DNA of 64,000 bases from Octopus vulgaris (taxonomy: Eukaryota): contig OX597818.1 of NCBI GenBank assembly GCA_951406725.2, positions 131,068,001 through 131,132,000 on the forward strand, given 5' to 3'. Below the pieces are notes generated by a model. The model saw only the letters and a list, made by a program, of their open reading frames with translations, had not been told where the DNA came from and ran no database searches. Within the stretch, counting starts at the first letter, position 1, and each line of letters starts with the position of its first letter. Both the position numbers and the translations under genes were made by a program. Shown here piece after piece: positions 1 through 64,000 of this stretch.

Positions 1-149
1 ACACTCAAGACTCTTCTATTCATGTGAAACCTCAATTAGATGTGTATGAAAACTATAAATTTAAATCCACTTAACTGCGGATTTCAATATATTCTGAATG
101 GAAAGGGATATTCTTATATTTTACGGCAAACAATGCTCTGTTCTTTTTC

Positions 150-4717
<4,568 letters not shown>

Positions 4718-5379
4718 CTTACTGATAAATTAGATCATCCTGCTGTTAGTTCATTTTCATCTTAAAATGGTGTGTGGGTGTGTGTGTGTGTGGGTGTGTG
4801 TGTGTGTGCATGCACGTGTGCTTGTATGTATGTATGTATGTATCTGCAAGAAACATCAGCCATCTAGCAGAAAGAAGGCAGTTTAATGAGTTTAATGTGA
4901 CACAGAATTTAAGAATCAATTATTCTCAATGAGATATTCAAAATGTCTGAAATTTCTACCAAGAAAGCTGTGTGGAATAATAAGGCTATACAATTTTCAA
5001 TACAAATTCTGCCATCTTTTGTTTTTTGCTTCACTTGGACACTTATATATTCACATGCAAACATGTGCAACTGTCCTCATTATAAAGACTCTTTCTGAAT
5101 GTACTTAGAATATGTTTACATTCTTAGTCCATTCACAGGGTGGCTTTGCATTATTTAAATGTACTTTAGTTCATCTGAATTATGCAGTATTGTATATAGT
5201 ATATTGTATATTGTATAGGCGCAGGAGTGGCTGTGTGGTAAGTTGCTTGTTTACCAACCACATCGTTCCGGGTTCAGTCCCACTGCGTGGTATCTTAGGC
5301 AAGTGTCTTCTACTATAGCCTCGGGCCGACCAAAGCCTTGTGAGTGGATTTGGTAGACGGAAACTGAAAGAAGCCCGTC

Positions 5380-5416
<37 letters not shown>

Positions 5417-5418
<2 letters not shown>

Positions 5419-5705
5419 TAAACAGTAAAAATAATTACAGACATGGACAAGAACATGAAACGCCACAGAGACGACACAAGAACCACAGGACGGGACATTC
5501 GAAGCCCTCAGTCATCAGTCAAGAACCAGATCATCTTAGCAATTTCGGCTGATTAATCTTGAGATTGCTCCGATATGGCCAGCCCGCCACGGGAAATCTA
5601 AGCCAAGTGCATTAGATCCCCTGGAAGAAAGCTTCGAATGTATACAACACGAGGACGGAAAACGAACGAAGTACACGAACAAAAATACAGAATACGTGAC
5701 AACAA
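5417..5705 (-). mobile_element. Short non-coding element inserted in (TA)n, carrying a permuted hammerhead-like fold
   Basis: Flanked by (TA)n on both sides inside SINE A, absent from other SINE A copies; homologous fragment at 6923-7046 on the + strand. Confidence 0.75.
5495..5641 (-). ncRNA. Candidate non-circularly permuted hammerhead ribozyme (AUC site; predicted cut after the minus-strand C at 5563)
   Basis: Minus strand: GGCUGG..AGCAA-UC-UCAAGA-uuaa-UCAGCC-GAAA-UUGCU..UCUUGA-CUGAUGA; stems I, II and III are 6 bp each; 11-bp closing stem ACAUUCGAAGC/GCUUCGAAUGU. Confidence 0.6.
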
Positions 5706-5962
5706 TATATATATATGTGTGTGTGTGTATGTTTGTGTGTCTGTGTTTGTCCCCCTAGCATTGCTTGACAACCGATGCTGGTGTGTTTATGTCCCCGTTA
5801 CTTAGCGGTTCGGCAAAAGAGACCGATAGAATAAGTACTGGGCTTACAAAAGAATAAGTCCCAGGGTCGAGTTGCTCGATTAAAGGCGGTGCTCCAGCAT
5901 GGCCGCAGTCAAATGACTGAAACAAGTAAAAGAGTAAAAAAGAGTAAAGAGTATATAAATAC

Positions 5963-6345
5963 AGGTGTGTCTATATGGTAAGAAGCTTGCTTCCCAACTA
6001 GATGGATCAAGTTTCAGTTCCTTTGCATGGCACCTTCAGCAAGTGTCTTCTACTATAGCCTTGGGCTGATCAAAACCTTGGCAGTGGATTTGGTAGAAGG
6101 AAACTGAAAGAAGCCCATTGTGTGTGTCTGTGTTTGTCTTTGTGCCTGTGTCTGTGTCTGTCTACCAACCACTGCTTGAAAACTGATGTTGCTGTGTTGA
6201 TGTCCCTGTAACTTAGCAGTTCGGCAAAGAGATCAATAGAATAAGTACCAGGCTTAACAAAATCAAGTACTGGGGTCAATTTATTTGACTGAAAATTCTA
6301 AAAGGTGGTGGCCCAGCATGGCCACAATCTAATAACTGAAACAGA
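5963..6345 (+). mobile_element. Diverged SINE family A copy
   Basis: Colinear similarity to 13991-14390 including head, GTGGATTTGGTAGA and CCAGCATGGCCACA tail. Confidence 0.8.
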
Positions 6346-6377
6346 TATGTTATAATAGATAAAAGAGGAACTGTTAT

Positions 6378-6612
6378 AATAATAATATAATAATAATGAT
6401 ATTATTGTATACAGTGCTCAGGTGCACCACAACTTGTCAGAAAGTGCATATAAAGTACATGCAGTAATGTAGAAATGTCTGGAAAGCGAACAATGTATGA
6501 GTCAGATACATGCTTGTGTGTGTATGAAGGGGAGAAAATCAAGTGTAGTGTTGGCGAATCTCAGGAAGCATGGAAGTTTTGAAGGATGCAGTGCTCCGAC
6601 AACTAACAACTG
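6378..6612 (-). mobile_element. 3' end of a CR1/L2-like LINE (5'-truncated)
   Basis: Minus strand reads VVSCRSTASFKTSMLPEIRQHYT* then a UTR ending TTGTGGTGCACCTGAGCACTGTATACA(ATT)n; the same tail recurs at 61428-61480. Confidence 0.55.
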
Positions 6613-6922
6613 CAATAAGGTAGCCAGGTGTCACATAAGCATCCTAGGAATTAGTAATTACACTTGCGCGAAAGTTAATTCCAGGGAGAAGTGAGACGTA
6701 TTTTGGGGAACATAAGAATAATGGAAGATGGAGACAAATGCTCAAGATGTTATTTAAATCATTTATATTACCATATCACCGACATTTGATAGATGCATAA
6801 AAATAAATCAGAGAAGAAGACTAATGTTGAAAAATGCATCAATCTCATCAGGGAGGATATAAACAACAGTGTTCATCAAACAGTTGTTTTAATAGATGTA
6901 AGAAACTACATATATATATATA

Positions 6923-7046
6923 TCAGCCGAAATTGCGAGGATGATCCGGTTCTTGACTGAAGATTGAAGGCTTTGAATGTCCCGGCTGTGTTTTTTGTAT
7001 CGTCTTCTAAATGTTCTGCGTTCTTGTCCCACTTTGTATTTTTTTA
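6923..7046 (+). mobile_element. 5'-truncated copy of the hammerhead-bearing TA-inserted element
   Basis: TCAGCC-GAAA-TTGC...TCTTGA-CTGAAGA...GGCTTTGAATGTCCCG aligns to the reverse complement of about 5430-5553; flanked by (TA)n. Confidence 0.75.
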
Positions 7047-7482
7047 CATATATATATATATGCATATGTATGTGTGTATATTGCATCTATGCATGTATTC
7101 ATGGGTATGCATGTGTGGGCATATATGCATATGTATGTATATGTTTGTATATGTATGTGTATGCATGCATGCATGTGTGTGTATATTCATGTATATGTAT
7201 GTGTTGTGTATGTGCGTATACATATATGCATGCATGCATATGAATTTAGATACACAAGTACGCAGTCCTATATAATAATGCACTCACACACATATAGGTA
7301 CGTGTGTGCGTGCATATATCAATATACTCTTCTTGTTTTCTTTCTCTCTGATTCCTCTACCTACACTATCACATCAGCCAGTAGAATAAACACATAAGTC
7401 TATTTATCGAAACTTGACCATTCTTAGTATTCTTCCCTTCCGCTTTGTGGTTTACTACTCACTTAAAAAACCCTCCTATACC

Positions 7483-7709
7483 TATTTCTTTACTACCCAC
7501 AAGGGGCTAAACACAGAGAGGACAAACAAGGACGGACAAAAGGATTAAGTCGATTATATCGACCCCAGTGCGTAACTGGTACTTATTTAATCAACCCCCA
7601 AAAGGATGAAAGGCAAAGTCGACCTCAGTAGAATTCGAACTCAGAATGTAGCGGCAGATGAAATACCGCTAAGCATTTCGCCCGGCGCACTAACATTTCC
7701 GCCAGCTCA
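7483..7709 (-). mobile_element. tRNA-derived SINE family B with 12-bp TSD
   Basis: Reverse complement of the family B consensus; TSD CCCTCCTATACC at 7471-7482 and 7710-7721. Confidence 0.9.
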
Positions 7710-8059
7710 CCCTCCTATACCATTTTCTATATTCATCCCTTAATGCCATATCACCCCAACTCACACAGCTCACACATATTCATTACTTACATTCTTATCT
7801 CTTCCTGCCCCTCCCATCCCCCCTCATAATATCATGATTACCAACTAATACTACTTTTTCTAGTTTCTTATACTTTTTCACTTTCTCCTCTTTTCATTTT
7901 TCTTTCCTTCTTCTTTTCTCACCTATCGCTAAATGTTGAGTAATGGATAGAAGTTCTTTTAGATAACTCTAACGACGTGCTTCCAATGTAAAATCGTACT
8001 TTATTACGAGTACTGACTATACACTGGTATATAGAATTTTTAATTTTAGATTTACTTGA

Positions 8060-8320
8060 CATAAACTTAATAAATGTAACAGTACTGGACTTAGTAAATT
8101 AATTTGGGATCTAAAAGACCACAATGAACAATTTAATTTAGAATGGCTGATTCTCTCAATCTCGATATCTTATGACAAAGGCAAGGGATTCTGTCTTCTC
8201 TGTAATTCTGAACTATTTTTCATTATTTTTTCTTAAAATCCCTTAGTAAACACAGTTATAGAGCGTGCATACCGATGTAAACATTGGCAAAAACACACCT
8301 TTAGTTCATATAAGGAATCT
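8060..8320 (+). pseudogene. Penelope-like element endonuclease C-terminal relic
   Basis: Translates HKLNKCNSTGLSKLIWDLKDHNEQFNLEWLIL...YDKGKGFCLLCNSELFFIIFS*...RCKHWQKH, matching the STxLSKxIWxLK..W.IL..CxLC..E..CRH pattern that ends Penelope-like GIY-YIG ORFs. Confidence 0.7.
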
Positions 8321-8873
8321 CTATCATTATATATAATTTAAACATTAATTTTCTTTTATATTTAACATTCACTAAAAATATCCCTCCTCTTTCTATAGGC
8401 TACTTCTGATGTTATATCACATAACGTTTTTTCAAACAATATTAATAGCGTTCAGTAAATCACTATACATATCCATCATTTTCTGTTAAAATGTCTTATT
8501 GATGAGCTTTATTTCTTCACTTCCTTGAAGAGAAGGTGACATTGTTTTACACCATTTATTCTTTTGGAATAATATCAATGAAATCTTTGAAATATGTGTC
8601 AGAAGTAAAAGTATTTGAATTATATCTGCGTTAAACTCCATTTATTTATTTATATATTATACAAAAAATTCCACATAAACTCAAAGTTTCTACCTTTAAA
8701 AACAAGGAGTTACAACCTCTTTACTTGTGTGATTTTTTGGTACCCTGGTAACTATTTATCTATTTTTTCTGTGTTAATTGTTAACAAAGGAAAAATACAC
8801 TCATCTATTTATATATTATTATATTATCCAATGTGCCATTCTTTATTTAAGGTCTAGGATGTGATTTGAGAGG

Positions 8874-8907
<34 letters not shown>

Positions 8908-9804
8908 TTTAGCTCTTATTTCTATTAGTTATTGCTCAGTGTGTTTGAAACTGGTATTTAGTCCTAGATTAGTTCTGAAGAAGGCCGCTTATTAAATGAC
9001 ATTCTTACCATGACTATGAAGTCATTTTCTAATTTTGCGACATGTTATATTTAAGCAACACAATATCCACTGTCTCCATCTTTTCTAAGATCCTAAAATG
9101 TGATTTGCAGATTTAGCAACTATTTCTAGGAAAGTAAGCAGCCATGTAGAGGTTTCGTCACTGGCTCATTTCATCTAAAGTAAATCAGCTTGATGGGGGT
9201 CATTATCCTCCATTCTTTGTACAGAAGAATTAAATTAGTATAGAAATTTAATTAAATACATGTCAGTTTTGTAGGATCCCTGCTGTTTCTATCATTAAAC
9301 TATTCCTTTTCTGTGCTACCTATTAATATCTACGTGAAAAGATCCACTCCAGTGTTAGATATCTTGGTCATATCTTGGTCATTACTCATACTGTCATACT
9401 GGTGGTAGTTTAAAGCTTTTATAAACTGTCAACCTTTTTGGCTGTTCTGTCGGATATATTATAGCTAAATGCAAGCATACTAAATTGTGAAACCCAAAAG
9501 CAGTTTTTAAATGAACTGAAATTATATTCGTAATGAAAAGAAATATCATTTCTATAAAATGGAATTCATCTCAAAACAAGCAATAGTTAAATGGAAACAT
9601 GCAGTGTCCATGTAAGTCTTTTGTGATCTGTAATAGTAATCTTTGCATATGGAATGATTTTTGGTTGTTATAGTGAAGAATAACAGACATGCTTTAGTTT
9701 TATTTAGAACTTCTCAGCCCAGCCAAGAACGTAGCCTTCATAGTCAGGACAAGGCTACCCTAAACAACACAAAGCTCCCAGCCTACACAATAACTTAAAG
9801 CTTA

Positions 9805-10027
9805 AAGGCGGCGAGCTGGCAGAAACGTTAGCATGCCGGGCGAAATGCGTAGCCATATTTCATCTGTTGTTATGTTCCGAGTTCAAATTCCACCGCGGTC
9901 GACTTTGCCTTTCATCCTCTCGGGGTCGATAAATTAAGTACCAGTTATGCACTGGGGTCGATATAATCAACTTAATCCCTTTGTTTGTCCCCTCTGTGTT
10001 TAGCCCCTTGTGGGTAGTAAAGAAATA
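9805..10027 (+). mobile_element. SINE family B with 16-bp TSD
   Basis: GGCGGCGAGCTGGCAGAAACGTTAG head, B-box GAGTTCAAATTCC, CCTTTCATCCTYTCGGGGTCGATAAATTAAGTACCAG central domain; TSD AATAACTTAAAGCTTA at 9789-9804 and 10028-10043. Confidence 0.92.
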
Positions 10028-10109
10028 AATAACTTAAAGCTTACATAGTTTTTGAATGAAAATAATTCCACTGATTTATAATAATGAAATTGAAAAATTT
10101 TCTGAGGAT

Positions 10110-10262
10110 GCCTACACTGCTGGGTGATTGGTGTTAGGAAGGTCATCCAGCCATAAAAACCATGCCAAAACAGACACAGAAGTATGATGCAACCTTCTGC
10201 CTGGCCAGCTCCTGTCAAACTGTCCAACCCATGCCAGCATGGAAGGCAGACTTTAAACAATG
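10110..10262 (+). mobile_element. Family C (RTE-type tail) fragment
   Basis: TTGGTGTTAGGAAGGTCATCCAGCC...GTCCAACCCATGCCAGCATGGAA shared with 33638-33935. Confidence 0.75.
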
Positions 10263-11314
10263 TTAGCTTGCACTTAACTACATATTCTTCCCTGATAAGG
10301 ACAAGGAAAATAAAAAAATCTCCTTGTCGTACACTTGAAATGCAACTCTCTAACATACAGAAACAATAGATTCTATAGTTTTCTTAAATATAGAAATGAA
10401 GGATTTGTTTTAACAAGATTTATAAGAAAATTGGTGGGCTTTACAATATTTCTTTTACTTAGGTTTATATTAATTTTTTTTTAAATTCTTATTTTGTTTG
10501 CGGTAGGCAAGATATTTGAATGGGTTTGCAAGAAGAGCAGTGGTGTAGAAAGAGCTTCCATATGATCATTATTAGCTGAAATGTCATAAATGTATATTTA
10601 CCGTTTAGAAACTAAGAAGTGAAAAATGAAAAATATAACCAAAATTACCAGAAAATATAAATATGAAAATATAAATTGAAATCATTTGAAGAATGAAGAG
10701 AAAATTAAAAGATGGTTTCCACTCCATACTACATTGTATATGTATGAGTGCATATATATACACATACATGCATATATATATACATGCACACACACACATA
10801 TACACTTATATACATATGTATTTCTCTCCCTGTCTCCCCATATATATATATATACATATATACATACACATACATTCATACATATAAAAACATATTATAT
10901 TTATATATATTATTGTTCTTTTCTCAACTCAATATGGAAAGTGACAGAGGTTCAGTCAAGTGGAAGTGGTTATATAATTTAAGAAAAGAAACCTTATAAA
11001 GAAATATCAAATGTGTCTCTCTGTCTGTTACCATGTCTGTCTGGATGGATGGTCGGTAAAAAAATTCATGGATTAAATATAAATATACAAATATATGTGC
11101 ATGTGTGTATTTGCATTTATATGTACACACATACAAACACACACACATCTGTATTATATACACACATGCATACATACAAATCTGCATATATACATACTCT
11201 AAAGGCATAATAATTTTCTGCTCAGACTGTATCTACTTTTGATAGACTTTCAATGGGACAACTCCCATTATAAAGCTGAACACATTATGCTTCAGTTCTT
11301 TTCTGCTTATTATA

Positions 11315-12252
11315 TTGGGTCATCCCATAAATAATGCGGGTTTTTCAATAGCATGTACTAAAAGTCGCAGGGGTATGGGATAAGCTACTTGTACCAACTT
11401 ACTATAAAAGCAGGTAGTAGTTTTAGTGCGGGTTTTTTGAAGGGTGCAGTTCGATTTTAACAGTTATTTTTTTCAAAGCTGTAATGGAAGTGACAAAAGA
11501 GCAAAGGCAACAATGCAACGTAAGAGGCGAGGAATATTAATGCAGTATATGGGGATCGGACAATAAGCATAAGTCAGTGTCAAGAGTGGTTCCAGAAATT
11601 CCAAGCCGGAAACTATAGTGTGCCATTGGAAAAGTCAGCAAATTGGGTCAATATGTTCCTCATAAACTTTTCAAGTCTAACTACATGCAGAGAGTGAATG
11701 TGTGCTCTTCTTTGCTGTCACATCTCACAAATGAACCTTTTTTGGATCGAATTGTGACTGGTGATGAGAAATAGGCTCTCTATAAAAATGTCAAGAGCTG
11801 GAGACAATCTGTAGGGAAAGGTTTAGTCCACTTTGAACTTTTAAATCCAAACCAAATGATAACAAAGGAGATGTGCTGTGAGCAGCTTAAGTGGCTTAAG
11901 TGAGCACTAGAAGAAAAACAACCATCTTTGGTTTCAAGACGAAAGGTGTTCTTCCATCAGGATAATGCTTGACCACATACAGTAACGATGATATTTGAAA
12001 AGCTGGAGTAGTTTGTATGGGGAACAATGCCCCACTCACCATATCCACTGGACATTGCCCCATTTGATTATTATTTATTCTGCCGTTTTCAAAATCATCT
12101 GAATGGTAAAAATATGAATTCTGTAGACAAGATCAAAACAGTACTGGGGGAGTATTTTTCATCATGGACAAGTGAATTTTAGAAGTGAGGCCTTGCAATT
12201 CGACCAGATAGATGGAAGAGCATTGTAGAAAATGAAGGAGAGTATATTTTAG
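11315..12252 (+). pseudogene. Decayed mariner transposon (DD34D-type transposase pseudogene, internal deletions)
   Basis: TA + TTGGGTCATCCCATAAATAATGCGG left end; motifs INAVYGDRT..CQEWFQKF, YVPHKL (WVPHEL-like), IVTGDEK, HQDNA*PH, PHSPYPLDIAPFDYYLF, RWKSIVENEGEYI; several stops; right TIR not seen. Confidence 0.9.
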
Positions 12253-12358
12253 CATTTTCTACTTTGTCTTATTTTCCTTATATATATATATACAAGCATA
12301 TGATGGTTGTATTTAAGATGACAGTTTTGAAAAGTATAATACAAGTAATTTTTGACTG

Positions 12359-13227
12359 GTGATTAAAAAGAACACTGCCATTTCCACAGATATATATTAT
12401 AAACACACAGATATACACCAATACCTGAATTTTAAATTGTGCCATCCACCTCATACAAAACGTAACATCCCATACTGCTTAGCCAGAAGAATCTGTACCA
12501 TTGTAGAGGATCTAAAGACCAGAAATCAGCGCATGATGGAACTGAAAGAATTTCTACTCAAACAAAAATACCCGTCCCTACTTATAGAAAATGGTATTCG
12601 GCCGGCTTTGAAAATACCCATATAACAACTGAGGACATCACAAAGAAGAGAAAAACAAGAACAAATTATACCATTTATAGTGACGCACAATCCATGCCAC
12701 CAGAACATCTTCAATATCACTAAAGAAAACCTACCAATCATTGCACAAAGTAAGGACTTGAGAAATATCATTACAGATCAAACTTTAACTCTCAAGCAAA
12801 GGCAAGGTTTGACCTTAGCAACAAAGATCAACCATTCACTGTATCTAAATGCAATGATAGCTGATGCGGTACATGCCAATTATTTCATACTGGCCCATAT
12901 ATGAATACAAAAACAGGGAAAATATTCACAAACGCGAACGTGAACTGCAAAAGCAGAAATTTAATCTACTGCATCAAATGCCCAAATTGTGAAGAACTGT
13001 ATGTTGGCCATGCAGGTAATGCACTTTCAGAGTGCTCGCCTGTGCATCAACAACAAATTAAAAACCCAGAAGTCCGCCAAATACCACTGAGTAACCATCT
13101 GGCAACATGTGGGCGGAAAACTTTTATGATATTCCCATTTCATAAACTTTACAACCTGAATGAAATTGAGAGAAAACTGAGAGAAAGGGACTTTATTAAG
13201 AAATTCAAACCCAAGCTTAACAAATAA
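12359..13227 (+). pseudogene. Penelope-like retroelement relic: RT thumb, Cys-rich linker and GIY-YIG endonuclease
   Basis: TDIYYKHTDIHQYLNFKLCHPPHTKRNIPYCLARRICTI; KCNDS*CGTC linker; CKSRNLIYCIKCPNCEELYVG...RERDFIKKFKPKLN; stops and frameshifts. Confidence 0.9.
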
Positions 13228-13451
13228 TGATTAAATTAATCTTATTTGGGGTCTAAAAATCTTATCCCTATAATCAAAACAAAAAATCTCTAAAAAGTAC
13301 TGCTGTCATCATTTCTAAAAATAAACATTGAAAAATGGTTTGGCATCATTTCTAAAAATAGCCAAGCAACTACTACTGCTGCCCACGGAAACATGTATAA
13401 AGGACAAAAGACAGCCAGTCAACCACAGTTGAAACATTCCTGTCACAACCT

Positions 13452-13495
13452 GGGACCTTGAAGACTGCTTTAATGCAAGAAAGTATACTAGTCCC
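13452..13495 (+). ncRNA. Degenerate minimal type-I hammerhead ribozyme in the Penelope-like 3' region
   Basis: GGGAC-c-UUGAAGA-cUGC..GCAa-GAAA-GUAUAC-UA-GUCCC; palindromic stem III (AGUAUACU); core carries mismatches. Confidence 0.55.
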
Positions 13496-13660
13496 TTAAT
13501 ATTTTATATACACTATTTCATCTATTCAATAAGACAATCAATACTTCATTTCATTTTACTTTATATATTATTTATACTATATATTCTATATTCTATATTA
13601 ATATTATAAAGAATATAAATAAAACATAAAAAACAGACAGAGCTGGAATTTCTTTGAATA

Positions 13661-13691
<31 letters not shown>

Positions 13692-13990
13692 GACACCTTT
13701 ATATTTTATCTTCTATTTATTTCAGTCATTGGATTGTGGCCTTGGTGAGACACTGCCCTGAAGTGCTTAGTTCAACAAATTGAGCACAGGACTTATTTTT
13801 AAGTCTAGTCTCTTTTGCTGAACTGCTAAGTCATGGGGATGTTCCTCCATCGCTTGACAATTGATGTTGGCTTGTTAACATCCCTGTAGCTTTGCAGTTC
13901 AGCAAAGCTGACTGATAGAATAAGTGTCAGACTTAAGAATAAGTACTGGATTCAGTTGGCTGAAAGAAGAAAAAGAAAGAAAGAAAGATA

Positions 13991-14390
13991 GGCGCAGGAG
14001 TGGCTGTTTGGTAAGTAGCTTGCTAACCAACCACATGGTTCCGGGTTCAGTCCCACTGCGTGGCATCTTGGGCAAGTGTCTTCTGCTATAGCCCTGGACC
14101 GACCAATGCCTTGTGAGTGGATTTGGTAGACGGAAACTGAAAGAAGCCTGTCGTATAAATGTATATATATGCGTGTGTGTGTTTGTGTGTCTGTGTTTGT
14201 CCCCCTAGCATTGCTTGACAACCGATGCTGGTGTGTTTACGTCGCCGTCACTTAGCGGTTCGGCAAAAGAGACTGATAGAATAAGTACTGGGCTTACAAA
14301 GAATAAGTCCCGGGGTCGATTTGCTCGACTAAAGGCGGTGCTCCAGCATGGTCGCAGTCAAATGACTGAAACAAGTAAAAGAGTAAAGAG
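13991..14390 (+). mobile_element. Full-length SINE family A
   Basis: Complete head, central microsatellite and tail; preceded by older family A fragments (about 13700-13955), followed by (GATA)n. Confidence 0.92.
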
Positions 14391-14412
14391 AGATTAATAG
14401 ATAGATAGATAA

Positions 14413-14477
<65 letters not shown>

Positions 14478-15019
14478 AAGAAAGCAATTTATGAATGGGA
14501 ATTAAGAAAGTTTCTCTCCAAACAGAAAAAAAAAAAAATGAACTTAAATCAACAAAAATGGGATTCAGCTTGGAATCGAAAACTGCAACGCAACTTTAGC
14601 TCACTTCAAACTAACCTCTTGCTAATTGATGCTTAATACAATACAATATCAAATATAAATGGGGGGGAAATGGTAATTCAAAAATTATGTTTTATTTTTC
14701 CTTTTTAAATAATACTGAAATTTCAAAATATTAATTCATAATATAAATAACAGCAATGACACTTCTTTTATCTGTCTGATTGCTGCTTGTTAGATTGCTT
14801 TGTTTTATATTGTTTTATATTATTATTTTTATTATTATTATTGTTGTTGTTGTTGTTGTTGTTGTTATTGATATTATCTGGTCTTGCATTATGTATATGT
14901 TGTTAAGATATTAGAATATGAAAAATCTACAGAGAAAAAGAGAGAGAGAGGAAGAAGTTGGGGGTGGAGGAAAGAAATGGAGATCGAATAGCTTTTAAAG
15001 AAAACATCAAAAACAACAT

Positions 15020-15070
<51 letters not shown>

Positions 15071-15199
15071 GCCATTAATTTCATCTCAGCTTTAGTTATG
15101 TATGTTTTGTCAAGTTTAAGTGAAAAGAATCTGAAAAATAGTATAGGCTTTGACTTACATATATACATAATTATACATACTTTCATACAAACATAAACA

Positions 15200-15273
15200 C
15201 ACACATATATATTTATATATACGCACACACACACACACATATATATATATGTATATATATACACATGCACTGG

Positions 15274-15309
<36 letters not shown>

Positions 15310-15398
15310 CACACATGCACTGTGTGTATACACACCAACATACATACATATTTACACCACATACACATATAAACCTTCACATGTACACACAAACATAT

Positions 15399-15431
<33 letters not shown>

Positions 15432-15565
15432 CACATATGCACTGGCACACATATACACACACCAACATACATACATATTTACACATACACATATAAACCA
15501 TCACATGCACACACAAACATATACAATAAATACACATACACATACATACATATACACACACAGAC
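15200..15565. repeat. CA-rich degenerate tandem repeat (unit about 120-170 bp)
   Basis: CACACCAACATACATACATATTTACAC and ATGCACTGGCACAC each recur. Confidence 0.7.
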
Positions 15566-15629
15566 AATATGTGTTTAGCAATATAAAACAGAAATCAAAC
15601 TATTACACATCAAAACATTCATACCGTTC

Positions 15630-16420
15630 CATCATCATTACCACCACTGCCACTGATACCACCATCATCACGGTAGTTCATACTAGCACCATCACACTGT
15701 CTCTGTCATTACTATCACCGCTGTCATCACTACAACCATCATCATTATTATTATTATTATTGCAGCATCCTCACCTCTTTCTCTTAGTGACGGTGCTATT
15801 GTCTTGGTAGCACCATCGCCATCTACAACCACTGTGCAGTAATTGCCTATCATCATCATTGCAACCACCACCACAATAAAAACAACTACCACCACCACCA
15901 CCATCATCACCACCACAAAAACAACACTAACATCAATAGCAACAACAACAAACACCACTACCACCACCACAACAACAAACACCACTACCACCACCACAAC
16001 AACAAACACCACCACTGCAACCGCCACTACACAACTACCATCACCACTACCACTACCAACACCATAACAACAACCATCATCACTACAACTACCACGATCA
16101 ACACAACCACCATCACAATGGCAACCACCATCAAGCCACCCACCACTACCACCGCCACTACCTTTACCATCCTACAACTACTATTATCACCATCATAACC
16201 ATACACCACTACCAATATCACAAACACACCATCATCATCATCATCACCATAACTATCATTACAATCAACACCACCACAACACTATCAACTTCATCGTTAT
16301 CACGCTATCACCACCACTATCATCACGATCATCACCATCACCACAATCAATCACAGCAACCACCGACACCATGGCAACAACCAATAACCACTGCACCTTC
16401 AGAAACACCACCACAATTAT
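15630..16420. repeat. Degenerate (CAC/CAA/CAT)n trinucleotide field
   Basis: Direct inspection; gives poly-T and poly-V pseudo-ORFs. Confidence 0.9.
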
Positions 16421-16669
16421 CACAGCAAACCGCATCCGCCCCCTCCTCCTCTCCTGCCACATATACCATAACTTTTGACAGCGAACAGAGAGAATTTATA
16501 AAGTGAAACCTCAAGCAATTAAACATTAATTGTCATACTTCTTCATCTCCAATAAGAACAAGAACAACTTCCATATTAAATATGTTGAGACATAATGAAG
16601 ATTAAAGAGTGTAACCAGTGTTCTTTACGACAATGGTTTTTGCATGGAACTTCCATACATAGCACTACA

Positions 16670-16709
16670 TAAACACATACACACACAAATATACAAAGAT
16701 ACATACTGC

Positions 16710-16744
<35 letters not shown>

Positions 16745-17273
16745 TACATACATACATAAATACATACATACATAAATACATAAATACATACATACATACA
16801 TACATACATACATAAATACATACATACACACACACACATACATACATACATACATACACACATATACATACATACATAAATACATACATACATAAATACA
16901 TACATACATACATACACACATACATAAATACATACATAAATACATACTTACATAAATACATACATACACACACACACACATACATACATACATACATACA
17001 CACACATACATACATACATACATACATACATAAATACATACATACATACATACATAAATACATACATACATACATACATACATACATACATACATACATA
17101 AATACATACATAAATACATACATACATAAATACATACATACATACATACATACACACACACATACATACATAAATACACACACATACATACATACATACA
17201 TAAATACATACTTACATAAATAAATACATAAATAAATACATAAATAAATACATACATACATACATACATACAT

Positions 17274-17328
<55 letters not shown>

Positions 17329-17600
17329 TACATACATACATAAATACATACATACATAAATACATACATACATACATACGGACATACATACATAAATACA
17401 TACATACATACATACATACATACACACACACACACGTACATACATACATACATACACACACACATACAAACATACATACACACACACACACATACACATA
17501 CATACATACATACATACATACATACATACATACATACATACATACATACATACATACATACATACATACATACATACATACATACATACATACATACATG
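16670..17600. repeat. (TACA)n microsatellite with TAAA/CACA variants
   Basis: About 900 bp of tetranucleotide repeat. Confidence 0.95.
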
Positions 17601-18042
17601 TGTGCATGCACACATATAGAGAGAGGGATGTACATTTCAATATTTGAAATAAATGACAACTTCTAGAAGAAACTGAGAAACTACAGTAATAAATAACTCT
17701 GCGTTTTTGTGTATGCACGTATATTTAAATAAAACTGACAAACATAAATATACACAATGTATATAAATATATATGTATATATATGTTTTATATATATATA
17801 CTTATAATACATGTATACATACATGTATGCAATATATAAATATATCAATATCTTTTTTTATGTATACACATCAATATATACATATTTTATACTCACACAC
17901 ATATATATATATATGTGTATCTATATCTATATATATACAGTATATACATATGTATATCTATATATATACAGTATATAAGTATATATATATATGTGTGTGT
18001 GTGTATATGTCAGTGTGTTTATATATATATATATATATTTAA

Positions 18043-18081
<39 letters not shown>

Positions 18082-18487
18082 TATTATACATGTATGTGAT
18101 ATATAAATGTCATTATCTCTCAATATGTATACATATGAATATATACAGATATACTGTATATATGCATGTATGTATATATATATATATATTCAAATATACC
18201 TGTATATATCTGTGTATGTCTGTATATATACACACACACAAATATTTATACATCTATACATACACATACACGTGTACATAAATGTATCTATCAGTGTGTC
18301 TGTGTGTGAATATATCTATTGTTATTTTTAAAAGGTTTTCAATGAAAACTCACTTGAAAACAATAAACCATTGAACAATGCATAAATAGTAGGTATTTTT
18401 TTATTACATTTCTTTTTAAAGTATCTTTGTTTTCTTATTTTTTTCTGTTTGAATATTACATTATTTCATTATATATATATATATATT

Positions 18488-18518
<31 letters not shown>

Positions 18519-18868
18519 ATTTAATTGTTTCTAATTTTCTGTAGAAACTTTTCGAAGAAAAAATTCACAAAACAGGCAAAAAAAAAAAAATCAGAAGATT
18601 GCCACATTATTTATTATAATATAATTATCAGCAATCACCATTTCAGTTGCTTGACTTAATTGATTTAATAAGCTGTTTGTGTGTGTTGTGTGTTTGCATG
18701 TTTTTGTGTATTTGGGTTTTTTTTTTATGAGCTTAATTTCTTTAGGAAATATTTCAAATGAATCTCTTGTTTTTATGTATGTATCTATATAAATGGTAAT
18801 TAAATGCACCGAAACTATAAAATAAATGTGTGTGTATATGGGTGTATATACATACTTTTATATATACA

Positions 18869-18905
<37 letters not shown>

Positions 18906-19079
18906 TTGGTGCAGATTCCCTTTGTTTAATTACTTTGATTTTCTCTTGAATATTTTTTGTACCGTCATCTACAGTTAGTTTAAAAGGTGTGTGCGTGTGT
19001 GTGCATATTCATATATATATACATAAAGCGAGATATTGTTATACTTATATATTACATACATGTGTATACATAGAAACAT

Positions 19080-19113
<34 letters not shown>

Positions 19114-19114
<1 letters not shown>

Positions 19115-19183
19115 AAGAAGGTTTGAAAATGCAATTTAAAAGATGTCTAAACATCTTTTAAATTGCATTTTCAAACCTTCTTT
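19114..19183. repeat. Perfect 33-bp inverted repeat with 4-nt loop inside (TA)n
   Basis: AAAGAAGGTTTGAAAATGCAATTTAAAAGATGT-CTAA-reverse complement. Confidence 0.9.
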
Positions 19184-19226
19184 CATATATAATTCCACTC
19201 GTGCAGTACCCCACAACTCCACTTTG

Positions 19227-19265
<39 letters not shown>

Positions 19266-19268
<3 letters not shown>

Positions 19269-20412
19269 GGGTTGAACAAAATAATGGAAATACCTTCAAT
19301 TTTTTTCAAACAAATTTATTTTAATATTGGATAGGACTGTCTTAGGCAGTAATTACAGCTTTAATTCTATGCGGTATGGTCTCATGCAAAGTTTGAATTG
19401 TTTTCAAAGAAAGTTTTGTCCATTCTTCAGCTAAAACAATCTCTAGTTCTTGTAGTGGTGATGGTGGAGGATATCGACTCCTTACTTGGTTTTCTAAAAT
19501 GCACCACAAATGTTCAATAATAACAGTTCTGCAACCATAGGAGGAATTTGATCTGATAAAATGCTTAATCAGTCTTGACTATTAATCCTGCCATGAAGGA
19601 AAACCATTGGGTTTGTAGATTTCCAAGATATAACCCCCCGCCCAGATTATCACAGATCCTCCTCCATGTTTAACAGTTGGAAGAAGGCAGTCTGTGTCAA
19701 ATGCTTTTTTTTGGCTGTCTCCACATGTATATTCGCCCGTGGTCAGAAATAAAGTAAGGGATGACTCTTCCAAGAAAATAACATTCTTTCACTGCTCTAG
19801 AGACCAATTCCGTATATTTTTACTCTACTCTAAATGCTTTGCAATGCTTGTTTTCGTATGTAGTGGTTTTCTGATTGCAGCCCTCCCATGAAATCTGGCT
19901 TTGTGCAAATCCCGGTGAACAGTTTTTGTGGAAACTGGGTTCTCGTGGTGGTCATTAAACTTTGTAGTAGTTTTGGGAGCTGTACTTTCGTGATCCTTTC
20001 TAACAATTCATGTAAGAGTCTGACAGTCCCTATCTGAAGGTTTTGGTTTTCTTCTGAAGTTTTGTTTCGACGAGGAGGTTTTTCCCTCTTTCTCAAAGGC
20101 TGACATTACTTTCAAGACAATACTTCTTGATAGACCAAACATTTCAGCTGTTTTCATTATGCTAGCCCCTGCCATACAAGCACCAACAATTTGACCTCTT
20201 TGAAAGCCCGATAGATCTGTCATTTTAATGAATTTTAACTACCTTTTTCTGATGGTATCTGAGAAGAAACAGCAACTTTAGCAAAACATACTAAGCAACA
20301 CTAATAATAAATCAAAAGAAATAAACATAAACAAGCTTTTGATGGTTTTATAGATATTTCAAAATTATGATGTTATGATGCTAGGTGTTTCCATTATTTT
20401 ATCCAACCCCTG
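19266..20412 (-). mobile_element. Full-span Tc1-like transposon with decayed transposase (about 19321-20223, minus)
   Basis: 30-bp TIRs CAGGGGTTGRAYAAAATAATGGAAAYACCT with TA on both sides; MTDLSGFQRGQIVGA.., GRAAIRKPL, VIFLEES, PTVKHGGGSVIIWA, IPHRIKAVI; stops and frameshifts. Confidence 0.93.
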
Positions 20413-20420
20413 TATGTATG

Positions 20421-20483
<63 letters not shown>

Positions 20484-20665
20484 TTTATAGGTATATATGT
20501 ATATACATATGCAAACACACACACAGACATATATATATATCATCATCATCATCATCATCGTTTAATGTCCGTTCTCCATGCTAGCATGGGTTGGACGAGC
20601 GAATAAATCCAAACTTACAGGGAAAAATCAGATTTAGGATTGAATCCAATTTTATAGTAAAATAT

Positions 20666-20900
20666 TATATTATATTAAATTAGAGATAAAACCACTATTA
20701 GGCAAATCAAACAATGAAAAACTTAAGCCAATACATAAAATTAATTAATTTATATTATTTTAAATATATATCAAAAGTATTAAACTTTTAATACTTTTGA
20801 TATATATTTAAAATAATATAAATTAATTAATTTTATGTATTGGCTTAAGTTTTTCATTGTTTGATTTGCCTAATAGTGGTTTTATCTCTAATTTAATATA

Positions 20901-20905
<5 letters not shown>
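20666..20905. repeat. 119-bp arm palindrome with 2-nt spacer
   Basis: 20666-20784 is the reverse complement of 20787-20905, with no mismatch found by eye. Confidence 0.92.
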
Positions 20906-20946
<41 letters not shown>

Positions 20947-21118
20947 GAAATTTACAGAAAGACGAAGACTGGTGTATAAGCAATAAACAGGTATATTAGT
21001 TTAACACTTGAAACGGTGAGAAAGTCTTTTAAGTTTCAAGCCTACGTTCTTCAACAGAAAGGAAAACATGGGGAAATAAACAGAGAGAGGATTAAAAAAC
21101 TTTTGGAGGTAGTGGTCA

Positions 21119-21173
<55 letters not shown>

Positions 21174-21588
21174 ACATATATGTGTATATATATACATACA
21201 TTTATATTTTTTAGACAACTTAATCATTTGTCTAGTGAATCAACAATTTAAAACAAACTCTTATGTACCTACCTATCTATCTATCTATATACATATATGT
21301 GTGTGTGTATGTATGCATACACACACACACAAATATATGTGTGTATGTATGTAAAGTGTGCTGGAAGGCATGACATATTACCAAAATGGTTCTGCTCTCC
21401 ACATATGTGCTCCATGGTATTTGACAATAACTATCATATCTCAAGATAAGCTACCATGCAGAGTGTGAGCTGCATTATATATTAATAGGAAATGCAGAAT
21501 ATGCAATTAGTATTTTTAGCTTGTTGGTCAACCAGATTGGCCTTTTCAATATAATAGTACTATCAACAAGTGTATATATATATATATA

Positions 21589-21825
21589 TAGGGTGGCTCA
21601 AAAGTAGGTTTACAGTTATCACGTAAGTACTTTAAATTTCCTTTAAAACATTTTATTATATTTAATTGTCTATCTTACAAATTGAAAAGGGCACTTGACA
21701 AAATTAGCTAAAATAGCATAGAATAATGGTTTCATATTTTTTTTTATAATTAAGATCTAAACAGTTAATATAGGAATGCAAAAGAGATAGTTGAATAATT
21801 GTAAACCTACTTTTGGGCCACTCAG
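21589..21825. mobile_element. Tc1/mariner-type MITE
   Basis: Imperfect TIRs GGGTGGCTCAAAAGTAGGTTTACAGTTAT / ATAATTGTAAACCTACTTTTGGGCCACTC, flanked by TA. Confidence 0.8.
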
Positions 21826-21869
21826 TATATATATCTATATATATATGTATGTGTATATATATGTATATA

Positions 21870-22070
21870 TCTATTTCTTTACTACCCATCACCACTTGAC
21901 AACTGGAGTTGACCTTTTTACGTCCCTGTAACTTAATGATTCTGCAAAAGAGACCAACAAAATAAGAACTAGTCCTTCAAAAAAGTCATGAGAGTCGATT
22001 TATTTGACTAATATCCTTCAAGGTGGTGCTTCAGCATGGCCACAGTCAAATGACTGAAACAGGTAAAAGA
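21870..22070 (+). mobile_element. 3' half of a SINE family A copy
   Basis: CTTGACAAC...CAGCATGGCCACAGTCAAATGACTGAAAC. Confidence 0.75.
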
Positions 22071-22124
22071 ACACACACATCTCATTGTTCTTTTCCTGTT
22101 ATCTTATTTCTCAGTTTTTAAAAA

Positions 22125-22156
<32 letters not shown>

Positions 22157-22289
22157 TCTGTAGGAAACTGTTCTCAGGTTAAATATGTCAAGATTATTAT
22201 TGAGGAAGCTTGATTGTTATTTTTTTGTTCTGCAGTCTTGAGTTTAATTGCACTCCCTACATACAGGCTTGTCCTATCAGGTGCTAGTG

Positions 22290-22541
22290 CCACATAAAAT
22301 GCATCCAGGTTGGTGCTGCATAAATGCATCCATGCCAGAGCCAGAGGTACATGGAAAGCACCCAGTGTACTCTGTTCAGTGGTTGGTGTTAGGAATGGCA
22401 TCCAGCCATAGAAACCTTGCCACAGCAGACAATTGGAATCAGGACAGCTCTCCAGCTGGTCAGCTCCATGTCAAGCCGTGTAACCCATGGCAGCATGGAC
22501 AACAGGCATTAAATGATGATGATGATGATGATGATGATGAT
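22290..22541 (+). mobile_element. Family C copy ending in (GAT)n
   Basis: GGTTGGTGTTAGGAATGGCATCCAGCC...AACCCATGGCAGCATGG...(GAT)n. Confidence 0.75.
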
Positions 22542-23408
22542 GTGTATACATAAACACACATGCACACACACAAATCACGTAAATACATATACAGATGGAG
22601 CAAGAGATGTGCATATATCAATTCCTTGTCCACGACTGTACACCTGCAGAAAGACAGACAAGCAGACAGATAGATCCATCCACCCACCCAAAACCCACCC
22701 ATCCATCCATCCATCCATCCATACATACATACATACATACATACATAATACATACGTACATACATACATACATACATACATACATACATACATACATAGA
22801 TCTTACAAGATTTTCCTCATAAAACTGTGAATTCTTCACAAATTAATCCTCTTACTTACCAGACTTAAATCTATAAGGAGCATAAAATCTTACTTTAATT
22901 TCTTTTATTTCTGCAGATATATGTAAACAGAATATAAATTGTCTCTGTAACAATCATTTTCTTCTATTTTTCTCACTGTTCTCCTTGATTCTGAAATATT
23001 CCACTTAAAATTTTATTTTTGAAGGAAATAAAAGAATTACTAAAAATTGCTCTATGTGTATGTATACATCAGTATGTACATATGGTTGTATATATGTATG
23101 TATGTATGTAAGTATACAAGTGTGTTTATATGTTGTATGTATTTGAACTTTTCTCCTCAAAATAGCAAAGATTTAATTCTTCTATGGTATCATTTAATTC
23201 TTGTAACTAATCGGTAAAAATAATATGAGAAAATAACATTTAACTGTCTAGTACCATGGACAGACATTTGACTTATACATACACACTATATGTATGCATG
23301 TATGTATGTATGTATGTATGTATGTATTATGTATGTATGTATATATGTATCATGTATGTATGTATGCTTGTATGTATGTATGTATTATGTATGTATGTAT
23401 GTAAGCTT

Positions 23409-23980
23409 GGCGGCGAGCTGGCAGAAACGTTAGCGTGCCGGACGAAATGCTTAGCGGTATTTCGTCTGTCGTTACGTTCTGAGTTCAAATTCCGCCGGGG
23501 TCGACTTTGCCTTTCATCCTCTCGGGGTCGATAAATAAAGTACCAGTTTCGCACTGGGTCAATATAATCGACTTAATCCCTTTGTCTGTCCTTGTTTGTA
23601 CCCTCTATGTTTAGCCCCTTGTGGGCAATAAAGAAATATATATGTATTATGTATGTATGTATGTATGCTTGTATGTATGTATGTATGTATGTATGTATGT
23701 ATATATGTATTATGTATGCATGTATGTATGTACGTATGTATGTATGCTTGTATGTACGTACGTATGTGTAAGCTGATAGAATGGTTAGCATGTTGGACAA
23801 AGTACTTAGTGGCATTTTTTGTGGCTTCACATTCTGAATTCAAATTCCATCAAGATCAACTTAGCCATTTATCGTTTTGGGGTCGATGAAATAAGTAGCA
23901 GTTAAGCACTGGAGTTGATGCTATTGGCTTGTCCCCTCTACCTAAAACTTCAGGCCTTGTGCCTATAGTAGAAGGGATTA
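23409..23980 (+). mobile_element. SINE family B (23409-23637) plus an older diverged copy (about 23770-23980)
   Basis: Family B head, B-box and central domain in both copies. Confidence 0.85.
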
Positions 23981-24019
23981 TCTCTGTTATTATTATCATT
24001 GTTACTATTATTATTATTA

Positions 24020-24838
24020 GTGGAGAAGGCTAGCCACTGGATTTGGTTAAAAAGAGACGATGAGCGATGGCTAGAAGTATATTGAGTTCTTCATAACCAG
24101 CTGATCTAGCAAGCGGGGCCTCATATCAGTGAGGGGGGGCCGGTGCACATTGATGCCGTCGAGAGGTAGGCCCCGAAACGGCACGCATTCTCTCCTGATG
24201 ACCCCATACACTTGCTAGCTTCCGATATACAGAGCTTTTAACTGGTAGCACTTGCATGTGCAAGTTGTTTGCAAGACATGAGTGAAAGATCAGTGCATAC
24301 CATCTGAAGGACACTGGGGTAAAATATATGAAGCCCAGTATACCCGTCATGATTACCTGTCTGATAAAGGTACACCAGGCACATGCATCACAACCATATG
24401 TATGCAACATGGTGATCTTATATCAAGATAAGCAGTGCTTGACCTTGCGGGTGGGGCCCAGTTAGAATTTTCTTCAGGTCAAGCAGCCCATCCTGCTCAA
24501 ACAGTCCTTGCACAAGGGTTGTTTAAGGATGTTTAACAAAACACCCATCTTTCCAGAGGTGAATTATTCAAACACCAAAGAATTCCTCTCAACACGTGAC
24601 TATGATGCTCCCCCACAACTTCTGCTCATGATCAGAGATGCACATATCATCACCCACTAAGTGACATTCTCAACTGGTTAAGGTCAAACAACTGACAAGC
24701 AAATATGTGCTTATGAGTAGAATATTTGCTGTAGCCCATCTTTTATACTAAGACAAAACTATGTACATGATAACACTTCCAATCAGTTAAGATCAGAGGC
24801 CATGAGAGCCACTGTCTGGTACTGCATTAGAGCATCTA
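24020..24838 (+). mobile_element. 5'-truncated HERO-like (restriction-like endonuclease) non-LTR retrotransposon in an (ATT)n tract
   Basis: 24020-24085 encodes VEKASHWIWLKRDDERWLEVY*, resembling the AE(K/R)ASxWLWLxR..W C-terminus of HERO-clade ORFs; about 750-bp GC-richer 3' UTR; (TTA)n on both sides. Confidence 0.7.
24106..24218 (+). ncRNA. Candidate non-circularly permuted hammerhead ribozyme (GUC site; predicted cut after 24160)
   Basis: GGGGCC(24136-41)..UGCCG-UC-GAGAG-gua-GGCCCC-GAAA-CGGCA..CUCUC-CUGAUGA-CCCC; perfect stems I, II and III; closing stem CUAGCAAG/CUUGCUAG. Confidence 0.75.
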
Positions 24839-24851
24839 TTATTAATATTAA

Positions 24852-24906
<55 letters not shown>

Positions 24907-24907
24907 T

Positions 24908-25066
24908 TCGTCTGTCTTAATGTTCTGAGTTCAAATTCTGCTGAGATTGACTTTGCCTTTCGTCCTTTCAGTGTTGATGAAATAAGTACCAGTCGAGCAC
25001 TGGAGTTGATGTAATTAACTTACCCCTGCCCCAAAATTTCAGGCCTTGTGCCTATTGTAGAAAGGT

Positions 25067-25121
<55 letters not shown>

Positions 25122-25490
25122 GGCAATGAGCTAGCAAAAATGTTAGTTTGCTGGGTGAAATGCTTAGTGCCTTCATGTTCTGAGTTCAAATTCCACTGGG
25201 GTCGACTTTACTTTTCATCCTGTCAGGGTTAATAAAATAAATACCAGTTGAGTATGGGTGTCGATGTAATTGGCCAGTTCCACCCCACCCACCTGAAATT
25301 ACTGACTTTGTGTCAAAATCTGAAATCATTATCATTATTATTCTGAGTTCAAATTCTGTCATGGTTGACTTTGCCTTTCATTCTTTCAGGGTCGATGAAA
25401 TAAGTACCAGTCAAATACTGGGATCGATGTAATCGACTTGCCCCCCCCCCACAAATTTTAGGCCCTATGTCTATCGTAGAAAGGATTCTC
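24908..25490 (+). mobile_element. Three tandem diverged SINE family B copies separated by (ATT)n
   Basis: Repeated TTCTGAGTTCAAATTC...GACTTTGCCTTTCATCC...AAGTACCAG blocks. Confidence 0.8.
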
Positions 25491-25512
25491 ATTATTATTA
25501 TAATTATCACCA

Positions 25513-26417
25513 TCTATAATACATTAAAAGTGAGCTTGAATCTTGCTTGCTTACTTGCTTGCAATGTTACCCAACTAAACATAATGGGGAAAATACTATG
25601 AATTAAGTGTCCCCTGAAATGTGAATACGAATGGAATAAAACAAGTTTCGTGTAAATCGGACAACTGGTTATTGAGATATTAGGGGTTTTTGGAGTATAA
25701 ATACCCAAAAGGGTACATAATAGTAAAATTCTCTGAAAATAACTTAACCCCAAAAGGGAAGAAACTCTTACCTTTCAATTAGACACAATGACTTGACAAT
25801 GAAAAGATATTTGTTTTTTTATAGTAAATGCTTCTATTTTTGCTTTTGTTAAACACAATAGTTTAATCATTGAGAAATATTTTTAAGTAAATGTAAGTTG
25901 TTTGTTCAGTAAGTATTTATATTTTAGGTTTCATTAAACAGACAATATTTTAATGTTTCTAAATTGTTTTCAAGTGAATACCATTACAAAAATTATTTTT
26001 GACATATTCAAAAAATGTTTTGAAGTGATAATGACTTTAAAAATACAGCAACTATTTCTTAAAAGACCTGTTCGTAACCTTAGTGTGAAATTATTTTTCT
26101 CCGTAGGTTTTTTTGAGTGCATTCAATGTATTTCACCTCAAAAGATTTGACTACTATTTTTAGCATGCTCTGCTACCTCGTAACAGCTATTTGTGATAAA
26201 GGACCTGAAACACCTGTTACATGGTAGTAGGGCGTGCAAGAAATAGCAGTCAAATCTTTCCTTTTCTGGGGAAAGGAGCCGTTTACACATGATTTCAATG
26301 TTACATTTATTGAAAACAAGTGAAATAACCCAGAAAAGAAAAAAATCTACGAAACAAAATTCCATTGCTAAAAACCTCAGACTTTCCCAGTGATCCAATG
26401 GATCATGGGTAGTCTAG
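25513..26417 (+). mobile_element. Probable non-autonomous Helitron
   Basis: 5' A|TCTATAAT; 3' hairpin CCCAGTGATCC-AAT-GGATCATGGG then CTAG|T; no TSD. Confidence 0.6.
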
Positions 26418-26505
26418 TTACTATTATTATTTATGTGTCATGCAAGGCAGAATTGTTAGTATGTTGGACAAAATGTTTAGCAGCATTTCTTCTGACTCAT
26501 CACAT

Positions 26506-26970
26506 TCATCATCATCATCATCATTGTTTAACGTTCGCCTTCCATGCTAGCATGGGTTGGACGGTTCAACTGGGGTCTGGGGAGCCCGAAGGCTGCACCA
26601 GTCCAGTCAGATCTGGCAGTGTTTCTACAGCTGGATGCCCTTCCTAACGCCAACCACTCCGAGAGTGTAGTGGGTGATTTTATGTGCCACCGACACAGGT
26701 GCCAGACGAGGCTGGCGAACGGCCACGCTCGGATGGTGTTTTTTATGTGCCACCGACACAGGTGCCAGACGAGGCTGGCAGACGGCCACGCTCGGATGGT
26801 GTTTTTATGTGCCACCGACACAGGTGCCAGATGAGGCTGGCAAACGGCCATGATTGGATGGTGTTTGTTACGTGCCCACAGCACGGAGGCCAGTCGATGC
26901 GGTACTGGCTACGGCCACGTTCGGATGGTTTTCTTGTGTGCCACGTGCCACCGGCACTGGTACCGGTACC
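26506..26970 (-). mobile_element. Family C copy with three internal tandem units of about 62 bp
   Basis: (CAT)n then CCATGCTAGCATGGGTTGGACGG; TTTATGTGCCACCGACACAGGTGCCAGA repeated three times. Confidence 0.85.
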
Positions 26971-27565
26971 ACAAAGATACAAATTCCATTGATGTTCATC
27001 TATTTTGATAAATTCCACCAGGCTCACCTTTGCTATTCATCCTTTCAGGGTCAATAAGAATAAGTGCCAGTTGGCTATTGGGTCTGATTTAATTGACTAA
27101 TTTCCTCCTCAAAAATTTCCGTCCATGTGCCTATAGTAAGGATGTTTTGTCTGTCTGTGTGTTCTACGTTCAAATTCTGCCATGGTCAACTTTTTGCCTT
27201 CCATCCTTTCGAGATCGTTAAAATAAGTACCAGTTGAGCACTGGAGTAGATATAATTGAGTAATCCCCTCCCGCAAAATTTCAAACCCTGAATCTAAAGG
27301 AGAAAGGATTATCATTATTATTGTTGTTATTACTAAAGGGGTGAGCTGGCAGGCACATTTGTGGGATGAAAAAGTACCTTGTGGTAATTCAAATTCAGCT
27401 AAGTACTACTATTGCCTTATGTTTTAGGGGAGAGGATGAATTCACAATATTCGCTTACTGTTTTCCTTCAAAACTGTCAGACTTGTCCTTCGAAACCCTT
27501 ATTATTAACATTTGAATATATTAACATTTACAATAGGGTCATAATTTTATGCTGTATATATATAT

Positions 27566-27795
27566 ATTTCTTAACTACCCACAAGGGGCCAAACACAGAC
27601 GGGACAAACAAGGACAGACAAAGAGATTAAGTCGATTACATCGACCCCAGTGCATAACTGGTACTTAATATATCGACCCCGAAAGGATGAAAGGCAAAGT
27701 CGACCTCGGCAGAACTTGAACTCAGAACGTAAGGACAGATGAAATACGGCTACGCATTTCGCCCGGTGTGCTAACGTTTCTGCCAGCTCACCACC
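27566..27795 (-). mobile_element. SINE family B with TSD
   Basis: Family B reverse complement; TTATGCTGTATATATA on both sides. Confidence 0.88.
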
Positions 27796-27848
27796 TTATG
27801 CTGTATATATAGCATGTACATGTAGACGTACATGTGTATGTGTATGAG

Positions 27849-27975
27849 AGCATATGGCCTAGTGGTTAGAGTATTGCACTCACAATTGCAAGATTGTGAT
27901 TTCAATTCCTAGACAGGATGGTACATTGTGTTCTTGAGTAAAACACTTCGTCTCTCGTTGCTCTGCAACCACTTC
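27849..27975 (+). mobile_element. Old tRNA-derived SINE head (family E)
   Basis: A-box TGGCCTAGTGG, decayed B-box, then TTGTGTTCTTGAGTAAAACACTT; similar to 57288-57420. Confidence 0.55.
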
Positions 27976-28499
27976 AACATTTTAAAGTTTTAATGAGCAA
28001 AGATTTACATATGGGACTCAAGGTTTGAGAGTTTTGTGCTAGGCACTTAACAAAGTAGCTCAAAATTTAAGTGATCTTTTGCAATTCTTTCTAGACTTTT
28101 CATCAAGATTTCCAGTCTTCATGAAACTCCTGCATTACTTTTAACCAAGCATTCTAGAAAGAAATTCAATTGAAAGAATACAAGAAATGAACTCTCAGAT
28201 TTAGGTCAGTTTGCTAAGTGTCAAGCATGAAGCTATGGTCCTGGAGTCATTTTTCTATCCTACAGCTGATTAAAAAATAGAATTGGTAATACACTCATAT
28301 ACTGAGTTCTGTTTCCCTCTTAGTCCTCTGGAATTTATATTCCCATAATTGTCAGCATCATTGTCGTAACGCATGAAGTGTGTTAAAAAGTACATGACTT
28401 TATTTTTTGCTGCCAAAATCTAATTCCATGTGGGCAGAATCCTTTGGGTGATGGGTGATGCCATCTTTCCTGCACATGCATGAAAACCTTTACACTGGT

Positions 28500-28660
28500 A
28501 GGTTGCATAAGTTCCTGGCTGTCATGTCCAGAGTACGGACATGTAGTGCACACTTGTTGGATTTTAGTTTTCACCGAATGCATCAAGCAAAGATCTTGCG
28601 TTAAGTTTTACCAAAAGCTTGGTGATACTCAAGTTGAAATCATCCAGAAGATTCAGCAGA
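28500..28660 (+). pseudogene. Mariner transposase N-terminal (HTH) fragment
   Basis: TECIKQRSCVKFYQKLGDTQVEIIQKIQQ resembles the EQRxCIKFCxKLGxS..E mariner N-terminus. Confidence 0.6.
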
Positions 28661-29074
28661 ATTGGTTTCCACAGGAAAAATAAAGCCAGATAGTTTTTGA
28701 ATGCACTTTGTATACTTTGCTATGCTTGCACAGTTTAGACAAAATTTGTTAAAGCAAATTCTTTATGGCTAAATACTCTTCCTGTCACCAACCCTCGCCT
28801 ATTTCCAAGCAAACTAATATTTCCTTACTCTATCAATCAATGTACACCTGGGACATAGTTATGCAGTAAACTGGAAAGAAATGATATATCAATCGAAAGA
28901 GCCTTTTTTGCTTACAATGATTGCACAATGTCAAAACATATCAAAAAGGTCAGACAAGCAAATGACATCACCTGTATTGATTCTTAAGTTGTTGTTTGTC
29001 TACAGCAAGTGAGCACATATGGAAATGTTGGAGATACATACTCATTTATACAAACACATGCATGCATACAGATA

Positions 29075-29416
29075 CCTTAAATCCTTAAAAATGTTTTAGC
29101 CCGAAGGCTGCGACCATGCTGGGGCACCACCGCTGAATGAGCTACACTAATTTGTGAATCCACCTCTGATATGTGGCACTTGATCAACAAGGGAGTTCGA
29201 TGCTGCTGCCCGCATCTGCATCTCCTGTCATGAGGTAGGTTCATCTTGGACTCCCGACAAGAAGAGATCCAGTTTAGTTTTAAAGAAACCCACATCCACA
29301 CCATGTAAGTCTCTCAGGCATTTAGGGAGGATGTTAAAGAGCTGTGGTCCTCTGAAACCCAAGCTGTTGCAGTATCTGGACCTGTATTTTGATGGTGATG
29401 TTGGAATCTTTGGCAT
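29075..29416 (-). mobile_element. 3' end of a CR1/L2-group LINE
   Basis: NSLGFRGPQLFNILPKCLRDLHGVDVGFFKTKLDLFLSGVQDEP..RAAASNSL C-terminus; tail GGTGCCCCAGCATGGTCGCAGCCTTCGGGCTAAAAC + (TTTAAGGA)-like repeat. Confidence 0.8.
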
Positions 29417-29849
29417 CTACACATATGTAAAAACTCAATGCATGTTGCCTAAAAGTAATATCTGAGTAGATGGATACACCTGTTAGCTGAGCGATCAATC
29501 AAATCCCTTTAGCAAGAAGCTGCAATCTTCAGCCTCCCTTGTTCAATACTACTCTACCTGTTTCAATTCAATGTACCATTTTGTTATTGGCAGGCAAATG
29601 TTAACAAGACATCCTAGACTGCTTTCCTTTGCTGCTCATTCCTGTAGGAAATTACCTCCTGTTTTATGTGTTCTCACTTAACAAGAGGTTAATTAGGAAC
29701 AAATTAAGTCAAGAATTACCTATATACATCAGATTTTTATAAAATAACCATAGTAGTTGCAGGCTTATGAATCATATGCATGATAGTGAGATGTGACAGA
29801 TCAATAGAAGCCAGAGAGAAATGAAGTTGAACATAATATATAATATAAG

Positions 29850-30084
29850 GATTATGGCAGCATTGACCAACTTAAACAAAGAGACCATCCAGAAGAGTTG
29901 CAGGAAATTCCGAAGTCTTCTGGAGGCCATAGTTGAAGCCAATTGCGATTTTATTGAATAAACTTACTCTTTAGTATATCAAGATATTTTTATGTAATTT
30001 CAGTAAATATACCTGTTAAAATGAGATGTAAGTGTTATTTTCATTTTTACGTAATTTAGTCAACAATGTGTTCACCGCACCCTG
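29850..30084 (+). mobile_element. 3' fragment of a Tc1/mariner-superfamily (maT-like) transposon
   Basis: IMAALTNLNKETIQKSCRKFRSLLEAIVEANCDFIE* followed by a CACCCTG|TA end. Confidence 0.7.
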
Positions 30085-30676
30085 TATATTCATATATATA
30101 CATATGTATGTATACTTATATACCTATGTATATCTATATACATATATACATTATATACATAGCAGAAATAAGGTGAGAGTTCAGACAAGCATTGAAAGTA
30201 ACAATCAGTGTATACAGGAGACATGACTACCTTGGTATGGAGGAGACATATAATGGAGAATGAACAATATGAGCGAGGAGAGAAAAAAAGGTGATATCAA
30301 CTGTCAGTAGAGGCTTCTTATCTGGAGAGACATGGTGAGGTTTAGACTCAGGATTCTGGGTCTTGCAAATGAGATGATGTAAAGTAATATGCTAGTATGG
30401 AAAAATGAATGTTGAAACAATGATGATGATAAGGGGGAGGAAGAAGAGGTGAAGAAAGACAAGAGGGATATTGGTCGGTGTCATTCTCCTCCTCATCATA
30501 ATTATTAAGGTTCTGCTTCATTCCTGGAGCCTTAAACTATTAACGAGTTTAAATAGTTTAGAAGTGAAATTAATTAGTTTGCTATGAGGAAGAGGAAAGA
30601 TTTCATGTTTTGAAGAGGACTTTCCCCCATGAATCACATTGGTAAAATTACAAGACATAAGACAAAAATACCTTAA

Positions 30677-30897
30677 CCCTTTCGTTACCAACCCGGCTAA
30701 AACCGGCTCTGGCTCTGAGTACAAATGTCTTGTTTTCATAAGTTTTGAATTAAAATCTTCCACCAAAGCTTAGTCACAATTTATGTTTCTAACAATAGCT
30801 GAATGATTACTAAGTTATTTTACTAAATTCTTTGTTATATTTAAAATTAATTGAAAGAAACACAGAGCATCTCAAAATAAATACGGTAATGAAAGGG
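30677..30897. mobile_element. piggyBac-type MITE
   Basis: TTAA TSD (30673-76, 30898-901); TIR CCCTTTCGTTACC/GGTAATGAAAGGG. Confidence 0.88.
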
Positions 30898-30946
30898 TTA
30901 ATGATTAAGGTAGCAAACTGCGTGGGTTGTTGGAGCATTGGATAGA

Positions 30947-31326
30947 GTAGTAGGAGCACTCCATCGGTTACGACGAGGGTCCCAGCTGATACGATCAACG
31001 GAACAGCTTGCTCGTGGAATTAACGTGCAAGTGGCTGAGCACTCCACAGACACGTGTACCCTTAACATAGTTCTCGAGGAGATTCAGCGTGATACAGAGT
31101 GTGACAAGGCTGGCCCTTTGAAATACAGGTACAACAGAAACAGGAAGAAAGAGTGAGAGAAAGTTGTGGTGAAAGAGTACAGCAGGGTTCACCACCACCC
31201 CCTGCAGGAGCCTCGTGAAGCTTTAGGTGTTTTCGCTCAATAAACATTCACAATGCCCAGTCTGGGAATCGAAACCGCGATCCTACGACTGCGAGTCCGC
31301 TGCCCTAACCACTGGGCCATTGCGCC
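30947..31326 (-). mobile_element. tRNA-derived SINE family D, tail type 1
   Basis: Minus head GGCGCAATGGCCCAGTGGTTAGGGCAGCGGACTCG..GGTTTCGATTCCC; TSD (C)ATTGGATAGA. Confidence 0.9.
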
Positions 31327-32259
31327 ATTGGATAGAAATCGTTACAGTATTCGTTCCTGTTCTCTGTGCAGCTGAAAGAAGAATCAGCTCCAGTATATGA
31401 TTGGCACTTTATATTTATCAACCCACGAAAGATGGAAAAACAAAGTTGCTCATGGTAGGATTTGAACTCAGAGCACAGAGAACAGGAACAAATGCTGTAA
31501 CCATTTCTATCCAATGCTCCAACAACTCTCGCAATTTGCTACCTTAATCATTAAGGTATTTTTGTCTCATGTCTTGCAATTTTACCAATGTGATGCATGG
31601 GGGAAAGTCCTCTTCAAAACATGAAATCTTTCCTCTTCCTCATAGCAAACTAATTAATTTCACTTCTAAACTATTTAAACTTGTTAATAACTGACACAAA
31701 CTAATTACAACTATTTCCTTGTATCCCACTGTTTACACTACAATCTTTAATTTATAAAGTGAACAGGTGACCAATTAAGAACTCAGCGAAAGTATTATAA
31801 CATGGCAAATTTATTTCTATATAATTTGCCATTTAGGTCTCTAAATAAGGAAATAACAGAAATCAATATATTTATTTCTAAATTTCTAAATTCTATTGAT
31901 TTGATGACTCAAGAAACCCAACAAAATATTATATTACTGGTACTTATTTCATGATCTTCAAACTATTTACCTTAGCTAAATTACCTGGTTTGATACATAA
32001 GACTCCAATGTAGTCACTCACCATACTTAAAAAAGACAGATAAATCTGCCTCACATTATTTTCCATCTGAGAAAGTCAAGGATGTATTAAATAACATAGC
32101 TCTTGATATAAAATATCCAAATAAAAGATAAGGACTCTCACAACTTTGAAGGCTTCAGATCATAAGTGACCCATTCAATCAGAGTTGAACTGGGACTAAA
32201 AAATTACAACACAAGTAATTTCTCCAACAGAAAATCAAATGACATCCAAAGTGGTGGTG

Positions 32260-32269
32260 TTGTTGTTGG

Positions 32270-32301
<32 letters not shown>

Positions 32302-32667
32302 AGCGAACGGTCTTTGTCCCAGAGCTCGCAAGATGGGAGAAGTCCGAAACGTGGTCCTTTGCTATTCATAAGACCCGCAGAAGAGAAAGCAAGTCAACCC
32401 CCGACACCGAGAGCATCGACGGATGGATGAATGTGCATCCAGGCTCAGCCGTTGCGTAGGAAGTCGGGGACAAGAAACAGGAAGAAAGAGTGAGAGAAAT
32501 TTGGGGTGAAAGAGTACAACAGGAGTCGCCACCACCCCCTGCTGGAGCCTCGTAGAGCTTTAGGCGTTTTTGCTTAATAAGCACACACAACGCCCGGTCT
32601 AAGAATCGAAACTGCGATCCTCCGACCGTGAGTCCGCTGCCCTAACCACTGGGCCATTGTGCCTCCA
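32260..32667 (-). mobile_element. SINE family D, tail type 2 ending in (CAA/CAG)n
   Basis: First 190 bp or so match 31136-31326; the 3' part is unrelated. Confidence 0.85.
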
Positions 32668-32846
32668 CTGTTGTTGGTGTTGGCAGTTGTGGTGTTGCTG
32701 GGGATGAATCAGCCAAATTGTTAGAATATTGGACTGCTTTGTAACATTTTTCTCAGCTCTTTATGTTCTGAGTTCAAAATTCACTGCAGATAACTTTTGT
32801 CTCTCTGGAGTTGATAAAATGAAGTAGTAGTCAAGCTCTAATTTAG

Positions 32847-33080
32847 GGCGGCGAGCTGGCAGAAACGTTAGCACGCCGGGCGAAATGCTTAGCAGTATTT
32901 CGTCTGCCGCTACGTTCTGAGTTCAAATTCCGCCGTGGTCGACTTTGCCTTTCATCCTTTCGGGGGTCGATAAATTAAGTACCAGTTACGCACTGTGGTC
33001 GATATAATCGAATTAATCCGTTTGTCTGTCCTTGTTTGTCCTCTCTGTGTTTAGCCCCTTGTGGGTAGTAAAGAAATAAG
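32847..33080 (+). mobile_element. SINE family B inserted into an older family B-like copy
   Basis: Intact family B sequence; TSD-like GTARTCAAGCTCTAA. Confidence 0.88.
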
Positions 33081-33542
33081 TAATCAAGCTCTAAGGCTGG
33101 TGTTATCAATTCACTCACCTCTTTGAAACTTCATGCTTTTTATCCATATTAGAAACAATTATTATTATTATCATTGTTGTTATAATCATTATCAATCACC
33201 AGTCTTTTTATTGTGACACCATCATTAGGTGGATTGCTAACCAAGGCCCAAAGAGTCCAAACCTAGTCTCATACACACTTTTTTAGGTTCCAGCTTCATT
33301 TGTATCATTGTGTAATACCTTTGTATTTGACATTTTCACTCATGGGAATTCTTGCTGATGAGATGACACAACCATCAGTCTTTTTATTGAGACACCATCT
33401 CTAGAAGGGTTGCCAACCAAGGCTAAAAGGACAGCCAAATGCCAACCTGGTATTTCGAGATCTTGGGGTGGGCTTACAGGTACTGGTACCACGCCTTGAC
33501 AACGGTGACCTGAAGACAGCTATCATTATCCTCCTCCTCCTC

Positions 33543-33578
<36 letters not shown>

Positions 33579-33637
33579 AGTGAGAGGCTTATAAATTCCA
33601 CCCCCCACTTTTTTTTTTTTTTTTTTGCTTCTTTAAA

Positions 33638-33934
33638 GCACCATCCGATCGTGGCCGTTGCCAGCCTCGACTGGCCTCCGTGCCGGTGGCACGTAAAAAG
33701 CGCCATCCAATTGTGGCCGTTGCCAGCCTCGCCTGGCACCTGTGCCGGTGGCATGTAAAAAGCAACCACTACACTCACGGAGTGGTTGGCGTTAGGAAGG
33801 GCATCCAGCTGTAGAAACACTGCCAGATCAGACTGGAGTCTGGGGCAGCCTCCTGGCTTCCCAGACCCCGGTTGAACCGTCCAACCCATGCTAGCAAAGA
33901 AAACGGACGTTAAACGATGATGATGATGATGATG

Positions 33935-33935
<1 letters not shown>
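33638..33935 (+). mobile_element. Family C copy with (GAT)n/(ATT)n tail
   Basis: GTGCCGGTGGCAC units, GGTTGGCGTTAGGAAGGGCATCCAGC, CCGTCCAACCCATGCTAGC. Confidence 0.88.
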
Positions 33936-33989
<54 letters not shown>

Positions 33990-34542
33990 CTTAAAAAGCA
34001 AATTGAAAAATCTATTGTATTATTACACAGGTTTGTAATTCCAGGAATTTGATATTGAATTTATGGTTCCCATGTTCATTATTTTATTAAACCTAGTAAA
34101 AATAGATGCTAAACCTATTAACCATAAATCCAGCACTCCTTGCACACAAACAAACATATTTTTCCTTGTGACTGCAACCAATTGGACAACGGCTGTCTTT
34201 CTCACGATTTTCTTCCAATAAAGTTAGAATCTTAACATTAGGAATTAATGTAATTTTTGGTAAAAATACAAATAATTTCCCTTTAGTATCTTTGTGAAAT
34301 TTAATAACGGAAAAATTATGAAATTATCATTATTTTTTATTTCTTTAATTACGATTCTGGGCGTGATTTTTTTCTGTTTTTTTTTCTTAAAGTTGTATGT
34401 GTATCTGTGTGTTGTGTGTGAAAGGAGGTATTCATCTTGTGTAGCCTTGCTTTAATTTCATTTTTTTTTTCTGGTCAGGAGAAACAGGGGAATGAAAAGT
34501 GATGAAGGATGAAAGAAAGGATGAGAGACAGATAAAAATGTA

Positions 34543-34583
<41 letters not shown>

Positions 34584-34920
34584 TATGGAGTGAGAGAAAG
34601 AAGGGAGAGATTTTCATCACTTTTTAACGTCAAGTTTCACAGATTGATATTTCACTCTCAATGAAGAACCACAGTAACCTCTTCAAGGAAATTATGAATG
34701 CAAAATGCATTTTCTAAATAAAATTTAAATGATATTGACAAAAATTAAAATTCTAGGATTAATTTAAAATAATAAGAAGAATAATACTAATAACCATCAT
34801 CATCATCATCATCATCATTATTATTATTATATATGAATAGCAGATCTCTTTGCAATGAAAATGGGTGTCAAAATGATAGTGGTTGTAGGAGATGACAGCA
34901 CCGAGAATGATGGAGATGAT

Positions 34921-34951
<31 letters not shown>

Positions 34952-35529
34952 ATGATGACAACAATGATGACAATAGCGATGACAAAAAAAATTATTGCTG
35001 TGTGATTATTTATTTAGATATTTTCCTCATCATTTCACTAATTATTTTCTGAAATGATTTTAATTTTTAATTTTTTTTTTTGCTGATATTTAAAAATAAG
35101 TTTTTAAAATATATTTTTTTTTCTTCCAAAATGTGTGTAGGGTATCTGTATGTGTTTGTATGTGGTTGAGGACTCACAGCAACCAAGGTGTTGAGAAGGA
35201 AATTGTCTGTATTTTATTGAAAGATCAACACAAGATTATGGAAATTTTAACACAAAGTTCCCTTGTACTTTACTTCATTCATTCATAGTTGTAGAATTGT
35301 CCGGATTTGTTGTTACATAGTTGAAATAGTTCTTTCTGTAATCTCTTAAAAATCACTAAACAATATTTTTTTCTAAAATTAACCGGTGATTTGCATGACA
35401 AGACGCATCACTGAAATTAAATAATTTACAATATTTAGCTCCATACCTGTGCATTCTGAGTTCAAATTGCACTTCATGCTCATTCGTCTAGGATTAATTG
35501 AAAATGCCAATAACAACAACAATAACAAT

Positions 35530-36003
35530 CCTTTCTATTATAGGGACGAGGCCTGAAATTTGCAAGTAGGGGGTAAGTTGATTACATAGACCCCAGTGCA
35601 TAACTGGTACCTATTTAACTGACCCTGAAAGGATAAAAAGCAAAGTTGACCTCAGTGGAATTTGAACACTGAATGTAAAGACAGAAATGCCACTGAGCAT
35701 TTTGCGCTGCTCACACTAACAATTGTGCCAGCTCACCACCATAATAATAATAATAATGATGATAATAAAGATATTATTATTAATGTTTAAGGTAACAAGA
35801 TGGCAGAATTGTTAGCACGCTGGGTGAAAAGCTTAGCGGTATTTCTCCCATTGCTACATTCTGAGTTCAAACTCCACCGAGGCTGACTTTACCTTTCATC
35901 CTTTTGGGGTTGATAAATTAAGTACCAGTAAAAGACCAGTGTCAATGTAATTGACTCACACTTGCCTCCAAAACTGCTACCCTTGTGGCAAAATTTGAAG
36001 CCA

Positions 36004-36079
<76 letters not shown>

Positions 36080-36300
36080 TGTTTCAGGTGGTGAACTGGC
36101 AGAACTATTAGCATACCAGGCAAAATGCTTAGTGGCATTCCATATGTCTCCATGTTCTGAGTTCAAATTCCGCTGAGATCAACTTTGCCTTTCATCCTTT
36201 TGAGGTCAATGAAATAGGTACCAGTGGAACACCGGAGTTGGTAAAATCGACAATCCCCCTACCCCAAATTTCAGGCTTTGTGCTTGTAGTAGAAATTATT
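35530..36300. mobile_element. Cluster of diverged SINE B copies (minus 35530-35740; plus 35790-36000 and 36087-36300)
   Basis: Family B central domain in both orientations, separated by (AAT)n/(ATT)n. Confidence 0.8.
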
Positions 36301-36384
36301 ATTATTATTTTTGTTATTATTATCCTTTCAACTATAGGTACAAGGCATGACATTTTGGAGGCAGATCCTATTTTCTGTCTAAAT

Positions 36385-36949
36385 CAGTGGTTTACAGCAG
36401 AGGTCCACATGGCCCCTCAGGGTCCATATTAGAGTTTGAGGGTCCATGCAACAAGATAATAAATTGGGGATCCACAATAGTATTTTAAGGGCTCCTAAAA
36501 AAAAGTTTGCTTTAGATGTATGTATTGCAAGAAACAGAGAGGTTTCTTTCTCTAACATTTTACATTGTTCAACCTATGCAAGTTAATGTGTGAAAAACAA
36601 AATAGGAATTTTGAATGAAGTTTGTATAAAACTGGATTTTATACAGTAAATGGTTAAGGGTATCCACCAGAATAAAATAGTACTTAACCCTTTAGTGTTC
36701 GCATTATTCTGCCAAAATTAATCCTTTTTTATCCTCATTGTTTTGAACTAATTATGCATTATCTTGTAGTTTTGAGATTTTGACGAGGTAGCTGTTAAGT
36801 TTTTTAAAGATATTGTAGGGTTGGTGTGAGAGACCAGATCTGGCCAGTTTGAACATAAAAAAGGCAGAATACTTTTGGCCGGATATGGCCGGTTTAAATG
36901 CTAAAGGGTTAAAGGGATCCATAGGTCAAAAATTGTTTGAAAACCCCTG
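36385..36949. mobile_element. hAT-type MITE
   Basis: Ends CAGTGGTTT / AAACCCCTG; 8-bp TSD GTCTAAAT/GTCTAAAG. Confidence 0.75.
36688..36908. mobile_element. piggyBac-type MITE nested in the hAT MITE
   Basis: TTAA-CCCTTTAG ... CTAAAGGG-TTAA. Confidence 0.85.
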
Positions 36950-37143
36950 GTCTAAAGCACAACATTTCTTTTAGAATTGGTGATGAAGTTGACTTGGCTC
37001 ATATTCTTAAACAATTTATAAGATTTGACTCTCTTGCAACTGTTATTATGGGATTAGCATTCAGGAACTTCAATGGGGTGTTGATTATGATTAGAGATAC
37101 TAGTTAATGTCTCATGTATTTCTTACATCTAAATGACAGCAAT

Positions 37144-37317
37144 ATCATCATCATCATCATCATCATTTTGTGTCCGTTTTCCATGCTAGCATGGGTTGGA
37201 TGGTTCAACTGGGGTCTGTGAAGTCGGAAGGCTTTATCAGGCTCAGTCAGATCTGGCAGTGTTTCTACGGCTGGATGCCCTTCCTAACGCCAACCACTCC
37301 GTGAGTGTAGTGGGTGA
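37144..37317 (-). mobile_element. Family C 3' fragment
   Basis: (CAT)n + CCATGCTAGCATGGGTTGG...GGATGCCCTTCCTAACGCCAACC. Confidence 0.85.
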
Positions 37318-37979
37318 TAAAATATTTCTCTGAAACAAGGATAATTTTCTAAAATATATTGATAACTGTCATGCAATACTTTTGAAATAACACTGAAATT
37401 TTGATAACTAAAGGAATTCAGTTTAAATTTTTACTTTGACTGTTATAATTAGATATGAAAGTTTGATGTTCATTCATTTTAGGTGTGTCATTTGTGATTT
37501 CCTTCAATCATGATTCACATTAACTGCATCTGATGCAATGATACACAGAATCATTTGCATATTCCAATAATCTTCTATGTCTGTACAAATCTGTTTTATT
37601 CCCAAAAATCGAGACTTTGGATTTGACTTAATTGATGAACAAAATGATGATGAAGACAAATGTGGAATGGTATGGGTTTGCAAAATAGTTGTCACTAAGT
37701 AGCTTTCTATAAACCTAAATTTCATGTGCAAAAAACATTTATGCTAGGTTTTGAAAGACAAGACAAGAATTTTATGCTGGATGTAAAGCTAGAGATGTGT
37801 GTGAATCGGTCACAGAAATACAAAAATTCAACAAGGTGGTCCTATATTCTTTCCTATAGAAAAAGATGTCATCAGAGAATTGTAACTAGAGTATTGATTT
37901 CTGTAGTATTTTAATGACAAGATGACATTAACCAAATTAACTATTATGGATAGTTAACCAAATTAACTATCATTGACAC

Positions 37980-38210
37980 ATCCTTTTATCTGATGGTAAA
38001 ATTTTTGCTTAAATTCCACAGTGTTGCTTTGTAGCAAACTTCAATAATCTATTGGAGAATTTGAGATAAGTCTTGCTCAACCATTTTTCAAAGGCATCCC
38101 TGCGTGTTTTCATCCTTTCATCACTGTCAATGTCTGTGTAAAGTGAAGAAACATCAGTGGATATCAAAATGCAGTTTCCAAAACTATTTTGGCACTTAGG
38201 AAAATTGTTA
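37980..38210 (-). pseudogene. Penelope-like reverse transcriptase fragment
   Basis: NCILISTDVSSLYTDIDS matches the DVxSLYTNI motif of Penelope-like RTs. Confidence 0.55.
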
Positions 38211-38434
38211 ATTTCGGAAACAAAATTCAAAAGTATGCCCATCAACATCGATAACAAAAAAATTAAGTAGAGAGCAAAATAAGAAACTATAAATATATTT
38301 ATTAAAGTTTAATTTCTGTGTATAATGATCTGTTAAGAGTTTTACTAATGATTTACTTTGGTCTCTTAAAATATATTTCTTCTGACAAGGAAGAAAGAAC
38401 AAAAAACAAAACAGAATATTTTATCAAGAATGAA

Positions 38435-38469
<35 letters not shown>

Positions 38470-40927
38470 ACCAGAAGAAAGATAAATCTTGTACTACATA
38501 TAAATATAATAATTACTTTAATAGGTAGCTGTCTTTAGAAGCGAAGATATTTAATAGCCAGTTGAACCAGGAAATTATAAATTTTTTTTCCAAGAAATAT
38601 GTGTCAATCTGAAGCAAAAAAAAAAAAAAAAGAAACGGCAAAAAAAGAAAAACAACTACAAAAGTTTAAAGGTAATCTGTGATATCTAAATTATTATCAA
38701 TTAATAAAGAAATAGGTGAATAAATAAGTGAAACAAAGAGGGAATGATTAAATAAATATATGATCAATAAATAACTAAAGTATAAAATTGGTAAGAAGTT
38801 CTCCTATTTCTCACTGAAAATTAAACCTATTTCAATAAGATGTTTTAGTTTGCTTATTTTTCATTTTTTTCTTTCCTCAAGTTTTCCCAGTAGCATATTA
38901 ATGAAAATGGATATATCAACATCATTTTAGAAAAGACAGAAACACACACATACTTACACTCATACACACATAAACACACACAATCACACACACGATAACA
39001 CACTCGATCACACACGCATTATTCTATCTTTGTTGAATTTGGCTCAGTCAAAGACAACTGTTTTTCACATTTAGCACTCAATACATGATACAAATGTAGA
39101 AGTTTATATTCTTTTAAGTCTTAAATAAAAGAGCAGAAGCATATACACATGCACACATACATGTATTGGAATATGTGACAGTATGTATGTATGTATGTAT
39201 GTATGTATGTATGTATGTATGTATGTATGTATGGCCCAGCAAATAATGAAAACAACAATGTATGATCTGTCCAACCCATTTCAAATATGAGCTCTCAAAA
39301 ACAGTCAACACTGTCACTGATGATGACAAAAACAATGACGGCGATGGCGATGATAAAAATGATGATGATGATGATGGTAGTTACAGCAATGGTGATAGTA
39401 GTGATGGTGATGGGAATCATGAAGCCAGTGGTAAAGGTAACAGCAATTGTGTATGCAATAATGCAATCCCTTAATGGTATCAACTTTGGTTAAGCAGACC
39501 CTTATTTCCATCACTTCATTTCACTTGGTGGCTCTTTTTGCCATCACCTTATTTCATCTCTGTTTTTTGATGATCCAAAGGTACAAGCTGAAATATTTGC
39601 AAATGCAAGATTACAGAAGAAAAGGAACACAGAACAAAAGAAAATCCTATTGCATTCTACATGAAGGAACTGCAAGACCTATCACATTATAAGACATCAG
39701 ACGAGGCACAAATCAATGGCAAATAAAACCAGAAACTCTCTGGTCTTCATTGCAAGACATTAGACATTACTGCTACTTGGAAAGTTACATCTTTACAACT
39801 GAGTAGGATTTAGAATTCCAGCAATAACTAACATAATGTAGAATGTGATGGTTACTAAGGTTTTCCTCATCTTTCTTGGGGGGTTTTGTGCTTAAAGGAT
39901 CTGGAGAAATAAGCAGTGTCCAAGGCCATCACCAGCACTTTGAGCTCTTACTTTCTAACTTCTTGACTTTTCTATTGCTTCTATGTAGGCCTCTGTGCTT
40001 TAAATCTGGCGAAACTCATACAATCTACACTCAGATACTTCCAAGTAACTCAGTGCTACTCATCTCTATGGTGACAGCGATGCCATTAATGTCCCACTTA
40101 ATGTGTTGTGTGTTAATACCAGCAAGAAAGACATTGACATGGAGGGAATTCCAGAGAGTCAGGGAGGAAAGATATGGGTATAAAAGTGGTCAAGGCAAAG
40201 CTTGGGAGTTGTTAGGGTGATGAGAGAAAAAAGAATTGAGTGATGAAAGAGAGAGAAAGTGAGAAAAAGAGAGACAGACAAATGCAAAGAGAGAAAGTAA
40301 GAAATAGAGACAGACAGACAGACAGTTACAGAGAGAGAAAGACAGACAGAGGGGGAGATGAGTTAGGACTGTCTCTGAGTGGAGGGCCAGCATTGAAGGA
40401 CAGAGACCATGGAAGCTGCAGTGTTAGAAGCAAGAAACTAAATTGTTATAGAGATGGGGGGAAAAAAAGCAGTAAGAGGAGATACTGATGCAGAGCTGTT
40501 ACTGACAATGACGATGATGATGATGATGAAAATGACAATGATGATGATGATGATACTGAAGATTATGATAGTAATTGGTTGTGAGATATCATACAAATTC
40601 ACTGTAAAGTAAGACAGTTTTCCCATACATCTGTAACCATAGTAGCCAAAGTCACGCATTTATAACATACACACATATACAGATATATATACATAAATGC
40701 ATGAATATATTCACACACATGCATACTTACAAACATACATATATATATATTCATATATCCATACACACATTCATAAATATATGAATATATTCACACACAT
40801 GCAATCTTGCAAACATACATATATTAATACATATATACATATACACATAAATACATGAATATATTCACACGCATCCATACTTATAAACATACATATAGCC
40901 ATACACACATACACATCTATCTATCTA

Positions 40928-40997
<70 letters not shown>

Positions 40998-41295
40998 CAA
41001 TATATTTATACAGATGTATGTACATGCTAATGTGTGTATGTTCATGTGCTTGTCTATATATACAATCTCACCACCACCACCAAGCAAATGTAAGTCAAAC
41101 TCCCACAGAGACAGCTGTTTACATCCTACTTTGATACCAATCACTCTACCGGAAAGAGACGATCAGCAGATCAGAGTCATAAATATTTATTTATCGGCCG
41201 GGCATTCGATATCAAATCCTGACCTATAGTTATGACAGATGTAGATGAAGGTATCACACATACACACACACACATCCATGTCATGTGCACATATA

Positions 41296-41338
<43 letters not shown>

Positions 41339-41647
41339 TTATATTATTACTTATATTTGTATTTATATCAATAATTTATCTATCTATATGTATATCTATA
41401 CATACATACATACATATATATATACACACACACATGTACATATATTTTCGCCGATGCATCAGTATAACAGAGAATGTATGTGTATATCTTAATGTATATC
41501 TACATATACGTGATCTATTAAATGCATATGTATTTATCTATATGTTATCTATCACAGACAAATGTAAATACTTACATATCGCATATCACACACACACACA
41601 TAATACATAAGTATTATCTTAATATGATCTGAACATAGATATTGCAC

Positions 41648-41701
<54 letters not shown>

Positions 41702-41803
41702 CATACACATATACATACATATATATACATATACATAAATATATATATATGTACACACACATATATATAAATATATAGGTGCATGTGTACATGTACATAT
41801 ATT

Positions 41804-41838
<35 letters not shown>

Positions 41839-42375
41839 TTTTAATATGTCTCATCTTTCTAAATGGACAGAGACACGAGAGCAAATTCCTATTTACTCGC
41901 TACTGCTATTGATTGTACAGGCCATAATAATGATGATGGTGGTGCTGGCAATGGTGGTGTTGGTGTTAGTGGTGGTGGTTGTGGTGGTGGGTGGCTGGCA
42001 GTGTAGGGATGATGACGATGAGGACGACGACGTTGATGGTGCATGTATGTGTTATAAGGTTGGATAAAGATAAAAATGGAAATGAAACAGCTGACCAATG
42101 CTAGTTGCTATGTAATTCTTAGATCAAAGCAACAATCTTCACTGATTGCTTTACATACATACAAGTGCATGCCTGAGTGTGCACTCGCACAGTGTAACAC
42201 ACACATAGATATATATATGTATGCATTATGCATGTGTATATATATATATACACACACATATATGTATATATATCCATAATGGCAGAGCCCCAGCATGGTT
42301 TAAGCCCATAGACTAGAACTTAGTAGAAGAGTAAAAGCATAAATGCATAAAATATATTCACCATATATGTATGTA

Positions 42376-42413
<38 letters not shown>

Positions 42414-42425
42414 ATATACATATAT

Positions 42426-42470
<45 letters not shown>

Positions 42471-42549
42471 CAAACACAAATATGTATTTATATACATATA
42501 TAAACGTATATATATATATATATATACGTATATATTAATCATAATATAT

Positions 42550-42599
<50 letters not shown>

Positions 42600-43103
42600 T
42601 ATAAATCTATAATATAAATTCTTGGTAATCTATATTGATCTTTCTGTAATTACCAAAAAAAAAAAGAAAAAAGGAGATAATAATAATAATAATGATAACA
42701 ACAACGACAACAACATCATAAAACTACTCCCATTTAAACTTATTCTGGTGACAGAGTTTTTGTTGGTTTAAGGTGCTGAATTCCTAACGCAAATTTCCTG
42801 ACTCCAAAGCCTCTCTAGCACCAGGAAAATATTTCTACTGTGGAACTGAAATAGCTGGATAGGTATGCAAACAGATGGGACTTTGGAGCTCATCAGAGTT
42901 GAGTTCAAAACCTACTACTGCTATTTTGATGTATATTTAACCTAGTCACCCCTGAGCATAGGGAGACAACTGTGTGCATTGATGAACCCACTCAGAACAC
43001 ATAAACACACACGTTTCAATAAAAATGGACTGAATGAAAACTTTTGAACAGAATCAACAACAAATCCCACTACGTGGCACCTTGGACAAGTGTCTCCTAC
43101 TAT

Positions 43104-43413
43104 AGCCTCGGGCCGACCAAAACCTTGTGAGTGGATTTAGTAGACAGAAACTGAAAGAAGCCCGTCGTATATATGTATATATATGTATGTGCATATGTTT
43201 GTGTGTCTGTGTTTGTCCCCGCCAACATCGCTTGACAACCGATGCTGGTGTGTGTACGTCCCTGTAACTTAGCGGTTCGGAAAAAGAGACCGATAGAATA
43301 AGTACTAGGCTTACAAAGAATAAGTCCTGGAGTCGATTTGATCGACTAAAAAAAGGTTGTGCTCCAGCATGGCCACAGTCAAATGACTGAAACAAGTAAA
43401 AGAGTAAAAGAGT
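43104..43413 (+). mobile_element. SINE family A lacking most of the head
   Basis: Colinear with the family A body and tail. Confidence 0.88.
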
Positions 43414-44255
43414 AAATCCAGAATATTATCTGGAACTGGTGCTATCAGAACATCAGTTTGATGCCTGTTTTCCATGCTGGCTTGACATGGATGAGTTCTT
43501 ATGATCTGAGTCATTTCCTATTGAGAACCATTCCTGTCACAGTTGGATTGATATTTGTATGTATCCTTTTGGCTAGCTTTCTATAGCAGGAAGCCCTTAT
43601 GGAGTGTACTGGGTGCATTTTCTCATGGTGCCAACTCTAGAGATGTTAATAAGTCCTTGGTAAAACACAATTAAAAGCATGTTGTAGTGCGGTGCTTTCT
43701 TTTTCTGTTTGTTTGCCATCCATTTCACAGTATGTACATTTTCATGGCACCAGCACTAGAGAGGTTGTCAAACCCTCAGTGAGAAAGAACTGCTCACTCA
43801 CCAATCACTATGAAGATTGTGCAAGATGGATAAGGCTTCCTTTCACAGCACCAACACATGTAACTTGTACATTGTAAGTACAGAGAGTGTTCAATAACCT
43901 AAGCCATGCACTTCCATTCAAGTTAGGTACCCAATGAGGGGAACAGGAGAGAGAACTATGTTAAAGGTACATGTGCCTGTAGAGTGGTCAGCTACTTGCA
44001 TGTTAATTTCACAACCAGGCTGTTTCATTGATCGGATCAAATGGAACTCTGATGAAGTGCCAGCTGTGATCTGTGTTATAATATTGCATGCTGATTGTAA
44101 TGGACAAATGGTATGAAGTTAGAGATTACATAATACATGAACTATATCATGTGTTGTAATAGTGGGTGGTAATAGTATAGATATAGTGTTACAAATGCGT
44201 AATGTATGAGCTGCACAGGTAGTGACTGAGTAAAACATAATTTGTATGGGTTCCA

Positions 44256-44312
<57 letters not shown>

Positions 44313-44316
<4 letters not shown>

Positions 44317-44644
44317 CACGTGACCAACCAGACCATCAGATGTTGTTACACATCGCTGGTCACAATGCCTTCGCATTGTTTTAGCCGTCAAATGACGCCA
44401 CCCCGCTGGCTAAGCGAGCAGGCAAACAGAAAAAAGAGTGGGAGAAAGAGTGGTGAAAGAGTACAGCAGGGATCACCACCCCCTGCCGGAGCCTCGTGGA
44501 GCTTTTTAGGTGTTTTTGCTCAATAAACACACACAAAACCCGGTCTGGGAATCGAAACCGCGATCCTGCGACCGCGAGAACAATGCGAACGCATTATGAC
44601 CAGCAATGTGTAACAACATCTGATGGTCTGGTCGGTCACGTGAT

Positions 44645-44646
<2 letters not shown>
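44313..44646. mobile_element. MITE-like element with 68-bp TIRs enclosing a SINE D fragment, in (TA)n
   Basis: 44313-44380 is the reverse complement of 44579-44646 (4 mismatches); interior about 44425-44578 matches SINE D. Confidence 0.85.
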
Positions 44647-44683
<37 letters not shown>

Positions 44684-45259
44684 ATATATAATATATATCT
44701 TTCTTTTATCTTTTACTTGTTTCAGTTATGTGACTGTGGCACCACCTTGAAGGATTTTAGTTGGACAAATCGACCAGAGGACTAATTATTTTTAAGCTGG
44801 GTACCTATTCTGACGGTCACTCTAGCTGAACCACTATGTTACTCAAGAACAGCCCTGGTGGAACCGTCCAACCCATGGACAACAGATGTTAAATGATGAT
44901 GATGATGACTACAATTTAGCTTTAGGAAGAGAAGCAGTGCTGAAAATCATGGCCAACCCTCCTACATTTGTAAGGTTGATGTGATTAATGTCTGACTTTG
45001 ATGTTTGTCCATTACAGAGTATGGCAAGGGGGCACCCAATAGGAATAGTGCACACCAACAAATAGGAAGATGTAACCTCACTCACCAAATGTACGCACAA
45101 ACAACATATACACACATATACATACACACATGTACACACAAAAATATTTACATGCACAACACACACACACATATATATATTTTATACATACATACAAAAA
45201 TACATATACAAGTATACATACATTTAGGTATGCATGTGTGTGTGTGTGTCTGCATGTAT

Positions 45260-45375
45260 TTATAGACAGACAGACAGACAGATAGATAGATAGATAGACA
45301 GACATAAATAGATAGATAGATAGATAGATAGTTAGACAGACATAGATAGATAGATAGATAGATAGATAGACAGAC

Positions 45376-45440
<65 letters not shown>

Positions 45441-45469
45441 CAGAGATAGATAGATAGACAGATAGATAC

Positions 45470-45535
<66 letters not shown>

Positions 45536-45540
45536 AGATA
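45260..45540. repeat. (GATA)n/(GACA)n microsatellite
   Basis: Direct inspection. Confidence 0.95.
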
Positions 45541-45884
45541 CACACACACATATACATATGCCATATATATCTACACACATGCATGCATACACACACAGAC
45601 ACACATATATATGCATCTTCAGTTTCAAATACACATAATGTACTAACACACAATTGACTAGAAACAGCCATCAAATATAATAATCACCAATGGATACACT
45701 GAAACTTTAATCAACGGGGCAAGCTGGCGAGGGTAATGGGAGTTCCAAGTGCAGGTCGGAGTTTTCACAACTTCGGTTGCTATAGGAGTGGGCGCTTAAT
45801 GAAGAAAACGGTAATGGTGATGATGATGACAAGAACTTGCAATATGATGATGACGACAATGACAACGACGAAAATGTTGATGAC

Positions 45885-45922
<38 letters not shown>

Positions 45923-47800
45923 AAATGATCCAATCTATTTTATCGTTTACCAATTACTGTGATACATTCTCAAAAAAAATTATGCATCCACCCCTCTAAC
46001 CCATCACACCTCATTGAACAGAGGCTTGATCGACTCCACCACCCCATTGTGCGGCAAGAAATATTCTAGTTGATTCTTCTTCATCACCCAAAACGTTTTC
46101 TTCTTTCCTTCTTCCAAAATTTCTTTTTTTTTTTTACCCAATTTTCTTCATCATTCAAAATTGACATGTTTTCTTCTACATAAACTTAAAGGATTACTAT
46201 TACAATTATAATTATAATTATTATTGTTGTTGTTATTTCGAACTCAATATTGTTCTCTCTCCATTCGAACCCGATTCATACTGACATCTGTCTAAAGTTT
46301 AGCAACGGTCATTTGGTGAAAATCAAAAAATACTCAAACTTGGGGTCGAATTATTTCTGTTCCAATATCATCTATAAATGGATTTTGAGTGAGAGGTAGC
46401 AGAAGCCGGAAAAAAAAAAAAAAAATCAAAAGAAAAAAGACTTTGAGTAAAAAAAAAAAAAAAAAGGAATCATAAAATAAAAACACAAAAAAAGGACATG
46501 TAAATGATAAAAACAAAATTATAAAAAAAAAAATGAAACAGATTATTTCTTTGAATTCCCTAATTCAAATCCATGTTATATGGTTATGTTGAAACATGTT
46601 GTGACTGGAATTAGCTTCGACTTCCTAATGAAAGAACCCCTTTATTTAGGAATATAATTATCATTAACTTAAGTGGTTCTTGGCTGCTTCTTTCATTCTT
46701 TTTGCAATGCAGCAGGCCCATTGCATTAACTAATTACTTGAGCAATCAACAGAGGTCTTGGACTAATTTATTCTGTAATGCTACTGCAGTTACTGTTGTT
46801 GTTTATTACTGTTGTTTTCCTGCTGCTACTACAACTATTATTGTTGTTGTTCTTGTTTTTATGGCTACTACCTGTACTGTTAGAATATACATGTACAGAT
46901 GAAACTAAAGAAATTTTCTACTAACTTGTAAAAGTTTTGGTTTTATTTCAGAAATAAATTTTAAATTTCTAAGTAAAAGTGTGATTGACTGTGTGGCTGA
47001 AAAACTTGCTTTGCAGCTACCTGGCTTTAGGTTCAGTCCTATTGCTTGGAACCTTGGACCAAGCAATGGGACTACTATAGCTCTGGGCTTGTGAGTGAAT
47101 TTGATAGACACAAACTGTATGGGAGCCAATCATATATAAATACATACATATATACGGATATAGTTATGCATATATTGGTACAGGACGTCATAATATGTAA
47201 ATAACATGAAATACAAAAATAAAGTTGGGTATGCAAAGACTGAGAGAAACAAATGTAAAACAAGAAAAGTAACATAAAAAAGGACCCTTCATCCGTTTTC
47301 CTTCTACTCCTTATTTTGAGCAATAAATGACAATATAAGACTTTGAAGGCAGTTGCTCCTACGAACCATGATAAAATTTGGGATTTGCAGAGTGTCTTCC
47401 ATATCAATTTGATATGGACTCTGGTAGAAATTATGTAATTAGAGGTTAATTTAATTGACTTACCCCTCCTTCAAAATTTCAGGCCTTTTGCTTATGTTAC
47501 AAACAATTTTAAAATTTGGAAGCAAATTACAACCAGATAATATCACAGTACAGTTAGATGCAGGCATAGGTGTGTGGTTTAAGAAGTTTGCTTTAAAATT
47601 ACTCAATTAGGGGTTCAGTCCCACTGTGTGGATGCTGTTAGCTGAGGTCCTTGGCTATAACCACAGGTCAATCAATACCTTGTGAGTGAAATTCTCATCC
47701 TTGGGGAACCCCAACTCCACTATAACATGAAGAGGTGTCAACAAGTGAATTGCCAAGCCATCGTCATCGTCGTTGTTGTTCTGCACACAGATTGTAAACT

Positions 47801-48160
47801 ACGCAGGAGTGGCTGTGTGGTAAGTAGCTTGCTTACCAGCCACATGGTTCCGGGTTCAGTCCCACTGCGTGGCATCTTGGGCAAGTGTCTTCTGCTATAG
47901 CCCCGGGCCGACCAATGCCTTGTGAGTGGATTTGGTAGACGGAAACTGAAAGAAGCCTGTCCCCCTAGCATTGCTTGACAACCGATGCTGGTGTGTTTAC
48001 GTCCCCGTCACTTAGCGGTTCGGCAAAAGAGACCGATAGAATAAGTACTGGGCTTACAAAGAATAAGTCCCGGGGTCGATTTGCTCGACTAAAGGCGGTG
48101 CTCCAGTATGACCGCAGTCAAATGACTGAAACAGGTAAAAGAGTAAAAGAGTAAAAGAGT
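47801..48160 (+). mobile_element. SINE family A lacking the central microsatellite
   Basis: AAGAAGCCTGTC joins directly to CCCCTAGC. Confidence 0.9.
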
Positions 48161-49319
48161 TATTCACACAAACAGATTTGTTTGCTTGCTGCTTTCCTGA
48201 AAGCATTTTTCAAGCTATTTATCTTTTGATAGCCTGGGTATTATTACCATCTTTGGGAAACAGGTGAAGCTTTCATCAGAAGGGCATTCAATCACAGAAA
48301 ATCTCAGCCTCAATGTATTCTTGACTGACCAAAGAAAACAGGGAAAATAGATATCAAAATGATGACGATGTTATAATTATATAATACTGTGATGACGGTG
48401 ATGATTATAATTATACGATACTATGATGACGATGATATCAAGAACAAAATTATAGTAAAGAAAATTTATCTTCTTTGGAAGCACTCTCCTAGCACAATTA
48501 GAATATACACTTACCCAGCATCTTAATTGCATTCCATGTCAATTTGATATGGACTCTGGTAGAAATTACATAATTAGAGGTTAAATGTGATATCCATATT
48601 TGACATATCTTACATGAAACATCCGCCACAAGGTAGATGTCTTGCTCTGCCATGAGTGATCATCATCACTTTTGACAGATTTTTGATTATATTTCTCTTT
48701 GATCATACCTACCGTTTAATTTTACATCATTAAATAGATATCATTATATTTACTGATATTAGTATTACAAATCTAGAATAAGATTTGAGTGAGAAAAAAA
48801 AAATAATATTGAAAATAGTGTTAAGCAATGACTAATGCCTATTTTCTTTTCACTTTTTCAGCAGGAATGAGAGATAACTCTGCATATGTTTCTGCCTTAT
48901 TTTGTCATTCCCATCTTCAGGAACCTCCATTTTCATTATAAAATGTAGATATGAAAGCAAATGCACTACTAAGTCATTGCCATCATCATCACCACCATCA
49001 CCAATACCACCACGACCACGACCACAACCACCACTAACAACAACAACAACACCAACACTACCACCATTTTAATGTCCACTTTTTCATATTTGCATGGGTC
49101 AAATAAAGTTTACTGAGGCAGATTTTCTACAGCTGTATGGCCTTCCTGTTGCCAGCTCTCTCATCTCAAAGCAAGGCATTATTTTCCCATGATCATACAT
49201 TTTTCATGTGGCACAAGTACACACACACAAACTCACACTCACTCACACACACACACACGCATGCACACACACACACAGATACACACATACGCACAGATAT
49301 GTATACATATACATAATCG

Positions 49320-49527
49320 TTTCTACTCTAGGTACAAGGCCCGAAATTTTGTGGGAGCGGACCAGTTGATTAGATCGAACTCAGTACGAAACTCGTACTT
49401 AATTTATCGACCCCGAAAGGATGAAAGGCAAAGTCAACCGCAGCGGAATTTGAACTCGGAGCGTAAAGACAGGTCAAATAACGCTAAGCATTTTGTCCCG
49501 CATGCTAACATTTCTGCCAGCTCACCA
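49320..49527 (-). mobile_element. SINE family B (alternative tail)
   Basis: TTTATCGACCCCGAAAGGATGAAAGGCAAAGTC...GGAATTTGAACTC. Confidence 0.85.
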
Positions 49528-49664
49528 CTCTATATATATATATATACATAATGTTAGCTCAGAGGTTCTCAAACTAATACCCTAAGTGCCCCCACCCCTA
49601 TTTTTATGCATAAATAATTGTTTTATATATTAAAATCGGAATCAAAATCAAAGTGAAATTCGAT

Positions 49665-50045
49665 GATGGGCACGAGCACCATACGAGTGTGATCGTTGAC
49701 AGAGTGGCTAACTGGCTTCTGTGGCAGTGGCACATAAAAGGCACCATTCGAGTGTGATCGTTACCAGCTTCGCCTTACTGGTACTTGTGTCCCGTGCTAG
49801 TAGGGTGCTAAGAGCACCATCTGAGCATGATCGTTGCCAGAGTGGCTAACTGGCTTCCGTGCAGGTGGCACGTAGGAGGCACCATTCGAGCGGGATCATT
49901 ACCAGCATCGCCTTACTGGCACCTGTGCCATTGGCATGTGTAAAAAAAAAAGAATTCGAGTGAGGTCATTGCCAGTACCGCCTGCCTGGCCCCCCATGCC
50001 GGTGGCACGTAAATGCACCCATTACACTCTCGGAGTGGTTGGCGT
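49665..50045 (+). mobile_element. Family C body with internal tandem units, tail missing
   Basis: GCACCAT(T)CGAGYGTGATCGTT repeated; ends ACACTCTCGGAGTGGTTGGCGT. Confidence 0.75.
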
Positions 50046-50171
50046 GTATACACAATTATGATACAATAAATTCACAGCATCCCCCAATTCACTGCCTTCC
50101 TCCCAATGCTTCCATTTTATTTACTGCCCTCTTAGACACCAGCACCCACCTGGACTGTCTCAACGCCCACC

Positions 50172-50373
50172 AGGTGGCAGCAGAAACGTTAGCACGCCGG
50201 GCGAAATGCGTAGCCGTATTTCGTCTGTCGTTACGTTGTGAGTTCAAAATCCGCCGAGGTCGACTTTGCCTTTCATCCTTTCGGGGTCGATAAATTAAGT
50301 ACCAGTTACGCACCTATGTCTGTCCTTGTTTGTCCCCTCTATGTTTAGCCCCTTGTGGGTAATAAAGAAATAG
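50172..50373 (+). mobile_element. SINE family B with small internal deletion
   Basis: Family B head, central domain and tail. Confidence 0.88.
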
Positions 50374-51134
50374 GTAGCATCCACTTTGAGAATTTATGTG
50401 TTAGCTGATGAAGTTTTACCACATAAAACACACACACACACACAACAGACTTCTTTCAGTTTCCATCAGCCACATGAAATCACAAGGTGTTTTGTCATAA
50501 ACATAAAAATTCTGTTCTCCTCTCTGCATAACACACTTATGAATTTGTCTCATTATGTTTTGTGAGCTCAAAAGATTTTCAAAGGATATTCTTTTGTTAT
50601 ATTAGATCCAATGTCAGTACTTCACAATAATATTATTATTAATGGGATTCCAGTAAGGTGAAAAATTTGTACACAAAATTTTAAGAACCAGGACATAAAT
50701 CAGACTGTATTTCCTTTGATGCTCCCACAATTCTGTTAATGCCATGTTCTTAGATGCTGCTTTATTTATCAACTCTAAAAATGATGTAGATCAGAGATGG
50801 GCAAAGTGAGATTTGAACATAATATACAGAGAGCTTGACCAAATACCACTAGGTGTTCTATTGGTATATAAATAAAGGAGAACTATTTAGAAATTAAACA
50901 ATGTTGAAACTTGTTTTGTATCCTAGCAGAGAGGTAATATGGGGGATATAATCATTTTTTCATAATATTTGGCAAGATTAGAAGCTTGAAACTGAAATGA
51001 AGGAAGAAGGAAAAAGATGGATATAATATATATTTAATTTTTTTATTGTTGCCTACAATTACGAAGTTATAAAAATGTCTAGTCAGTGGTGATAATAAAT
51101 AGGACTATTTCATTCTTTTTAGAAATTGTCAGTA

Positions 51135-51551
51135 GTGGTTGTGTGGTAAGTAGCTTGCTAACCAACCACATGGTTCCGGGTTCAGTCCCACTGTGCGGCA
51201 TCTTGGGCAAGTGTCTTCTGCTATAGCCCCGGGCCGACCAATGCCTTGTGAGTGGATTTAGTAGACAGAAACTGAAAGAAGCCTGGCGTATACATGTATA
51301 TATATATATATATATATACATATGTATGTGTGTGTATGTGTTTGTGTGTCTGTGTTTGTCTCCCTAGCATTGCTTGACAACCGATGCTGATGTGTTTACA
51401 TCCCCGACACTTAGCGGCTCGGCAAAAGAGACCGATAGAATAAGTACTGGGCTTACAAAGAATAAGTCCCAGGGTCGATTTGCTCGACTAAAGGCGGTGC
51501 TCCAGCATGGCCGCAGTCAAATGACTGAAACAAGTAAAAGAGTAAAAGAGT
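51135..51551 (+). mobile_element. SINE family A
   Basis: Colinear with 13991-14390. Confidence 0.9.
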
Positions 51552-51567
51552 ATGACATAACCTGAGA

Positions 51568-52138
51568 TCATCATCATCACTACCTTCATCATTTAGCGTC
51601 CATTTTCCATGCTGGCATGGGTTGGACAGTTTGACAGGATATGACCGGCCAGAGAGCTACATCAGGCTCCAATTGTCTGTTTTGAAATGGTTTCTATGGC
51701 TGGATACCCTTTCTAATGCCAACCACTTTACAGTGTATTGAGTGCTTTTTATGTGCTGGTATGCAGCACCAGCATGGGTTCTTTATATGTAGCACCAGTA
51801 TAAGTGCTTTCCACATGGCACTGGCATGTGGCTCTGGCATGGCTGCTATTCCTGTGACACCAAAATGGGTACTTTTTACATGGAAGAGAAACAGGTGTGT
51901 TTTGTGTGGCACCAGTATCTGCAAGCTTGCAAAACAAGCACTACTTGACTGAGAGAAAGAGTGGAAGGCATAGCTGTAAAGAACATGCCTGTATGTATGG
52001 ATGGCCAAGATTTTACCTAGCTTGACATAGCTTTTCAAACACAACAAATCCTCAGAAGTCTTGGTCTCCTGTCATCTCCGCAGTGAGGCCCAACCTCTGA
52101 AGATCCATTCCCATCACTTTGCCCCACGTCTTCTTGGA
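51568..52138 (-). mobile_element. RTE-like LINE 3' end: RT C-terminal relic followed by family C-type 3' sequence
   Basis: SKKTWGKVMGMDLQRLGLTAEMTGDQDF* resembles the RTE-type P(K/R)KTW..V..DL..LGL...DR..W motif; downstream sequence ends in the family C tail + (GAT)n. Confidence 0.7.
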
Positions 52139-52500
52139 GATATTTCTATTAAACAATTTATCCACCACAATTAAACCATATGTGAGTGTCAGCATATTTA
52201 ACAAATACAGGAGACAGCTAGGGAAGAAAACTATAGACATGTTCCTGCTTATTTGAGCCTCTTCAAATACGAAACATGAAGACAGTAAATTAACAGTGAT
52301 GTGATATAACTGGATAGAAAGGCTTAAAATATTTGTTCCAAATCTCTACACAGTTAAAATTCCACCGAAGTCAATTTTACTTTCAGCTTTTTGAGATCAA
52401 TAAATAACAAGCACCAATCCAGTGAGAGAAATTGGCTAAAGAGCACTGAATTTAATAAACCCCAGAATTATCAGCACCTTTGTCATTTATATCCCTAAGA

Positions 52501-52885
52501 GGCGCAGGAGCGGCTGTGTGGTAAGTAGCTTGCTAACCAGCCACATGGTTCCGGGTTCAGTCCCACTGCGGGGCATTTTGGGCAAGTGTCTTCTGCTATA
52601 GCCCCAGGCCGACCAATGCCTTGTGAGTGGACTTGGTAGACGGAAACTGAAAGAAGCCTGTCGTATATATGTATATTTATATATGTATGTGTGTGTGTTT
52701 GTGTGTCTGTGTTTGTCCCCCTAGCATTGCTTGACAACCGATTACTTAGCGGTTCAGCAAAAGAGACCGATAGAATAAGTACTGGGCTTACAAAGAATAA
52801 GTCCCGGGGTCGATTTGCTTGACTAAAGGCGGTGCTCCAGCATGGCCGCAGTCAAATGACTGAAACAAGTAAAAGAGTAAAAGAG
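52501..52885 (+). mobile_element. SINE family A with short deletion
   Basis: Colinear with family A; lacks the GCTGGTGTGTTTACGTCCCC segment. Confidence 0.9.
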
Positions 52886-53316
52886 AGAGATGTCTCCAAC
52901 TGAACTCCAAATAATATGGTCATCAGTTCACAAGAGGTAGATGAACTAAAGTGATATAAAATATGTTTTATTTAGAAACACAACCAAATGCTTACAGCAG
53001 GTTTGAACTCAAAAGTTGGCAGTGTAGTCCCCTATTGGCTTACCTACTCAGTCATCTCAACATTGTAACATACATAAAAGCACACACACATAGACATACA
53101 CACACATATGCATGCACACACACATGCACACACGAACAATTCATAATTATCTTAGTGTTTAGTTTCCATCTTACAACTTATTGTCAAACTGATAAGTAAA
53201 AAGAGGGACACTAGGTGATAACATAAGAAAAAGACGTGATGGAGAGACGGAGGGGGCAGAGGCAGGAAAGAGGAAGAGATAAAAAAGGGAGAGATATCAG
53301 CAAAGAGAAAAAGCAG

Positions 53317-53348
<32 letters not shown>

Positions 53349-53454
53349 AATGCCAGGTGAGAGAGGAAGTGATGGATAGAATGAAAGAGAGAAGGTGAGG
53401 GAGAGGCAAAAAGTAATAAAAAAAGACAGAATGTGCATGTGCGAATGTGTGCAA

Positions 53455-53496
<42 letters not shown>

Positions 53497-53744
53497 CAGT
53501 GTGTGTATGTGTGTTTGATGGAATTACAGAGTAATGGAAGGAAAGAGGGAGAGTGGTGGGGAAAGAGGAGAGGTGGAGTGAAAGAGAAGTGATGTAAAAA
53601 AGTGAAAGAGTAGTAGAGAGAGAGGAGAAACAAAAGAGAAAGGGTAACAGAGGGCTAGAAAGAGGTAGAGAGTGAGTGACTGAAGGTGAGAGGGAGAGAG
53701 TGTGATAGAAAAAGAGAGAGAGAACAGTGGGCTGGAAAGAGAGA

Positions 53745-54330
53745 GTGAGAATAGAAAAGGGATAGGGACAGAGAGTGTGAGGGTGACAGAGAAAGAGGGA
53801 GAGGGGGAGGGGGAGGGGGAGAGAGGAGTGAGGGAGAGGGGAAAGGGATAGGGACAGAAAGTGTGAGAATGACAGAGAAAGAGGGAGAGGGGGAGAGAGA
53901 GAGGAGAGAGGGAGAGTGGAAAGGGATAGGGACAGAAAGTGTGAGAATGACAGAGAAAGAGGGAGAGGGGAGAGGGGGAGAGAGAGGAGAGAGGGAGAGT
54001 GGAAAGGGATAGGGACAGAGAGTGTGAGAATGACAGAGAAAGAGGGAGAGGGGGGAGAGGGGGAGAGAGAGGAGAGAGGGAGAGTGGAAAGGGATAGGGA
54101 CAGAGAGTGTGAAAATGACAGAGAAAGAGGGAGAGGGGGGAGAGAGGGGGAGAAGGGGTAGAGAGAGGAGAGAAAGTGAGAGTGGAAAAGGGATAGGGAC
54201 AGAGAGTGTGAGAATGACAGAGAGAGGGAGAGGGTGAGGGTGGGGTGAGAGAGGGGGAGAAGGAGATAGAGAGGGGGAACAGACAGAGAGAGAGAGTGAG
54301 AGTGGAAAAGGGATAAGGATGGAGAGTGAG
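53745..54330. repeat. Purine-rich minisatellite (unit about 55-85 bp, about 8 copies)
   Basis: GGAAAGGGATAGGGACAGARAGTGTGAGAATGACAGAGAAAGAGGGAGAGGGG repeated. Confidence 0.9.
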
Positions 54331-54357
54331 ATTGACAGAGGGACAGAATGAAAAAGT

Positions 54358-54399
<42 letters not shown>

Positions 54400-55173
54400 T
54401 ACAAATAAAGGCAGGGAGAGATTTAGAAAAGGTATGAAATATACTTCAGTCATCAAACTTCGTTGAGATTTCTCCCTCTTCATACAACTCAGCGTACAGT
54501 TTTGCTTGAAATGACGCAAAGCAATGAGCGAAACATGAAATATCAATCAAAATTATAATGTCCTTTGATGTCGGTATCTTAATTAAGATGTTAATACTTC
54601 AGTATCTAATTGGCAACATATAAATCAGCTGAACGCAATGTAAATGTAAATATAAGCTATAACCTTCTCACCAAAAGAATTTTCGAAAGATGGTAAGTTT
54701 CTAGGATGGAGAGAGAGAGAGAGAGAGAGCATGAAGAAACGGTAGATATTTAACCCAAAGATGATCAATGTTTGTGAGATCAAACATAGAAGAGAACCGA
54801 TTCCTTCTGATATATTTTTCAAAAGACAAGGAACCGATCTTGCAGATCTTTTGAAGTAGAATTTAGCAATAGCTGATTAGATGCAATAGATATCACATTC
54901 TTTGTAGAGTTATGTTTTACTTGCATATCTAGATATGTTCTATTCTCCAGTGTTATGTTAATGTTTGTGTTCCGGTGTACAAGGTAGTTTTTTTTTTTGT
55001 TTTTTGTTTTGTTTAGTAATATATTTTGGTTTGTTTTGGGTTTTTTTTTTTATCTATTTCGATTTTTTTTTTTTGGGTTTGCATTGCACTGGTAGATCTA
55101 GATATGTTTGTGTATATGATATGTATACACACATATATATATATATTCATGAAAACATACATACATGCATACA

Positions 55174-55237
<64 letters not shown>

Positions 55238-55413
55238 TGTATCTATGTACAAACACACACACGTATGTATAAATCGAAAACATGCACATTTATTCATGCC
55301 CTTTTCATATAACCAGATTAAGGGTGTATACATGTATGCATGCATGCATGTGTGTATATACATATATATATATATATATGTATATATATATGTATATATG
55401 TGTATATATATAT

Positions 55414-55447
<34 letters not shown>

Positions 55448-55631
55448 TGTACATACACATATGCAGTCATAGATGTTTGTGTGGCTGGAGAGGGAGTGTG
55501 GATATTACTTGAAGTTGCGCATATGAAGATTTTGAAAACTGATATGCAAACAGGATTTCAAAGTTTGAAAGTATTTAAATGAATCACATCATACTCACAC
55601 AGAAATATATAAACAAATAAATATTTATGTA

Positions 55632-55669
<38 letters not shown>

Positions 55670-57420
55670 TAGTTTTTGTTTCATTCATTCATATTATGAC
55701 TGCATTTTTTTTTCATGATAGCTTGGGCTAGATCAAGGGTCTCCAACTCAAGGAAGGAAGAAGGGCATTACAGACGGAAGAACAGGCCCAGTGGACAAAA
55801 ATAAAGGTGTGGCATTGGAGAGGGAATTGGGGTTATGTTATGTTCTTTTGTATTTATTTTGCTTTTAGAGCTACACAACAAAACTGGAAGTAAATCCTCA
55901 TTAACATAATCCTTCAATGTCCATTTTTCATGGTTGGCATGGATGGGATGGCTTGACCAGAGCTTACAAGTTGGAGAGTTGCACCAGGTTTCAGGCTGAT
56001 TTGGCCTGGTTTCTACAGCTGGATGCCCTTCCGAATGCCAACTGCTTTACAGTGTGTGCTGGGTGCTTTTAATGTGGCACCAGCACAGGCACTCGAATGT
56101 GGCACCAGCATGAGTTCTTTTTACATGGCACCAGCACAGGGCTCTTGCGGCTCAATCCTCTTTGTCAGGAGGAGTGGCACTGACATTTCTGCTGTGGAGG
56201 ACAGTTCTTCCTGAGATATATATCTAAAAATAAACATATTTTTATTGAATGTCAGATTTAGAACTAAGGCTATATGGCTATGGCTGTGTGGTTAAGAAAC
56301 TCATATATCAACCATGCAATTTCAGATTCAGCCCTTAATTGCATCACACTGCACAATTATCATCTACTAGAGCCCCTAAACTAATTTAGTAGACAAAAGC
56401 TGTGTGGAATCTATGTATAACTATGTTGGGGCCACCTTCGTTTTGGAAGTCACTTGACCCTTTATATCCCATAATTTAGTAGTTCAGCACAAGATACTCA
56501 CAGAATAAGTACCAGACTTAAAAGCAAGTACTGGGATCAATATGCTCAACTAAACCCTTCAAGGCAGTATCTCCAGCATGACTGCAATCCAATGACTGAA
56601 GCATGTTTAAGGTAAAAGGATATACATGCAGTTTATATTATGTTTATTAAAATCGTTTTGATGCCAGTCAGTTCAAGCTGAAGAGAAGTTTTGTCAATAT
56701 TTTACAGTGACCAGGGATTCTATATTTTTGCTTCAAATCATGTAAATTTGCAAGTCTTAATACAGTTTGTTAAATGTTTATCTGTAAGGTTTGTGAACAA
56801 TGCATTTTTTATTTTTATTATATTTATTTATTTTTGTTATTGTTGTTTTTGTTGTTTTTTTGTTGAAAAGAGCCGCTCACAAGAATATGTGCTTCGAGAC
56901 AAGGCCAGAAGTCACAGAGATATGGCAAACAGTTTGGGAAATCTTGTCACATAGAAGCAACTTGTCAAAATCTGGAACAACAATTTCTGTATGTTTTCTG
57001 GTTCAGTAGGTTATCACACTAAAGCTGCATCTGCACTACCAACTTCTGAAATTCATTACAAATGGTACCAACATCCATGGTCAGTGGAATTGCAAAAATC
57101 ATAAATTTTTCTGATATTAGAAATGTGCTAGAAACAGATTTTGAACTTAGTCACTGGCAACAGCAGTAATTTGTTAAATCTTTGTAAACAAAGAGACAAA
57201 CTTTGAATGATTAGAAACCACATATAATTAGTCTGCAAGCTGCATCTGACTTACAGGGGATGTGTCTGAGACACTGGGCAAGACAAAGGCACATGGCCTA
57301 GAGGTTAGGGTGCTACACTCATAATTGTGTGATCGTGGTTTTGATTCCTAGGCCAGTTGTGTATTGCATTTAGGGGCAAAACACATTACTCTAGATCACT
57401 CAGCTCTAAATGAATAACCT

Positions 57421-57653
57421 ATTTCTTTATTACCCACAAGGGGCTAAACATAGAGGGGACAAACAAGGACAGACATAGGTATTAAGTCGATTCCATCGAC
57501 CCCAGTGTGTAACTGGTACTTAATTTATCGACCCCGAAAGGATGAAAGGCAAAGTCGACCTCGGCGGAATTTGAACTCACAACGTAACGCAGATGAAATA
57601 CCGCTAAGCATTTCGCCCGGCGTGCTAATGTTTCTGCCAGCTCGCTGCCTTAT
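57421..57653 (-). mobile_element. SINE family B inserted into an older family E SINE (starting about 57288)
   Basis: 16-bp TSD TCTAAATGAATAACCT at 57405-57420 and 57654-57669. Confidence 0.9.
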
Positions 57654-57877
57654 TCTAAATGAATAACCTTGTGACAGATTGGTATATTAGAGTGAGATGG
57701 AAAAATTACCAGAATGGAAGCCTCGTGTGCAACATTTTGTATTAAGTGATCAAAAGAATGAATAGTACAACCCATACTGTGAACCCCCATTGATTGAGCT
57801 TGGTTGTTCCCCCATATCAAAGGCCATCATCATCATCATCAAGACAAAAACTTATTGAGTCAGTATTTCATAACTGG

Positions 57878-58090
57878 AAGGCAGTGAGCACGCAGAAACG
57901 TTAGCATGTCAGGTGAAATGCTTAGAGGTATTTCGTCTGTCTTTACGTTCTGAGTTCAAATTCCATTGAGGTCGACATTGCTTTTCATCCTTTTGGGGTC
58001 GATAAATCAAGTACCAGTTGCATGCTGGGGTTGATCTAATCGACTGGTCTCCCTCCCCCAATATTTCGGGCCTTGTGCCTAGAGTAGAAA
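57878..58090 (+). mobile_element. SINE family B (alternative tail)
   Basis: Family B head and domain, tail TTTCGGGCCTTGTGCCTAGAGTAGAAA. Confidence 0.85.
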
Positions 58091-58688
58091 AAAAAATTAT
58101 TTCATAACTGGACCTTATTCCCATCACCAATCCTTACACATTTAAAAAGTAAGTGATATTTTATGCCAATCATCTTTGTAAGCATAGTGACACTGTATGT
58201 CTTAGTTATAGTGAAAGTAAACATAGCATCTCTGTTTTGCTCAAGTGGTGTTACAGGAGACCATACAGAGTATGTCGATCAGTTCTGTTAATCCTTGACA
58301 AAATATTGCTTAACAGTGAAACAGAGTAACTACCAGCTTACAAAAGAAATGAAGGATATTTTAGAAAATAAGTGAATTTATGAGAGAGAAAGAGAGAGAG
58401 AGAGATTAACAATGTAGGTGGGAGAAAACGGAGAGAGAGAGAAGGAGAGAATGTGTGAATATATAGGAATCCATGTACATAAATATGTATGCGCAAATAT
58501 GCATGTATGTATGTTTGTGTAGGTATGTATGTGCATGTAATTGCCTATTCTTCCATGTACGTTTGTGTGTCTTTTAGAGAATGCACATGTACATATACGT
58601 AGGTAGATAGATAACTAGAAAGAGAGATATAAATATATGTTTGTGAGTGTATGTGTGCATATGTATGTATGTGCCTATGTGTGTATGA

Positions 58689-58726
<38 letters not shown>

Positions 58727-58730
<4 letters not shown>

Positions 58731-58975
58731 TCATCATCATTGTTTAGCATCCGCTTTCCATGCTAGCATGGGTTGGACAGTTCAACTTGGATCTGGGAAG
58801 CCAGAAGACTGCACCAGGCCCAGTCTGATCTGGCAATGTTTCTACGGCTGGATGCCCTTCCTAACGACAACCTCTCCGTGAGTGTAGTGGGTGCTTTTTA
58901 CGTGCCACTGGCACAGGTGCCAGGCGAGGCTGGCAACAGCCACAATTGGATGGTGCTTTGTACGTGCCACTGGCA

Positions 58976-58978
<3 letters not shown>
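58727..58978 (-). mobile_element. Family C copy between (TA)n tracts
   Basis: (CAT)n + CCATGCTAGCATGGGTTGGAC...GTGCCACTGGCAC. Confidence 0.85.
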
Positions 58979-59029
<51 letters not shown>

Positions 59030-59099
59030 GTATGTATGTATATGCACATGTATTTTAATGTGGTCATGTTACCGTATGTATGTACGTTGGGTGTATGGA

Positions 59100-59500
59100 G
59101 GTGCAGGTATGGCTGTGTGGCAGGCACAGGATTGGGTGTGTGGTAAGAAGCTAGCTTCTCAACCACAAGCTTAGTTCCACTGTGTATCACCTTGGGCAAG
59201 TGCCTTCTACTGTAGCCTCAAGCCAACCAAAGCCTTGTGAGTGGATTTGGTAGATGGAAACTGAAAAAAGCCTGTTCTCTCTCTCTATATATATATATAT
59301 GTAAATTTTGTGTTTGTTCCCACATCAATGCTTGACAATCCATGTGAGTGTGTTTACATCTTCATAACTTAGTGGTTCAGCAAAAGAGACCAATAGAATA
59401 AGTATCAGGCTTACAAAGAATAAGTCCAGGGATCGAATTCTTCGACTAAAAGGTAGTGCTCCAGCATGGTCACAGCGAATATGACTGAAACAAGTAAAAT
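59100..59500 (+). mobile_element. Diverged SINE family A
   Basis: Colinear with family A. Confidence 0.82.
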
Positions 59501-59522
59501 AATATACATACATATATATATA

Positions 59523-59585
59523 TGATTGATTGATTGATTGATTTTAGTTTCAGCTCATGAGCTGTGGCCATGCTGGGGCACCGCC
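59523..59585 (-). mobile_element. Isolated 60-bp LINE/SINE 3' terminus with (ATCA)n tail
   Basis: Minus: GGCGGTGCCCCAGCATGGCCACAGCTCATGAGCTGAAAC..(ATCA)n. Confidence 0.7.
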
Positions 59586-60401
59586 ATATATATATATATA
59601 TATTATTTTATGTATATATATATGCATGCATGTATATATATATATATACGTACATTTATGTATGTATATGTGAATAATATCATTGAATCAATGAAGATGT
59701 GTATGTTTTGACTGTTTGTATGTATATGAGAATATTTCACATTGTGCATGCATTTATATGTGTGTGGTGTGCATATGCATCGTGTGTGTGTATATGCATG
59801 TGTTTTTATGTACATATGCATGTGAATGTATGTGTGTGTGTGTGTTTGTAGTTTTCTTTATTCTCAATTTCAATTTAGACTATTTCTGTGATTTTTTGAA
59901 AGTAACTCCCGACCTCATCCAAACCTCAACTCTTCCAACTCCATTCATACGAACATACAGAAGAATACAGAATAATGTAGTCTAATATAGTATAATATTA
60001 AAAAAAAAAGTGAAGATAGCATTAATTTAAAGTAATATTAATTACTCTAAATTTTTCATTTGCTTTTTGTGATTATTTAAATTCTATAAGTATTTAAAAA
60101 AAAAAATTGTACTTTTTGTTTTTCATAACAAACATTATTATTGATGTCTCACATGGCAGAAGGAACCAAAATAAAGATTTTCTATAATAATGCAACACTA
60201 CAAATTTGTGTGGAATGGTATAAATGATAGACTCAACTGTAGTGTACAACTGGTAATTGAAGTCATGAAGCCTTATGGTTTAGGTTGTAGCAGTGATCTG
60301 AAACCTAACCACTCGAGGCACCACAATCAGACCACAATAGTTTCACATGACCATTCTATTAAGTAACCAATCAGTGTCGGGCCATCACAAGATTCTCTCT
60401 T

Positions 60402-60880
60402 CTTATTTCTTTATTGCCCACAAGGAGATACACACAGAGGGGACAAACAAGGACAGTCAAATGGATTTAGTTGTTTATATCGACCCCAGTGCGTAACTGG
60501 TACTTATTTAATAAGGCGGCGAGCTGGCAGAAACGTTAGCATGCTGGGCGAAATGTGTAGCCGTATTTCGTCTGTCGTTACGCTGTGAGTTCAAATTCCG
60601 CCGAGGTCGATTTTGCCTTTCATCCTTTCGGGGTTGATAAATTAAGTACCAATTACGCACTGGGGTCGATGGAATCGACTTAATACCTATGTCTGTCCTT
60701 GTTTGTCCTCTCTGTGTTTTGCCCCTTGTGGGTAGTAAAGAAATGGGTACTTATTTAATCGACTGCGAAAGGATGAAAGGCAAAGTTGACCTCGGCGGAA
60801 TTTGAACTCAGAACGTAGCGGCAGACAAAATACTGCTAAGTATTTCACCCAGCGCACTAATGCTTCTGCCAGTTCACCAC
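60402..60880. mobile_element. SINE B (+, 60513-60745) nested in SINE B (-)
   Basis: 14-bp TSD GGTACTTATTTAAT at 60499-60512 and 60746-60759. Confidence 0.92.
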
Positions 60881-61494
60881 CTTTCTTCTTCTAGCAACTT
60901 CTTGCACCCTATAAAAAAGCTACCTTGGGGCAGAACACATTGAAGAATATTAAGGCAGCTGAATGATATGTGTCTTCATTTCTTGCCATGCAAGACAACC
61001 CCCAGCAAACAGCCCAGCAGACAATTGAGGGACACAACCCAGTAGACAACCCAGGAAGATGGCCCAGCAGACAACCCAAGATGACAGCCAGTACAGATGG
61101 CTCTGATAGATGACCAAGAACCTCCATCGCCACACAAAGGTAGCACAATTGTTTTCAGATATTTTGGGCAAGCTGCATGTTGCTGTTTCAACAGCTTTCT
61201 GTAAACTCAGACCAGTATCTCTCTCCCAGTCTATAATTATTGTTGTTGCTACCTGTGAAAAAACCAGGTATTTTACCTATATGCGTGATAATAATTAAAT
61301 GTTTGTAGGTGTTGTTCAGTTATTTCTTTGCATAGCCAAGAAGCATTTTCATTCATTAACTAAACCAACTGCCATAGCAGCAACCATGCAACACAATGAT
61401 ATACTCATGACATATGATGACCAACTATTGTGGTGCACCTGAGCACTGTATACAGTAATTTCATTATTATTATTATTATTATATATATATACAC

Positions 61495-61660
61495 ATATAC
61501 GACGGGCTTCTTTCAGTTTCCGTCTACCAATTCAACTCACAAGGGTTTGATCGGCCTGAGGCTATAGTAGAAGACACCTGCCCAAGGTGCCACACAGAGG
61601 GACTGAACCCAGAACCATGTGGTTGGTAAGCAAGCTACTTACCACACAGCCACTCCTGTG
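61495..61660 (-). mobile_element. 5' half of SINE family A
   Basis: Reverse complement of the head through GAAAGAAGCCCGTCG. Confidence 0.85.
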
Positions 61661-63584
61661 TCTATATTGACCAAAGACAAAAAAAGAAATCAAAATTTTC
61701 TTACACAGAGTTGTGAGTTCTTGTTAAAGTCTGATTTGAGTTTACCAGGTTATTAGATCAAAGTTTATACCAGACAAACTCCTTAACAGAATGCTGGGCT
61801 CCTGATTGTGCTCGGATAAGTCAAAGGTTCAATTTGAGGGCAGATGCATACATGGGCCTGGGAACAGAGGATGCAGGGGGTGAAAGCACTCCTCCTAAAT
61901 TTTTTTGTTTTTGTTTTGGAGTGGGGTGCAAAATCAAAATTTGCATCCCTACTTATTTTTCTCAAGTTTAGAATTAAGTGTGTAAAAAGTGATCTGTAAA
62001 AAGTAACTTGAAGCTAGGCTCCTTCTCAAAGAACAAAGAACAAAAAAAAAATGCAATAAGACCTTGCTTGTAAAAACTTTTGGACCTGGTTTTGTACCTC
62101 TACATAAATTTTGTTCCTGAGCCAGTGGAAGCATAAAGCCTTTTTTTAGTACCCTACAATCTCAATTTTGTTAATTTGCTATGGTATCATTCTTGCTTTT
62201 TCTTCTCTCTTTTTCTCTGTCCTAACATCAACATCTCTCTGTTTCTCTCTCTTCCTCTCCACATCCTTTCTCTTTACTTTCCCCTCCTCTTCTTATACCA
62301 ATTCCTCCTTCTTTACTGCTACTCACCTAGGAATTGCACATCTAACTTACCCCTCTTACTGCTCCTTTTTCTTTCTTCTAGAACTAACATTCAAAATTTA
62401 TGAAACATTGTGTGTTTAGCAAAACATTTCATTTCATGTTTCTTCAGTCCATTAATCACTGTTAATCTCCGAAGGATTTGAGACTTAAACAGTGTTTAGC
62501 AGGGACATCTGGTGACTGAAGTACTGATTGGAGGGTGTTGAAGATATCAGGTAATATAAACTTGAAGAGTAAGATACTAACCCTTCTTGGTCATATTTCT
62601 GATGAGTTACACAGCTTGTAATTTCAAATTAATTTTTAATTAATTTTGAAAGCAAAGAAGAATTTGGAGGGATTTAGTAAAATGACTAATTTTGTAATTA
62701 TTAAAATGGTGTTAAGGACACATCTTGACAAAAATTTCATGCATAAAATTACGAAAAAAGTTTTTAATTTAGAATTGACTTTAAGATAGGCAGGCTCTTT
62801 GTATAATAGAACAGTAGGATACCATTGCTCTATCTCTCTCTCTCTCTGTTTCCTATTCTCCCTTCTTCTCTTTCTCTCTACTTCTTTTCCTCTTCCTCTC
62901 TCTCTCTTTGCTGTTTTCTTTTGAACCTCTTGATCGTTTTCTAGTATTTTCACTTAGTTTTCAATATCCCCTAAAGATCTTTAATAAATTGTTAGCTCTT
63001 CTAACCATCTTGAAAGAGGTCTAGGTGACAGTTGAGAGAGCCAGCCATTACATATGGGTGAGAAGGAATGATGAAACCTGGCTAAAGTGGTGATGATCCA
63101 AAAATAGACCTGAGGTTGAATACTAGCCAATCAAACAAGTAGGTGGGGGCCTCACATCAGCGAGAAGATGAGGTGGTAGTGCATTGTAAAGCTGTCAAGA
63201 GGAAGGCCTCAAAATGGTAAGCAACCCTGAAGCCTACTGGCATCAGAAATGCAGAATTTTCAACCAGCTGTACTTGCACAAGCAAGACGTTTCTAAATTT
63301 CAATATGGATGAACAGAGCTGATCGGGCATCACTAAAATACCTGCTGCATTCAATAATGCTTTCTACATTCGATGTTCAAATCCCACTAAAGGCAACTTT
63401 GTTTTTCATCTTTCTGGGGCAGATAATATATAGTAACACTATATATATCCTTTCTAAGTATCCTTGATATGAATAAAATCAAAAAGGTTAAGAGTGAAGT
63501 GTTGGGGCATCAATGTGGATAAATGAATTTTGGCAGAGCAATTTCCATTATAGTACTAGTAGCATAAAGACATTCATTCACATA

Positions 63585-63930
63585 TCTTTTATTCTTTTAC
63601 TTGTTTCAGTCATCTGACTGTGGCCATGCTGGAGCATCACCTTGAAAGGTTTTAGTCGAACAAATCAACTCCAGGACTTTATTTGTTTTAATCCTGCTGA
63701 ACTGCTAAGTTAGAGGGATGTAAACATACCAGCACTGGTTCTGAAGTAGTGATAGGGAGACAAACACAGATACAAGCTTCTTTCAGTTTCTGTCAACCAA
63801 ATCCACTCACAAGGCTTCGGTCGGCTCAAAGCTATAGTAGAAGACACTTGTCCAAGGTGCCACAAAGTCGGACTGAACCTGGAACCGTGTGGTTGGAAAG
63901 CAAGCTCCTTACCACACAGCCATGCCTGTA
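63585..63930 (-). mobile_element. Diverged SINE family A
   Basis: Reverse complement of head and tail motifs. Confidence 0.82.
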
Positions 63931-63994
<64 letters not shown>

Positions 63995-64000
63995 ATTTGA

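Follow-up and report, generated by a model that had tools for sequence, protein, structure and literature searches.

A candidate hammerhead ribozyme with a split core in the 3′-UTR of Hero-clade retrotransposons

Introduction

A 64,000-nt stretch of Octopus vulgaris DNA (contig OX597818.1; hereafter the window) contains, in the 3′-UTR of a retrotransposon copy, 113 bases (24106..24218, + strand) that had been predicted from the letters alone to form a pseudoknotted, non-circularly permuted hammerhead ribozyme. The locus raises the question of whether these bases are such a ribozyme and, if so, what self-cleavage would mean for the element that carries them. Here, the motif was examined in the window, in relatives of the element and in genomic copies.

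Results

The candidate ribozyme belongs to a Hero-clade retrotransposon

Within its own genome, the region containing the motif has matches at no fewer than 2,273 candidate places, the top 40 of them at 96–100%. The copies have a common sharp 3′ end (GCAAGAC/AT) and variable 5′ ends. Longer copies contain a single ORF with a reverse transcriptase (RT) domain (RVT_1 match), after which the ORF translations contain what we take to be a CCHC motif and a restriction-like endonuclease (RLE) with a PD...E motif. By eye, the RT of the element is colinear with HERO-1_BF, HEROTn and HERO-1_SP (alignment in the PMC7650587 supplement). The named protein homologues came from fish and lancelet, which are hosts given for Hero (PMC9004415). 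Because a single ORF with the order RT–CCHC–RLE is combined with an RT resembling the HERO proteins, the host element is, on its protein sequence, a Hero-clade non-LTR retrotransposon. The fold begins 20 nt past the stop codon of this ORF (Table 1).

A promoter was not located for the element. Its 5′-UTR (positions 1–130 of the L278 unit) carries repeated small hairpins with GGAAAGAC loops, and similar repeats lie past the 3′-UTR in 7 of 30 relatives (L204, L207, L208, L216, L224 and L229 among the loci); these are possibly promoter or protein-binding repeats. Elsewhere in the window, two arrays of a related 62–63-nt unit lie in opposite orientation at 26678-26876 and 33635-33764.

Table 1. 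Features of the candidate ribozyme and of its host element in the window
Feature	Position	Strand	Remark
5′-truncated Hero-clade RLE non-LTR retrotransposon	24019..24279	+	last ~260 nt of the 3,736-nt unit; ends GCAAGAC, then AT
Element ORF end (endonuclease C-terminus)	24020..24085	+	last 21 codons and stop; same end in L032
P0 helix	24106-13/24211-18	+	pairing in the window
Helix X	24115-18/24202-05	+	pairing in the window; A9 continues into X rather than stem II
Hairpin between X and stem II	24119-34	+	in relatives mostly zero linker nt
Stem II	24136-41/24169-74	+	G10.1 = 24136; 5′ strand upstream of the cleavage block
I–II bridging helix GGUGC/GCAUU	24142-46/24185-89	+	the "I" helix of type SGC
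Stem III	24154-59/24178-83	+	pairing in the window
Stem I	24161-65/24190-94	+	pairing in the window
Block S	24154..24165	+	C17 = 24160; predicted cut 24160/24161
Block G	24166..24183	+	3-nt linker, stem II 3′ strand, GAAA 24175-78, stem III strand
CUGAUGA	24195-201	+	A9 = 24201; preceded by bridging strand 24185-89 and stem I strand 24190-94
3′ tail to fixed insertion end	24219..24277	+	putative start point of reverse transcription

The window copy considered alone

All of the strands and helices named in the original prediction were found in the window with complete pairing, together with the exact core and the GUC triplet (24158-60). The copy is slightly decayed: it has a run of 7 G, as against 6 G in 15 of 30 copies, and A in place of G at 24147 and 24183 leaves the I–II helix with 5 bp, not 7. 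Its folding energy is ordinary (z −0.17; −1.39 in a second test), and folding of single sequences misses the active structure. Nested folding instead gives, at minimum energy, a different rod, in which CUGAUGA is buried and paired with hairpin sequence (−42.2 kcal/mol versus −34.6 kcal/mol for the best nested part of the active fold, pseudoknots being unscored). A core-hiding rod was also predicted in L177 and L178, and it might be guessed from these folding models that the competing rod could serve as an off state in the sub-branch of the window. As anticipated for standard searches, Rfam scans miss the motif: the window and 20 loci gave no match at the gathering score, and an E-value scan gave only two matches, both at chance level (E 2.8 and 7). 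Since the single sequence shows little by its energy, its fold or Rfam, the case was built on comparison.

Core and helices are conserved among relatives

Relatives were collected as 79 metagenome loci by alignment of the C-terminus of the protein (27–53% identity), with the RNA disregarded. The core with stems I and III was present within 400 nt of the ORF end in 50 of the 79, compared with 0.02 per 79 in shuffled sequences and none on the opposite strand, well beyond chance. When a wider span was searched, the order site–GAAA–CUGAnGA was found in 53/79 relatives, with covarying stems. In these relatives, the helices are both conserved and covarying. Viral contigs containing the core words yielded chance matches only and were used as background; in them, stems I and III formed in 3 of 121 core-word matches.

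The remaining relatives include ten (of 79) too short to judge, five with a changed core (AAAA for GAAA, UUGA for CUGA) and 11/79 that have at least 300 nt downstream and lack an intact motif. Four of these 11 share a branch whose two positive members carry the motif 650–750 nt out.

The 53 relatives follow the hammerhead rules. A15.1:U16.1 occurs in 53/53, although the search had left the pair free, and nucleotide 17, which was likewise left free, is never G (GUC 19, GUU 17, GUA 13, AUA 4), GUU being a slow triplet. All four bases occur at N7. The hammerhead core C3 U4 G5 A6 N7 G8 A9, G12 A13 A14, A15.1:U16.1 and H17 is therefore complete in the window and in 53/79 relatives, suggesting that conservation has the form that catalysis would leave, in a set of sequences that are related to one another. 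Several positive loci are 55–84% identical to named fish proteins, indicating that the motif extends beyond this host.

The strand-order pattern also gave 6,645 matches in the genome of the window, compared with 418 in the control. Older T-rich repeat families (L156–L174, L389–L403; G000 C1 and others) show the same site–GAAA–CUGAnGA order, and several of them also have the upstream stem II, bridge, X and hairpin. The T-rich families show no similarity to Hero proteins, tblastn having matched only the 2 Hero loci among 35; a link to Penelope elements was rejected, the motif being present in 1 of 30 GIY-YIG loci, antisense and about 1.1 kb off. Downstream of its GIY-YIG ORF, a young Penelope-like family (L410, L415; 781-aa frames) has what we take to be an array of CCAAT-like and TGACGTC repeats, after which comes a TATA-like box.

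Stem II is formed with an upstream strand

The original prediction placed the stem II partner upstream of the cleavage site and an extra helix (CCCC/GGGG) directly after A9. The results showed that the partner is upstream in 43/50 relatives and downstream in 0/50, and that the base after A9 pairs into helix X in 35/40. The latter count refers to a register-fixed set of 40 de-duplicated sequences, from which 8 of 48 had been dropped as duplicates, truncated or poorly annotated. In this set, stem II pairs in 40/40, helix X in 33–35/40 and the hairpin in 36–38/40, each at positions 1–4, whereas direct stem II pairing in the manner of type SGC (base after A9 with 11.1) was found in 3/40 at position 1. 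The G10.1:C11.1 pair is present in 34/40 and a G-U pair in 5/40. The links from A9 to X, from X to the hairpin and from the hairpin to stem II mostly contain zero nucleotides, and P0 and X form mostly a single unbroken helix in relatives. Taken jointly, stem II, bridge, X and hairpin were found in 38/48, compared with 40/1,440 upstream shuffles; stem II alone is frequent by chance (607/1,440 shuffles, 42%).

A sequence-only alignment of 36 of the 40 contained 17 pairs, with 90.9% of the cells paired and a covariation of 0.759, compared with 0.205 when shuffled (0/500) and 0.09–0.14 when slid. The count of double-change pairs was not significant (reached in 61/500 shuffles), and the top ten mutual-information pairs all lie inside stems I and III and the bridge. 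As the covariation sets were chosen by descriptor, support for stems I and III is partly circular, and the unbiased count is the 50/79 given above. Thus, covariation across relatives bears out the pseudoknotted, non-circularly permuted reading.

The hairpin apex carries a palindrome of 6 nt in 21 of 39 distinct examples (UGAUCA, UGGCCA, GACGUC, AGUACU), a count made with no chance control. Palindromic loops, as in L185, L188, L190, L198, L208 and others, resemble kissing-loop dimer signals; the hairpin in the sub-branch of the window has a tetraloop in place of the palindrome. A short deletion between CAC direct repeats, by which the upstream stem II strand is lost, recurs in about 12 of the first 100 matches listed (e.g. 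L453, L460).

The fold contains five crossing helix pairs and is not a nested three-way junction. Types I, II and III, each a circular permutation of such a junction, were rejected on the crossing helices and the missing Rfam match. The block order S, G, C, a short S–G linker and the I–II bridging helix are those of type SGC, and GGUGC/GCAUU is the bridging helix of that type, not a side helix. An SGC hammerhead with an intact block C was rejected on the position of stem II and on the rarity of direct pairing, and the motif is therefore not filed as SGC. From the sequences compared, the fold is best described as type-SGC geometry, circularly permuted, in which the backbone appears to be opened between A9 and G10.1 to give a five-way junction; with block C split, it exceeds the six published permutations. 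In a viroid hammerhead, an inserted A or U was tolerated at the A9–G10.1 step and C or G was harmful, so by analogy with the C and G insertions a broken A9–G10.1 link may not be tolerated.

Some genomic copies begin at the predicted cut

For the boundary test, four non-element bases were demanded just before the predicted 3′ product. Six copies were found, all starting at the G after GUC, five of them following AT; the same test placed 7 nt upstream found one copy. In the sixth (L308), sequence from inside the ORF abuts directly on the first base of the predicted 3′ product. This joint resembles what a template switch or a ligation would leave. A scan for AT-bounded starts over 15 positions gave 83 matches, and 79 distinct sites (the first six included) were read with their flanks, adding two exact starts and one within 1 nt; the other 14 positions held about four scattered truncations of old copies. 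In total, eight copies start exactly at the equivalent of G24161, compared with ~0.3–1 per neighbouring position. In the upstream control (18 positions, 187 matches, 19 distinct sites read) there were 2–3 truncations, about one per position when scaled, and judged against it the enrichment at the cut site is roughly 7–10-fold. For seven AT-bounded starts against a background of 0.8–2 per position, the Poisson P is 2e-5 to 5e-3. Copies starting at the cut make up less than 1% of the candidates, of which there are at least 2,273, and truncations cluster elsewhere too (4/30 at −154 to −157). These copies lend modest support to cutting in vivo, in the germ line. Cleavage after C24160 by the usual G12/G8 chemistry of hammerheads is regarded as very probable.

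A non-catalytic fold might also be maintained here, on which the RT of the element docks as on the pseudoknot of the R2 3′-UTR, the hammerhead letters being vestigial or protein-binding. Such a role would suit the position of the motif, ~60–170 nt from the fixed 3′ end, the evident intactness of most templates, and the long helix X and hairpin that dominate the predicted folds. However, X and the hairpin are compatible with a ribozyme if stem II comes from upstream, the catalytic rules are conserved, including the exclusion of G at position 17 in all 53 relatives, and copies begin at the scissile bond, making a purely docking fold quite improbable. Docking and catalysis need not be mutually exclusive.

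Long copies are head-to-tail and mostly cross the cut site

Forty copies were found with the start of the 5′-UTR, 29 of which reach the first base; these and one more were fetched (n = 30). Upstream of the 5′-UTR, every one of the 30 runs on into the 3′ end of the element itself, for ~6 nt (L288) to nearly 2 kb, and more than two units are present at one locus (L279). More-than-unit head-to-tail insertions therefore occur. The cut site is crossed in 22/30 (two being a duplicate pair), 8/30 stop between the cut and the tail–head junction, and 0/30 have their start at the cut. On this ground, the idea that an upstream ribozyme defines the 5′ end, as it does in R2, was rejected. The junction varies hardly at all, and there is no accumulation of copies at the start of the 5′-UTR. 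The parts upstream and downstream of the junction share a haplotype in 2/2 informative loci. In 9/40 metagenome contigs that extend 700 nt or more downstream, the N-terminus of the ORF comes after the 3′-UTR on the same strand, an arrangement to which collapsed repeat assembly could contribute; terminal repeats were found in 0/47 contigs. In assembled contigs from four presumed-RNA runs, one contig crosses the tail–head junction; the contigs gave nothing on RNA ends and were uninformative on circles.

The R2 RT has been reported to jump between templates. If the RT of the Hero element did the same, tandems could arise from linear unit RNAs ending at the tail–head junction, the ribozyme being incidental. 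The joining of ORF-internal sequence to the cut site in L308 and the ~6 nt upstream of the junction in L288 fit such jumping. The near-invariant junction, the lack of a pile-up at the 5′-UTR start and the haplotypes that match across the junction argue against it, and it is regarded as very improbable.

A closer competitor, which accounts for most of the same data and fits better than either docking or template jumping, is a ribozyme that is active but silent most of the time, carried on linear read-through RNA of tandem units. The templates would then be uncut multimers, no circle would form, and cutting would merely trim or limit the RNA (at the 5′ end, in translation or as a brake on copy number). 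Uncut RNA would permit the crossing of the cut site in 22/30 copies and the more than two units in L279, and the core-hiding rod predicted in the window, L177 and L178 and the frequency of slow triplets (GUU 17/53) are in keeping with infrequent cutting. However, daughters would never be longer than the parent, so that long tandems would need renewal, and the absence of long copies starting at the upstream cut is contrary to 5′ trimming. Use of uncut linear multimers as templates is thus rather unlikely. Long copies that cross the cut and enter their own 3′ end fit a re-ligated circular template with internal priming.

Discussion

In the structure supported by covariation, A9 leads into helix X, and X, the hairpin and stem II come one after another with no linkers, the 5′ strands of stem II and of the bridging helix being supplied from upstream of the cleavage site. 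On the preferred reading, the element would be copied from a circular RNA. A partial-tandem transcript cut at both ribozyme copies would yield a unit-length RNA. Since X, stem II, the bridging helix and stem III all span the two cleavage products, the cut ends could re-associate and ligation to a circle, by the ribozyme or by RtcB, would be favoured. The RT of the element would then be primed internally, always at one site (...AAGAC/AU, at AT targets), and would travel round the circle over a varying distance, yielding 5′-truncated and more-than-unit copies, and 117-nt run-off copies where the template was still cut. The model would account for templates that are intact across the cut, for the missing 5′ end and for the rarity of 117-nt run-off copies. 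As a whole, this chain of cutting, ligation, circle formation and internal priming is considered somewhat probable. The widest claim, that a seventh, split-core topology occurs clade-wide in animal Hero LINEs and that these retrotranspose by rolling-circle reverse transcription, primed internally, of a circular RNA that has processed itself, is advanced tentatively, as it falls slightly short of an even chance.

The hammerhead class is known; what appears to be new, from the sequences compared, is an SGC-like ribozyme with a split block C as part of Hero 3′-UTRs. Neither the topology nor a ribozyme in Hero was described in the literature as far as searched, most subscription papers, Repbase reports and bioRxiv supplements lying outside the search. 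With such a ribozyme, natural hammerhead architecture would go beyond the six permutations held to be possible, and animal genomes would contain a non-circularly permuted ribozyme that escapes Rfam scans. A LINE clade known mainly by its protein gains a candidate RNA-processing step, and the proposal of circular-RNA copying for hammerhead retroelements becomes testable in a single-ORF RLE-type element akin to R2, elements of this class now being employed to insert genes.

That non-circular hammerhead permutations have been reported before, as the original prediction noted, is right: type SGC, including HRIMA-1 (Eckert et al., 2023; PMC10085705), is one. SGC and the Hero motif share the order of site, ~3 nt, GAAA block, bridging strand, stem I and CUGAnGA, as well as the I–II bridging helix, stems of 5–6 bp and a short or zero link from stem III to the bridge. 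In SGC, 0–1 nt separate A9 from the stem II strand, whereas the Hero motif has its stem II and bridging strands upstream of the site, the link from A9 to stem II being replaced by helix X and the hairpin. Eckert et al. assumed that blocks are unsplittable and, one bacterial GCS candidate aside, came upon none split in known genomes. HRIMA-1, which has the spacing of the Hero motif, cleaves with a bulged U at the exact A9–G10.1 step (PMC10085705).

Among retroelements, there are several parallels. The Penelope-like elements with pLTR hammerheads (Cervera and de la Peña, 2014; PMC4209133) are likewise autonomous and form head-to-tail more-than-unit insertions, and the circle model favoured here is the same as that proposed for them; their motifs are minimal, thought to be dimeric and linked to GIY-YIG, whereas the Hero motif has full stems and another topology and belongs to an RLE-type LINE. 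Non-LTR retrozymes (Cervera and de la Peña, 2020; PMC7229834) also consist of tandem units that are cut by hammerheads and were circularized mainly by RtcB in vitro, but they are non-coding, 170–400 nt long and of type I, whereas the Hero unit of 3.7 kb encodes RT and endonuclease. The circles demonstrated for retrozymes agree with the model favoured here. The HDV-like ribozymes of R2, itself an RLE element, and of L1Tc (PMC6765202) are likewise self-cleaving RNAs in non-LTR retrotransposons. They have the HDV fold, lie at the 5′ end and free the element from a co-transcript, whereas the Hero candidate is a hammerhead after the stop codon and, unlike with these 5′-end ribozymes, none of the 30 long Hero copies starts at the cut.

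A structural parallel is offered by the hammerhead of PDB 8YDC (PMC11300833), in which a pseudoknot helix fills the role of helix II. Its connectivity differs, the pairing strand being the loop of an added stem-loop, and an opening at A9–G10.1 is not described in the portions of that paper available. The 8YDC structure nevertheless suggests that a long-range stem II, such as that predicted for the Hero motif, is compatible with hammerhead chemistry.
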